A program made the translations under genes and the position numbers. The notes under the pieces were generated by a model that saw only the letters and a program-made list of their open reading frames with translations, searched no databases and was not told the origin of the DNA. Source: Mobula hypostoma (lineage: Eukaryota). Taken from it: a DNA stretch of 64,000 nucleotides. Position 1 is the first letter of the stretch, and each line of letters opens with the position of its first letter. Below are positions 1 through 64,000 of this stretch, one piece after another. The stretch spans positions 40,488,001 through 40,552,000 of the forward strand of contig NC_086097.1 in the NCBI RefSeq assembly GCF_963921235.1, written 5' to 3'.

Positions 1-88
1 GTGGGACTAGGTGCGAGTAAGCATTCAGCACAGACTAGTAGGGCCGAGATGGCCTGTTTCTGTGCTGTAATTGTTTTATGGTTATATG
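1..88 (+). mobile_element. CR1 LINE 3' terminus
   Basis: GGGCCGA..GGCCTGTTTCTGTGCTGTA plus short tail, same type as CR1 ends at ~21760 and ~31260. Confidence 0.7.
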
Positions 89-91
89 AAA

Positions 92-452
92 TCATACCTC
101 CAAGTTCAAGAACAGTTATTAGAACCAGAGGAAATAACTTCACTCAACTTCACTTGTCCCATCACTGAACTGTTCCCAAAACCTATGGACGGAAGGACTC
201 CTCATCTCATGTTCTTGATATTTATTGCTTATTAATTTATTTATTACTATTATTATTTTTCTCTTTATTTTTAAACTGGCACAGTTTGGTGTCTTTTGCA
301 CACTGGTTGTTGGCCTTGTTGTTGCAGTCTTTCATTGATTCTATTATGGTTATTGGATTTATTGTGTATGCTTGCAAGAAAATGAACCTCTGGGTTGTAT
401 ATGGTGACATATATGTATTTTGATAATTAATTTACTTTGTACTTTGAACTTT
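92..452 (+). mobile_element. Rex1/Babar-type LINE 3' tail fragment
   Basis: TTCAAGAACAGTTATT...GTTGTATATGGTGACAT...(TTTGAAC)-type tail; similar copies at 6590-7012, 12595-13590, ~25790-25915. Confidence 0.65.
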
Positions 453-454
453 GG

Positions 455-760
455 AAACACAAGCGAAGTTGGAATATGGGGCATAAAACAAACAACTGGA
501 AGAACTCAGCAGGCCAAGCTGCATGCATGTAGTCAAAGGGTTGTGTTTTGACCTTGCATGGAGGGAAGATAGGCTGCATAAAGGTCTTAGAAAGGGGGGA
601 TGAGACAGAGTCTGGTGGCTAATAGATGGAACCAGCTGAGGGAGGAACAAATGAGAGAATAGAATCAATTGGGAGAGGGGATAGAGAAGGAGAAGCCCAG
701 GTAGGAGGAGAAACACAGGGTCATGGGTGATGGACAGAAGGAACTAGGTAGGTTTGATAG
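455..760 (-). mobile_element. Penelope-like terminal remnant (degenerate)
   Basis: CTGGAAGAACTCAGCAGGCCAAG matches the Penelope terminus at 5590 and 10540, followed by a purine-rich tract. Confidence 0.5.
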
Positions 761-1089
761 ACTATCCTATCAACCCTATTGTAAATTTCTTCTAATATGC
801 GTATGAATTGTAAGATTTCGAATATGTTGGGGGAAGGGGCAGCGGTGGGGTAGTTATTGGGGATGTGGGTTGATAAAATAGGTTAGGGAATATCAGTGTA
901 AAATGTGTGCGTGGTGGTTAGTGTGAACTCAATGGGCTGAAGGGTCTGTTGCTGTGTCATATCAACTCCAATAAAATATTAACAGTAGACCATGCAGCAG
1001 AATCCCACTGTACTTACTGGATAATCAGGAAGAAGTCGTGAAAAGTTCCATTAAAATTCCTCAGTAAAATTATGTTTTATCAATCCCAT

Positions 1090-1420
1090 GCAAAATCTAT
1101 TGGCTTCACTGAAGATCTATCATCGGGCCCCTCCTGTTTGTCATCTCAATGCTGCTCCACACCAATCTCAGTCTTGGATAGAGCACCTTTCCACATAAAT
1201 GCTGATGACACTCAGTTCTGCCTATCACCAACGGTCTTGATGACTTCACTGTCTCTTAAATTGTCAGTCTACCTGTCAACCATCGAATTGTATCAGCAGA
1301 AATTTCCTCTAATGAAACATTGCAGAGGCTGAGGAGATGGTCTATTATCAACCCCATAATTTAGCCACTGATTCCAACTCTAATGTTGTTTCTAAAAGCC
1401 CCATAAACATTGTAATCTTC
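1090..1420 (+). mobile_element. L2-type LINE RT fragment
   Basis: ORF 1072..1332 contains FHINADDTQFCLS, resembling the L2 RT motif FHxYADDTQLYLS. Confidence 0.55.
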
Positions 1421-1429
1421 ACTTGTAAA

Positions 1430-1660
1430 GTTCCTAGAATAGCACTGTTGGCTTTCCGATATAATGCTGCCTCTTTCGTCAATGTCATTACAGTATCTGG
1501 CTCAACTACTCTCTCTGCTGGCTGGTAGACCACAATCTTCATGAAGAAACTGCCCCTTAGGTCCCTTTTAATTCTCTCCCCTCTCACCCCTTAAACCTTT
1601 GCCCTCTAGTTTTTGGTTCTTTACCTGGAAAAAAGACTGTGTGTTCATCCTATCTATAAT
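1430..1660 (-). mobile_element. CR1 LINE 3' fragment
   Basis: ORF 1348..1587 MRGERIKRDLRGSFF resembles CR1 ORF2 C-terminus. Confidence 0.65.
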
Positions 1661-1824
1661 TCTTGTACCAAGTAGTAAAGACTTAGTCAACTCAGCTACC
1701 ATCAGTTAGCACCCAGTCTAGCAACAGAACCTCAGTAGATGGCTCCCAAGGGGGCTACTCAACAAAGCACAGCATTTTACCATCTACTTCAAATGTAAGA
1801 GGAACAGGATAGCGCTTCCAGAAA

Positions 1825-2458
1825 ATTAGATTATGAGGACACGCAGTCCCCTTTTATTGTCATTTAGTAATGCATGCACTAAGAAATGATACAATATTCC
1901 TCCGGTGTGACATCACAGAAACACAGGACAGACCAAGACTGAAAAACTGACAAAAACCACATAATTATGACATATAGTTACAACAGTGCAAGCAATACTG
2001 TAACTTGATGAAGAACAGGCCATTAACACGGTAAAAAGTTTGAAGTCTCTCGAAAGTCCCACATCTCACACAGATGGGAGAAGGAAGAAAACTCTCCCTG
2101 CCATACCCGACCACAGTCCAACTCTGAGTCGTCCGAAAACTCGAGCTCCGACCAGCCCTCCGACACCGAGCACCGAGCACCGAGCCCCATCTCTGCCGAA
2201 CGCTTCAACCTCAGCCCCGGTCGCCAGCAGCAGGCAAAGCCGAGGATTTTGGGGCCTTCCCTCTGGAGATTCTTGATTGCACAGTAGCAGCGGCAGCGAA
2301 CCGGGCATTTCAGAAGTTACTCCAGATGTTCCTCCGTGCTCTCACGGCTGTCTCCATCAAATCAGAATTGTGCACAGTACCCTATTTAACAGATACAATC
2401 TCATTTCACTGGAGACGCTATGCGCGCTGCGTTGCGCCGCCATCTTCTCCTCCCTCCC
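1825..2458 (-). mobile_element. Non-autonomous non-LTR element (GGAGAAGATGGCGGCG 5' end, AATAAA + TCTAA-type tail)
   Basis: Collinear similarity to 13842-14516 and to 3' part at 7165-7382; CpG-rich; no RT coding. Confidence 0.75.
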
Positions 2459-2539
2459 TTAATGCAGTGGTGAACAGAAAGTAGGATACAAGTATATCCA
2501 AGAGGACCATAGAGATCCTCCACCATTAAACCAGGAACT

Positions 2540-2890
2540 CTTTGCAGAAGAAAAATGTAAGGAGGAACTTAGTTGGTCAGGCAGCTTCTATGGAGGGAAT
2601 TGGACTGTTAATGTTTTGGGTCAAGAACCTTCATCAGAAACATCCTGAAATGATTCCTAAACTAGGAAACTGGGAGTGGTTTCGGCCTTGATCTACAGGG
2701 CACATTAGTTCAGCCATGAATGTAAGAATGTTCTTGAAGATATTGGAAGTCAGAGGTTCCAAATGAGTGGTCTCAACACGAAAGTGCCAACTATCCATTT
2801 ATATTCATAGATGTGGTGGTCCCGTTGAGTTCCTTTAGTGCCTTATGTGATGTTCTAATTACCGAAATGCTGTCTCCTTGACTCCCTTTC
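2540..2890. mobile_element. Two degenerate Penelope termini in inverted orientation
   Basis: GGAGGAACTTAGTTGGTCAGGCAGC (2561) versus GTTGAGTTCCTTTAGTGC (2824); decayed hammerhead-like cores. Confidence 0.5.
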
Positions 2891-3419
2891 AGAAGCTTGC
2901 TAGGGAGGTCTCTCTAAAGAGTAACACCAGTGTGGAAGTGACAATCAGGCAAGGTTAAAATGGCGTGCTGACAGAGCAGAGTGCAGACAGTGTCCAGTCT
3001 CATGCGGAACAAAACTTTTGAGAGCTTGACTCCCCTTTGTACAGCCTTTTCTGCTCGAGCCTGAGAAGCAAGTTCACCAGGCATACCAAGATAAGATAAG
3101 GATGCAATCGAAGGATTTTCGGGAGTTTGGGTATTCTGTTTAATGCAGCACTGAGCTGCAATCTGTAAGATGCAGCAGAGACCAGAGCAGAACTAGGCTG
3201 GAGTGGTCCCTAGGCTGCTGATGATTATGGCCTTGATCTATAGGTCACATTAGTCCAGTCCATTCTTGAAGTTATTGCGAATCAAAGATACCAGTGAGAC
3301 CAAAGACAGTTTGAATGTTGGTCCTAATATGAGTACTGCCGACAAAATCTGGCTTCTCTGTGAATGAAATAACGGCCTTTTTTACATACCAGTGGGACTG
3401 ACAGTCACAATGGAGGGAA

Positions 3420-3590
3420 ATTGGTTTGTTATGTTCTGTGTTGTTCTGCCAAGCATGCTGTCTTAGCACCAGAATGTGTGGAGGCACTTGTGGGCTGCCC
3501 CCAGCACACCTTTAGGTAGTGTTGTTTGTGTACGCGAGCAATGCATTTTAACTTGTGTTTCCATGTACATGTGATAAACGAATCTGAATC
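3420..3590 (+). mobile_element. Short retroposon 3' fragment with TCTGAA-type tail
   Basis: Similar to 18225-18450 (TCTGTGTTGTTCTG...CAGCACA.CCTTAGG...ATCTGAATC). Confidence 0.6.
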
Positions 3591-3591
3591 G

Positions 3592-4285
3592 AAATGCTTC
3601 CATCATAGATTGGGAGACCGCTTCGTCAAGCACCTTCACTCCATCCGCCACAAAAAGTTGGATCTCCCAGTAGCCACCCATTTCAATTCTACTTCCCAAT
3701 ATGATTCCAACACGTCAGTTCGTGCTCTCCTCCACTGCCACGATGAGGCCACACTCAGGCTGAAGGAGCAACACCTTATATTCTCTCCGGGTAGCTTCCA
3801 ACATGACGGCGTGAACATCTATTTCTCAGACTTCCGGTAATTGCCCCCTCCCTCCTCTCCTTCATCATTTCCTGTTCCTGTTCCCTCATTCACCTTATCT
3901 CATTACCTGACCATCTCCTCCCTCTGGTGCTCCTTCCCCCTTCCCCTTTCTTCAATGGTCTGTTGTCCTCTCCTATCAGATCCCCCCTTCTGCAGCCCTT
4001 TATCTCTTTCACCAATCAACTTCCCAGCTCTTTACTTCATCTTTCACCCCTCCGCCTCTCTCAGTTTCATCTATCAGCTGCCACCTTGTACTTCTTCCTC
4101 TCCCCCCCCCCCAACTTCTTGCTCTGAACTCTCCCCTTCCTTCCCAGTCCTGATGAAGGGTCTTGGCCATAACGGTGAATGTTTACTCTTTTCCATAGAT
4201 GCTACCTGGCCTGCTGAGTTCCTCCAGCATTTTCCCCGTGTGTTGCTGTGGATTTCCAGCATCTGCAGATTTTCTTGTGTTTGCT
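3592..4285 (+). mobile_element. Penelope-like element 3' part (GIY-YIG C-terminus + terminal region)
   Basis: RLGDRFVKHLHSIR..PVATHFN..LKEQHLIF..GVN in ORF 3526..3840; hammerhead-like CTGATGAAGGG at ~4150. Confidence 0.85.
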
Positions 4286-4436
4286 TCCATCATTTCCTTT
4301 TGTTTTTCAAATTTACGGCACCTGCAGAATTTTCTTTTGTATTAGCAGTAATTAAAAACATGCAGAACAAGTTAACTAATTTCACTAACCCATATCTAAT
4401 CAAGATAATTATACTACCTTCTACAAAGTTCCTTAC

Positions 4437-4490
4437 TTGACTTCCATTGCTGAAGCTTTCCAGAAGAGTAACCCAGTTATAAGAGGAGCA
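4437..4490 (-). CDS. Candidate internal exon of unidentified host gene (54 nt)
   Basis: Acceptor gtcctgctatcag, donor CAA/gtaagg; open as CSSYNWVTLLESFSNGSQ (phase 0) or APLITGLLFWKASAMEV (phase 2); unique sequence. Confidence 0.4.
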
Positions 4491-4854
4491 CTGATAGCAG
4501 GACATGACAATGACAAACAAATTAACAATAAAATACACTTTATCCAAGAACAGCAGTGTCATCACAGATGGTAACAGTATTCATTATTGTGAGCAACGAC
4601 TCAAGTCTCAGCTTGTAAATGACAAACACATATTGATGGATTCTATTTTTGGTTTAACCAGGGCTTCCTCCTGAGGAACTAATTGCTGCAGCCATCACCA
4701 TTTTATCAGTTATTTCTTCACATAAGTATGCTATTGAATAAAAATGAGGAAAAAAATGAAATGCTAAGGACAATTAAAGTGGAAAAAATATGATGTCACT
4801 TAAAGGGGTTTACTCTAGATAATGTCACGGCAAAGGGTTGCTGCGAAAAGTATC

Positions 4855-5535
4855 GACACAAAATGCTGGAGGAATTCAACAAGGCGGGCAGCATCTTTGA
4901 AGAGTCTTGGCTCCGAAGCAGTTGACTTTTGGGGCTGCGACCCTTCACCAGGACTGGAAGGGGAAGGGAACAGAAGCCGAAAATAAGAAGGTGGAGAGAA
5001 GGGAAGGAGTACAGGTTGGCAGGTGATTTGAGACCAGGTGAGGGGAAAATTAGATGGATGGGGGAGAGAGATGAAGTAAGAAGCTGCAGGTGAGGAGAAG
5101 AGAAGGGGAGAACGGATAATAATAACGGGGAATGAAAAAAAAACAGAAGGAGAGAGAGTGGAGTGAATAGATGAAGATGGAGATTTTCATGCCATCAGGT
5201 TGGCAGCTACGCAGACAGAATATGAAGCATTGCTCCTCCAACCTGAGCTTGGCCTCATCATGGTAGTAGAGGAGGCCATGGGCATCCTTCTCTTCCCCTT
5301 CCCCTTCCCCTGATCCTCTGTCCTCTGTCCTCTCCTATTAGATTCTTCCTTCAACCTTTTACCTCCTCCACAACACCTTCCTGCTTCTTACTTCATTCTC
5401 CCTCCCCCAACCGAGTCTCCTAACTCATGGCAGCTTGGACATCTTCCCCTACACCTGCCTTCTTATTCTGGCTTCTGCCCCCTTTTTTTTCCAGTCCTGT
5501 TGAGGGGGTCTCGGTTCAAAATGTTGACTGTTTAT
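4855..5535. mobile_element. Inverted pair of Penelope 3' ends
   Basis: 4855-5280 minus (GIY-YIG end EEQCF..QPDGM), 5280-5535 plus; decayed hammerhead cores at ~4920-4955 and ~5492-5530. Confidence 0.75.
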
Positions 5536-5539
5536 ACCC

Positions 5540-6170
5540 AGACATGAGAAAATCTGCAGGTGCTGGAAGTACAAAGCAACACACACACAAAATGCTGGAG
5601 GAACTCAGCAGGCCAGGCAGCATCTATGGAAAAGAATGAACAGTCGATGTTTCAGGCTGAGACCCTTCATCAGGACTAGAGAATAAATGAGAAGTCAGAG
5701 CAATAAGGTGGGTTGAGGGGAAGAAGGAGTACAAGGTGGTAGGTGATATGTGAAACCGGAAGGGGCGGAGAGGGTGAGTAAAGAACTGGAAAGTTGATAG
5801 GTGAAAGAGATAAAGGGCTGGAGGTGGGGTAGTCTGATGGGAAAGGGTAGAAGACCATGGCGGACAAGGAAGGAGAAGGAGCAGGTAAGGAAAAAGGTAA
5901 GAGAGGGAAATGGGAATGGGGAAGGGGGTGGGGGTTACCGGAGATTTGAGAAATCACTGTTCTTGCCATCAGGTTGGAGGCAACCCAAACTCAATGTAAG
6001 GTGTTGCTCCTCCAATCTGAGTGTGGTCTCATCAAGGCAATAGGGGAGGCCATGGGAATTAGAATTGAAATGGTAGCTACCAGGAGATCCCACTTTTTTT
6101 TGGTAGGTGCCCAGCGAAGCAGTCCCCCAATCTACGTTGGGTCTCACCAATATACAGGAGGCCGCACTAA
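5540..6170 (-). mobile_element. Penelope-like element 3' part
   Basis: ORF 5935..6150 TLRLEEQHLTLSLGCLQPDG; hammerhead motif 5641-5677. Confidence 0.85.
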
Positions 6171-6219
6171 ACCTAACTCTACATCTTTGGAATGAGGGAG
6201 GATACTGGATTACCTGGAG

Positions 6220-7012
6220 AATCAGAATCAGGTATTATATATATATATATATATATATGTAGATAGATAAAACAGTTAAATTATATAACTAGTACAAAAG
6301 GAAAAGTGAGGTCGTGTTCATGGGTTCAATGTCCATTCAGAAATCAGGTGGCAGAAGGGAAGAAGCTGTTCATGAATTGCTGAATGTGTGCCTACAGGCT
6401 TATGTACCTCTTCCCTGATGGTAGCAAGGAACAGAAGGAAGAAAGCATGTGCTGGGTTACGGGGGTTCTCAAAGACGGAGGCCGCCTTTTTAAGGTATTG
6501 CTCTTTGAAGAAATCTGTGAGTGCCTTTGGTGACATAACAAATCTCATACACAAAACAGGGGAGAACATACAAACTACTTGCAGACAGCAGCATCGACCA
6601 TCAGGAACCCCCACCACCCAGGTCATGCTCTTTTCTCACTGTGCCAACAGGAAGAAGGTACAGGAGTCTCAGGACTCACACCACCAAGTTCAGGAACAGT
6701 TATTACCTCTCAGCCATCAAATCCTTGAACCAGAGGGGATAATTTCAATCAATTTCACTTGCCCAATCACTGAACTGTATTTATTGATTATTTATTATTT
6801 ATTTATTCAATTGTTTTATTTATTAATTTTTTTTCTTTTTTTGTATTTGCACACTGGTTGTCTGCCCACTTGGTCTGGTCTTTCGTTAATTCTATTTTGG
6901 TTATTGGATTTACTAAGTATGCCAACAAGAATACAAAGCTCAGGGTTGTATAATACATGGTAACTACACAGTATGTACTTTGATAATAAATTTAATTTGA
7001 AATTCGAACTTT
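6220..7012. mobile_element. Two Rex1/Babar-type 3' fragments (minus 6220-6510 with (TA)n; plus 6590-7012)
   Basis: ATTCTG-type tail and LKKAASV..P.NPAH motif on minus; TTTGAAC-type tail on plus. Confidence 0.65.
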
Positions 7013-7164
7013 GGTAGGAATCGAACCCTGATTGGTGAGCATTGATATTGTAAAGAGCTATAACACAGTGCTGCCCTATTACATGCACCAACAGAGTAAA
7101 CTTTATTTTTTGTATCAATAACAGTAAGTTAGTCTCTGCTAACACACATAATGTGGGACATTTG

Positions 7165-7382
7165 AGAAACTTTGAACTTTACTGTGCTCATGGACTTCAT
7201 CAAGTTATGGTATTGTTACACTGTTTGTAACTATATGTTATAATTATGTGGTTTTGTCAGTTTTTTCAGTCTTGGTTTGTCCTGTGTTTTGTGATATCAC
7301 ACCAGGAGAAATAATGTATCATTTCTTAATGCATGCATTACTAAATGACAATAAAAGAGGACTATGTGTCTTCATAATCATA
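7165..7382 (+). mobile_element. 3' part of the 1825/13842 non-autonomous family
   Basis: Reverse complement of 1825-2045. Confidence 0.75.
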
Positions 7383-7734
7383 AGCACAGATTGACACATC
7401 TCACTTTGACCAAATTGGCAGAGCAAACAGCAATGCTGCCTGGACTGGTAACAGCGATTTAAAAGAGCGAAGAAACTCTGTAATTCTCACCACTTCCTTA
7501 ACATAGGAATTTCAGTTTTCAAGTGATTTCAGATCCAGGGCCTATGACTATGCTCAGTTCCCAATTCTTTCTCAGGATATTATGAAATCTGCCATTCAGA
7601 TTAAGTTTTCAGTTCAAAAGTTTCAGTCATAAGTAGACAATTGAGAAATTCTCTGTTTTTTTTAAAAAAAAAAGTTGCTTTTGCTTCTCCTACAAGAATT
7701 TCCATTGATGTAATGCAAAGTTACATGAAACTGC

Positions 7735-7835
7735 ATAATTGGTTGTTGTAAATTGTCCGGTGATTAGGCTAGGGGTGAATCAGGGGTTGCTGGGGTAGTG
7801 CAACTTGAAGGTCTGGAATGGCCTACTCCACGTTG
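7735..7835 (+). mobile_element. HE1/V-SINE 3' fragment
   Basis: TTGTAAATTGTCC..TGATTAGGCTAG matches 50727-50755. Confidence 0.5.
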
Positions 7836-8569
7836 GCCTGTACTTATCTCCCCTCAGTGATATGATCCTCCTGGAAATGCAGTGCAGCTTCCATTCAGCG
7901 CAGGGTGCGTAATTGCCAGGCAGATGCAAGGAAAGTGTCAGGAACAAAATCAAGAGCTGTTCCTTGCCGTCATTAAGCTGACAAAGTACTCAAATCTCTA
8001 AATCATTAGGGCCCCGTGAATCGTTATTCAATGCATTCGTTTTATGCTGACTGAGGCTTCTGTACAACAGTACGATCGGTCCCGTGTGGAAGATATGAGA
8101 CTGATGAGATGTGCTTCCAGACCTAGGTCAGACAATATTGTATGACTGCGCACATCCCATTTCCCTGACTGAAGGCATTCACTTCATCTGATCGGATGCA
8201 CCATTTGGCATCAGTATCCAATATTGACTGGGTGAGATTTTTTTAAAAATCTAGATCACTTCTGGACAAAAACAAAGTTTATCACCGAGTACACTCATGA
8301 CCACCTTCTTGCTTTCATTGGCCGGTTCATGAACGGAAGCCAAAAGGGGTAGTACAGTAACATACTAGAAGTTACTCTCAAGCTGTAAGGGCCAGCACCA
8401 ATGACTGGAAGGAGCAAGCTGCTAAATGCTCTGGGTGCTGCCATTTGGTCTATCTAAACTATTCTAACCCTACCTATTTGATTTTGAGTTGAAACACCAA
8501 AGAAGAAAGAGATTAGCATGGAGATACAAACCCCACTCCCAAGTAACAAACTGGTCCCAATGTACATAC

Positions 8570-8636
8570 ATGATCAAGCTTCTCACTTAACTGAAAACCA
8601 GCTGAGTCTGGCACCTGATGTATGTCAAACTCAATT
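8570..8636 (-). CDS. Candidate internal exon (67 nt)
   Basis: ttcttcccag/ ... CAT/gtatgt; reads IEFDIHQVPDSAGFQLSEKLDH; phase 2 to 0 fits neighbours; alternative acceptors exist. Confidence 0.25.
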
Positions 8637-9194
8637 CTGGGAAGAATTTCATTTTCATTTTTCATTGCGCCAGATATTTGATGTAATTTGCATTTGATGA
8701 ACCAAATTTCAATTAGAAGAATGTTTTTTTTTTGTATAGTGTCTTGTATGTAGCAAATCAGCTCAAAATTCCTCACAGGTAAAAGTTAGATCTGAGCAGG
8801 AGGAAAAGAATTATGAGGTAGTTGAAAGCACAGCAATAGACAACAGACATACTTTTCGGAAATACTATCTGAATTTGCAATCAAAGTAATTTGAAAAATC
8901 AGTTTTAGAACAATGATGGAATGAGTCAAATACATAATTTAGTACAAACTGGATTTGATGGTGCCTTTGTACGGAATGAATGACAAGTGCCATTCCTTCA
9001 TCGTTGAAGGCAGTGGAGCATTTCTGGGCAGTGACAGCCTTGTCAAATTGAAAACATTAGACATTCATCAAGAAAAGCACTTCTTCAAATATTTTGAAGC
9101 CTTTTTGATCTCTTCAAATTGATGTTGTTATTTCTGAATGTACTCATGAAAAACAGATTATGCTGTTGCAATGTGCCTCATAATAAATGCAAGC

Positions 9195-9475
9195 CATTCA
9201 GATATTGAGAAGCTATTTCCTTTGGCTGCTGGGACCACGACAAAAGGGATTGATTCCAAAGTAAGGGGTCAGACACTTAAGTGAGGCTGCATTTTTTGGA
9301 GGGTTGTAAACCTATCACATGTTGACAGAGCACCATGAATGCTCAGTAATCAAGACAGAGTTTGGTAGATTTTTGGATGCTAAGTGCATAGCAGATCAAA
9401 CAGGATGGGTAGACTTCAGACACAAAATCAGCCTGATTATATTCAGAGAATACTAAGGCCTACTCTTCCATTCTG
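9195..9475 (+). mobile_element. Old CR1 3' fragment
   Basis: Degenerate CR1 C-terminal and 3'UTR motifs (GGCCTACTC). Confidence 0.5.
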
Positions 9476-10109
9476 ACTATGCAGGCACTAACGAAGAGCT
9501 TTGCAGAACCATTAACTAATATCTGTTTTGCTCGCTCCTAACAGCAAAAATAATGACACAATCTTATTGTCTTCTGCACAAGCTATCCTTGAAGACTTCT
9601 AATTATTAATTCTGTTTTTCTCCTCCAGTTGTCATTTCCCACATTTAATTTTCCCCTAAGCAGCTTATACAAAAGTGCAAACCTCATCTCTCCATATATT
9701 TTATATCCCCTTTTATTTCCAACCTCATTGGGATGTTTGCTGAGATCTCGATTTCCCATTCTGAGAAAGTGCTTCGTTCAAAATGCTTATCACTTCACTT
9801 TTTGTAAATGCTAGTAGTTGTGTGGTGCAGCTTTTGCAGCCTCTGATTTAAATGTAGATTTCTTCCCCTTTATTAAGCAAGAAATTCGGATGATGAAATT
9901 TAACAACTTAATTCATTTGATGCTGCGATCATGTTCAGTAATAATGAAACCTCTAGCATGAGATTCATAGGGTGCTAACTTTTTATTGGTAGTAAATTCC
10001 ATAGGCAATTGCTTTCCTGGTATTCAGTGATCAGAGAGTTCAGAAAACAATTGCCCTATTGATCGCACCTGATCTAATGACAATCCAAATACCCAAAAAT
10101 TCAGAGAGT

Positions 10110-10335
10110 GGAGACACAGGAGACAGTAAATGCTGGAATATGGAGCAAGACTCAAAATGTTGCAGGAGCTCAACAGGCCAGGCAGCCACTATGGAGGGAA
10201 ATGGACAGATGAAAGGACACAACCCATACATCAACTGTCCTTTTCCTTCCATAGATCCTGGCCAGCCTATTGAGCTCCACCAGCATTTTGTCTGTTGCAT
10301 CTGAAAATTTGTCTGCATCTCTTCTAGTGTATCTG
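10110..10335. mobile_element. Miniature palindromic element of two inverted Penelope tips
   Basis: AAAATGTTGCAGGAGCTCAACAGGCCAGGCAG..CTATGGAGGGAAATGGACAG versus CTGTCCTTTTCCTTCCATAGATCCTGGCCAGCCTATTGAGCTCCACCAGCATTTT. Confidence 0.7.
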
Positions 10336-10586
10336 CCCTGAGGCTCATTCATATCATAACATCCTTACCAGGTCCACACATTTCAGAGTCAATTTCCACC
10401 ACCAGAGCTCATGGAGGACTTTACAGAAAGGAATACCTGCAGTAATTTTCCAAGTTGCTACTCTATGGAAAGTGATGCCAACAAAACTGTAAACACGAGG
10501 AAATCTGCAGATGCTGGAAATTCAAGCAACACACACAAAATGCTGGTGGAACACAGCAGGCCAAGCAACATCTCTAGGAAGAGGTA

Positions 10587-10623
10587 CAGTCGACGTTTCG
10601 GGCCGAGTCCCTTCGTCAGGACT
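10587..10623 (-). ncRNA. Minimal type I hammerhead ribozyme motif (Penelope terminus)
   Basis: Minus strand AGTC-CTGACGA-A-GGGACTCGGCCC-GAAAC-GTC-GACT: core boxes, stem I AGTC/GACT, stem II GGG/CCC, palindromic ACGT stem III. Confidence 0.75.
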
Positions 10624-12202
10624 AACTGAAAGAAGAGATAGTAAGAGATTTGAAAGTGGGAGGAGGAGGGGGAGATCTGAAATGATAGAAGAAGACAGGA
10701 GGAGGAAGGATGGAGCAAAGAGCTGGAAAGTTGATTGGCAAAAGGGATACCAGGCTGGAGAAGATGAGAGGATCATGGGACGGGAGGCCCAGGGAGGAAC
10801 AGAAAGGGGAAGGGGAGCATCAGAGGAAGATATAGTGAGATGGACAGAAGGAGATAAAAGAGAGAAAGAAAGGGGAAAAAATAATAAATAAGGGATGGGG
10901 TAAGAAGGGGAGGAGGCGCATTAATGGAAATTAGAGAAGTCAATGTTCATGCCATCAGGTTGGAAGTGTTCAGCAAAACGGTCTCCCAGTCTGCGTTGCA
11001 TCTAGCCAATATATAGAAGGCCACACTGGGAGCACCAGACACAGTCGACTCACAGGTGAAGTGTCGCCTCACCTGGAAGGACTGTCTGGGGCCCTGAATG
11101 GTGGTGGGGGAGGAAGTGTAAAGGCATGTGTAGCACTTGTTCCGCTTACAAGGATAAATGCCGGGAGGGAGATCAGTGGGAAGGGATGGGGGGGACAAAT
11201 GGACAAGGGAGTCATGTAGGGAGCGATCCCTGCGGAAAGCAGAAAGGCGGGGGGGAGGGAAAGATGTGCTTGGTAGTGGGATCCAGTTAGAGGTGGCTGA
11301 AGTTACGGAGAATTATACATTGGACCCAGAGGCTGGTGGGGTGGTAGGTGAGGACAAGGGGAACCCTATTCCTAGTGGGGTGGCAGGAGGATGGGGTGAG
11401 AGCAGATGTACGTGAAATGGGGGAAATGCATTTGAAAGCAGAGTTGATGGTGGAGGAAGGGAATCCCCTTCCCATCCCTCCCCACTGATCTCCCTCCTGG
11501 CACTTATTCTTGTAAGTGGAACAAGTGCTACACATACCCTTACACTTCCTCCCTCACCACCATTCAGGGCCCCAGACAGTCCTTCCAGGTGAGGCGACAC
11601 TTCACCTGTGAGTTGTCTGGGGTGATATACTGTGTCCGGTGTTCCCGATGCAGCCTTCTATATATTGGCGAGACCCGACGCAGGCTGGGAGACCATTTCG
11701 CTGAACACCCACGCTCTGTCCGCCAGAGAAAGCAGGATCTCCCAGTGGCCACACATTTTAATTCCACGTCCTATTCCCATTCTGATTTGTCTATCCACGG
11801 CCTCTTCTACTGTCAAGATGAAGCCACACTCAGGTTGGAGGAACAACACCTTATATTCCATCTGGGTAGCCTCCAACCTGATGGCATGAACATTGACTTC
11901 TCTAACTTCCGTTAGTGCCCCACCTCCCCTTCGTACCCCATCCATTATTTATTTATTTATTATAATATATTTTTTTTCTATCTCTTCTTTTTCTCCCTCT
12001 GTCCCCCTCACTATACTCCTTGCCCAACCTCTGCGCTTCCCCCCTCCCCTTTCTATCCCATCCCATGATCCTCTCATATCCCTTTTGTAAATCAACTTTC
12101 CAGCTCTTAGCTCCATCCCTCCCCCTCCTGTCTTCTCCTATCATTTTGGATCTCCGCCTCCCCCTCCCACTATCAAATCACTTACTATCTCTTCCTCCTG
12201 TT

Positions 12203-12238
12203 AGTCCTGACGAAGGGTCTCGGCCCGAAACGTCAACT
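12203..12238 (+). ncRNA. Minimal type I hammerhead ribozyme motif (Penelope terminus)
   Basis: AGTC-CTGACGA-A-GGGTCTCGGCCC-GAAAC-GTC-AACT; one mismatch at first stem I pair. Confidence 0.7.
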
Positions 12239-12900
12239 ATACCTCTTCCTATAGATGCTTCCTGGCCTGCTGCATTCACCAGCAATTTTTATGTGTGTTG
12301 CTTGAAATTACAGCATCTGCAGATTTCCTCATGTAGACACCTCCTTCGTCCTGGAATGAAAAGCCTCATCCTGAGAGCAGATGCGGTGGAGACGGAGAAA
12401 TTGCAAAACTGTGGTTTTCAAAAATCAACTCATGACAGTCAAGCAGCTCAGACTTGGAAAGTAATCCGAAGTTTTCTGAGTATGTGATGAGCCTCAGTGT
12501 GATATTAAAGGTAAAGAGCTGATATTGTAAATAGGTTGGATGGAGTTCAAGAACACATTGGCAATCAGAATAGGATTATCACTATCCAAGTGGGTGCCGG
12601 AGCCTCAGGGTTCACCCCACCAGGTCCAGGAACAGTTATTACTACTCCACTATCAGGCCCTTGAACCAAAGAGGATAACTTCACTTGCCCCTTCACTAAA
12701 ATGTTCCCACAATCAATAGACTCACTTCGAAGACTCTTCATTTCATGTTCTCAATATTTGTTGCTTATTTATTTATTTATTATTATTATTATTATTTCTT
12801 TCTTTTCATAATCATATAGTTTGTTGTCTTTTGCACACTGGTTGAACACCAAATTCTTTCATTGATTCTGTTATGGTTATTATTCTATTATGGAATTATT

Positions 12901-13072
12901 GGTTCCTTAGGCTGTCATAGCCAGGGGTGGTAGTGGGGATAAGCTCCCGGTACATATAAAGTGCTCCAAATAGCGTGTGTCTCTAACAGCCTCTGAGAAC
13001 CGAGTCCAACTCTTGGCCTTCACACTATGGCTTAATTACTAGGCCTGACTGAACTGTTTCTACTAACGAGAG
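12901..13072 (+). ncRNA. Candidate HDV-like ribozyme (partly decayed)
   Basis: P1 GGTTC(12901)/GAACT(13051); P2 CTCTTG(13010)/CGAGAG(13067); P3 GCC(13016)/GAC(13047); J4/2 CTAA(13063). Confidence 0.45.
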
Positions 13073-13488
13073 AAGGGCAAAGGTGGACCACTGGCACCTC
13101 AAAACCAGTTGTTTTGGGCAGATGGGGTCCATCGGCCTTAGACGGCATCCCGTCTAGGAGAAGGAGAACTATGATTTTAAACTTTAGCTTCCTTGCAGCC
13201 ATACCCACCCATGAGAAAGGCTTCAGGAGAAAACCCTGAGGAAGAAATCTGGAGCCAGGGACTCTATGCTGTTTACTGTTTGATATTGTTTACAACTTCA
13301 ATCTGGCAACCTCTGCGACGAACCTGCTTGCCCTTCCCTTGGACTACCTCAGCGACGTGGAGAGGGGGATCCCGCTGCACGGGCAACAGCCGGTTCTTCA
13401 AATCTTCCCGCACAAGCTTTCACCCGGGAGAGGGCACAGTCCACCAGAGGCGCAACCCCATGATCCCCTGGCATCGACGGCTGCCTAC
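12901..13488 (+). mobile_element. RTE-derived non-autonomous element (SINE-like) with long TSD
   Basis: Flanks CTATTATGGAATTATT (12885-12900) / CTACTATGGATTTATT (13485-13500); internal GTCTAGGAGAAGGAGAACT resembles RTE 5'UTR motif. Confidence 0.7.
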
Positions 13489-13841
13489 TATGGATTTATT
13501 GAGCGTGCCCGCAGGAAAATGAATCTCAGGGTTGTATATGGTGACATACATGTACTTTGATAATACATTTACTTGAAACTTCGAACTTCAAATTTCTATT
13601 TGGCTTTCTCAATATAAAATAGATGCAATCACTACTTGGAATGAGGAAGTTTCAGGTAGCGACAATGTAAATGTTCTGGAAAGGAATGTCAATGTTGGCA
13701 TGAGAAGCTCAGTTGTAAGCAGGGGAATACAAGAGTGGTTCAGTTTTGTGCAATGCCTAGAATGGCATTTACATAGATTTTGAAATATCTGTGAAAAGCA
13801 CCTACTGTCATTTATTATAATATGAGAATATTAACAATCTA

Positions 13842-14516
13842 GATTTTAGATTAGATTACAAGGACACTCAGTCCTCGTTTATTGTCATTTAGAAATGCAT
13901 GCATTAAAAGATGATACAATGTTCCCCCAGAAAGATATCACAGAAACACAGGACAAACCAAGACTAAAACTGACAAAACCACATAGTTATAACATATAGT
14001 TACAACAGTGCAAAGCAATACTGTAATTTGATAAAGAGCAGACCATGGGCACGGTAAAGAAAAAAAGTCTCAAGTCCCGATAGCCCCATCATCTCACGCA
14101 GGCGGTAGAAGGGTGAAACTCTCCCTGCAATGAACTCCAAGCGCTGCAAACTTGCCGATGCATTGGAAGCACCCGACTGCAGCCGACTCTGAGGCCGTCC
14201 GAAAACTTCGAGCCTCCGACACCGAGCACCATCTCTGCCGAGCGCTTCAACCCCACCCCGGCCGCTGAGCAACAAACAAAGCCGAGGTCTCGGGGCCTTC
14301 CCCTCCGGAGATTCTGGATCACACAGTAGCAGTGGCAGCGAAGCAGGCATTTCAGGAGTTTCACAGATGTTCCTCTGTGCCCTCACGTCTGTCTCCATCA
14401 AATCAGGATTGTGCACGGCACCCTACTTGACAGATAACAGATATCATTCACCGGAGTGGCCGCTGCGAACTGCATCGCGTCACCATCTTCTCCTCCCGCC
14501 TGCCATCTTCTCCTCT
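13842..14516 (-). mobile_element. Non-autonomous non-LTR element, same family as 1825-2458
   Basis: Shared 5' AGGAGAAGATGG (duplicated here), body and TCTAA tail. Confidence 0.75.
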
Positions 14517-14554
14517 AATCAAGCATTCATCTAATAATAGCGAATTACAAAATA

Positions 14555-14835
14555 GTCACAGAGGCACAGGGTCATAATGCAAGGAAACAGGCCCATTTGG
14601 ACCGGTTTGTCCATGCTGAGCAAGATACCCACCTAAACCAATCCCATTTACCCACATTTGATCCATATCCCTCCAAACCTTTCCGATCCACGTACCTGTT
14701 CAATTGTCTTTTAAAAGTTGTTATTGTACCTGCCTCAAAATCTTCCTCTGGTAGCTCATTCCATATATATACCACTCTCAGAGTGAAAAAAATTGCCCCT
14801 CAAGTTTCTATCTAATTTTTCTCCTTAAACTTATG
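14555..14835 (-). mobile_element. CR1 3' end
   Basis: ORF 14572..14775 IWNELPEE..AGTITTFKRQLNRY. Confidence 0.8.
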
Positions 14836-15361
14836 AAACATTGAGTTTGATAGTAAAGTTGAAATAGATAACACATTATAAATGTATTGTAATCCAGTGA
14901 TGAGAGAAAGCACTTTGATTGAAGACATTCTCACTATAGTGTGTAACATATCTGACAGAAATTACTAAATCAAGTTTTTCAACTGCACTGTGATATTCAT
15001 ATGGCATCGCTGAATAACAGAAAATTAAATTCAATCAGATATTAGGAACCAAAGGCAACAATCAAGATGTGAACTAAAATAATTAAATTAACAATTAAAA
15101 TTATTTTCCCCATGATATATATTTATACGGATCAACAATAATGCTAATGAAATAATTGCATAGCAGCAATCCAGTAATCATCGCTTGCTGTTCAATTGTT
15201 TCAACTACCATAGATCGTAATTGTGCTCCTGAGAAAGTAAGAAATATAATCAAAATCAGATATTTCTGTTATGAATTAGAATATTAATTAGCAGTTTTGG
15301 AAGACAAATACAGACAGAAGTTTCTTTAAGAAGTAGAACAGAACTAAAACTTAAATTTGAC

Positions 15362-15476
15362 CTTGTTGGAGATGCTGAATGTAAAATATATTGGGTTAGA
15401 GTGGCAACCAAATGAAAACTTGTATTAATAATGTCATTTTGTGCATTGATTTCCCTGAGGAAATCTTGCCTTATAT
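15362..15476 (-). CDS. Candidate internal exon (115 nt)
   Basis: caattcatcag/ ... AAG/gtcaaa (weak donor); IRQDFLREINAQNDIINTSFHLVATLTQYILHSASPT; phase-1 start matches exon 16717-16821. Confidence 0.3.
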
Positions 15477-16089
15477 CTGATGAATTGAATATCAAAGTTA
15501 TTTTAGATAAATAGAACTTTCAGCCAAAGATGCCAAACAGAATGCAATGAAGTCTAACATTAAGCTATTTGTATCTTTGGCATGTGCTTTATCTTACTAT
15601 TTGCATACATCTTGTTTTTACACCAATATGGTCAAACTGCAAATCCAAGTTATTAATGTTTCAATAGAAGAACACATTTACAATATGCCCTTTAATTCTT
15701 AAAATATTTCATCATATAGTGATGCTGTTTGTGAATTTTCTGTATGTGAATTGCCTGTATATGAAGTTTAACTTTTAACTATTTCATTTCTTTTAAAAGA
15801 CTGTAGGACCATGACTGTCAGCATATCCTTAATCGTATTGCATTAGCAGAATGTGAAGTACCTTTTTGCACCAATCTAGGCAATGAAGTATGCGACAAGG
15901 AGGAAATTGTAGGGACAGGAACCAATCGGATCATTACATTATGTGAAATCATATGGTACCATACTGAAGTGGACCATCTGGGTTGATTTTAACCCTCAGC
16001 CAAACTAGCACCTGGGTTACCTGAATCAACACTAACTCTTAGTTTATAACACATTCGAGTGAACAGCTGGGCCTTCTGGCTTTATTCTT

Positions 16090-16352
16090 GTTCATCCATC
16101 GTCGTCATTGATGAAGACCTCGACACCGTTATGATGATGATGGTGTTGAGACTAGCGCATGATTTGGATTGAAGTGAGGGAGAGTTGTGCAGCGTCAGCC
16201 TCGCTCTCTCTTCCCAATTCCCACCTGGATCCAGTGGCAAGACAAGAGTCGAGACAACTGGAGATGGGTCTAGGCGCAGTGGATGACCAGGACTTCTGTG
16301 TCTAGTCGTGCTCTACACGTTCCACAACGCTTGCAGAGACCACTTTCTTGAC
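16090..16352 (-). mobile_element. RTE/BovB-related short element (Sauria-SINE/Mar1-like body)
   Basis: GCCACTGGATCCAG...GAGGCTGACGCTGCACAACTCTCCCTCACTTCAATCCAA; flanks CTTTATTCTT (16080) / CTTTGTTCTT (16353). Confidence 0.65.
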
Positions 16353-16716
16353 CTTTGTTCTTACTACAAGGTGGAATGGCAGCTAACCTGTCTGTGAACA
16401 ACAGTGGGGAATGGTTTGGTTGACTTTAAGCTTCATCTTCATTGACAACCAAAGTTGTCTGGAAGTTAACTGGAAGCAGTTATAAACAACCAGTTTTTTC
16501 TTCCCAGCCTCAAATGCACAAATTTTGAAAACATTTCTTTTCCTGGGTTGAAAAATAATATATTTTAACTACACATGTATGTAAATTCCAAATCTGCCAA
16601 CAGTTCACTGTATAATGATGATGAATGTCCATTATTTCAGCATTATCACTATAATGAACTCTCAGACAATTTAGTAATATATTGGAAAGAGTATTTAGTT
16701 CAATGGAGATACTTAC

Positions 16717-16821
16717 GGTTCTGAAGTTTCCTGCAAAGAAATTCCTCAAAATATTCTGCTTGCACTACTTTGTTAGCTATTTGGTAAAGCAGGGATTTCC
16801 TCAAGCAGCAGAGATAGAGGC
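16717..16821 (-). CDS. Candidate internal exon of unidentified host gene (105 nt, phase 1-1)
   Basis: Strong acceptor ttgttcttttgttttag/ and donor ACC/gtaagt; single open frame LYLCCLRKSLLYQIANKVVQAEYFEEFLCRKLQN. Confidence 0.5.
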
Positions 16822-17104
16822 CTAAAACAAAAGAACAATCCAGCAGAAGGTTGCAATTTTAAATTATTAGCCGAGGTGGCACCAAGCTGCAGTCTCAATC
16901 AAGATGGTGGCACAGGCTTAGTTCCTTTCTAAGTAAGTAGGGTTGTTCTGGGGATGATAAAGTGGGGTCAGGTTAGGGTATAGGGACAGGGATGTGGGAG
17001 GTGGAGTAGAGGTCTGATTAGGATTTAGGAATAGGGATGTGGAGGAGTTAAAGGGCAGGCCTTTGCTCTGTGCTCCACATTCAAAGTCCAGTGATATGGA
17101 CGGG

Positions 17105-18215
17105 ATGCTATTGTTTTGACAAGACGCTGCACAGGAAATTGCTTTACAAGATCAGAGCACATGGTATTATGGGAAAAATACGTGCATTGATAGAAGATTG
17201 GCTGACAGGCAGGAAACAAAGGGTGGGAATAAAGTGGGGCTGTTCTGCAGGAGTCAGTCTTGGGGACACTCCTTTTTACAGTATATGTTAATGTTTGGAC
17301 AACAGAATTTATGGCTTTGTGGCCAAGTTTGTGGATGATACAAAAATAGGTGGAGGGGTAGGTAGTGTTGAGGAAGCAGGGAGTCTGCAGAAGAACTTAG
17401 ACATCTTGGGAGAATGGGTAAAGAAATGGCAGATGGAATATGGTACAGGAAAGTGTATGGTAATGCAGTTCGACAGAAAGGATAAAGGCAAAGGCTAAAT
17501 TCTAAATGAGGAGAAAATTTTAAAAGTCAGAGGTGCAAAGGGACCTGGGAGTCCTCACGTAGGATTCCTTAATGGTTAACTTGCAGCTTGAGTCGATGGT
17601 AGGAAGGCAAATGTAATGTTAGCATTCATTTTGAGAGGAATAGAATACATCAAGGATGTGATGGTGACGCTTTATAAAGCATTGGTCAGAGCGCACTTGG
17701 AGTATTGTGAGCAGTTTTGGACCCCTTATTTAAGAAAAGCTGTGTGGCATTGTACGGGGTCCAAAGGAAGTTCATGAGAATGATTTTGGGAATGAAAGTG
17801 TTAGCATATGAGGAGCATTTGTGGCTCTGGGCCTACACTTGCAGGAGTTTAGAAGAATTGGGAGGGGGGATCTATTGAATAGTGAAAGGCCTAGATAGAG
17901 TGGATTTGGAGAGGATGTTGCCTATAGTCTAGGGCCTCATCAGAGAGGGATATCCATTTAGCACAGAAATTTGGAGAAATTCCTTTAGCCAGGGGTTGGT
18001 GGATCTGTGGAACTCATTGCCGCGGACAACAGTTGAGGCCAAGTTATTGAGTGTCTTTAAAGCAGAGGTTGATAGGTTTTTGATTAGTCAGGGCATTAAA
18101 GAATATGGGAGAAGGCAGGAGAATGGGGTTGAGAAGGATAATGAATCAGCCATGATGGAATGGCAGAGCACTCTTTATGGGTCAAATGGCCCAATTCTGC
18201 TCCGATATCTTATGG
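17105..18215 (+). mobile_element. CR1 LINE, 5'-truncated, decayed RT
   Basis: FDKTLHRKLL, KFVDDTKIGG, VDLWNSLP motifs. Confidence 0.9.
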
Positions 18216-18708
18216 TTTTGTTACTATTGTGGTCTGTGTTGTTCTGTCGAGCATTGTGGGCATGCTACATTGGGGCTAGAGTGAGTGGTGACACTGGGGA
18301 CTGCTGCCAGCACATCCTTAGGTGTGTCAGTTGTTAACAGAAATGACGTACTTCACTGTCTGTTTTTACGTACGGAGTCAAGGAAAAGTACAGCACAAAA
18401 ACAGGCTCTTCGACCCGTCAAGTCTGTGCTAAGTAAATCTGAATCTGAAACTACATGTTAAAAATACTGGAAATAGCCAACATATCACTTGGTGTCCATG
18501 GATACGGAGATTGTTTTCTCTGCTGAAAATTAATAAGCTTTAACTTCCTGATTCTGTTGAAAGGGTTAGCTATTTATCATTTGACCTCACATTATAAACT
18601 CTGTTTGGCAGCTATTGCTTTAAATTCTGATGTGGATAAGGGTGTTCTAATTCCACAGCCCTGCCTGTCAAAGCAAAGAAACCACAGATTCATTTAATTG
18701 AATGATTA

Positions 18709-18893
18709 TACACTCAGTGTCCACTATCAGGTACATCTGTACACCTCATTAATGCAAATATCTAATCAGTCAATCATGTGGCAGTACTCAATGCATAAAA
18801 GCATGCAGACATGGTCCAGGGCTTCATTTCTTATTCAAACCAGACATCAGAATTTGGGAAAGATGTGGTCTAAGTGACTTTGACCATGGAATG
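18709..18893 (+). mobile_element. Tc1-like DNA transposon, left end
   Basis: TA-CACTCAGTG terminus; LSDFDHGM start of Tc1 transposase, continues at 22326. Confidence 0.75.
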
Positions 18894-21800
18894 CACACAA
18901 AATGCTGGAAAAACTCAACAGGACAAGCAGTATCTATGAGAAAAGAGTACAGTTGATGTTTTGGGCCCTGACCCTTCAGCAGGACTGGCAAAAAAAAGAT
19001 GAGAAGAGTTAAAAGATGGGGGGAAGGGAGGGGAGGGAGAAACACAAGGTGATAGATGAAACAGGGAGGGGGAGGGTTGAAGTAAAAAGCTGGGAAGTTG
19101 ATTGGTGGAAGCGATACAGGGCTGGAGAAGGGGGAATCTGATGGGAGAGGCCATGGAAGAAAGAAACAGGGGGAGGAGCACCAGAGGGAGGCAATGGACA
19201 GGCAAGAAGATAAGGTGAGAGGAAAAAGGGAATGGTGAAAGGTGGTGGGGGGGGAGGAGTACGAGGAATCGAGGTTCATGCTATCAGGTTGGAGGTTATC
19301 CAAATGGAATATAAGTTATTGTTCTTCCACCCTGTGTGTGGCATCATCACGACAGTAGAGGAGGTCATGGATAGACATATCAAAATGGGAAGTGGAAATA
19401 AAATGGTGGCCACTGGGAGATCGCTTCATCTGGCAGATGGAGTGCAGGTGCTCGGCGAAGTGGTCTCCCAACCTACATCAGGATTCACTGATATACAAGA
19501 GGCCACACTGGGAGCACCAGACACAATATATGACCCCTACAGACTCACAGGTGAAGTGTCACCTCACCTGGAAGGACTATTTGAGGCCCTGAATGGTAGT
19601 GAGGAAGGAGATGTATGGGCAGGTGTAGGATAAGTTCCAAGAGGAAGATCAGTGAGGAGGGACGAATGGACAAAGGAGCTGTGTGGGGGAGTGATCACTA
19701 TGGAAAGCAGAAAATGGTGGGGGGAGGGAAAAATGTGCTTGGTAGTGGGATCATGTTGGTGATGGGGGAAGTTGCAGAAATTATGTGCTGGACACGGAGG
19801 TTGGTAGGGTGGTAGGTGAGGACAAGAGGAACCCTACTCCTAGTAGGGTGGCGAGAGGATGGGGTGAGAGCAGACATGCGTGAGATGAAAGAGATGGGGT
19901 TGAGGGCAGGGTTGATAGTGGAGGAAGGGAAGCCCCTTTCTTTGATGAAGGAGGACATCTCCTTCATTCTGGGATGAAAAGCCTCCTTCTGAGAGCAGAT
20001 GCAGTGGAGGCAGAGGAATTGAGGAAGGGGATGGCGTTTTTACAAGTAATAGGGTGGGAGAAAGTATAGTCCAGGTAGCTGTAAGAGCCATAGGTTTATA
20101 ATAAACCTAGTAGGTAAGTACTTTACTTCAGTATTCACTATGGAAAAGGATCTTGGTGATTGTAGTGATGACTTGCAGAAGACTAAAAAGCTTGATCATG
20201 TAGATATTAAGAAAAAGAATGTGCTGGAGTTTTTGGAAAGCATCAAGTTGGATAAGTTGCTGGGACCGGATGAGGTGTACCCCAGGCTACTGTGAGAGGT
20301 GAGGGAGGAGATTGCTGAGCCTCTGGTGACTATCTTTGCATCATCAATGGGGACGGGAGAGGTTCCAGAGGATTGGAGGGTTGTGGATGTTGTTCCTTTA
20401 TTCAAGAAAGGGAGTAGAGATATCCCTAGGGAATTATAGACCAGTGAGTCTTACTTCAGTGGTTGGTAAGTTGATGGAGAAGATCCTGAGAGGCAGGATT
20501 TATGAACATTTGGAGAGGTACAACATGATAAGAAATAGTCAGCATGGCTTTGTCAAGGGCAGGCTGTGCCTTACGAGGCTGATTGAATTTTTTCGAGGAT
20601 GTGACTGAACATGCTGATGAAGGTAGAGCAGTAGATGCAGTGTATATGGATTTCATTAAGGCATTTGATAAGGTACCCCATGCAAGGCTTATTGAGAAAG
20701 TAAGGAGGCATGGGATCCAAGGGGACACTGCTTTGTGGATTCAGAACTGGCTCGCCCACAGAATGGAAAGAGTGGTTGTAGATGAGTCACTTTCTGCATG
20801 GAAGTCGGTGACCAGTGGTGTGCCTCAGGGATCTGTTCTGGGACCCATACTCTTCATAATTTTGAGAAATGACCTGGCTGAGGAAGTGGAGGGATGAGTT
20901 AGTAAGTTTGCTGATGACACAAAGGTTGGAAGTGTTGTGGATAGTGTGGAGGGCTGTCAGAGGTTACAGTGGGACATTAATAGGATGCAAAACTGGGCTG
21001 AGAAGTGGCAGATGGAGTTCAACCCAGATAAGTGTGAAGTGGTTCATTTTGGTAGGTCAAATATGATGGCAGAATATAGTATTAATGGCAAGACTTTTGG
21101 AGGATCAGAGGGATCCTGGGGTCCAAGTCCATAGGACGCTCAAAGCAGCTGCGCAGGTTGACTCTGGGGTTAAGAAGGCATATGGTGCATTGGCTTTCAT
21201 CAATCGTGGAATTGAATTTAGGAGGCAAGATGTAATGTTGAAGCTCTATAGGACCCTGGTCAGACCCCACTTGGAGTACTATGCTCAGTTCTGGTTGTCT
21301 CACTACAGGAAGGATGTGGAAGCCATAGAAAAGGTGCAGAAGAGATTTACAAGGATGTTGCCTGGATTGGGGAGCATGCCTTATAAAAGCAGGTTGAATG
21401 AACTCGGCATTTTCTCCTGGGAGCGACGGAGGATAAGAGGTGACTTGGTAGAGGTATATAAGATGATGAGAGGCATTGATCGTGTGGATAGTCAGAGGCT
21501 TTTTCCCAGGGCTGAAATGGTTGCCACAAGAGGACACAGGTTTAAGGTGCTGGGGAGTAGGTACAGAGGAGATGTCAGGGGTAAGTTTTTCTCTCAGGGT
21601 GGTGAGTGCATGGAATGGGCTGCCGGCAACGGTGGTGGGGGCCGAAACAATAGGGTCTTTTAAGATACTTCTGGATAGGTACATGGAGCTTAGGAAAATA
21701 GAGGGCTATGGGTAAGCTAGTAATTTCTAGGGTAGGGGCATGTTCGGCACAACTTTGTGGGCCGAGGAGCCTGTACTGTGCTGTAGATTTTCTATGTTTC

Positions 21801-22325
21801 TGTGTTTTCTATGTAAGCTGTCTCCAAAGATAGAGACAGAGGGATCAAGAAAGGGGAGGGATGTGTTGGAAATGGACGTGGCAAATATGAAGGCAGGGTG
21901 GTAGTTGGAGGTAAAGTGGATGAAATCAACAAGTTCTGAATGGCTGCAGGAAGCAACACCAATGCAGTCATCAGTGTAGCATAGGAAAAGCGCAGGGTGG
22001 CCACCAATGCAGGCTTGGAACATAGTCTGTTCCTCATCACTGACAAACAGGCAGGCATAGCTCGGACTCGTGCGAGTGCCCATGGCTACACCTTTTGTTT
22101 TAAGAAAGTGGAAGGAGCCAAAGGAGAAATTATTAAGAGTAGACAAGTTCCACTCAATGGAGGAGAGTTGTGGTGGAGGGGAACTAGTTGGGTCTGGAGT
22201 CCAGAGAATGATGGTGAGTTTTGAGGCCTCCCTGGTGGTGGTTGGAGGTGTATCGGGACTGGACATCGATAGGAAAAATAAGGTAATGGGGGCCAGTGAA
22301 CTTGAAATCATTGAGAAGATCCAGA
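18894..22325 (-). mobile_element. Penelope-like element (RT + GIY-YIG), interrupted by CR1
   Basis: ORF 21727..22311 TLNNFSF..KGVAMGT..PSYACLFV..YTDD; TSD GACCATGGAATG at 18882-18893 and 22326-22337. Confidence 0.9.
20119..21812 (+). mobile_element. CR1 LINE, 5'-truncated
   Basis: NYRPVSLTS, YMDFIKAFDKVPH, GVPQGSVLGP, FADD; TTCTATGT-type tail. Confidence 0.95.
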
Positions 22326-22555
22326 GACCATGGAATGATTGTTGGTGCCAGACAAGATGGTTTGAGTATTTCAGGAACTGCAGATCTCCTGGGATGATGT
22401 GGAAAACAGGAGAAAACTCCAGTGAGTGGTAGTTCCATGGGGGAGAATGCTTTGTTACTGAGATAAGTCAGAGGAGAGTGGGCAGACTGGTTCAAGCTGA
22501 TAGGAAGGTGACATTAACTCAAGTAACCATGCATTACAACAACAATGTGTAGAAA
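22326..22555 (+). mobile_element. Tc1-like transposase fragment (continuation)
   Basis: HGMIVGARQDGLSISGTADLLG paired-like HTH; RLVQADRKVT. Confidence 0.75.
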
Positions 22556-22949
22556 AGGGGGTTACTATGCTTTGATAACAGTTTCCATTTTCTTTGAAGT
22601 AATTAAGAGTCATTTTCATGACATGAAAGGCATTGTATAAACATAGATTATTTCCATCATAATTAATCCACTGTTTGAAGATTGGATAAAGATACGTGCC
22701 ATGCTTAGAGATTGTCAAAGTGCTTGTATTTTAATTCAGAGAAGCAGACTTGACAATGTCATCAACTATCCCTACAAAGAAAAGTTAAAAATATATTTTA
22801 ATTTCAGCACTCATTAGCAACAGAGTTTCAAAGCCACAAAATGTATAATCTTCTGCAAATTACATGATTCCAAACTGCAGCAAGTCACCTTGGATTAATG
22901 AAATAATAATTTGTGCTTTTTTTCTCTCAAAGTCAGTTACTGTTGTCAC

Positions 22950-23810
22950 ATTGATATTTTGGATGCAGAAACACCAGAGAAATATAATAATAAGGCAAGA
23001 GGCAGAGCTACAGCCCAGCTCCACTAGAATGATCACAGAAAGTATCAGGGTCAGAACTAGCTGTACCTGCATTGCCTGCACTCCCTTGGGCAAATTAATG
23101 TTTTTTAGAAGAATCAAGTTTGGTGCTGAAGGTGGGATAGAGAGGTTGAGATATGGTGTTGTAGAAGGAAAAGTTTCTGTAAGGGTGAAGTTTACATAGG
23201 CTTTAATGTCATGTGCAGGAACAGCAACTGCTTCAGAGTAAAGAGTGATAGGAACAGGGAATTTTGGATGAGAAGGTTTTTAAGATTGTAGGATATCATC
23301 CAAGGCCATGGAAAAGCGTTTTTAACATTTGAGGCACTGGGGATGGGAAAGAAGGATGGACAAGTCTTTATACAGGATGAGATTTGGGTGGCATATCTGG
23401 TCTGCTGAAGTTTAGAGAGGAGTAAGGATGACTGTTGGCCACATAACGATGGAAAGCCTTGATGAAAAACAAGAACAAGGCGTTCAGCTGTTGAAGGTCA
23501 GAGAAGGGACAAGGGGATCGGGGCAGGGTGGTGGTGGTAATAGCACTAAAGTGGAAGTAGTCCATATTTTTGATAGAGATAATAATATTACATTGGGTCG
23601 GAAATTGAGCTGTTAGTTGAATACATTGTTGACGTTGTCAGCAATCTGGATCAGTGGGAGCCTTGCCGAGCTTGGAGATGCGGAAGGAGCCAGAGTCTGT
23701 TGTGGCAGCTGAACTCTTCCTGATGTGGCCTCTCTGAAATCAGCTGTCAGACAAATGGTCTGAGAAGGGGGACCACTACCCAAGCGTCCGAATGTAGTTT
23801 TATCATTTGG
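22950..23810 (-). mobile_element. Old LINE remnant (possibly L2)
   Basis: Purine-rich degenerate sequence; no clean motif. Confidence 0.3.
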
Positions 23811-25519
23811 CCAGAGGTAATGAGAATCTGAATGCATTGCCAATTTCCATCAGAAATAAATTGTTCCATTAAAAATTGAATTCCAATTAAGTTTAAAAAC
23901 ACGTGCAAATTGCGATGACTTGTTGAGCAGCATTTCAATTTTAGCAGACATATATTTCCAAATGAAAGTCAGCTTTAAGCTGTGAAACTCATCAATCATG
24001 AGCTAGTTAAAGGAAGATTTATACTTTCTCAGAATTACCAATCATGATAACTGTACTAAATCAGTGAACTGTTAAAATCAAAATTACCAGTCACTCTATA
24101 GTTACCTTGACAACACAATGGCTCAACACTTACTTGAATGGAAAATCTCACAGTTCCCTTATTGATTAGACTTTATTCGTCATCCAACGGAGCATAAACA
24201 AACTGCAACCTGCTGAAAATGCAAGCCAGGGTGGTCCAGGCTTAGAATTCTGAGTGACTCTGTGTACCAGGATGCATGGACACCTGTCTCAGACTAGGTA
24301 ACATAAAGCAGGCAGGTGCCTGTTGTACACCCATGGTCATACGGATCTTGGATATTTTAAAATGCGTTAGATGGTCAAGCAGATCTACTACTTCGCTCCA
24401 GCATTTTAGCCGGAACATGAATGTGAAGAAAAAGCTGCATTTTTTTCATCTCAGTCAGAGAGTTTGGGAGAGAAAACTTGATCCAGGTTAAGTGAATCAG
24501 GCATGTAGAATAGAAGAATGGAACAGGAAAGAACTGTCCAAACAAATTCAGTGTGGAATCAGTTTCGTGAAACATCAGGAAATTATCGCAAAGCGTGCTT
24601 GTATTCCAAAAATGCAGAGAAGTATAAAAGCAGAACTTATTCCTTTCAAAAAAAATAATGAAATCAAAAACACAGATGCTGAAAAGTGACATAAAAACAG
24701 AACATGCAGTTTGAGGGGAGTTGCTAGCAGTGTGGGGAGAATAAAATGGGATGAGTGTAAATGGGTGCTTGATAGTCAGCCCTGACTCACTAGCCCAAAT
24801 GACCTATTTCTGTGACCATAACTCAATTGCCAGAAACATAGTTTAAGTTATTTTGGAAACTACTTTTAAGCAATTTTCCCACGTAATGGCTTAATTAATA
24901 ATGATATAATTGGTGGTATCTTCACTTAACGTTTGTGTTAGAATAAAGTTGAGGATGAGCAGTCAAACTTAGATTTGATTTAGGAGCATTTGCTGTTGCT
25001 ACTGGAAAGAATAAAAAGCTGCAGAAATATCAAAACCCAATTTAAATCAGTGAGACATCGATCAAACTAATACCAGGATAGAAAAATAGACCTGAATGTA
25101 TTTACATGAAGCAAGTTAAGTGATTTTTCAGCTTGATAAATTAGGCCATTGGAGAAATTGAAACTGATGTTACTTCCATAAAACCTTCATAGTAAAACAA
25201 CTTAATATGACAAGAAAATTGGTAAAGCTGTACTTGAGGAAATACTCAAATATTATTTCTACTGAAGCACTTTAATTCTGTGTTAAGTATCAAAGGGTAT
25301 TGGAGTAACCTTAGCACCGAGCTGTCTTGTGCTTCCCACTTGCAAAAAGATGAAATGTTTATGCTACAGGTAGTAATCTAGTGTTGAGAATCAAGTAATT
25401 GCTAAGGTGGAAATCTGAAATAAAAACAGGAAGTGCTAAAAATAGAGTTTATACAGCATTCTGAGGAAGAAATAGCAAAAGTCTCAGATTGCTGACACCT
25501 CACCAGTGCTGTGAAAGTG

Positions 25520-26205
25520 CATTTGAAGGAGTTTGAGGAGATTCGGTGTGTCACCAAAGACACTAACAAATATACCGTGGAGTGCATTCTGACTGGTTGC
25601 ATCCTCATCAGGTATGAAGTGGCCACTGCACAGGGTTAGAAAACGCTTTTCTAAACTCAGCCAGCTCTACCAAGGGCACTAGTCCCCCCAGCATTGAGGA
25701 CATCTCCAAAAGATGATGCCTCAGAGAAGCAGCATCCAGTATTGGGGGCCCCCATCACTCAGGAGGACATGCCCAAATTGGTATGGTCTTTCACTTATGC
25801 TGTTATGGTTATTATTCTATTATGGACTTGTAGAGTATGCTCATGAGAAAATGAATCTCAGGGTTATATATTGTGACATATATGTACTTTGATAATAAAT
25901 TTACTTTGAACTTAGAACTTTTTCTTGTTGCTACCATTAGGGAGGGGGTACAGTGCAGGAACCTTAAAGCACACTCATTGTTTTCGGAGCAGCTTCTTCC
26001 CCTCTGCCATCAGGTTTCTCAAAGGACAGTGAGCCAACCGATGAACACTGCCTCACTATTTTTGCACTACTTGTTTAATTTTTATATATACACATATGCC
26101 TTGTTGTAATTTATAGTTGCTTTTATGTATTGCACAGTGCTGCAGCCACAAAACAGCAAGTTTTATGACATATGCCAGTGATATTAAACCTGATTCAGAT
26201 TCTGC
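25520..26205 (+). mobile_element. Rex1/Babar-type 3' fragments (nested tails)
   Basis: TVECILTGCI motif; TTTGAAC tail at ~25905 and ATTCTG-type tail at ~26195. Confidence 0.65.
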
Positions 26206-26503
26206 TTCTGAAGCAAAGATGTTTTAAGTTGCAAAGAGGAGGGGGAGTGAAGAGTACTGTGACTGAAATCATTCAAGTGACACCTTGCTTCTCTTGCGTA
26301 TTCTATCAAGAGTTGAATAATTTTGAACAAGTATGGTCAAAAGGGATAAATTCTACAGGCAAGGAGAGAGTAGCATTCATTGACAAATGCACACTTTTGA
26401 TTCTGTACTGTATCATTGAATCAAGTAAAGTTGGAGTCAATTGGTATTTAGGAGCAAATTTTACATTAGTTAGATTCATTCCAAACTCAAAAGAGTAGCT
26501 TTT

Positions 26504-26827
26504 GGGGCCGGCTGGTGGCACAATGACATCGGCGCCAGACCCGGGAGTGGAGGTTCCCGGGTTTGAAGCCAGTCGGGTCAGCTCCCGAGTTCGCTTTCCA
26601 TCCGTGCCAGGTTGAGTGTCGAGATCGCAACTTAACCTCGTAAAATAAAGGGAAAAATACTGTGAAAATGTCTGCGTGAGGAGTGGCGCATCACACAGTC
26701 TCTCTCTCACTCTCTCTCGCTTTGCACCTTGGAAAAAGCCACGAAAAAGGCATCATCACAGTTGCACGCACATGCTAATGCACACACGCGCATGCATGCA
26801 GGCACACGACAACAAAAAAAAAAGAAA
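26504..26827 (+). mobile_element. tRNA-derived SINE with A-rich tail
   Basis: A-box-like TGGCACAATGA, B-box-like GGTTTGAAGCC; TSD AGTAGCTTT at 26494-26502 and 26828-26836. Confidence 0.75.
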
Positions 26828-27224
26828 AGTAGCTTTAGAATGCTGGTGGCAAGTCATCTCAGACTCAGGAGTTTGTTGCAGTTATTGCTCAGTGCAATAT
26901 CTCAACTGCCATAAATCTCTTCATTAATAATGTGTTTTTCATCATGAGAGCAGAGACTGAGTTATTTGCTCCACTGGAACTCCTCAGATTATGATGCTGT
27001 TCGTGGCCATGTGCAACAAACCTTGAACGATATTCACATCTAGTGCGAGAAATATGTTGTGCTACCTAAGTAGCAGGCAATGAAGAGTCCCTGCAAGAGG
27101 CTGTCTAACCAGCTTGAAACTTAACTATAGCTTCAACATCTAGGAGATTACCATTTATTGACTGGCCACGTTAATGTTATGGAACAAAAGTAGTCAGAGA
27201 ATGAGTCTCTGACATTAAAGCATA

Positions 27225-27900
27225 AGAACACAATGTCTGCATGGGACAATTATGCCAAGCTAACTAATCTCATGTGTTTGTACATGGTCTATATCCCTCC
27301 ATCTCCTGTTGTTGATGCATACATGTCTCTTAAACATTGCTATCAACTCTGCCAGCATGTTCTAGGCGCTGACAATTTTCTATGTAACAAAAACTTGTCT
27401 TGCAAAACTCCATTAAACTTTTCTCCTGTCTACTCTATACCCTTTAGTATCTGATATTTCTGGGGAAAAGATTCTGACACATCTGTCCTATCTATGCCTC
27501 CTTTAATTTTATGTATTGCAATCACATCACTCCTCCAGAGAAAGCAATTCAAGTTTATCCTATCTCTCTTTTTGGCTAACAAATGCAGACAACCCTAATG
27601 CCCTCCTGAAGAGTCCTGCTGAAGGGTCTCGGCCCAAAACGTTGACTGTTTACTCATTTCCATAGATGCTGCCTGGCCTCCTGAGTTCCTCCAGCATTTA
27701 GCGTGTGTTGCTTGGATTTCCAGCATATGCAGATTTTATCTTGTTTGTGATTGAACCCTAATGCCCTACCCTCTCCATAGCTGAACTTTTGATGCTAAAT
27801 ATGTATAAAATGCCTTAGTGTTCCCCTTAATTCTACCTGCCAAGGACATTTTGTGGTCCCTTTTGCCTTCTCAATTCTTTAACTTCATTTCTCCTTATTC
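27225..27900 (-). mobile_element. Old CR1 3' fragment
   Basis: Reverse-complement CR1 C-terminal motifs (GGGGAAAAGATTCTGAC..CTATCTATGCCTC). Confidence 0.6.
27605..27753 (+). mobile_element. 149-bp Penelope terminus-only insertion
   Basis: Perfect 14-bp TSD AACCCTAATGCCCT (27591-27604; 27754-27767); mutated hammerhead core at 27612-27648. Confidence 0.85.
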
Positions 27901-27999
27901 CACAGGGGTTTTATCTCATTTCAGATTCCTGAACATCACATATGCTTCATCTTCAGAGTCTGCAAAGCCTTTCCACTATCAGTGAGGCATGAGCTAAGG

Positions 28000-28430
28000 G
28001 AAGGTTAGAATACAGTACTTTCAGTTTGCCTGGATGAATGCAGCTCCAACCACACTCACTCACTAGCATCATTCACTCCAAATATTGATTGGCACTCCAT
28101 CCATGTCAAACATTCACTATCTCTATTACTAGTTCACTGTTGCCATAATGTGCACCATCTATAGAACAAACTGCAGCAATACATCAACACTACTCCCACC
28201 CATGCCTTATACTATCAGGAACAGGGGTTCACAACCTTTCTTATGCCAAGGACCTATAGCATTAAGCAAGGGGTCCGTGCTCAGGTTGGGAATCCTTGAT
28301 CTAGAAAAACAAGAATAGCAGAAACATAGGGGTGCCACCATTAGCATTTTCCCTCACCACCCAGACAGAAAAATATTACCATGTATTCATTATCATTGGA
28401 TCTAAATCCTGGTGTCACTTCCACAAGATT
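28000..28430 (+). mobile_element. Old CR1-group LINE 3' fragment
   Basis: GGATGAATGCAGCTCCAAC..GATTGGCAC..GTGCACCATCTA motifs. Confidence 0.5.
28222..28298. mobile_element. hAT (Charlie-type) MITE
   Basis: TIRs CAGGGGTTCACAACC / GGTTGGGAATCCTTG; 8-bp flanks ATCAGGAA / ATCTAGAA. Confidence 0.7.
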
Positions 28431-28464
28431 GATACATAAATCCTTCACCACAAAGCAGCAAACG

Positions 28465-28630
28465 TTCAAGGAAACACTCACAAAGTGCTGAAGAAAGTCA
28501 GGAAGCATCAATTGGAAGTGAATGAACAGTTGACATTTCAGGCCAAGACCCTTCTTCAGCATTGGAAATGAAAGAAGAAGATGCCAGAATAAAAAAAGTG
28601 GATGGAGGGTAGATAAATACCAAACTATCA
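28465..28630 (-). mobile_element. Penelope terminus remnant
   Basis: CAGTTGACATTTCAGGCCAAGACCCTTC decayed hammerhead and flanks. Confidence 0.7.
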
Positions 28631-30568
28631 AATATAACTAGAGGTGGGCAATAAATGCCAACCAAGCCCAGATCCTGTGAGTAAGCAAAATAAGAGATAA
28701 ATTAAAATTGCTGGATAGTGAACTGCTTAAATCTGACTCCATTGGGGGTCACTCTGGATTAGTTTTAGCCAACTTCAAGGTCAGACGCTTTGGCTAAGTG
28801 TAGATCATTTTGTATGCAAAAGGATGTCGGATTTAGAAAATTACATGCCAGTCTAATGTCCCCCTTGAATAGAAAATGCAGCATAAGATCAGAGGAACCA
28901 ATCCACACAAAGTGTGCTCTAAACAACAAGCTGCTAATTTGATATGCATTAACTAAGGCAAGCTTCTTTATTCCACTGACATTCCATTTTACAACAAAAG
29001 GCCTAATTAGTGTGGCAAAGGGATTATGGACAGATAATAAAAAAAGTCACAAATACTTCTTTGATAATGGTTAGTTTAGCTGGGTGCTCATGCTGACCTA
29101 AAAGAATGAATGCCTGGCAGAGAGATTGACCTAATTATTATGAATGACAAAGGCTGATTTCTAAATGTCCATTGTGGAGCTGCATATATTCCAATTAATT
29201 TTGATAGTCCACAAATACATTACTGAACATCTGTAATTGAGTTTAGCTCATGTTTAAAAAAAGGTTTTAACATTTTGTTGTGTTGTGACAGTGTGATTTC
29301 AAGGTTATTCATAATGTTCGCAACATACAATAATCAAACTCAATGTTGGCAACACAGGCCTGAGTGAATAACAATTTCCCGTGTTTGAAGCATATGTTTA
29401 CAGGAAAATTGAGTGGAGCTCCAAATGCATACTTCCTATTATGTCAGAATTATAGCAAACTGCATTAGGTGCCAGAGGATAAGTTGTTCAGTTTAAAAAT
29501 CTAGGAATAAATGGTACAAAAGATATGAAATGGGTTACACACCAGAAAAACACTTAGTTTTGATGCTTCATATGCCAGGATGCTGTTCATTGATTTCAGC
29601 TCAGCACTTAACTTGTTTATCATTCAGAGGCCAGTGTGAATTGTCCGCACTGGGACTCGACAACCCTCTCTGAGAGATATTGAGGCCCAGATTAAGGAAA
29701 GAAAAGGAGGTGCAGAGTAGGTGTAAACAGGTAGCAACAAATGAGGTGCTTATGGAGTATGAGAAATGTAAGCGATGACTTAAAGAAAAAAAATCAGGAG
29801 AGCTAAAAGAAGGCATGAGTTTGTCCTAGCCGACAAGGTGAAGGGGAATCCTAAGGGTTTCTACAGATATGTTAAGAGCAAGATAATTGCAAGGGACAAA
29901 ATTGGTCCTCTGGAAGATCAGAATGGTAATCCAAGCATGGAGCCAAGAGAGATAGGGGGAGATCTTAAATTAATCTTTTGCATCTGTATTTACTCAGAAG
30001 ATGGACACAGAGTCTATGCAAGCGAGTCAAATTGCCATCAACTTTCTGTGAGAATAAGAAGATCCTCTTCTGGTTGGCTGCTGGCTGCCAGTGACTAGTA
30101 GTGTTCCGCAGGGTCCGGTGTTGGGACCACTTCTTTTTATGCTGTATATCAGTCAATGACTTAAATAATGGAATAGCTGACTTTGTTGCCAGGTTTGCAG
30201 ATGATACAAAGCTGGGTGGAGGGTCAGGTAGTGTTGACGAAACTGGTAGGCTGCAGAAGGAACTAGACAGATTAGGAGAATGGCAAGAAAGTGGCAAATG
30301 AAACACAGCGTTGGAAAATGCATGGTCATGCACTTTGGTAGTAGATATAAATGTGCAAACTACTTTCTAGACATGGAGAAAATCCAAAAATCTGAGATGC
30401 AAACAGAACACCCTAAAGATTAACTAGGAGGTGGAGTCAGAGGTGAGGAAGGCAAATGCAATGTTAGAATTCATTTCAAGAGGTCTAGAAATACAAGATC
30501 AGGGATGTGATGCTGAGGCTTTATAAGGCACTAGTGAGGCTTCACCTTGAGTATTGTGAACAGTTTTC

Positions 30569-31485
30569 AGAATCAGAATCAGGTTTATTATCACTGGCAT
30601 GTGTTGTGAAATTTGTTAACTTAGCAGCAACAGTTCAATGCAATACATAATCTAGCAGAAAGAAAAAAAATAACATTTAAAAAATAATAATAATTAAGTA
30701 AATCAATTACTTTATATGTATATTGAATAGATTTTTTTTAAGTGCAAAAACAGGAATACTGTGTTTTTTTAAAAAAAAGTAAGGTAGTGTCCAAAGATTC
30801 AATGTCCATTTAGGAATCAGATGGCAGAGGGGAAGAAGCTGTTCCTGAATCGCTGAGTGTGTGCTTTCACCCTTTTGTACCTTCTACCTGATGGTAACCG
30901 TGAGGCCTTTCCTCCTTGGAGTGGCAGAGGATGAGAGGTGACCTGATAGAGGTGTATCAGATGATGAGAGGCATTGATCATGTGGATAGTCAGAGGCTTT
31001 TTCCCAGGGCTGAAGTGGCTAACATGAGAGGGCACAGTTTTAAGGTGCTTGGAAGTAGGTACAGAGGGGATGTCAGGGGTAAGTTTTTTACGCAGAGAGT
31101 GGTGAGTGTGTGGAATGGGCTGTCAGTGATGGTGGTGGAGGTGGATGCAATAGGGTCTTTTAAGAGACTCCTGGATAGAAACATGGAGCTTAGAAAACTA
31201 GAGGGCTATGGGTAATCCGAGGTAATTTCTAAAGTAAGTACATGTTCGGCACAGCATTGTGGGCCGAAGGGCCTGTATTGTGCTGTAGGTTTTCTATGCT
31301 ACTATGTTGCTAAAAGGGCAAGCCCTAGGTGCTGGAGGTCCTTAATAATGGACACTGCTTCCTGAAGATGTCCTGAGTACTTTGTAGGCTAGTCCCCAAG
31401 ATGGAGCTGACTAGATTACAACCTTCTGCAGCTTCTTTCGGTCCTGTGCAGTAGCCCCTATATACCAGATAGTGATGCAGCCCGG
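30569..31485 (-). mobile_element. Rex1/Babar-type 3' fragment, split by CR1 at ~30900-31310
   Basis: (ATTCTG)n tail; LPSGRRYKRVKAHTQRFRNSFFPSAI. Confidence 0.8.
30900..31310 (+). mobile_element. CR1 3' end (same subfamily as 20119-21812)
   Basis: ORF 30916..31215 highly similar to 21420-21715. Confidence 0.9.
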
Positions 31486-32059
31486 TAGGCTACTTGTCTG
31501 AGAAAAGATGTGCTGGCAGTGGAGTGGATACAGAGGAGGTTCACAAGAATGATTCTGGGAATGAAAGGGTTATCATACAAGAAGCGTTTAATATCTGTGT
31601 GTCTGTAATCACTGGAGTTTAGAAGGATGAGGAGAGAACTTATTGAAAACTTTCAAATGTTGAAAGTCTTAGGCAGAGTAGATGTGGAAAGGATGTTTCC
31701 GATGGTGAGAGAGCCTAGGACAAGAGGGCAAAACTTCTGGATAGAGGGGCGTCCATTTAAAACAAGAAGTGGAGAAATTTCTTTAGCCAGAGGCTGGTGA
31801 ATTTGTGGAATTTGTTACACAGGCTGCTGTGGAGGCTGGGTCATTGAGTGTATTTAAGGCAGAACTTAATAGGTTCTCGAATGGACACAGCATCAAAGGT
31901 GATGGGGAGAAGGCCAGAGGGTGAGACTGAGGAGGGGATAAAAGGATCAGCCATGATTGAATGGCAGGGTAGACTTGATGGGCCAAGTGGCTTATTTCTG
32001 CTATCTCTTATGGTCTAACTTCACAGACCCTGCCTTGAGGCAAAGTGGGGTAGATAAAT

Positions 32060-32839
32060 AGGAAAACGGATTATTATCTGAATGGTGGCCGATTAGGAAA
32101 AGGGGAGGTGCAACGAGACCTGGGTGTCATTATACACCAGTCATTGAAAGTGGGCATGCAGGTACAGCAGGCGGTGAAAAAGGCGAATGGTATGCTGGCA
32201 TTTATAGCGAGAGGATTCGAGTACAGGAGCAGGGAGGTACTACTGCAGTTGTACAAGGCCTTGGTGAGACCACACCTGGAGTATTGTGTGCAGTTTTGGT
32301 CCCCTAATCTGAGGAAAGACATCTTTGCCATAGAGGGAGTACAAAGAAGGTTCACCAGATTGATTCCTGGGATGGCAGGACTTTCATATGAAGAAAGACT
32401 GGATGAACTGGGCTTGTACTCGTTGGAATTTAGAAGATTGAGGGGGGATCTGATTGAAACGTATAAGATCCTAAAGGGATTGGACAGGCTAGATGCGGGA
32501 AGATTGTTCCCGATGTTGGGGAAGTCCAGAACGAGGGGTCACAGTTTGAGGATAGAGGGGAAGCCTTTTAGGACTGAGATTAGGAAAAACTTCTTCACAC
32601 AGAGAGTGGTGAATCTGTGGAATTCTCTGCCACAGGAAACAGTTGAGGCCAGTTCATTGGCTATGTTTAAGAGGGAGTTAGATATGGCCCTTGTGGCTAC
32701 AGGGGTCAGGGGGTATGGAGGGAAGGCTGGGGCGGGGTTCTGAGTTGGATGATCAGCCATGATCATAATAAATAGCGGTGCAGGCTCGAAGGGCCGAATG
32801 GCCTACTCCTGCACCTATTTTCTATGTTTCTATGTTTCT
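32060..32839 (+). mobile_element. Young 5'-truncated CR1 with uninterrupted ORF2 C-terminus
   Basis: Open 211-aa ORF 32108..32743; (TTTCTATG)n tail; ATAAAT at 32054-32059 and 32840-32845. Confidence 0.95.
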
Positions 32840-34384
32840 ATAAATCCCCAGAACCTTGCAAGGTGTTCCCTCGGACCCTGCGGGAGGAAAGTGCAGAAAT
32901 TGATGGGGCCCTAGCAGAAATATCTAAATCATCTTTAGTGACAGGTTAGGTACCAGAAGATTGTAGGATAGCAGATATTGTTCTACTGTTTAAAAAAATA
33001 AACCAGGAAATCATAGGTTGGTGAGCATGACATTAGTAGTGGGAAAATTATTGGAAAGTATTCTTAAAAAACTTGATTTATGAGTATTTGGATAGACATG
33101 GACGGATTTAGGATTGTCAGCATAGATTTGTATGTGGTAAGTCATGTGCAACCAGTCTTATAGAGTTTTTTCAAAAAGTTACCAGGGAAGTTAATGAAGG
33201 CAAGGCAGTGGATGTTGTCTACATAGTCTTTAGCAAGGCCTTTGACAAGGTTCCACATGGGAGGCCAGTCAAAAAGGTTCAGTCGCTTGGCATTCAAGAG
33301 GAGGTAGTAAATTGGATGAGACATTGGCTTTGTGGGAGAAGCCAAAGAGTGGTTGTAGAGGGCTGCCTTTCTGACTGCAGGCCTGGGACTAATGCAGTAC
33401 CACAGAGATTGGTGCTGGGTCCTCTGTTGTTTGTCCTATATCAATGATTTGGATAATAATGTCATTAACTGGATCAGCAACTTGTGGATGACGTCAAGAT
33501 TGAGGGTATAGTGGACAGCAACGAAGCCTATCATGGCTTGCAGCTAGATCTGGACCAGCTGGAAAAATGGGCAGGAAAATGGCAGATGAAATTTAATGCA
33601 GACAAGTTGCTCTTTGGAGGGACCAACCTTGGTAGATTTTACACAGTGAATGGTAGGGCACAGAGGAGTGTGATAGAACAAAAAGGGATCTGGGAATAAG
33701 GTCCATAATTCAGGTGGATAGAGTTGTAAAGAAAGCTTTTGGTGCATTGGCCTTCATAACTCAAAGTATTGAGTACAGGACATGGGATGATAGGTTGAAG
33801 TTGTTTAAGACATTGGTGAGGTCTAATTTGGAGTATTGTTTGCAGTTTTGGTCATCCACCTACAGGAAAGATGTAAATAATGTTGAATGAGAACAGAGAA
33901 AATTTACAAATGTATTACCAGGTCTGGAGGACCTGAGTTATAAGGATAGACTGAATAGGTTCAGACATTATTCCTTGGAACTCAGAAGATTGAGAAGAGA
34001 TTTGATAGAGGTATACAAAATTATGAGGGATATAGATAGGGTAAATGCAAGTAGGCTTTTTCCATTGAGGTTGGGTGGGACTACAACTACAGGTCATAGG
34101 TTAAGGGTGAAAGGTGAAAAGTTTAAGGGGAATATGAGGGGAAACTTCTTCATTCAGAGGGTCATGAGAGTGTGGAATGAGTTGCCAGTGCAAGTGGTGC
34201 AATTGAGCTCAATTTCAATATTTAATAGGTTTGGATGGATAGATGGTTGGTAGGGCAATGGAGGGCATATGGTCCTGGTGCAGGTCAATGGGAGTAGGCA
34301 GTTTAGATGGTACGATATGGACCAGATTGGCTGAAGGGTCTATTTCTCTGCTGTACTTTTCTATGACTCTGTAACTCTAATGTT

Positions 34385-35312
34385 CTGTAACTGAATCTTG
34401 GACTTCTTGATGGAAAGACCCCAGTCAATCCAAGTTGCCAGCAATATCTCAAGTTCCATCATACTGAGCACCAGTGCCCCTGCCAAGTTTGTGTGCTCAG
34501 CCCACACAACATGTTGGTTAATCCTCAGTCTCAACGTGGACAAGGCAAAAGAGATGATTGTGGACATTAGGAAGGCAAAGGTTGACCACTCTCCACAGCA
34601 TGTCAATGGTTCTGCCATGGAGAGAGTAAAGAGCACAAGGTCCTTGGTGCGCACTTAACAGACTAACTAAACTGGACCCACAACACCTCCGCACTCGTCA
34701 AGAAGGCACAGCAGCATCTACACTTTCTGAGGAGATTGAGGCGTGCAAAGCTCCCCACACCCATTCTAATAACTGTCTACAGCAGCACCATACACGGTGT
34801 CCTTTCTGGCTGCATCATCTGTGTGGTATGGAAGCTGCAAGGTATCAGATCACCAGACTCCACAGAGGACAATAAAAACCACTGAGAGGATCACTGGGGT
34901 CCCCTTCCCTCCTATTTGCAACATTTACCTGGACCACAGCAGACAAAGGGCCCAAAACATTATTGAAGATCTCTACAATCTCTTTGACCCATTATTGTCA
35001 GGAAGGAAGTACGGAAGCATCAGGACTAGGACTGCTCCTTTCCTCAGGCTGTGAGACTAATGAATGCCCTGCCACCACTGAGGTCTCGCCATGAGGACAG
35101 CAAGCTGTCTACTGTTCACTGTTCACCAGTGGTGCACTTCATCTCATACATTTTGAAGTATATTTTATTAACCTATTTATAGTATAACATTTTGGTTTTT
35201 GTGCTGTGTGTGATATATGTTGTGTTGGTGCACCGTGGGTCCAGAGAAATGCTGTTTTGTTTGGTTGTATAGTGTATATATCCAGACAGCTGACAACAAT
35301 TTTGAACTTGAC
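34385..35312 (+). mobile_element. Rex1/Babar LINE 3' part with internal deletion
   Basis: DFLMERPQS..STSAP then LNVDKAKEMIVD; VWYGSC; LLSGRKYGSIRTRT. Confidence 0.8.
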
Positions 35313-35343
35313 CTTCGTGGCATTAGCAGCATGCTATGTACTG

Positions 35344-36171
35344 TGTTACATACCCCGTAACTGGGTTGCCAAAACAGCAGAAATGGACCACTTAGTTGGA
35401 GTCTGGTTTAACAGAAACTAATAAAGTTTTATTAAAGAAATAAGTAACACAGTACTCTAATCATAAGGATATAAATGCAACAGGTTAGCAATGATGAAAC
35501 CCACATGTACACAGAACTAGGGTAATGGGAATCAACCAAGTTCTATCGCAGTCTAGGAGTAAAATGATCAGTCTCAAGTGACGTAGAGTTCAGTTCAGCT
35601 TAGTACAGTTCGTAGTAATCGCTGTTGTGCCGTTGGAGAGAGAGAAAGAATGCAAATTTTGATTCAAACAGACCTTTGATGTTCTTCACAGTTAGCTTTC
35701 GGGCGAACCCTTTTATGTCATCTGTGGTCACTGACTGTGACCCCTCTGTTCCGGATACGACCGTTCTTCCGCGGTGAACCCGGCACCCAGGCAAGGACGG
35801 ACACACACACCAGGTTCCCGCCGATCGTCCCTTTTCACCCTGTCAGTCTATGGTCGGTTCTCTCGAACCAGACCTCCAACTCCACCAACTTGTGGGGGCA
35901 CACTGCTCTTCCAGGGTCTCGTTATCTCGTGATCTCGTGGTGTGTGTCGTGCCTTAGCGAACCTGTTCTTTTTATCCCCCTGCTGGGGTGTCGCCTGTCC
36001 ATCAAACTTCAAACAGTTCAGGTTCAAAGCAATCGGTCTGTCAATATTCTGAAATGTGTTTCTTTCTCGTTAATCTCTCTCTTCTCTCATTAGCATTTTG
36101 AATGTTTCTCCATTGTCTCACTTATCTCTCTCATCAGCATCAATCTTCTGATAACTTGGTTTGTCACCACG
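35344..36171 (-). mobile_element. Solo LTR
   Basis: TGTTAC...CACCACG ends, 4-bp TSD ACTG (35340-35343; 36172-36175); orientation inferred from AATAAA on minus. Confidence 0.75.
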
Positions 36172-36859
36172 ACTGTATGTAAATTGTTAGTAACATCTGG
36201 AAGTGTTTGAAGAAAGGCAATAAAACAACATGGAGTATGGTGTGTGTATGTTTTTAGAACTTTGGAACAGTGATAAATCTGAGCAGTGTATCCCCGTCTG
36301 TGTAGGTGAGGCAACATGGTATGCAGCATGTTAGGTACATTGTAGAAGGAAGGCACATTATTTGGCAGAGATGATGTATAGAACAATCCCTCACTTAATC
36401 ACAGGTTATCACAGACCTTCTCGTTTGTTCTTTCCCCTTGTTAAGGCTTTCTGGAGGTTAGGACATACAGTGAACATTGACTTCAGGGACCAAACTTCAG
36501 ATCTGAATATGCATTGAAGATTAAATTTAAAATGCAGTTCAGAACAGTAAAATGTAGACCAGAAAATAGGTATTTAACAGATTGTCTACATATGCATGAA
36601 ATCTTTCATCCCAATTCATGGATCCCTCCCTCCCTCTCCCCCCTCCCTCTCTCCCCTCCCCTGAAGGTCGTCAGCTCATTTGTGATATTTTGTGAAATAA
36701 AGAGAATGCTTAATGCTTAACCAGCACTTCTCTCCGGTGACTTCATTCACACAACAACACCCCCTTCTCTCACTTTCTATGCCTCTGAACTTCCTGAAAA
36801 TTAGTTTCATGTTTGACTTCATCTCGGTGTGATGAAAATCCATCACTTACTCTCTGACA

Positions 36860-37130
36860 TGTTGCATTTATGTCCTGAGCCCAGGACAGATCAACCCAAC
36901 ATGGTAACACCCAGGAATCTGAAGCTGTTTACTTTCACTACCCCTGACCCACCGGTGAGAACTGGCACATGACCTCCCACCCTCCCCTTTCCGAAGGAGG
37001 ATTTGCTCTTTGGTTTTGCTGACTTTTGGCGTGAGGCTGTCTCTGCAGCGCTATTCAATCAAACGTTCTCTCTCATTGCTGTATGTTGACTCAGCACCAA
37101 CTGTGATTCAGCCCAGCAACCGTGGTGTCA
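36860..37130 (-). mobile_element. Rex1/Babar RT fragment
   Basis: CACCCAGGAATCTGAAGCTG (SFRFLG on minus). Confidence 0.55.
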
Positions 37131-39054
37131 AGCTACAAAACTGCAGCAGCTTTGAAGAGACGAATGTTGTTCATTGCTCCGATAGGCGTGGGTTTGTAAA
37201 TTGTCTTCAGACTTCACTCAGCTACAAAGTTTGTCTGTCACTTTTGGCAGTGCTGATGTTTTTAACAATGCATTACTCTGTGGATTGAGATTCAGTTTAG
37301 ATCCATACAATATATCATGCATATTTCTGCTTTATCAAAGGGCTGATTAAAATAATGAAGCAATCCATTGTATATAGAAGTCCCAAACAAGAAATAGATG
37401 TTGTCAATATAGCCTTTGGTTATTAAGCCCTCCTATTCTGCAACAAGGTGCTTCTATATTTCTCAATGGTACTACTGTAGTTTGTTGTTAGATGGTGTGC
37501 TTATATTGGAAAATTCCACAAAACATCAATTATACATGGATATATCTTTCTCACAAAGGAATTTACTAATATTTTCACAAATCTTAACAAATGCTTGTTT
37601 CTTTTGCAATTTTAAAAACCTTTCACGGCTTATGTTACTGTTTTCTCTCCTGGCAGCTATGCTCAACAGGAGCCAAACACAAAACGGTGAACCATATTTG
37701 TGTAATTGCAGGATCAAGGTTCTGAGCACAGGCTGAATTGAATATTATATGATTAATGGTGTGCAGCAATATTAATACCACTTCAACCAACACCTCATTG
37801 ACAGTAAAATGAAGTGAGGCTTGCAAAAGCAACCCTTTGTTACGGGACTTCCAGCACTTTTGCATCGCTTCACAATTTCAATATAAAGAGATATTTTAAT
37901 GGATATCCAGTTGTGTAATAAATATTCTTTGCATTAAGAGCAATTAATACCAGAAAATGTAAGGCCCATAGTTTACTGACAAACTAAACAAGACCAGGTG
38001 TTAATGCTATGCAGATGGCATATAATGATCAGGTGAAGCACTGTTAAATTGTGTAATCCAGAAGTTGCCATATGGGGATTCCACTCTGTATTTGACTTTG
38101 TGATAACTGACTATTAAGATACAATATATGCTTTCCTGACTTGGCAAGAATGGTTTTTAAATATGACAAAGAGGTTGATTTAAACATTGTTTTCTAAATA
38201 TCCTGTTCAGATTGCTGAGTGGTTCATGAACCCCATGAGTACCACATCACTACTCCTATTTTATACTTTTTTGTTATTCATAGTAATTTTTATATCTTAT
38301 AGTGCACTGCTGCCACAAAACAACAAGCTACATGACAGGTGTCAGTGATAATCAACCTGATTTTGAACGCTACCGGATGTTAATCATTGTGTCAATCTCT
38401 CTGGCAGTAAAAATTAGTTATAACAGATGTGGAATCTAAATTCAACAAATTTTGGTGTTTCTTGGAGATTTAAAAAAACAATTCGGCTTCATTTTGTGCT
38501 CTGTCTCTTATTTTCTTCCTTTATTTTTCTTTTTTTTCTATATAATTTCACCCTCGTACATTTATTCAAGTTAGATACAAAGTCTTTCACATTGATTGGT
38601 GAGAGAGATGCAGGTAGATTGGCCTGTTCATTGAAATGCCACATGACCAGCTATCTACTAGAACTTCCAGAATTTATCCATGTAAAGTTTTTTAAAACAT
38701 GGATACGTACGAGAAGGCCATACTAATAACCAACATAGGTAGTTGCCTGTTAGATCATTATTTGCCCATTATATTTGTTTGGTGTCGTTTGTGAATCATG
38801 GAAGAAATGATCATAGACAAAGATATAAAAACCTTCATCTGCCATAGGAACAAAAGGAAGGGAAGCAGGAATAAGCCATTTAATCCCTTGCATCTGATCA
38901 ACAAGTCTCAGCAGATCACTGATTATAAAACCACTTTTCCATATTAATCCTGATTTCTTTGATTCCTTCAATCCTGATTTCTTTGATTCCTTCAAGTATT
39001 CACAAATATATTGATCTTAATTTGAAATTTGCTGAGTGGTGAGCCTCAATAGCT

Positions 39055-39173
39055 AGGCCCAAATTGTTGACATTTTACTCTTTTCCATAGATGCTGCCTT
39101 GCCTGCTGAGTTTCTCCAGCATTTTGTGTGTATTACCTGGATTTCCAGCACCTGCAGATTTTCTCTTGTTTGT
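39055..39173 (+). mobile_element. Penelope terminus-only fragment inside old CR1 remnant
   Basis: Matches 27630-27748. Confidence 0.75.
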
Positions 39174-39311
39174 AAGTATTCCACCTATGTGTAAAGGTAT
39201 TCATTCTCAATTTAGTCTCTAAGACAGTAGCCGCGAAATATAAATTATCTTGTTGCAACCATTCTAATGCAAGTGTATCTTTCTTTAGGACACGGATCAG
39301 ACAAACTCAAC

Positions 39312-40155
39312 GATTTAATGGTTCCACTTAAAGCGAATGTATACAGCATACAACCTTACTCTTCGTAGACATCCATGAAACAGATTAAAACCCCAAGAAA
39401 TGAGTAACAGAAAAACATTAGCATCCCAAAGCCCCCCTCCCCCTCCCATGCACAAGCGACAGCAAAGTATCAACCCTCCCCCCCCAACTTGTTCCAGCAG
39501 GGAAACATCAGCAGCTACCACCCACCAAGTAAGCAATAGCAAGCCCCTAAAGAGAGACTACGATCTGCGGTTCAACGAAAACCACTGTTCACCCAACAAT
39601 TCAACATGCAACAGGCTCTGTCTCCATTACTAAAAATGGACAGAGAGGTGTCAGCCCTTCCACAATGAGAGGGAGCCACGTGACTGTTAATGACGTTACA
39701 GTCTTCGGCATCAATTTTTATTCTGAGATTCCCCTACTCAAGAATTGGCAGCAAACACTCCACACCATCGAGAGGGAGAGAGAGAGGGAGAGAGAGAGAG
39801 ATATTGATATTGCTCAAGTGCAGAGGCCACGGTCTCAATGTTCTGTTCTCCCGCGACACCTTAGCTGGCGACACCGGTGAGGAATTGAGTCCACAGGAAC
39901 ACAGGGTCACAGAGCCATACCTTGAAGGTGCTTGTCTTTCCAGAACACTCCTGGTGATATCAAAAGCGGCCAGTCAGCAAGCTTCAAAAGCAGAAAACCA
40001 CAGTCTTGAACAACCGCAGTTTGAGTACAGCTGTAGATCACGGACTCAGACAGAACCCCAGCCACTTTGACAAGGTAAAGGTAGACCTGAAAGAAAGGAA
40101 TTTAAGCTGTTTTGCAGATGAGCTTGAGGAAATTGCCCTCTGGTGCCATGTTAGC
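39312..40155 (-). mobile_element. Non-autonomous non-LTR element, related to 62807-64000
   Basis: Shared AATGGTTC..TCTTC..GACATCCA..AAACAGA..TGCACAAGC..GCAAA..ATCAAC order; (GA)n inside. Confidence 0.65.
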
Positions 40156-40189
40156 TCCACTGCTTCATATTTATTCACATTTTACCTCT

Positions 40190-41260
40190 TTCATGTCCTC
40201 CTCCATTTGTTTACCTATCTTATATATCACCTTGAACTTTTGTGCATCATGCTCCCACCTAACATTGACTCCATCCATTGTGTCATTAGCAAACGTGAAT
40301 ATTTTGCACTAGATCTCCTCATCCAAATAATGAACCCCCGGCTCCAATCCCTGTAGTACACTGTTATTCACATCATTCCACCAGAAATGAGCCACTTATT
40401 TCTGTTCTCTATTTTATGTTTTATTTATAACCCTGAATCCACCCAGTTTTACCCCCAGTACCATGTGCTTTCAGCTTCTTTAATAATGTCCTGGGTGATG
40501 CCTTACTGGAGGTCTCTTGTGTTGTGTATACCACATCCACCAATGTTCTCTTATCTACTCAGCTAGTTAAAACTTCAAAAAATTTTTACAGATTTGCAAA
40601 ATGTGATTCCCATTTCACACATCCATATTTACTCTGCCCAATCCAATTTCTATTTTGTAAGAGCCCTGTTATCACTTTCTTGATAGTAGATTCTTGCATT
40701 TTGCTGATGTCAGAGTAACCAGTTTGTATTTTCCCCATTTCCTCTCTCTACCCTTATTCAGGATCATGCTCGCTTCCAATCCAATGGGAATTGTCCTGGA
40801 GTGTACGGAGTTTTGGAAGGACATCCATTGCATCCATTATCTTGAAAGATTTCACTTTCAAACCTTGGGAAGCAAGTTAACAGGTCTGCTGGATTGATAG
40901 GCTACACTTCCTATTAACTTCTCTGAAGGTGGACCCTAAATGTTTGTTCAGCTTCACTGCCATTTCCTCATTTCGCCAATATATTGTTCCATCTCATTCT
41001 CTCAGGCACTCACATTAAGTTTTATGATTTCTTTTTACTTTCTTCATATTTTAGACACTTTTATAATTGGTTTTATTTTAATGTTTTGCAGCCTATTGTA
41101 CTTCATGAGAAAAAAATTTCCCTATATTCTACTTCTATGTTTAACCATGTGTTAGCTATAACTAGAGTACTTTGCCTGTTGGAATTTTTGTGCCTGAAAG
41201 ACATATTTATTTAATGTAAACCATATTTAGTTTTTAATTATTAATTATTACTGCCTACTG
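40190..41260 (-). mobile_element. Old CR1 RT remnant
   Basis: Reverse-complement YxLVTLTS and DVVY..AFxK-like motifs. Confidence 0.55.
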
Positions 41261-41269
41261 CCATATCAT

Positions 41270-41640
41270 CCAGTATATTCAAAGACCTCATCCATCTCAG
41301 ACATTCTCTCCTCTTGCCCCTTGTGTCAAGCAAAAGATAGAAAAGGCATAACATACAGGCTCCCGGACTACTTCTATCCCACTGTTATAAGACTGTTGAA
41401 CTATTCTCTAGAATGATAAGATGGACTCTTTGCCTCACAATCTACCTTGTTATGACTTTGTACCTTATTGTCCATCTGCACTGCAGTTTCTCTGTAAATA
41501 TAACACTTCATTCTGAATTCTATTACTGTTTTCCCCTGTACTGTGTGATGACTTGATCAGTGTAAATGCACGCAAGTCAAGTTTTTCACTGTATTTCAGT
41601 GCATGTGACAATAATAAACCATGTTACCAATTACCAATTT
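41270..41640 (+). mobile_element. Rex1/Babar-type 3' end
   Basis: ATGTGACAATAATAAACC..TTACCAA tail; inverse copy at 43750-44050. Confidence 0.6.
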
Positions 41641-42989
41641 TTTTTGCACCACCTTTTCTTGTGCATTGAGATAAGGAATCCTTAATTTGTCTTGTTAATC
41701 CAACTCTAATTGGATGCATGCTTTCACATCTTCAAGTTCTGTTATTTCCTGGTATCCTCTGAATTATACTACCCATTTAACCACCCCACTTTACATCGCT
41801 CTTCTTCTTTAATTTAGATTTCTCAATTTCACCTCCAAAATCTAGAAAATTAATTAAGCTTAAACAAAATAATGCAAGCTTAAACCAACACTTTTATGCA
41901 CTTCTCTATAGAATCAGAGACTCCATGAAAATTGAATAAAGTTAGCATCCACCCATCATTCTCCCAGTGTAAAGCAGTTGGGCCTCGATGCAAGGTCTAT
42001 CATACCCCTCCTCTCAGCATATTTGTGCCTGGATGCTGAGCACCAGTCCTGAATATCTTTTTACCAATCATAAATAAAATGTCCTATACTATTAGACTGT
42101 ATGGTGAAAGACATACTCCTTTATAGTATGGTAGTGTAATTATTTATCCAGCTCTTATCAGAGAAGGAGGCTGATTACTTTGCTTTCTTGGGATCAATCA
42201 AACAGCAGTTCACTCTACTGGATAAGTTGCTTTTGGAGCTGTTTCAGTGGAGACCTGCATAGTCCAGGAATCAACTGCTTGCAATATTAAAACATGCAAT
42301 TGTGCAACAAAATGGATTTATTTCTTTTTTTTAAAAGGAGAGAAAGGTGATTCAGTTTTAAAATTGAGAAGAAATAATTTATGACAAATAATATCTGTCC
42401 TTGACCTTTGGGGCATGACTACAGATACAGTATGCAATTACTTACTTTAAATACTTGTGCTTTTCTTCCACTACCTATAGAAATGATTTGTAGGTGGGGT
42501 TCCAAAGAAAATTATCTCTGCTATCATGGAATCTGAAAATCTAACAGGGAAGGGTTCCTACTAATTGTTGGTTATTCTGAAATGCACTTATATTGTTAAT
42601 ATGCAAAAGACTGTGCATGTTACTAAACACATTTTTAGAAAGTAAGTGTAAAATATAGTAGAGATGATCATTCACAGAAAACCCTCTGTTCTCTGCTGTA
42701 AAAGGATGAATGAGCTGTCTTCATCCTCAGTAGTATCAATCAATTATATTCCAGAAATACTTCCCAAAGGAAATATTCCATGAAATTGAAATTAATAAAT
42801 TCCAATGTTACAAAAGCTATTTGTTTGCCAACCATAAGTTATTAACAATCTTTATACTAACTTTAGCAAGGGATTTAATAGAAATGGTGCGATATACTAT
42901 AAACATTATTATGAGAAACAATACCGAAACAGTTTACCCGAAGTTGGTTAATACAGTGTTCATTAGAAAAGCTTACAAAGTGCAAATAT

Positions 42990-43665
42990 GGAAGATAAAT
43001 TAGTTGTACTTCGACTTTACAATGGACCTCACTATGACAATGAAGTATGCCAAAGTTGGGCAGGATGGAATGGAAATGTGATTGAGGATTAAAGTGGCAT
43101 GCAGTCGGACGCTCAGGATCACACCATGGAGAGAGTACAAGTGCTCCACGAAGCAACTATCCATCAGTGTTTCAGTTCGCCAATGCATTATGAACTCTGA
43201 ATATACTAGACTAAATTGGGAGAAGTTCAAATGAATTACGCTTCATCTGCAAGTCTGTTGGGGTCACCTATTGTATCTCATGCTCCCAGTGCATCATCCT
43301 TTACATCAGTGAGACCTCGTGCAGATTGGGGGGAACCGATTTGTTGAGTGCCATTGCTCTATCCATAGCATGAGAAAAGATTCCCGGTGGTCACCATTTC
43401 AATTCAACTTCCCATTTCCATTCTGATGTTTGTCCATGGCTTCCTCTATCGTCATGATGAGGCCAAACTCAGGTAGGAGGAGCAACACCTCATATTCGGC
43501 CTGTGTAGCCACCAAACTAATGGCATAAACAGTGATTTACCTAACTTTCAGTAGTTTCTGATACCACCCTCCCCCCCAACCTCCTCACTCCTTCCCCTCC
43601 CTCAGCTTCTTATTCTGGTTCCTTTCCCCTTAATTTCCAGTTTTGATGAAGGGTCTCTGCCTGTG
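42990..43665. mobile_element. Inverted Penelope GIY-YIG fragments
   Basis: Minus 42990-43260 (PTACHFN), plus 43265-43665 (EEQHLIF, TGATGAAGGGTCT). Confidence 0.7.
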
Positions 43666-44059
43666 GCTAGTCATCTTTTGAGATGGATCAGAGATTCGGA
43701 AAGGGAAGGGAAGTACCAGGGAGATGGGCCACACAAATAATGCAAATGGAATTGGAATTGTTTTTTTATTGTCACATGTACTGATGTACAGTGAAAATCT
43801 TGTCTTACATTACTATCCATACAGATCAGATCATTATGCAGTGCTTTATGATGATAGAAGGTAAAACAGTAACAATGTACAATAAAGTGCATGTAGACTA
43901 TAAGATGCAAGATCATAACAAAGTAGCTTGTGGAGTCAAGAGTCAAGATCTTATCATACAAGAGAACCACTCAATAGTCTTATACCAGTGGAAAAGAAGC
44001 TTTCCTTGAGCCTAGTCATACGTGCATCCAGGCTTTTGTATCTCTGTCCACAACTCTCT

Positions 44060-45005
44060 GCAGTTGCTGTGGTCAGGATAGAAATTTGCACCAAATCCGA
44101 TGACATCTTCAACTTTTGTATGGTCACAGATTGTAGCACCAATGCAGTGATCAATGTATCAGAGAAAGAAGTGGAAGAGTGGTTGTGAATAAGCCTGTAA
44201 CAAGGGCTGTTCAATGTATCAAACAACAGGTCCATGGACGTTTCCACAGCTACACGTGTAATCTGCAGAGAGCCAGTTGAATCAAAGTGAAGTTGTTGAG
44301 TGTAAGGACAAAATTCTCCAATCAATGGAGTGTATTGGTGGAGGGGAACTAATTGGCTCTGTTTGGAAAAGTAATGGAAGGCCCTCAAACCTTACCAACT
44401 TTGTTGGAAGTGTAAAAAGACTGAATCTCCCTGGAGAAAGTAAACTGAGTGGAACCTGGAAAAGGGAAATTGTCAAAGTGGCAGAGCGCATCGGAAGTGT
44501 TGCAGGTGCAAGTGGGCAGAAATTGAACCAGAAAGGAAAATATCAAGTGAAAATAGGAAGAAATGCTTCCAGTAGGGCAAGAGCAGACTGAAACAATAGG
44601 TCTATTGGGACAGTCCTGTTTGTGGATCAAGCATAGAGATATAAGTGGCAGTGTGGGGTTGGAGGCTGTGGATGGAAGATCTGATGAAATGAGATAGATG
44701 ACTGTCAAGGACACAATGGTCTGATGTTGTTTGATGGGATCATGGTTCTGAGGGAGGTCTAAGGATGTGTCTGAGAGTTGGCATTTGCCCTACACAGGGT
44801 CAAGGTCATTTTTACAGATTACGGTAGCAATTTTTTGTGTGTGGTTTGGTAGCAAAGTCCGGATTGATTTGCAGTGAGTAGAATGAGGTAACTTAGAGTG
44901 AGTGAAATCAGTGGAGAAATTGAAGCAAGAATTCATGAAAAAAAGATCAAGGAAGGGTAAGTGGCCAGAGTAGGAACTTGCAGTAGATAGATTGGAAAAA
45001 AACTG
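44060..45005 (-). mobile_element. Penelope RT N-terminal remnant
   Basis: ORF 44385..44714 IHKQDCPNRPIVSVCSCPT. Confidence 0.75.
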
Positions 45006-45009
45006 GAAA

Positions 45010-47441
45010 TGGTAGGAATTACCATCTCGGGTGACTTCAACCATGTTACCATGGCTAGAATACTGCCCGACTTCACGCAGTATGTGAGCTGTACAACCAG
45101 AGGGGAGAGGACTCTGGATTTGATGTATGTTAACTTTAAGGATGCATACAGCTCCTCTCCCCTCCCCCATTGGGAAGGTCAGATCACGACCTGGTGCATC
45201 TCAAACCCTGCTATGTGCCTCTGGTGAAGAGTAAACCTGCAACCTCGGGGACAGTGAGGAAATGGTCAGAGGAGACTTATGAGGCGCTCCAGGGTTGTTT
45301 TGAGGTGACAGACTGGCAGGCACTCTGTGAGCCACATGGGGAGGATATAGATGGGCTCACAGAGTGCATCACTGATTACATCAGCTTCTGTGTGGACTGC
45401 AATGTTCCGGCAAGAACTGCCCTTTGTTATTCAAATAACAAGCCATGGGTAACAAAGGACATTAAGGACATCCTGAACGCTAAAAAGAGGGTGTTTAGAG
45501 ATGGAAATAGGGAGGAGCTGAGGGCAATACAGAGGGACCAGAAAGCCAGGATCAGGGAGGCTAAAGACAGGTATAGGAGGAAGCTTGAGTGGAAACTCCA
45601 GCAGAACATGAGAGAGGTGTGGAGGGGGATGAGGAGCATCACTGGGTTCTGGCAAACTAGCAACAGAGGAGCTGAATGCAGAGTGGACAAGGCCAACGAA
45701 CTTAACCTGTTCTTTAACAGATTTGACATTGGGACCCCTGCCCATCCCCTACATAATTCATCTGTTGTCGGCTCCCCAACCAACACATATTCCACTCTCC
45801 ACTCCTACCCCTCCTCACAGTCCCCCACCCTGCTCTCATGACTATACCCCTCCCCCACATAAAACGAACATGGTGGGCTTCATAGCTGAACAGGTGAGAA
45901 GACAGTTGAAACGTCTCAACCCAAGCAAGGTTGCAGGCCTAAATGGTGTCAGCACCAGGGTGCTCAAAGCCTGTGCCCCTCAGCTATGTGGAGTACTTCA
46001 CCATGTCTTCAACCTGAGCCTGAGTCTCCAGAGGGTTCCTGTGCTGTGGAAGACATCCTGCCTCGTCCCTGTGCCGAAGACACCGCACCCCAGCGGCCTC
46101 GATGACTACGGACCAGTGGCATTGACCTCCCACATCATGAAGACCCTGGAGAGACTTGTTCTGGAGCTTCTCCGGCCTATGGTCAGGCCACACTTAGATC
46201 CCCTCTAGTTCCCCTACCAGCCCCGACTAGGAGTTGAGGATGCCATCGTCCACCTGCTGAACCGTGTCTACGCCCACCTGGACAAGCCAGCGAGCACTGT
46301 GAGGGTCATGTTTTTTGACTTCTTCAGTGCGTTCAACACCATCTGCCCTGGTCTGCTGGGGGAGAAGCTGACAGCGATGCAGGTGGATGCTTTCCTGGTG
46401 TCACGGATTATTGATTACCTGACTGGCAGACCACAGTACGTGTGCTTGCAACACTGTGCATAGGACAGAGTGATCAGCAGCACTGGGACTCCACAAGGGA
46501 CTGTCTTGTCTCCCTTTCTCTTCACCATTTACACCTCGTACTTTAACTACTGCACAGAGTCTTGTCATCTTCAGAAGTTTTCTGATGACTCTGCCATAGT
46601 TGGATGCATCAGCAAGGGAGATGAGGCTGAGTACAGGGCTATGGTAGGAAACTTTGTCACATGGTGTGAGCAGAATTATCTGCAGCTTAATGTGAAAAAG
46701 ACTAAGGAGCTGGTGGTGGACCTGAGGAGGGCTAAGGCACTGGTGTCCCCTGTTTCTATCCAGGGGGTCAGTGTGGACATGGTGGAGGATTACAAATACC
46801 TGGGGATACGAATTAACAATAAACTGGACTGGTCAAAGAACACTGAGGCTGTCTACAAGAAGAGTCAGAGCCGTCTCTGTTTCCTGAGGAAACTGAGGTC
46901 CTTTAACATCTGTTGGATGATGCCGAGGATGTTCTACAAGTCTGTGGTGGCCAGTGCTATTATGTTTGCTGTTGTGTGCTGGGGCAGCAGACTGAGGGTA
47001 GCAGACACCAACAGAATCAACAAACTCATTCGTAAGGCCAGTGATGTTGTGGGGATGGAACTGGATTCTCTGACGGTGGTGTCTGAGAAGAGGATGCTGT
47101 CCAAGTTGCATGCCATCTTGGACAATGTCTCCCATCCACTACATAATGTACTGGTTGGGCACAGGAGTACATTCAGCCAGAGACTCATTCCACCGAGATG
47201 CAACACTGAGCGTCATAGGAAGTCATTCCTGCCTCTGGCCATCAAACTTTACAACTCTTCCCTTGGAGGGTCAGACACCCTGAGCCAATAGGCTGGTCCT
47301 GGACTTATTTCCTGGCATAATTTACATATTATTTAATTATTTATGGCTTTATATTGCTATATCTATGCCCTATTCTTGATTGGTGCAACTGTAACGAAAC
47401 CCAATTTCCCTCGGGATCAATAAAGTATGACTATGACTATG
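45010..47441 (+). mobile_element. Rex1/Babar LINE: partial APE endonuclease + RT, few disruptions
   Basis: ISGDFNH, TRGERTLDL, GRSDHDLV, PVALTSHIMK, GTPQGTVLSP, KFSDD; AATAAAG + (TATGAC)n tail. Confidence 0.93.
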
Positions 47442-48059
47442 CACGGTGTAAGATGAGGATTCCTAGAGAGACTAATGGGCACAGAGGTAGCAGAAGAAGA
47501 GCTTGACATGTCGTTGGTCCTGGAATTCACTGAGGTGTAGTGATAGCATGCAAAGTTAAGGGCTGGTGGCTCCGAATCAGAACAGGGGAGATCAGTGGTG
47601 ATAGTGAAAATATGCCACGGCTGAAGTTAAGGAGAAATATGGGATTAGAGGAAAATGAGGGATGACAGACTTTATGAGGTATCTTGGAAGATAAGATCTG
47701 GGTAAGTTTCTGTCTTCTAAATCTGAAATAAATGAAAAAGGTGCTTTTTACACTAACAGATGCAGCAAAGAATGAAGAGAAGCTGTGGACAAGACATTTT
47801 TGAGACAAAGGAAATCTATTCAATGTGATTTTCACTCATGCTTCTTATCATATGGTCTGTCTAAACCTATCTCCACCTGGTGTTTTGTCTTGCATCTCCC
47901 CAGAGCCCTGCTTTGAAAACCATACACCTTCCACTCTTCCATCAGTTCAGACAAGGGGTTACTGACTGAAAACATTAGCTGTTTTCTTTCCATTGATACT
48001 ACCGGTCTGCCTGAGGTTTTCCAGCATTTTTCCTGTTCGGACCTGATAATCTAATGGAA

Positions 48060-50445
48060 GTTGAATGGATCTCAAGAGAGTGCGTTTGTTGAATGCCTAG
48101 GAGATGGCTTTTTAGAACGGTTTGTCATTGAGTCTACTAGGGGGTCAGCTGTACTGGATTGGGTGTTTTGTAATGAACCAGAGGTGATTAGGGAGCTCAA
48201 GGTAAAAGGACACTTTGGAACCAGTGATCACAATGTGATTGAGCTCAACTTGAGATATGATAGGGAGGAAGTAAACTCTGACTTAGCAGTATTTCAGTGG
48301 AGTAAGGGAAAATACAGTGGTATGAGAGAGGAGTTGGCCAAAGTAAATTGGAAGGAGCTGTTGGCAGGGATGTTAGCAGAGCAACAATGGTGTTAGTCCT
48401 GGGAAAAGTGAGTAAGGTGCAGGACATGTATATTCTGAAAATGAAATAATCAAATGGCAAAATAGTACAACCATGGCTGACAAAGGAAGTCAAAGCTAAT
48501 GTAAAAACAAAAGAGAGGGCATACAACAAAGCAAAAATTAGTGGGAAGACAGAGGATTGGGATGTTTTTAAAAACCTACAGAGAACAAGTAAAAAATCAT
48601 TGGAAGGGAGAAAATGAAATATGAAAGCAAGCTAACAAATAATATCAAAGTGGATAGTAAAAGCTTTTTCAAGTATGTAAAGAATAAAAGAGAGATGAAA
48701 ATGGATATATGACCGCTAGAAAATGAGGCAGGGGGACAAGAAGATGGCAGATGAACTGAATATGTATCTTGCATCAGTCTTCACTGTGGAAGAACCTAGC
48801 AGTACGCCTGATGTTGTAGTGTGTGAAGGAAGAGAAGTGGGTGCAGTTACTGATACAAGGAAGAAGGTGCTCAAAAAGCTGAAAGTCACCAAACCAAATG
48901 AACTGCACCCTAGGGTTCTGAAAGAGGTAGCGTTAGAGATTGTGGCATCGTTAGCAATGATCTTTCAATGATCATTGGACTCTGGCATGGTGCCAGAGGA
49001 TAGGAAAATTGCAAATGTTATTCCACTCTTTAAGAAAGGAGGAATTCAGCAGAAAGGAAATTATCGACCGGTTAGCCTGACGTCAGTGGTTGGGAAGATG
49101 TTGGAGTCAGTTGCTAAGGATGAGGTGATTGAGTACTTGGTGACAAATAACAAGATAGCACAAAGTCGGCATGGTTTCCTTAAGGGAAAATCCTGCCTGA
49201 CAAACCTGTTGGAATTCTTTGAGGATAATACAAGTAAGATAGATAAAGGGGATGCAGTGGATGTTGTATATCTGGACTTTCAGAAGGCCTTTAACAAGAT
49301 GCCACACATGAGGCCGCTTACCAAGTTAAGAGTACTAATGGTTAGAGCATTGGCTGATTGCAAGAAGACAGCAAGTGGGAATAAAAGGATTCTTGTCCGG
49401 TTGGCTGCCAGTGACTAGTGGTGTTTCACAGGGGTGGTGTTGGGACCACTTCTTTTTATGCTATATATAAATGATTTAGTTGATGAAATAGATGGCTTTA
49501 TTGCCAAATTTGTAGATGATATGGAGATTGGAGGAGGGGCAGGTAGTATTGAGGAAACAGGTAGGATGCAGAAGGACTTAGATAGATTAGGAGAATGGGC
49601 AAGAAATTGGCAAATTAATTATAATGTTCGAAAATGCATGGTCATGCACTTTGGTGGTAGAAATAAATGTGTGAACTATTTTCGAAATGGGGAGAAAATC
49701 CAAAAATCTGAGATGCTAAGGGACTTGGGAGTTCTTGTGCAGAACACCCTAAAGGTTAACTTCCAGGCTGAGTTAGTTGTGAGGAAGGCAAATGCAATGT
49801 TAGCATTCACTTCAAGAGGTCTAGAATACAAGAGCAGGGATGTGATGCTGAGGTTTTCTAAGGCACTGGTGAGGCTTCACCTTGAGTATTGTGCACAGTT
49901 TTGGGCCCCTCATCTTAGAAGTAATGTGCTGGCATTGGAGAGGGTCCAGAGTAGGTTCACAAGGATGAATCCAGGTATGAAAGGGTTATCATACGAGGAA
50001 CGTTTGATGGCTCTGGATCTGTACTCACTGGAATTTAGAAGGATGAGAGGGGATCTCATTGAAACCTTTCGAATGTTGAAAGGCCTAGACAGAGTAGATG
50101 TGGAAAGGATGTTTCCCATGGTAGGAGAGTCTGGGACAAGAGGGCACTGCTTCAGGATAGAGAGGACTCCATTCAAAACAAAGATGCAGAGGAATTTCCT
50201 TAGCCAGAGGGTGGTGAATTTGTGGACGTTGTTGCCACGTGCAGCTGTGGAGGCCAGGTCGTTGGGTGTATTTAAGTTGAGATTGATAAGTTCTTGAATG
50301 GACATGGCATCAAAGGTTACGGGGAGAAGGCTGGGAAAAATGGGGTTGAGGAGGGGAAAAAAGGGGATCAGCCATGACTAAATGATGGAGTAGACTCGAT
50401 GGGCCAAATGTCCTAATTCTGCTCCTATGTCTCATTGTCTTCTTG
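48060..50445 (+). mobile_element. CR1 LINE ORF2 (endonuclease end + RT), decayed
   Basis: TRGSAVLDWV, GTSDHNVI, NYRPVSLTS, YLDFQKAF, KFVDD; 287-aa ORF 49434..50297. Confidence 0.95.
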
Positions 50446-50536
50446 TCATGTTTATAGTCTCCACTCATATATGTGAACATCCAGTGTTATTAATATTCAC
50501 AATAGAATGGCTTTCTGCTGATTAAAGCAGAATTAA

Positions 50537-50832
50537 GGGGTGTCACAGTAATGTAACAGTTAGCATAACACTATTACAGCTTGGGGTGTCAGAGTTTGGA
50601 ATTCAATTCTGCCACTGTTTTGTAAAAAGTTTGTACATCATTCCTGTGAGCACATGGGTTTCCTCCAGGTGCTCTGGTTTCCTCTCACACTCGAAAGGAT
50701 GTACTGGTTAGTTGGTTAATTGGTCATTGTAAATTGTTCTCTGATCAGACTAGCGTTATTAGGTACATTGCCTGGTGTGGCTTATTGGACCGGAAGGACC
50801 TGGACTGCACTATATCTCTAAACTGAATTAAA
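50537..50832 (+). mobile_element. HE1/V-SINE
   Basis: Degenerate tRNA head, V-domain TGGGTTTCCTCCAGGTGCTCTGGTTTCCTCTCACACTC, GGTTAATTGGTCATTGTAAATT. Confidence 0.8.
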
Positions 50833-50849
50833 ATAAACTCATATAAGAA

Positions 50850-52100
50850 CGTTAGAACATAAGAAATCCATCATTGTTGATCATCTCATTCACTTTCATT
50901 CATGATCTGCATACCCCTTGATTCTCTTGGAGTCCAAAAATATGCTGATGTTAATTTGGAGTTTACACAATTTCGAACATCCACTGCCTTTTTCAGACAG
51001 ACTATTTTAAAAAAAAAATCTTAACCTGCTGAGTCCTAAATGCTCAATTCCTTTCCCTGAGACTAATGCTAGAAACTTAGTTCAAGGGATACAATCTTTA
51101 GAATGTGATACATTTCAATGAGATCACCTGTCATTCTTCTAAACTCCAGTATATATTGGCCTGTCATACTGTTTCTCCTTTTAAAATACCTTCCCAGGAT
51201 CGTTAGCAAAGTTTTATTGGTACTTACCTTCCAGTGAATTGTATATTCTTCCTTGGGGAAAAAAGACACAAGCTGCTCACAATAGTCCAGTTGTGGTCTC
51301 ACTATTATCCTTTGCAGTTGCGACCAAAGCTTGTTTACTTCTGTACTCAGACCTGCTTGTAAATAAAGGATAACACATCATTTATCTTCCTAATTGCTTG
51401 TCAAACTTGTATGTTGATATGCTGCTCTTCATGGATCAGCAGCCCAAGATCTCCAAAGCCCAACATTTATTAACATCTCACCATTGAGAAATTTATTTAC
51501 TTCTAATCATCCTACCAAAATGAATAACCTTGTACTTTCTCATATTGTGCTCCATACCCACTTATTGACTGTCTCATGTAAAATGTCTAATCTCTTTTCA
51601 GCTTTGTGTGCCTTCCTCATAAAATTCAGATTTTCAAATATGGTTTCCCTTTCAGAAAGCGATGTTAGCTCAGCCTTATTCTATTATGGTCTCATAAATG
51701 TTAGTTAATACATCTTTCATAATGGTCTCTAATTTTTATATAGCTCATGTTAGGTTAATAGGTCTGCACTTCCCTTTTTTTTTCTCTCGCCCTCCCTCTT
51801 GAATGATGGTCTTTCATTTGCTATGGAACAAATCCTCTATACAATTAACATGTCCATTAATTCTATGGCCAGCTCTTATGTTGTGATCCTTGTGGCCTAG
51901 ATCATCTGGTTAGAAAGATTTGTTGGCTTTTGATCTTTTTATTTTCTCCAATATTTTCTTTTCAATAATAAATCACTTTAATTTCATTGCATTCATGGGG
52001 CACTTTGTTTCTGCAGATTTGAATACTCTTCTCTGCAAATTTGAATGCATTTTTATTCCTTCAATTTGAAAACAAATGAAAAAAAAAGTTCGAACATGTT
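50850..52100 (-). mobile_element. Old CR1 remnant
   Basis: ORF 51069..51302 RPQLDYCEQ..LEFRRMTGDLIE. Confidence 0.75.
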
Positions 52101-52112
52101 TTTAAAATTTGA

Positions 52113-52673
52113 TGTTATGGCATCTCTGTAATGTAATGGCTTCTTTGCTGTTACCTCGGCAGTGAACATTACAATGTTTGGGTTATTGTTAGAGATGACA
52201 GGACTATTAGCCAATCAGGGATTGTTGTTTTGTCTTGTGATTCTGGAAGCAGTTGTTTTCACAGGCTTTTGGCCAGAGGGCAAGTGGGAGATGAAGAGAG
52301 AAGACGCGGATGAAGCGATTCGGTAGACCGTCAGACGGAACCGAGCGGGGGTCCGAAGATTGGTGACACTTGGAGGGGACTGATAGTAGAAGAAGAACTA
52401 ATGCATGAGCTCCAACTATTGTGCACAGACTGTTTAATAAGACTGGCGCCTTTTTTCTTTTATATTTTGTTTCTCCACTAACCAAATAGTCAAAGTAAGA
52501 GTGATAAAGTTTCATCGTTTAATCACATATTGTGTAGTCTTTATTATTTCGGGGTACTGTTTTGTAACAACGGACACCTTGTGCAGCATCCACCCAAACA
52601 AGATTTCTTAAGTTTGGCTGGGCAGGGGGTTATCACCCCCTTTATTAAGCTGCTAGGCGAAGCGAGTGTTTCA
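52113..52673 (+). mobile_element. Solo LTR
   Basis: TG...CA termini with perfect 4-bp TSD TTGA (52109-52112; 52674-52677); CCAAT box at ~52211. Confidence 0.75.
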
Positions 52674-53425
52674 TTGAAGAAAAATGTTTTTCTTCCATTT
52701 ATTTGTTTCCCATTAATTTTTTTCTCAACCCTCTGTCTGTGAGAGACTAATCTATATTTGCTTGAAGGTCTTTCACTAACTTTAAAAGATTTTGTTGAAT
52801 ATTTCCTTCAATTCAATCTCTACTTCCTATTGATCTTTCTCCTGGGGCTATCTGGCTGGTTTTAGGAACTTAACAATCCTCAGACTCACAACTCGACTTG
52901 GCAATATTTAAGCTTCTTTTAATATGATACAATTCATACTACCTTGCTCCAGTAATTCTGAAGACATCTGAAATATTGTTGCACTGAGAGATTCTAGGCA
53001 GTGCCAATAAAACTTTGATGTACAGGTTTCTCATCAATAAAGTGTTCAATTCTTAAAGCGTGAATTTTATATAGTAGTAGCAGTGTATCACGTGAGTCAA
53101 TAATGACCTTCTCCTAAGGGGTTGTCTATTGATGGGTCCTCAGCTGGCTATAGGGGTCAATCTGGGCTCTGGTACAGCATGGGCAACAGTAAGGGGTGGC
53201 TGGTATTAGAGGTTTGGTCTTTTGGTTGTACAGTGTCTCCTTTTGAAGCTGCCATTTGTTCCCTGCAACACAGAGGAGGTCATTCTCACATAAAGTTGCT
53301 CCACCTTGAACAGATTTCCTCCAGGTATAGCTATTAAATGGATCATCTTCCCAGTTTTTAGATGTAATGTTGAATTACTTCAAGCTTATTTTGATATTAT
53401 CTTTGAATCATCTATGTAACGTATG

Positions 53426-54685
53426 TGTCACGGTCCTGATTGGTTATTCCCTGGTTCCCTTTAAATTTCCTTTGTGTCACGATTGGGACCGTTGACTCCT
53501 TGTTTTCCTTTAATTCATTGTTTCTCCGTGTTTCTTGGGCTCTATAATTAAAGGCACTTGATTCTCAGCTGAACGGTCAGTATATAGTGTCCGGCTTACA
53601 GCTTCTCGGCGCTAGACCGTCACCTCACGTCACCGAAGCAAGTGCAAGCAAGTCACATCGCCGGGGCAAGTCAAGTCTTCTCCCCGAAGCGAGTGCCAGT
53701 AGGTCGCCTCTCCTCACTGGAGCCAGCCTGTCAAGTTACGTGCCTGAGCGAGCCCGCTATGCTACCACGCCGGAGCAGGTCCGTCAAGTTATCCCGATGG
53801 AGTGAGTCAAGAGTCATCGTCTGTAGTTCCGAGGCCGAGCTGAGAGCTTGACGCTACTTGGAGCCTCTTCGTGCCAAGATAAAGAACTGTCTATCATTGT
53901 GTGGTTTTGTCTCTTCGTGTCTTCGCCTCCACTGGGTAGGCCTGGCCGCTTGCCGCTACCCTGAGTTGAGAACTGTCTCTTCGTGTCCTCATCGCTGCTG
54001 GGTAGGTACGGCCGTTTGCTGCTACCCTGAGTGGAGATCTCTCTTTGTGTTCTGTGTTCTGTGTCCTGTAACCAAGGAAGAGTCCCGGCTCTGTGTCCCA
54101 TGTCCAGGGAAGAGTCCCAAGTTCCGGCTCTGTGTCCTGTGTCCAAGGAAGAGTCCCAAGTCCCAGATCTGTGTCCCGTGTCCAAGGAAGAGTCCCAAGT
54201 CCTGGCTCTGTGTCCCGAGTCCTAGGAAGAGTCCCAAGTCCTGGCTCTGTGTCCCGAGTCCAAGGAAGAGTCCCAAGTCCCGGCTCTGTGTCCCGTGTCC
54301 AAAGAAGAGTCCCAAGTCCCGGCTCTGTGTCCCGTGTCCAAGGAAGAGTCCCAAGTCCCGGCTCTGTGTCCCGTGTCCAAGGAAGAGTCCCAAGTCCCGG
54401 CTCTATGTCCCGATGTTCTGCGTTCCAAGTCCCAAGCCAAGTCCAAGTCCGGGCCCCGAGTCCCAGACCAAGCCCAGGCTCTGAGTCCCAGTCTAAGTCC
54501 AGGTTCCGAGCCCAACTCCAGCCACGCATACTCCTGCTTCAGCTTCATTCACTCCTTGATGTCTCTCTGTACAATCCTTGCTTCCCTGCTTTCTTAGTAA
54601 CTATTAATAAACTCTATTTTTGTTAACGCTACAAAACGTGTTTGTGTCCTGGATTTGGGTTCACCCGTACTCTGCACTTGTGACA
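53426..54685 (+). mobile_element. Solo LTR / LTR-like element carrying a minisatellite
   Basis: TGTCAC...GTGACA termini, 5-bp TSD GTATG (53421-53425; 54686-54690), TATATA ~53581, AATAAA ~54607. Confidence 0.85.
54072..54412. repeat. 39-bp minisatellite, ~9 copies
   Basis: Unit CCAAGGAAGAGTCCCAAGTCCCGGCTCTGTGTCCCGTGT. Confidence 0.95.
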
Positions 54686-57600
54686 GTATGGATCTATTTC
54701 TATTAGAGTAATGACACCCTTTGCATTATTTATGGACTGATAACATACCTGTGCACATTGATCTGTTGTCTATGCATGCCCATTGATCTTTTCTCTCACT
54801 GAAATGTGTATACACCAATTAACGCCACCCCCACAGGCGTGCTTTTTTTTTAATTGATATGTAGTTGCGCAGATGCAACTAATTGGTGATGAGTGCAAAC
54901 CTGGATGTTAGTGAATATTGCCAACTGCACCAACAGTTACAGAATGACATAATTTGGATGAAAGGAGAGAGACAGTGAGAGGAAAGAATTAAACAGTATG
55001 GAGAAGATCATCACGGGTGTTAACAAAGGGACACGGGTAATAGCGCATGGTACATAGTGAGAGACACATAAGTAACAAAGTTAAAGTGATCATAGTTGGG
55101 AAAGTTGACAAATTTGATAGAGCTAATGAGGTCTGGGAATTGAATATTAAGAGGGTTAAACTGTGTTGTAATGTGAGCAGTGTGGATGAGGAAAAGAAAA
55201 GCTCCACACTCCTGAGCTTAATGGGTGCTAAAATGTACAGGCTCTTACACAACCTAGTAACTCCTGAAAAGCCAGCAAGCAAGACTTTTGATGAAATTGT
55301 TACAATTTTACAAAATCACTGAGCCCTAAACTGCTGGTAATAGCTGAGAGACTTAGATTTCATGAAAGGAACTAGTCAAAGGATGAACACATTTCTGAAT
55401 ACATTGTAGAACTGTGCAAACTGTGATGTTAGAGATGGACTTTCTGATGCATTAAAAAGGACAGGCTTGTACGTGGCACGCATAGTCAAAACACTCAAAA
55501 GAAGCTGCTGTTAGAAAGAGACATAACAGGCATTTACCATTGCAATATCATTAGAAACTACAGCAAAGGAGGCAACAGAACTACAAAAAAAGAGTTTAGA
55601 ATGTGAAAATACAGAATGACTCTGAATGGTGCACAAAGCCAAAAATGTTATCAATGTGGCAGATCCTCCCATGATGCAAATGACTGCTGGTTCAAAGAAA
55701 AAGTTTGCAGAAAGTGTCACAGACAAAGTCACATCAAGAGTGTGTGTAAGTCAGACTAAGAGCACAACCAAAGAGTAAAAAACACAGAGTTTCAAACGCA
55801 AAACTAAACAAATGCATAAAGTGACTTAATGTGCAATTGAATCAGAAAACACAGAGTCTGACAAAGGTGAGCTGTTATGCCAAGAACTGTGTGGTATTAC
55901 TGAAGCAGATTTCAAAATAATATATATCATAATAGATGTGTCTGGTCTGAAACTGAAAATGGAGCTAGATACAGTGTCAGCTTTGTCTATAATTTCAGAG
56001 TTGGACTACAGAAGATTGTTTTCTAAGCTGCAATTAGAAAAAGGCCTCAGTGATGCTAAAGACATACACAGGCAAAAAAAGTGTCTCCCAAAAGCAAAAT
56101 GGAGGTAAATGTGACATATGCAGGCAAAACACAGCAGTTGGAGCTATATCTGTCGAAAACTGGAGGGCCAACACTTTTTGAACATGAATGGTTGAGAAAA
56201 ATCCAACTAGACTGGCACACAATGGAAGTTCTCAATGTGTCATCAACAGACAACTGCAGCCCAAACAATTACTACAGATTATCACAGCTACTTAATGCTA
56301 ATGAAAAGGTGTTTGAGAAGGGTATTTGTAAACTCAAAGGCATGAAGACCAGAATTGAACTGGATGAAGCAGCAACACCAAGATTTCATTAAGTGTGTTG
56401 AGTGCCTTACGTACTGTGTCCTAAAGTGGATGCTGAACTGTAGAGTTTGGAGGCATCTGGCATTCTCCAAAGTTGATTGGAACAGTTGGGCCACAAGCAT
56501 CGTCTCAGTGATTAATAAAAAGGCCAGAGGTGTTTCCATATTTGGGATCTTCAAAGTGAGTATCAACTCAGTGCTGCATACATTGCAGTCTCCCCTTCTA
56601 TGAATAAAAGACATTTTTGTGTCCTTGGCAGGGTGGGAGAGGTTTCCAAAGATTGACTCATCACAAGCCTATCTGCAAATGGATTTGAGGAATCAAGCAG
56701 GAAGTTCTTCACAATCAACACTCACAAAGAACTTTTGCAGTATCATCATCCCATTTTTGGCATTGCATCAGCTCCAGCAATTTGGCAAAGAGCAATGGAC
56801 CAAGTGTACAAGATAACCCAGGAATGCAATGTTACCTTGATAACATCATTGTGAATGTTAAGAATGATGAAGTGTACCTCCAGAACCTTGGCAAAGTGTT
56901 TACCTGGTTGAGTGAGTATGGTCTGCAAGCAAAAAGAGAGAAATGTAAGTTTTTCAAGAATGAAATCTCATATTGTGAACTTGTCATTGACAAGCATGAC
57001 TTACACAAGTCACAAGAGAAGATTAAATTAGTGCTGCAGGCACCCAAATCAGAAAATGTGTCACAACTCAGGTCATACTTGAGCCTTCTAAACTATTACC
57101 ACCAGTTTCTCTCAAACATTGCTACAGTGCTGCATCTATTGAATACACTGTTACGGACAGGAGCAAAGTGGGAATTGTCAGAAAGACCTGAAAGAGCATT
57201 TGAGGAAACAAAGAGACTAATAACATCTAATGAACTGCTCGCCCATTATGACCCATCCCTGCCTATCAGACTGGCACATGATACATCCCCTTATTGGCAT
57301 TGGGCCATCTTGTCACACATTATGAAAGATGGATCTGAATGTCTGATTACATTTGCTTCAAGATCACTGATGAGCACAGAATGCAAGTACTCACAGATTA
57401 ACCGAGAGGCCCTGAGTCTAATATGGGGAATAAAGAAGTTCCATCACCACCTCTATGGACAAAAGCTTACTCTAGTGACAGACAACTAGCCCATTGTGTC
57501 CATTTTTAATCCCAGGAAGGGAATCACAGTGATGACTGCTACCCAGTTGCAATCTTGGGCACTATCGAGGAGCCCACTCTCATGACATAGTGTTTAAAGG

Positions 57601-58778
57601 CACCAAACAACACAGCAATGTGGACAACTTGTCATGTCTTCCACTGTTGGCAACAGAAGAGGAAAAATCTTCACTCTGTGACCCAACAGAGGTGTTCCAC
57701 ACAACACTGGTGAACCAGTTGCCAATAACAAATTCTGAAATACAAGAAGAAACAAGAAATGACCTAACATTGTCAGAAGTATGAAAACACAATGCAACGA
57801 TGGCCAGCTCATGGTAATCCTATGTTTCTAAAGCTCTCCATGAGAGGAGACCAGCTGTATGTGTGTCAAAGAACGCTGATATGTGGATCTTATGTTGTGG
57901 TTTTCTCCAAACTGTGCACCAGGGTGTTAGAAATTCTGCATGAAGGACACCTGGCTACAGTCAAGATGAAGAGTCTTGTCTGGAGCTACGTTTGGTGGCT
58001 GGGAATAGAGACACAAGTTGAAGACTTAGCCAAAAGCTGTTCAGGATACCACTAAATTCAAAATGTATGCCCACCAACACCACACAGTGGGAGTGGCCGT
58101 CTTCACCATGGCGAAGAGTTCATAGCGACTTTGCTGGGCCATTCATGAACTCCATTTTTCTGATTGCTGTAGGTGTTCATTCGAAGTGGCCTGAAGTCAT
58201 ACCAATGAAGTCAACCACATCAGAGAAGACTGTTTCTGCTCTGAGGATTAACTTCTCCAGAAATGGCTTACCAGAACAACAGACCACAATACATGTCAGA
58301 AGGGTTCTGACTGTTCATGAAGAAAAATGACATCAAGTCAGCTCCTCAACATCCAGCAACAAATGGGTGGCTGAAAGGTTTGTCCAAGCCTTCAAGAAGT
58401 CCATTAAAGCTATGAACAAGGAGAATATTTCTCTACAACAGAAGGTGGACAACTTACTTTTTGTGTGCAACTGTTCATGTGATGCCAAATCAAACACCTG
58501 CAATGCTGTTCATGAGCAGGAATCTGAGATCTCACATAGACCTCCTGAAACCAGATCTATGGAGAGAAGTGCAGAAAAAGCAGTTCAGGCAGTTGCCAGG
58601 TAAATAAGCAAGGATCTTCAAGATTGGACAGGAAGTCCTATTGTGTGATTACTGAGAAGACAAGTGGACACCCGGTGGGAGAGCTACAAGAACTGGACCA
58701 CTGATGTACACAGTGGATGTTGAAGATCATACATGGAGACATCATGTGGATCAGATACTGGATGCTCAGCTGAAGAAT

Positions 58779-60150
58779 ATGGTGTGTATATGGTGAAGGA
58801 GTAGTGGTCCACCTTCCTTGAGGATCTCTGCTGGTATCCCATCAGGACCAATGGTTTTGTTGCATTTCAGGCTCCTGATGACATCATGTACCTATTTCAT
58901 ACAGGAGGTTCTCCCATTTCTTCTTTCACAGGTCTCTGGAGGATTTGATTAGTAATCCCTGGTTCAGCAGTGCTGCTACAGTTAAGAGGTTCTTGAAAGT
59001 CCTCTCTTCATCAATCGCTGATATCCTTCCAAACTTTTAACAAATTCTTTCTGTCCTTTGAGTGTAGGAGGGTTATCTGCAGGAAACTGGACCATTAACC
59101 TGCTTTGGTGAAAAAGCCTTGCTTGTCACCAGAGTCTCCCAGTGTCTGGGTTTTCAGTCCTCCAAGAATTCTTTAGTTCCCTTACCTTCTGCTAGACATT
59201 TGGCTTGCGTTTGGAATACACTTCTTTTGTGGCCTTTCTTCCAAGCACAAAAGTCTCTCCTTTTCGGAAGATAAGTTATTCTATCTCCATACCATTATCA
59301 TCAAACCAGTCCTGATGTTTATAAATATCAGGACTGGTGGATTTAAGCAGACTCCAGTGTCGTTGATATCCTCCTGATATTCCATTAGGAGGTTTTCCCC
59401 AACTGAGATCTGAAGATGCTGTTGTGTGGCAGTATCTAGCAGGCTCTCAAGCTGCTTCTAATGAACCCTCCTCTTTTTTAGGAGTGTGATGGACATGGTG
59501 GAGCAGATCAGGCGATGATCTGTCCTGCATTCATATGTGTCAATCATGGCCTTTGTGATATTTACATCATGCCAGTCCTTAGCTTGGACAAAAACATAGT
59601 CAATGAGATGCTACTATTTAGATTGGAAGTACTGCCAAAATGCCTTTAATTTGTTTTTCTGGTGGAAAGGAATGTTTATGATGATATTATTGTGCACAGC
59701 ACATACGGAGAAAAATCGTACTGCATTCAAGTTGATGCCTTCCTTTCCTATAATACGCCTCCAAAGGTTGAAGTCCCGACTGACCCTGGCATTCAAGTCC
59801 CCTAAAAGAATTTTCTTATTCTTCTTGGGGATGCTTGACAATGTCACATCTAGGCAAGTGCAGAAGGCTTCTTTTTCATACTCATGTGAGTCCAGAGTTG
59901 GTGCGTAAGCCATAATGACAGTTGCCATCTGGCTGTTGGCACGCATGAAATGGATCATCATGACATGTTCAGTGATCCCCATGGAAAGTTCAGAAGTTGA
60001 CTGTCAAGTTATTTCTTTATTGCAAAGCTAACACCATGGATTCTAGGCTCATCCGCACCTTCCCTTTCCAGAACAAGGTGCAACCACCTTTCTTCTCCCT
60101 CAGTTACCCTTGTTCTTCCAAATGAGTTTCAGAAAGGGCAGCTAGGTCAT
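58779..60150 (-). mobile_element. RTE-clade LINE fragment (endonuclease to start of RT)
   Basis: AYAPTL..EKEAF..ILLGDLNARV; TDHRLI; GPDGIPAEILKEG. Confidence 0.88.
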
Positions 60151-60699
60151 TTGATGTAAATTACATTGAGACACATGCATGTTTACTATTTTATTTTGCA
60201 GCTTTTTAGTTCTTGGTTCCTAGACTGTGATTTTCATGCACTGCCTGAATATATTTATTCCATCTATTTGTTCTTCATTAACTTTTCTCTATTCCTTCTC
60301 TGTGAAAAACAAATTTATATTTGCTTGCTGATCCTTCACTAACTTTAAAAGATTTTGTTAAGTATTTCCTTCAATTCAATCTCTATTATTTATTGATCCC
60401 TCTCCTGGGGCCCTCTGTTTGGTTTCAGGAATTTACAAATGCTCAGGCACTGGTGATGGTAGGTTGCTGGCTAGTATATTGAGGAGGTAGAAGAGGAGAA
60501 TGGGGCTCCCAATGGTTGTGTTGGTACTTCTGAATTGGATGGTGCTGATTTCTGTTCTGCTATCATTGTGAAAATCCAGAGAGGGATGTACGATGATTAT
60601 AAGTGGTCTGGAGGCAAGACCAACCACACTGATGTTCTGTAGAGAAGTGCCTGAATACCCTGGCCAAGTGCTTTACTGTGAACCTTTCTTACAGTTTAA

Positions 60700-61460
60700 C
60701 CTTAAGTGAATCATATTTTAGCCTCTTCAATGACTTCAGAATTCTCCAACTTTATTAAGTCCTCATTCTTCAGCTCACGAAAGCAGAGTTCCTGCAAAAT
60801 TTTGATATTATCAATTTCCACCTCAAGCTTCAGTTGATAAATCGTCATGACAACCTTATTGGACTTTTCATAGGCTTCTTCTAAAGCCCTTAAAACTGTT
60901 TACAAACTGTTAACTCACTCATTCCCCTAACTTTTTCCAAAATCATTGACTCAGTCTCTGCCCAGGATGCTGCAAAGTTCTTGAAGGCCTTGTAGATATT
61001 ACAGTGATTCCAAAATTTCTTCATGATCTTCCTATTCTCCTCTTGTACACCTTGAGCAAACATCCTGCGTAGGTAGATGGCCTTTTTTTGTTGCATTAGC
61101 CCCTTGGTTCATCAATTGAAATGTTGAGGTTGTGTGTGATGGCATATGCACAATTTTAATGTCTGGGTGATAATCACTTTGCTGGTAGGATGTTCATGGG
61201 CACTGTCAAGAATCAGCTAGATTCTGAAGATTATTCTTTTGGTCTGGTAATAGTTCTATCACTGAGGGATCAGCTATTGTCTGGTTAGACACTCATACAA
61301 CCAGATGTGAGTACATTCTAATCTCTTTCAAGTATAGTACACTGGAAAAAGCCTCAGATTGCCCCATCTGGATTGCCAGCTAGCCCTACTGATAGGGTTG
61401 GCCGGTTCTTAGCAACTTTAAATTCAGACATTGATTTCTCACCATTCTATTTGCAGTGTG
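60700..61460 (-). mobile_element. Tigger/pogo transposase remnant
   Basis: LILDSAHEHP, HTTSTFQLMNQG, KAIYLRRMF..KKFWNHCNIYKAF. Confidence 0.75.
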
Positions 61461-61540
61461 CCCATTCTCATCATAATTATGTACTCATTCAGGCAAAGAA
61501 ACCTGGTCACAAATAATCTGGGTGTTATATAATCCTGGAG

Positions 61541-62806
61541 CAGTGGTTCCAAAGTGGGTGAAATCACACCCCTCCTGGAACAGTGGGGGTTTCTAAGGGA
61601 GCAATAAAGATAGAAGAGACAGCGGGGGATAGTTTGGTAACAAGAGGGATTACAGGCTTATTTTAATAATTTAATTACTCATTTGATCCTTTGTGCCTCA
61701 AAGAGAGCATTTTGATGGGCTGCATCACTGTCTGGCACGGCGGTGGGAGGTGCTACTACGCAGGACTGAAATAATCTACAGAAAGGTGTAAAATTAGTCA
61801 GCTCCACCATTGGTACTAGCCTCCATAGCATCATGAAGGAGCGATGCCTCAGAAAACCGGCGTCCATTATTAAGGACCACCAACAACCCAGCACATGCCT
61901 TCTCATTGTTACCATCAGGAAGGAGGTACAGAAGCCTGAAGGCACACACTCCGCGATTCAGGAACAGCTTCTTCCCCTCTGCCATCCAATTCTTAAATGG
62001 ACATTGAACCCATCAACACTATCTCACCCTTCTTTAATTATTTCTTTTTTTGCTATATTTTTAATTTAACTGTTTACTATACATATCAATACTTATGGTA
62101 TATCATTTTAAAACTTTTCTTCTATGTATCATGCATTGCATTGTACGACTGCTACTAAGTTAACAAATTTCATGACATATGCCTTTGGAATTAAACCTGA
62201 TTCTGATCACATGATTAGCTCATCACTTGCAAACTCACTATTCTTTTAGACTTTGCTTGAAGTGAATTAGAGTTGTTGTAAAGCAATCTGACACTTCTGT
62301 ATTTGGCATATCATGAGGAATCTGGATGTTATTGCTGTTCACCACTGCAGTAAATTGTTAGCTAGTATAATTCCCATACTCTAACCATGCAGTGATACAA
62401 CTCCTGTGAATTAGAGTATCCAAGGCTTAGAGTTAGAATTAGAGTTCAATGGGATAACGTCAGAATCTGGTTTTTCGAATGGTCTTGACAGCATTTCTCT
62501 GGCCTATGGTTCAACCAAGATAATGCTCCCCATTTTATGTAACTTCAGGCGGAGTCAGGTTTTGCCTGAGCTGTTATGAAGTCAGAACGTTCTCCATTAT
62601 TGACCAGTGTGCCCAAGGTTGGATTTAAACAATATACAATTGACCCTGGTTGTTAATTCATAACAAAAATGGCAGAAACAAACCAAACAAAAAGTAAGTA
62701 TAGTCAGCATTAGTGTGGAATATTTCAGTATGAATTTATACCAGCACCAAGCAACCAACGGCAGCCAATGTGTGTGAAAAAGTTTCTCAAATGAGGCTTT
62801 GTAGCC
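61541..62806 (+). mobile_element. hAT (Charlie/Buster-like) left end and transposase start, interrupted by a Rex1 tail
   Basis: CAGTGGTTCCAAAGTGGG terminus; from 62669 MAETNQTK..S(V)EY..FIPAPSNQRQPMC..SNEAL, BED-finger-like with frameshifts. Confidence 0.6.
61700..62208 (+). mobile_element. Rex1/Babar-type 3' end
   Basis: ESILMGCITVW, ERCLRKPASIIKD; AAACCTGATTCTGAT tail. Confidence 0.75.
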
Positions 62807-62935
62807 AATGGTTCAATGGTTCAATTTAATATCAGCAAATGAATACTTATTCTTCAAGGACATCCACAAAACAGAAATAAAACCAAGAAAACATAAGAAC
62901 CCCAAACCCCATCCCTCCTGTGCACAAGCAGCAGA
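62807..62935 (-). mobile_element. 3' end of non-autonomous element (family of 39312-40155)
   Basis: (AACCATTG)n tail and shared motifs. Confidence 0.6.
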
Positions 62936-64000
62936 AAATGCATCAACACTCCCCCTCCTCCCCCCACTGGCTCCAGCAAAAGCATCAACACTCCCCCTCC
63001 CCACTGGCTCCAGCCAAAGCATCAACACTCCTCCTCCCCCCCACACTGGCTCCAGCAAAAGCATCAACACTCCTCCTCTACCCACTGGCTCCAGCAAAAG
63101 CATCAACACTCCTCCTCCTCCCACTGGCTCCAGCAAAAGCATCAACACTCCTCCTCCTCCCACTGGCTCCAGCAAAAGCATCAACACTCCTCCTCCTCCC
63201 CCCCCCCCCACTGGCTCCAGCAAAAGCATCAACACCCCTCCTCCCCCCCCCACTGGCTCCAGCAAAAGCATCAACACTCCTCCTCCCCCCCCACTGGCTC
63301 CAGCAAAAGCATCAACACTCCCCCTCCTCCCCCCACTGGCTCCAGCAAAAGCATCAACACTCCTCCTCCCCCCACTTGCTCCAGCAAAAGCATCAACACT
63401 CCTCCCCCCCTCCCCATTGGCTCCAGCAAAAGCATCAACACCCCCCCCCCAACTGGCTCCAGCAAAAGAATCAACACTCCCCCTCCTCCCCCCACTGGCT
63501 CCAGCAAAAGCATCAACACTCCTCCTTCTCCCCTCCCCACTTGCTCCAGCAAAAGCATCAACACTCCTCCCCCCCCCCCACTGGCTCCAGGAAAAGCATC
63601 AACACCCCTCCTCCACCCACCACTGGCTCCAGCAAAAGCATCAACACTCCTCCTCCTCCCACTGGCTCCAGCAAAAGCATCAACACTCCTCCTCCCCCCC
63701 ACTGGCTCCAGCAAAAGCATCAACACTCCCCCTCCCCCCACTGGCTCCAGCAAAAGCATCAACACTCCTCCTCCTCCCACTGGCTCCAGCAAAAGCATCA
63801 ACACTCCTCCTCCTCCCACTGGCTCCAGCAAAAGCATCAACACTCCCCCTCCCCCCCACTGGCTCCAGCAAAAGCATCAACACTCCCCCTCCTCCCCCCA
63901 CTGGCTCCAGCAAAAGCATCAACACCCCTCCTCCCCCCCCACTGGCTCCAGCAAAAGCATCAACACTCCCCCTCCCCCCACTGGCTCCAGCAAAAGCATC
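62936..64000. repeat. C-rich minisatellite, ~26 units of ~38-48 bp, running off the window
   Basis: Constant core CACTGGCTCCAGCAAAAGCATCAACAC with variable C/T linker. Confidence 0.97.

Follow-up and report, generated by a model that had tools for sequence, protein, structure and literature searches.

Most of what is known about mobile elements with ribozyme-defined 5' ends comes from insects, trypanosomes and elements specific to rDNA. As no more than a handful of letters is fixed in them, HDV-like ribozymes are difficult to detect. Among the closest described systems, silkmoth R2 ribozymes that lack P4 and span 216-498 nt in J1/2 cleave in vitro (Eickbush, Burke and Eickbush 2013, PMC3774820), and RTE and Baggins elements are described as promoter-less and freed from read-through transcripts by a 5' HDV-like ribozyme (Ruminski et al. 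2011, through the review PMC6765202), a route that we propose likewise for the elements reported here. The concept is thus not new, with R2 SIDEs, NARTc and the silkmoth R2 ribozymes (long J1/2, no P4) as precedents. In the literature searched, HDV-like ribozymes in SINEs or vertebrates appeared only in general reviews, the lists of Ruminski 2011 and of Webb & Luptak 2011 lying outside its scope, and the sequence strings of the present family gave no match.

Our analysis concerns a dispersed family whose first 171 bases, by their predicted fold and conserved letters, probably encode an HDV-like self-cleaving ribozyme. Since these bases are built like hepatitis-delta RNA, the element most likely trims its own front from longer host transcripts.

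An old copy of an abundant retrotransposon family

The window, that is, the whole 64-kb stretch of DNA analysed, contains one copy of the family. On direct reading, every string that the earlier note had listed was found at its place, and the copy is made up of the following parts.

12890..12900, + strand: left target-site duplication ATGGAATTATT, recurring with one mismatch at 13490-13500
12901..13490, + strand: one old copy of a non-autonomous non-LTR retrotransposon of ~603 nt that ends in a (CTA)n-type tail; identity with the sampled subfamily consensus ~84%
12901..12906, + strand: P1 5' strand GGTTCC; predicted cleavage directly 5' of G12901
12907..13009, + strand: J1/2 domain of 103 nt, for which a long self-folded stem-loop is predicted (RNAfold, consensus)
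13010..13015, + strand: P2 5' strand CTCTTG; the subfamily states are CTCTTG, CTCCTG and, rarely, CTCTCG
13016..13018, + strand: P3 5' strand GCC, from the sequence read and the consensus
13019..13028, + strand: 5' part of L3, TTCACACTAT in the window copy against TTCACGTGT in the consensus
13029..13045, + strand: hairpin inserted in L3, GGCTTAA TTA CTAGGCC in the window against GGCTTAG CTA CTAGGCC in the consensus
13047..13049, + strand: P3 3' strand, GAC in the window (middle pair broken, C-A) against GGC in the consensus
13050..13055, + strand: P1 3' strand, TGAACT in the window (5/6 pairs) against GGAACT in the consensus, the final T pairing with G1
13056, + strand: G after P1, predicted P1.1 partner of the L3 C at 13021; G in 57/60 sampled copies
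13057..13062, + strand: six-base linker TTTCTA where P4 would be; the family B equivalent is TTTCAA
13063..13066, + strand: J4/2, CTAA in the window against CTGA in the consensus; predicted catalytic C at 13063
13067..13072, + strand: P2 3' strand, CGAGAG in the window (G.U with T13014) against CAAGAG in the consensus
13112..13116, + strand: match to consensus 213-215 (TTCGGG), where the family has its second discrete 5' end
13175..13178, + strand: TTTT run, conserved in the family and internal to the element, ~275 nt in
13313..13490, + strand: 3' tail module, 75-83% identical over ~140 nt to a young SINE with a tRNA-like head
13490..13500, + strand: right target-site duplication ATGGATTTATT, whose first A may be part of the CTA tail instead

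Relative to the consensus, L3 of the window copy has a conserved G changed to A and one inserted base. Together with the middle C-A of P3, the C-T at the top of P1 and an A-C mismatch in the hairpin, the lost G makes the copy fail the relaxed descriptor introduced below. The copy had been suspected of partial decay, and with the L3 G, one P3 pair and one P1 pair gone it is, to judge from its letters, an inactive fossil.

Genome-wide, a core pattern of the element matched 2262 times and its control 0 times. The whole-genome search returned 6049 first-look candidates, and all 40 of the 40 scored aligned from query base 1-25 to ~590. A consensus built from 29 copies is about 603-606 nt long. Exact GGTTCC heads are found in 44 of 60 distinct full-length copies, and in a 45th whose alignment is shifted by one column, so that copies do start at the G from which the earlier note expected them to start. 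The DNA upstream of G1 is unrelated from copy to copy, subfamilies 2 and 3 have 5' ends that are just as sharp, and the boundary drawn directly between the left duplication and GGTTCC is borne out by the whole-genome copies. Target-site duplications were also found in other copies, each with its own. Dispersed copies, target-site duplications, a simple-repeat 3' tail, 5' truncations and the absence of coding capacity are the features of a non-autonomous non-LTR retrotransposon, in line with the short non-autonomous family first supposed from the single copy.

Coding potential was considered and rejected. Stops interrupt all six consensus frames, the longest open stretch (~90 codons, frame +2 from base 2) has no ATG, and six-frame reading of the consensus showed no long ATG-initiated open frame.

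The family also has a second discrete 5' end near base 214, and many copies are short forms of ~390 nt that start there, with upstream DNA unrelated between copies (3'-anchored sample, 30 loci). Some other process must therefore also set ends in this family. A second ribozyme at the start of the short forms (~214) was discarded, as it matched only under a very loose setting, among many spurious matches.

The 3' tail module is presumably the part recognised by the reverse transcriptase of a partner. No autonomous partner was present in the 3'-anchored sample of 30 loci, which held only full-length, short-form or truncated copies, nor in the 5'-anchored sample of 30 loci, which held only the same ~603-nt element. 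When the tail was compared with the collected loci by low-stringency BLAST, only the SINE with the tRNA-like head matched. A Pfam RVT_1 search gave 150 matches, all to a single, very young LINE family that is unrelated to the element and whose open frames reach 1317 aa. Across the anchored samples, the tail BLAST and the RVT_1 search, we found no RTE-type coding sequence or RTE tail linked to the family, and the RTE derivation put forward in the earlier note finds no support in these searches.

The predicted fold and its variation among copies

The consensus folds from base 1 as a nested double pseudoknot in the order P1-J1/2-P2-P3-L3-P3'-P1'-(P1.1)-P4-J4/2-P2', the HDV-like order that the earlier note had read at the first base of the window copy. 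P1 joins bases 1-6 and 149-154 (GGTTCC/GGAACT, 6 bp with a G1-U pair), P2 joins 110-115 and 166-171 (CTCTTG/CAAGAG), and P3 joins 116-118 and 146-148 (GCC/GGC); P1.1 is formed by C121 and G155, the G directly after P1. The P1 and P3 pairing damaged in the window copy is restored in the consensus. Both unusual features described for the window copy recur: J1/2, put at ~100 nt, measures 103 nt, and L3, which starts TTCACGT, holds a 17-nt hairpin (7 bp) near its 3' end. P4, thought vestigial, proves to be absent, with a six-base linker instead. J4/2 reads CTGA, with C162 as the predicted catalytic cytosine, and all core letters (L3 U119...G124, C121, G155 and C162-T-G-A) are restored in the 29-copy consensus.

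Among 60 sampled copies, CTGA is kept in 50, G155 in 57 and TTCACG in 36, the remainder of the last being mostly CpG decay. The G1.T154 wobble is more variable between subfamilies. It holds in subfamilies 1 and 3, positions 154/155 reading TG in 55 of the 60 sampled copies and in all 9 subfamily-3 rows among the matches listed; in subfamily 2, again among the matches listed, many copies have C154, which gives a G1-C pair, and A155 is common. A hand tally of 81 rows of the commonest subfamily among the matches listed gave CA 39, TG 21, CG 12 and TA 4 at these two positions. A control CpG in L3 decays symmetrically (CG 38, TG 22, CA 24). Set against it, the tally suggests that some subfamily masters probably had G1-C154 replacing the wobble and possibly A155 replacing the P1.1 G. 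P1.1 is reported to tolerate non-Watson-Crick pairs (PMC13635239).

Without constraints, the minimum-energy fold of consensus bases 1-175 already contains P1 and the L3 hairpin (RNAfold), as does that of the natural copy L026, with a z-score of only -1.87; in a 320-nt context the minimum-energy fold is without P1.

The relaxed HDV descriptor leaves room for 150 nt in J1/2, for 40 nt in L3 and for 0-100 nt in P4; it was written after the match was seen and is therefore fitted to it. It has exactly one match in the family consensus, at base 1, and 0 matches on both strands of the 64-kb window (128 kb). Two random 1-Mb sequences that resemble the window and the element in composition gave 3 and 1 start sites. 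The whole descriptor is passed by one of 30 individual copies (L026). No Rfam family matched the element at gathering score or at E <= 10 in the window copy and 10 good copies, which is to be expected from the two insertions (J1/2 and the L3 hairpin) and agrees with the earlier view that standard descriptors could miss this topology. It also means that membership in the HDV-like class rests on a descriptor fitted after the fact.

Comparison of the three subfamilies revealed differences that, on the alignments, preserve structure in P1, P2 and the L3 hairpin. Pair 3/152 of P1 is T3-A152 in subfamilies 1 and 2 and C3-G152 in subfamily 3, where G152 occurs in 8 of 9 rows among the matches listed and C3 (GGCTCC) in 58 of the 76 5' ends listed; the remaining 18 keep a T3, which could form a wobble with G152. 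In P2, T113-A168 alternates with C113-G168 between subfamilies; a hand tally of 100 listed of the 2262 matches gave C/G 84, T/A 10, T/G 4 and C/A 2 at 113/168, an association (Fisher p = 3.5e-9) that reflects subfamily descent and is therefore to be taken as a single event. By depth, C/G is also the majority state in the contigs of four sequencing runs labelled as four different organisms, for instance 3406/3930 at position 113 and 3306/3744 at position 168 in run X1. No position at which many molecules start or stop was reported from these contigs, a kind of data that does not reveal RNA ends. A rare third state involving pair 114/167, CTCTCG/CGAGAG, occurs in 8 of 41 CTCTCG copies. In the L3 hairpin, pair 131/141 is T.G, T-A and A-T in subfamilies 1, 2 and 3, respectively, and pair 134/138 changes from G-C to G.U in subfamily 3.

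Within the family no change was seen in P3, which differs in a complementary manner between the element family and the compact family B described below. The closing stem of J1/2 has no covariation support and carries an A-A mismatch in subfamily 3. Within one subfamily (60 copies) the covariation score was 0.068 against 0.067 for shuffled alignments, and 121 of 500 shuffles scored as high. In these alignments all covariation lies between subfamilies and amounts to few events. The covariation that the earlier note called for is therefore present in P1, P2 and the L3 hairpin, between subfamilies, and lacking in P3, which is invariant in the family.

What the 5' module may do

Mechanistically, the element would probably be transcribed within longer host transcripts, because it has no recognisable promoter of its own. 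The RNA would fold into the nested double pseudoknot (P1/P2/P3/P1.1, with the six-base linker for P4) and, with the J4/2 cytosine C162 as general acid, would cut itself directly 5' of G1. In turn, the cut would give a defined 5'-OH end, so that the reverse transcriptase of a partner LINE, recognising the 3' tail module and the (CTA)n tail, could copy to the last base. The self-folding 103-nt J1/2 and the 7-bp L3 hairpin would sit where the fold can accommodate them.

The strongest competing explanation, to which we give a low probability, is that the conserved RNA structure of the 5' module has some different role (a handle for the partner's proteins, an aid to translation or stability, or a shaping of the template end for second-strand priming) and that, for all its likeness to an HDV fold, it does not cleave now or never did. 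Covariation shows that pairing matters, not that cleavage occurs; in the commonest subfamily the cleavage-site pair may be G1-C154 and the P1.1 base A155, neither of them canonical; and retrotransposon HDV-like ribozymes have also been proposed to be IRES-like, according to the review PMC6765202. However, the letters needed for catalysis only (the J4/2 C in C-N-R-A, the L3 U...G and the L3 C) persist from subfamily to subfamily and recur in the Rfam-positive ribozymes of this genome, and the fold begins at the exact first base, which a mere protein handle would not need.

Still less probable is an internal Pol II or Pol III promoter that initiates at G1, the HDV-like match being incidental. 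A sharp 5' end alone cannot separate initiation from cleavage, and the second discrete 5' end near base 214 is unexplained by any ribozyme model. ARAGORN, on the other hand, found 0 tRNA genes in 10 loci, and Rfam (E <= 10) found no tRNA, 5S, 7SL or other small-RNA head in the window copy and 10 good copies. A TTTT run would stop Pol III, and the conserved one lies ~275 nt into the element; together with the missing head, it fits a 5' end that is not set by Pol III, as the earlier note had argued. Moreover, the descriptor has a chance rate of ~1-3 per Mb, yet its match falls on base 1, and a promoter has no need of compensatory changes in three helices.

Chance resemblance is close to refuted already and hardly credible: the post hoc descriptor does permit a loose motif with large free loops (150 nt J1/2, 40 nt L3, 0-100 nt P4), but its matches number 0 in the 128 kb of real sequence and 4 in the two random Mb, the substitutions between subfamilies preserve structure, and the unpaired core strings agree letter for letter with those of Rfam-positive ribozymes.

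As matters stand, standard descriptors and Rfam models miss a candidate ribozyme that heads thousands of elements. If the self-cleaving ribozyme that we favour is indeed active, L3, the core loop beside the active site, can carry a helix, which widens the search space for such ribozymes, and the elements whose 5' ends are set by a ribozyme come to include a very abundant, dispersed family of a large vertebrate-like genome. At the bench, the three subfamilies can serve as natural covariation mutants.

Compact relatives and comparison with described systems

The same genome contains compact P4-less ribozymes, which head ~50 retrocopies at their first base. Searching it with the Rfam model of the CPEB3 ribozyme (RF00622) gave 43 matches at E <= 10 among 59 scored, 10 of them above the gathering score. 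Seven aligned matches (L091-L097) all lie at the first base of a repeat, an eighth (L099) is a single-copy locus, and nine exact matches to the pattern of family B likewise lie at the first base of a repeat. Family B reads GGGGCC AA GGTAGAA GCG TTCACGT CGC GGCCCT G TTTCAA CCAA TTCTACC. It has the same L3 string as the element family, the same G-TTTC after P1, a C-N-R-A J4/2 and no P4, and all three helices differ between the two in a complementary manner. Forms with intermediate L3-to-P1 spacing were looked for (64 matches against 18 in the control); nearly all were internally deleted copies of the family, and no new family emerged.

The mammalian CPEB3 ribozyme shares with these sequences the L3 string UUCACGU, the G1-U pair (which subfamily 2 of the element family often lacks), the G after P1 and the C-N-R-A J4/2. 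Family B passes the RF00622 gathering score, with ~24/26 letters alike around P3-L3-P1'. The CPEB3 ribozyme occurs once, in an intron, and has a P4 stem and a short J1/2. The element family differs from it in lacking P4, in its 103-nt J1/2 and its L3 hairpin, and in giving no RF00622 match. A CPEB3-like match as orthologue of the CPEB3 intron ribozyme was ruled out, since the CEBP_ZZ exons lie at five other places, and comparison with these exon positions placed no CPEB gene near the CPEB3-model matches. We tentatively suggest, with more doubt than confidence, that this genome preserves a lineage of retroelement-borne CPEB3-type HDV ribozymes, as compact P4-less forms and a much-expanded derivative whose catalytic core would tolerate a helix within L3 besides the 103-nt J1/2, and that, if the likeness is by descent, CPEB3 would be a domesticated retrotransposon head. 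Were the near-identity of the compact forms and CPEB3 due to descent and not convergence, these elements would be the surviving relatives of the CPEB3 ribozyme. Should the element cleave, it and the compact CPEB3-like copies would give the search for the origin of the mammalian ribozyme a concrete, testable starting point.

In general form the family resembles NARTc and SIDER of trypanosomatids (L1TcRz/Pr77) and the R2 SIDEs, which are described as short and non-coding, with a ribozyme at base 1 and a tail for the partner's reverse transcriptase (PMC3383444, PMC3414825, PMC4035085). Those elements have a known autonomous parent with the same head, and none was found for the present family in the searches above. 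Pr77 is described as doubling as a promoter in trypanosomatids, and the host genome here, unlike theirs, is 3.5-Gb, CpG-depleted and vertebrate-like.

With the silkmoth R2 ribozymes, as described in PMC3774820, the family shares a nested double pseudoknot at the 5' end of a non-LTR element, release of the element from a co-transcript (here predicted), a P1 of 6-7 bp, a P2 of at least 5 bp, the J4/2 catalytic C, the conserved L3 G-U, a very long J1/2 and the lack of P4. The L3 hairpin present here has no counterpart that we know of in that account of the silkmoth R2 ribozymes. By the same account, R2 is autonomous and confined to 28S rDNA, and many R2 ribozymes cut upstream in the rRNA; the element family, unlike R2, is non-coding and dispersed in thousands of copies, with a predicted cut at its own first base.

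A dispersed element with a sharp 5' end

The window copy of the element opens with GGTTCC at 12901, directly 3' of ATGGAATTATT, which repeats with one mismatch at 13490-13500, 3' of the ...GGCTGCCTACTA end of the element. An earlier note had proposed an HDV-like ribozyme at this head, and every string that it named is present at the coordinates it gave. The copy, approximately 84% identical to the consensus (sampled copies, ~91%), keeps P2 (with one G.U), five of six P1 pairs, G13056 and C13063. The conserved L3 G is replaced by A at 13024, the middle pair of P3 is a C-A mismatch, one pair of the hairpin is gone, and L3 has gained one base by insertion. Judged by these bases, the copy reads as a fossil and not as an active ribozyme. 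The CpG observed/expected ratio of the window, 0.26, gives the genome a vertebrate-like look.

With 12901-13500 as query, a DNA search over the 3.48-Gb assembly from which the window comes returned 6049 first-look candidates, and all 40 that were scored align from query base 1-25 to ~590. In 30 loci aligned with flanks, the DNA 5' of GGTTCC is unrelated between copies, while the 3' side presents a (CTA)n-type tail and the insertions have copy-specific target-site duplications. Among 60 distinct full-length heads, 44 start exactly at GGTTCC, a 45th does likewise with one column shifted, and the remainder deviate within the first 1-4 bases, as is common at retrocopy 5' junctions. The element is a dispersed, non-coding retroelement of non-LTR type, ~603 nt long. 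A tRNA-like head was not found in it, no Rfam family matches it even at E <= 10 (window copy and ten better copies), and a TTTT run ~275 nt into it is conserved.

The element shares its last ~200 nt with a distinct, young ~305-nt SINE (75-83% identity over ~140 nt); since one 3' end serves both the element and a SINE with a tRNA-like head, we regard this part as a LINE-type tail module. That SINE (L077:333-640; copies ~95-96% alike, 3563 first-look candidates) has a head that is tRNA-like by eye, yet ARAGORN calls no tRNA, and its 3' half matches the element tail. No autonomous partner was found in 3'- and 5'-anchored locus samples, by tail BLAST or in an RVT_1 search, so that the RTE derivation proposed in the earlier note gains no support here. 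The RVT_1 search had 332,532 first-look candidates, and all of its best 150 reverse-transcriptase matches, e.g. C1:229470347-229471108, belong to one LINE family, very young and very abundant, with many open frames of 1264 aa and a longest of 1317 aa.

The 3'-anchored sample of 30 loci contained 11 full-length copies and 11 that start at a second discrete 5' end, consensus 213-215 (TTCGGG; window ~13112-13116). Of the rest, two have their starts at ~19-27 and 107, and those of the other six are scattered further downstream. The ~390-nt short forms (L032, L033, L035-L037, L039, L046, L049, L055, L057, L060) are each flanked by target-site duplications of their own, and the DNA that precedes them is unrelated; no ribozyme or promoter model accounts for this sharp end.

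Fold of the head and its changes between subfamilies

Parts of the head in consensus coordinates (position 1 = window 12901, forward strand)
1-6: P1, GGTTCC
7-109: J1/2
110-115: P2, CTCTTG
116-118: P3, GCC
119-127: L3, TTCACGTGT
128-144: hairpin, GGCTTAG-CTA-CTAGGCC
145: C145, between hairpin and P3'
146-148: P3', GGC
149-154: P1', GGAACT, with T154 opposite G1
155: G155, directly 3' of P1'
156-161: linker, TTTCTA
162-165: CTGA
166-171: P2', CAAGAG

The earlier note had looked to a consensus to restore pairing, and the window-copy defects in P1 and P3 are both mended in it. We composed a relaxed descriptor after the match was known, hence fitted to it: P1 of 6 bp opening with G.U, a 3-bp P3 flush with P2 and P1', a P2 of 5 bp or more, L3 of 7-40 nt opening T-Y-C, J1/2 of up to 150 nt, G after P1' and C-N-R-A before P2'. 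It has exactly one match in the consensus, at base 1, none in the window on either strand, and 3 and 1 start sites in two random 1-Mb sequences. One of 30 individual copies passes (L026, a natural copy with an intact core), roughly as expected from 9% neutral decay over ~35 constrained positions. The unconstrained minimum-energy fold of consensus 1-175 pairs 1-6 with 149-154, forms the L3 hairpin and folds J1/2 on itself; L026 folds likewise, with a modest z-score of -1.87, and P1 is absent from the minimum-energy fold in 320-nt context. The predicted J1/2 closing stem 10-17/94-101 is a thermodynamic guess only, because its 3' strand never changes, and the stem gains a T.G in subfamily 2 and takes on an A-A mismatch in subfamily 3.

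In 60 sampled copies of one subfamily, 90.9% of cells are paired versus 34-50% for slid partners. These copies present no covariation beyond shuffles (score 0.068 versus 0.067), which is expected for dead copies decaying neutrally and thus counts neither for nor against the fold. It is the comparison between subfamilies that is informative. The core pattern CTCYTGGCCTTCA...GACARGAG gave 2262 matches against 0 in the control, and the 100 listed were sorted by hand, subfamilies 2 and 3 being read from the pattern rows only.

Subfamilies among the 100 matches listed
Subfamily 1: 10 rows; P2 CTCTTG/CAAGAG; hairpin ...TTAG CTA CTAGGCC
Subfamily 2: 81 rows; P2 CTCCTG/CAGGAG; hairpin 3' strand CTAAGCC
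Subfamily 3: 9 rows; P2 CTCCTG/CAGGAG; hairpin GGCATAG TTC TTATGCC; P1' GGAGCT; linker TTCTCA

At P2 positions 113/168 the 100 matches listed read C/G 84, T/A 10, T/G 4 and C/A 2, a pattern that we read as a T-A to C-G exchange; the Fisher p of 3.5e-9 reflects a single event by descent. C113/G168 is also the depth majority in contigs from four of four public runs, labelled four different organisms (contigs set on L026 at 80% likeness, with coverage of the element only, without flanks), and the same contigs have A141, so that the T131.G141 wobble becomes a T-A pair. P2 also has a rare third state: 8 of 41 CTCTCG copies read CTCTCG/CGAGAG, which resembles the CGAGAG of the window copy and suggests that this copy belongs near that lineage. 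The lineage comprises G000:C96:2920136-4539966 plus copies on C99 and C103; the C96 cluster has the hairpin GGCTCAG...CTAGGCC, and one copy restores the 132/140 pair (CTGGGCC).

Within the L3 hairpin, pair 131/141 is T.G, T-A and A-T in subfamilies 1, 2 and 3, respectively, and the G-C of pair 134/138 is replaced by G.U in subfamily 3. For P1, G152 occurs in 8 of the 9 subfamily-3 rows among the matches listed, and 5' ends of this subfamily, all after unrelated DNA, read GGCTCC in 58 and GGTTCC-type in 18 of the 76 listed; T3-A152 was therefore exchanged for C3-G152, and T3.G152 persists as a wobble form. Positions 154/155 of subfamily 2 read CA 39, TG 21, CG 12, TA 4 and other 5 (81 listed rows, hand tally), a skew against the symmetric decay of the L3 CpG (CG 38, TG 22, CA 24, TA 5, other 11; 100 listed rows, hand tally). 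Given this skew, at least one subfamily-2 master probably had C154, giving G1-C instead of G.U, and a master may have had A155.

Of the helices whose covariation the earlier note proposed to test, P1, P2 and the L3 hairpin change compensatorily between subfamilies, with no such signal within one, and P3 is invariant within the family. Covariation of the hairpin also settles which of two registers P3' takes: GGC 128-130 is assigned to the hairpin, so that P3' is 146-148 and the hairpin lies truly inside L3.

Compact CPEB3-like repeats in the same genome

Of 59 candidates scored across the genome with the Rfam CPEB3-ribozyme model, 43 matched at E <= 10, and 10 of these exceeded the gathering score of 35 bits. 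Seven of the matches, taken for alignment and all copies of a compact repeat (family B), pass this score (up to 43.8 bits).

Family B copies (assembly G000)
L091: G000:C2:160885319-160885442
L092: C21:96164679-96164812
L093: C21:101702921-101703053
L094: C52:56317397-56317530
L095: C45:78776373-78776505
L096: C18:142344690-142344822
L097: C5:75356553-75356686

All seven, once aligned, lie at the start of a small repeat, and the sequence that precedes it is unrelated; nine exact pattern matches have the same placement at the repeat start. A DNA search gave 53 first-look candidates; of 40 scored, 36 begin at query base 1-5, with 3' extents of ~71 to 106 nt, and in one copy the sequence 3' of the repeat is another repeat. 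This common 5' end with varying 3' extent looks like tailless retrocopies of self-cleaved RNA. Family B reads GGGGCC AA GGTAGAA GCG TTCACGT CGC GGCCCT G TTTCAA CCAA TTCTACC, by which its head is predicted to be a compact HDV-like ribozyme of canonical form that lacks P4, with the first base of the repeat as G1. It shares L3 TTCACGT, G-TTTC after P1' and C-N-R-A with the element studied, whereas P1, P2 and P3 all differ, in complementary fashion. In the Rfam consensus of the mammalian CPEB3 ribozyme, the L3 string is identical and the sequence across P3-L3-P1' is very similar.

Two further sequences were seen. L099 (G000:C22:47905467-47905561), an eighth match of the CPEB3-ribozyme model, is a CPEB3-like sequence present once in the genome; its P4 forms a stem, and its P2 is GGAAGGA/TCCTTCC. 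At 34.5 bits it falls just short of the gathering score, T stands where the catalytic C is expected, L3 is decayed (TTTACAT), and no CPEB gene or CEBP_ZZ exon lies nearby. Another repeat, with three copies (G000:C9:14960507-14960580, C12:128015001-128015073, C64:23807774-23807848), shares TTCACGTACCTTAYGTG...TGTTTCTGCCAAGCAA; its TTCACGT sits within a palindromic hairpin, with no HDV-type L3.

Proposed mechanism and known relatives

From the earlier interpretation, the HDV-like head at element base 1 stands, on the fold, the descriptor, covariation, the relatives, the mended P1 and P3 and the sharp GGTTCC starts; the family head very likely is, or was, a self-cleaving HDV-like ribozyme. The best-supported reading, by analogy with R2, RTE-type and L1Tc elements, is read-through transcription with a self-cutting head. 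The element would be transcribed inside longer RNAs, the head would fold and cut 5' of G1, and the reverse transcriptase of a partner would copy the RNA up to the cut end.

HDV-like ribozymes at retrotransposon 5' ends, non-autonomous derivatives included, are a known kind (PMC6765202, PMC3383444, PMC3414825, PMC4035085). What appears new is a covariation-supported helix inside L3 combined with a 103-nt J1/2 and no P4, which hides the predicted ribozyme from Rfam. The setting is also new, a large, vertebrate-like genome in which the dispersed copies of the family number in the thousands, as are the compact CPEB3-like ribozymes at retrocopy 5' ends alongside in the same genome. No such family is described in the literature searched, which stopped short of the key primary papers on RTE ribozymes, and the texts consulted on HDV-like ribozymes contain no precedent for the L3 hairpin. 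The P1.1 of fast cellular HDV ribozymes accepts pairs other than Watson-Crick ones (PMC13635239). For the long J1/2 and the missing P4 there is an active precedent in the silkmoth R2 ribozymes, which have a J1/2 of 216-498 nt and no P4, are active, and lose cleavage upon C-to-U change (PMC3774820).
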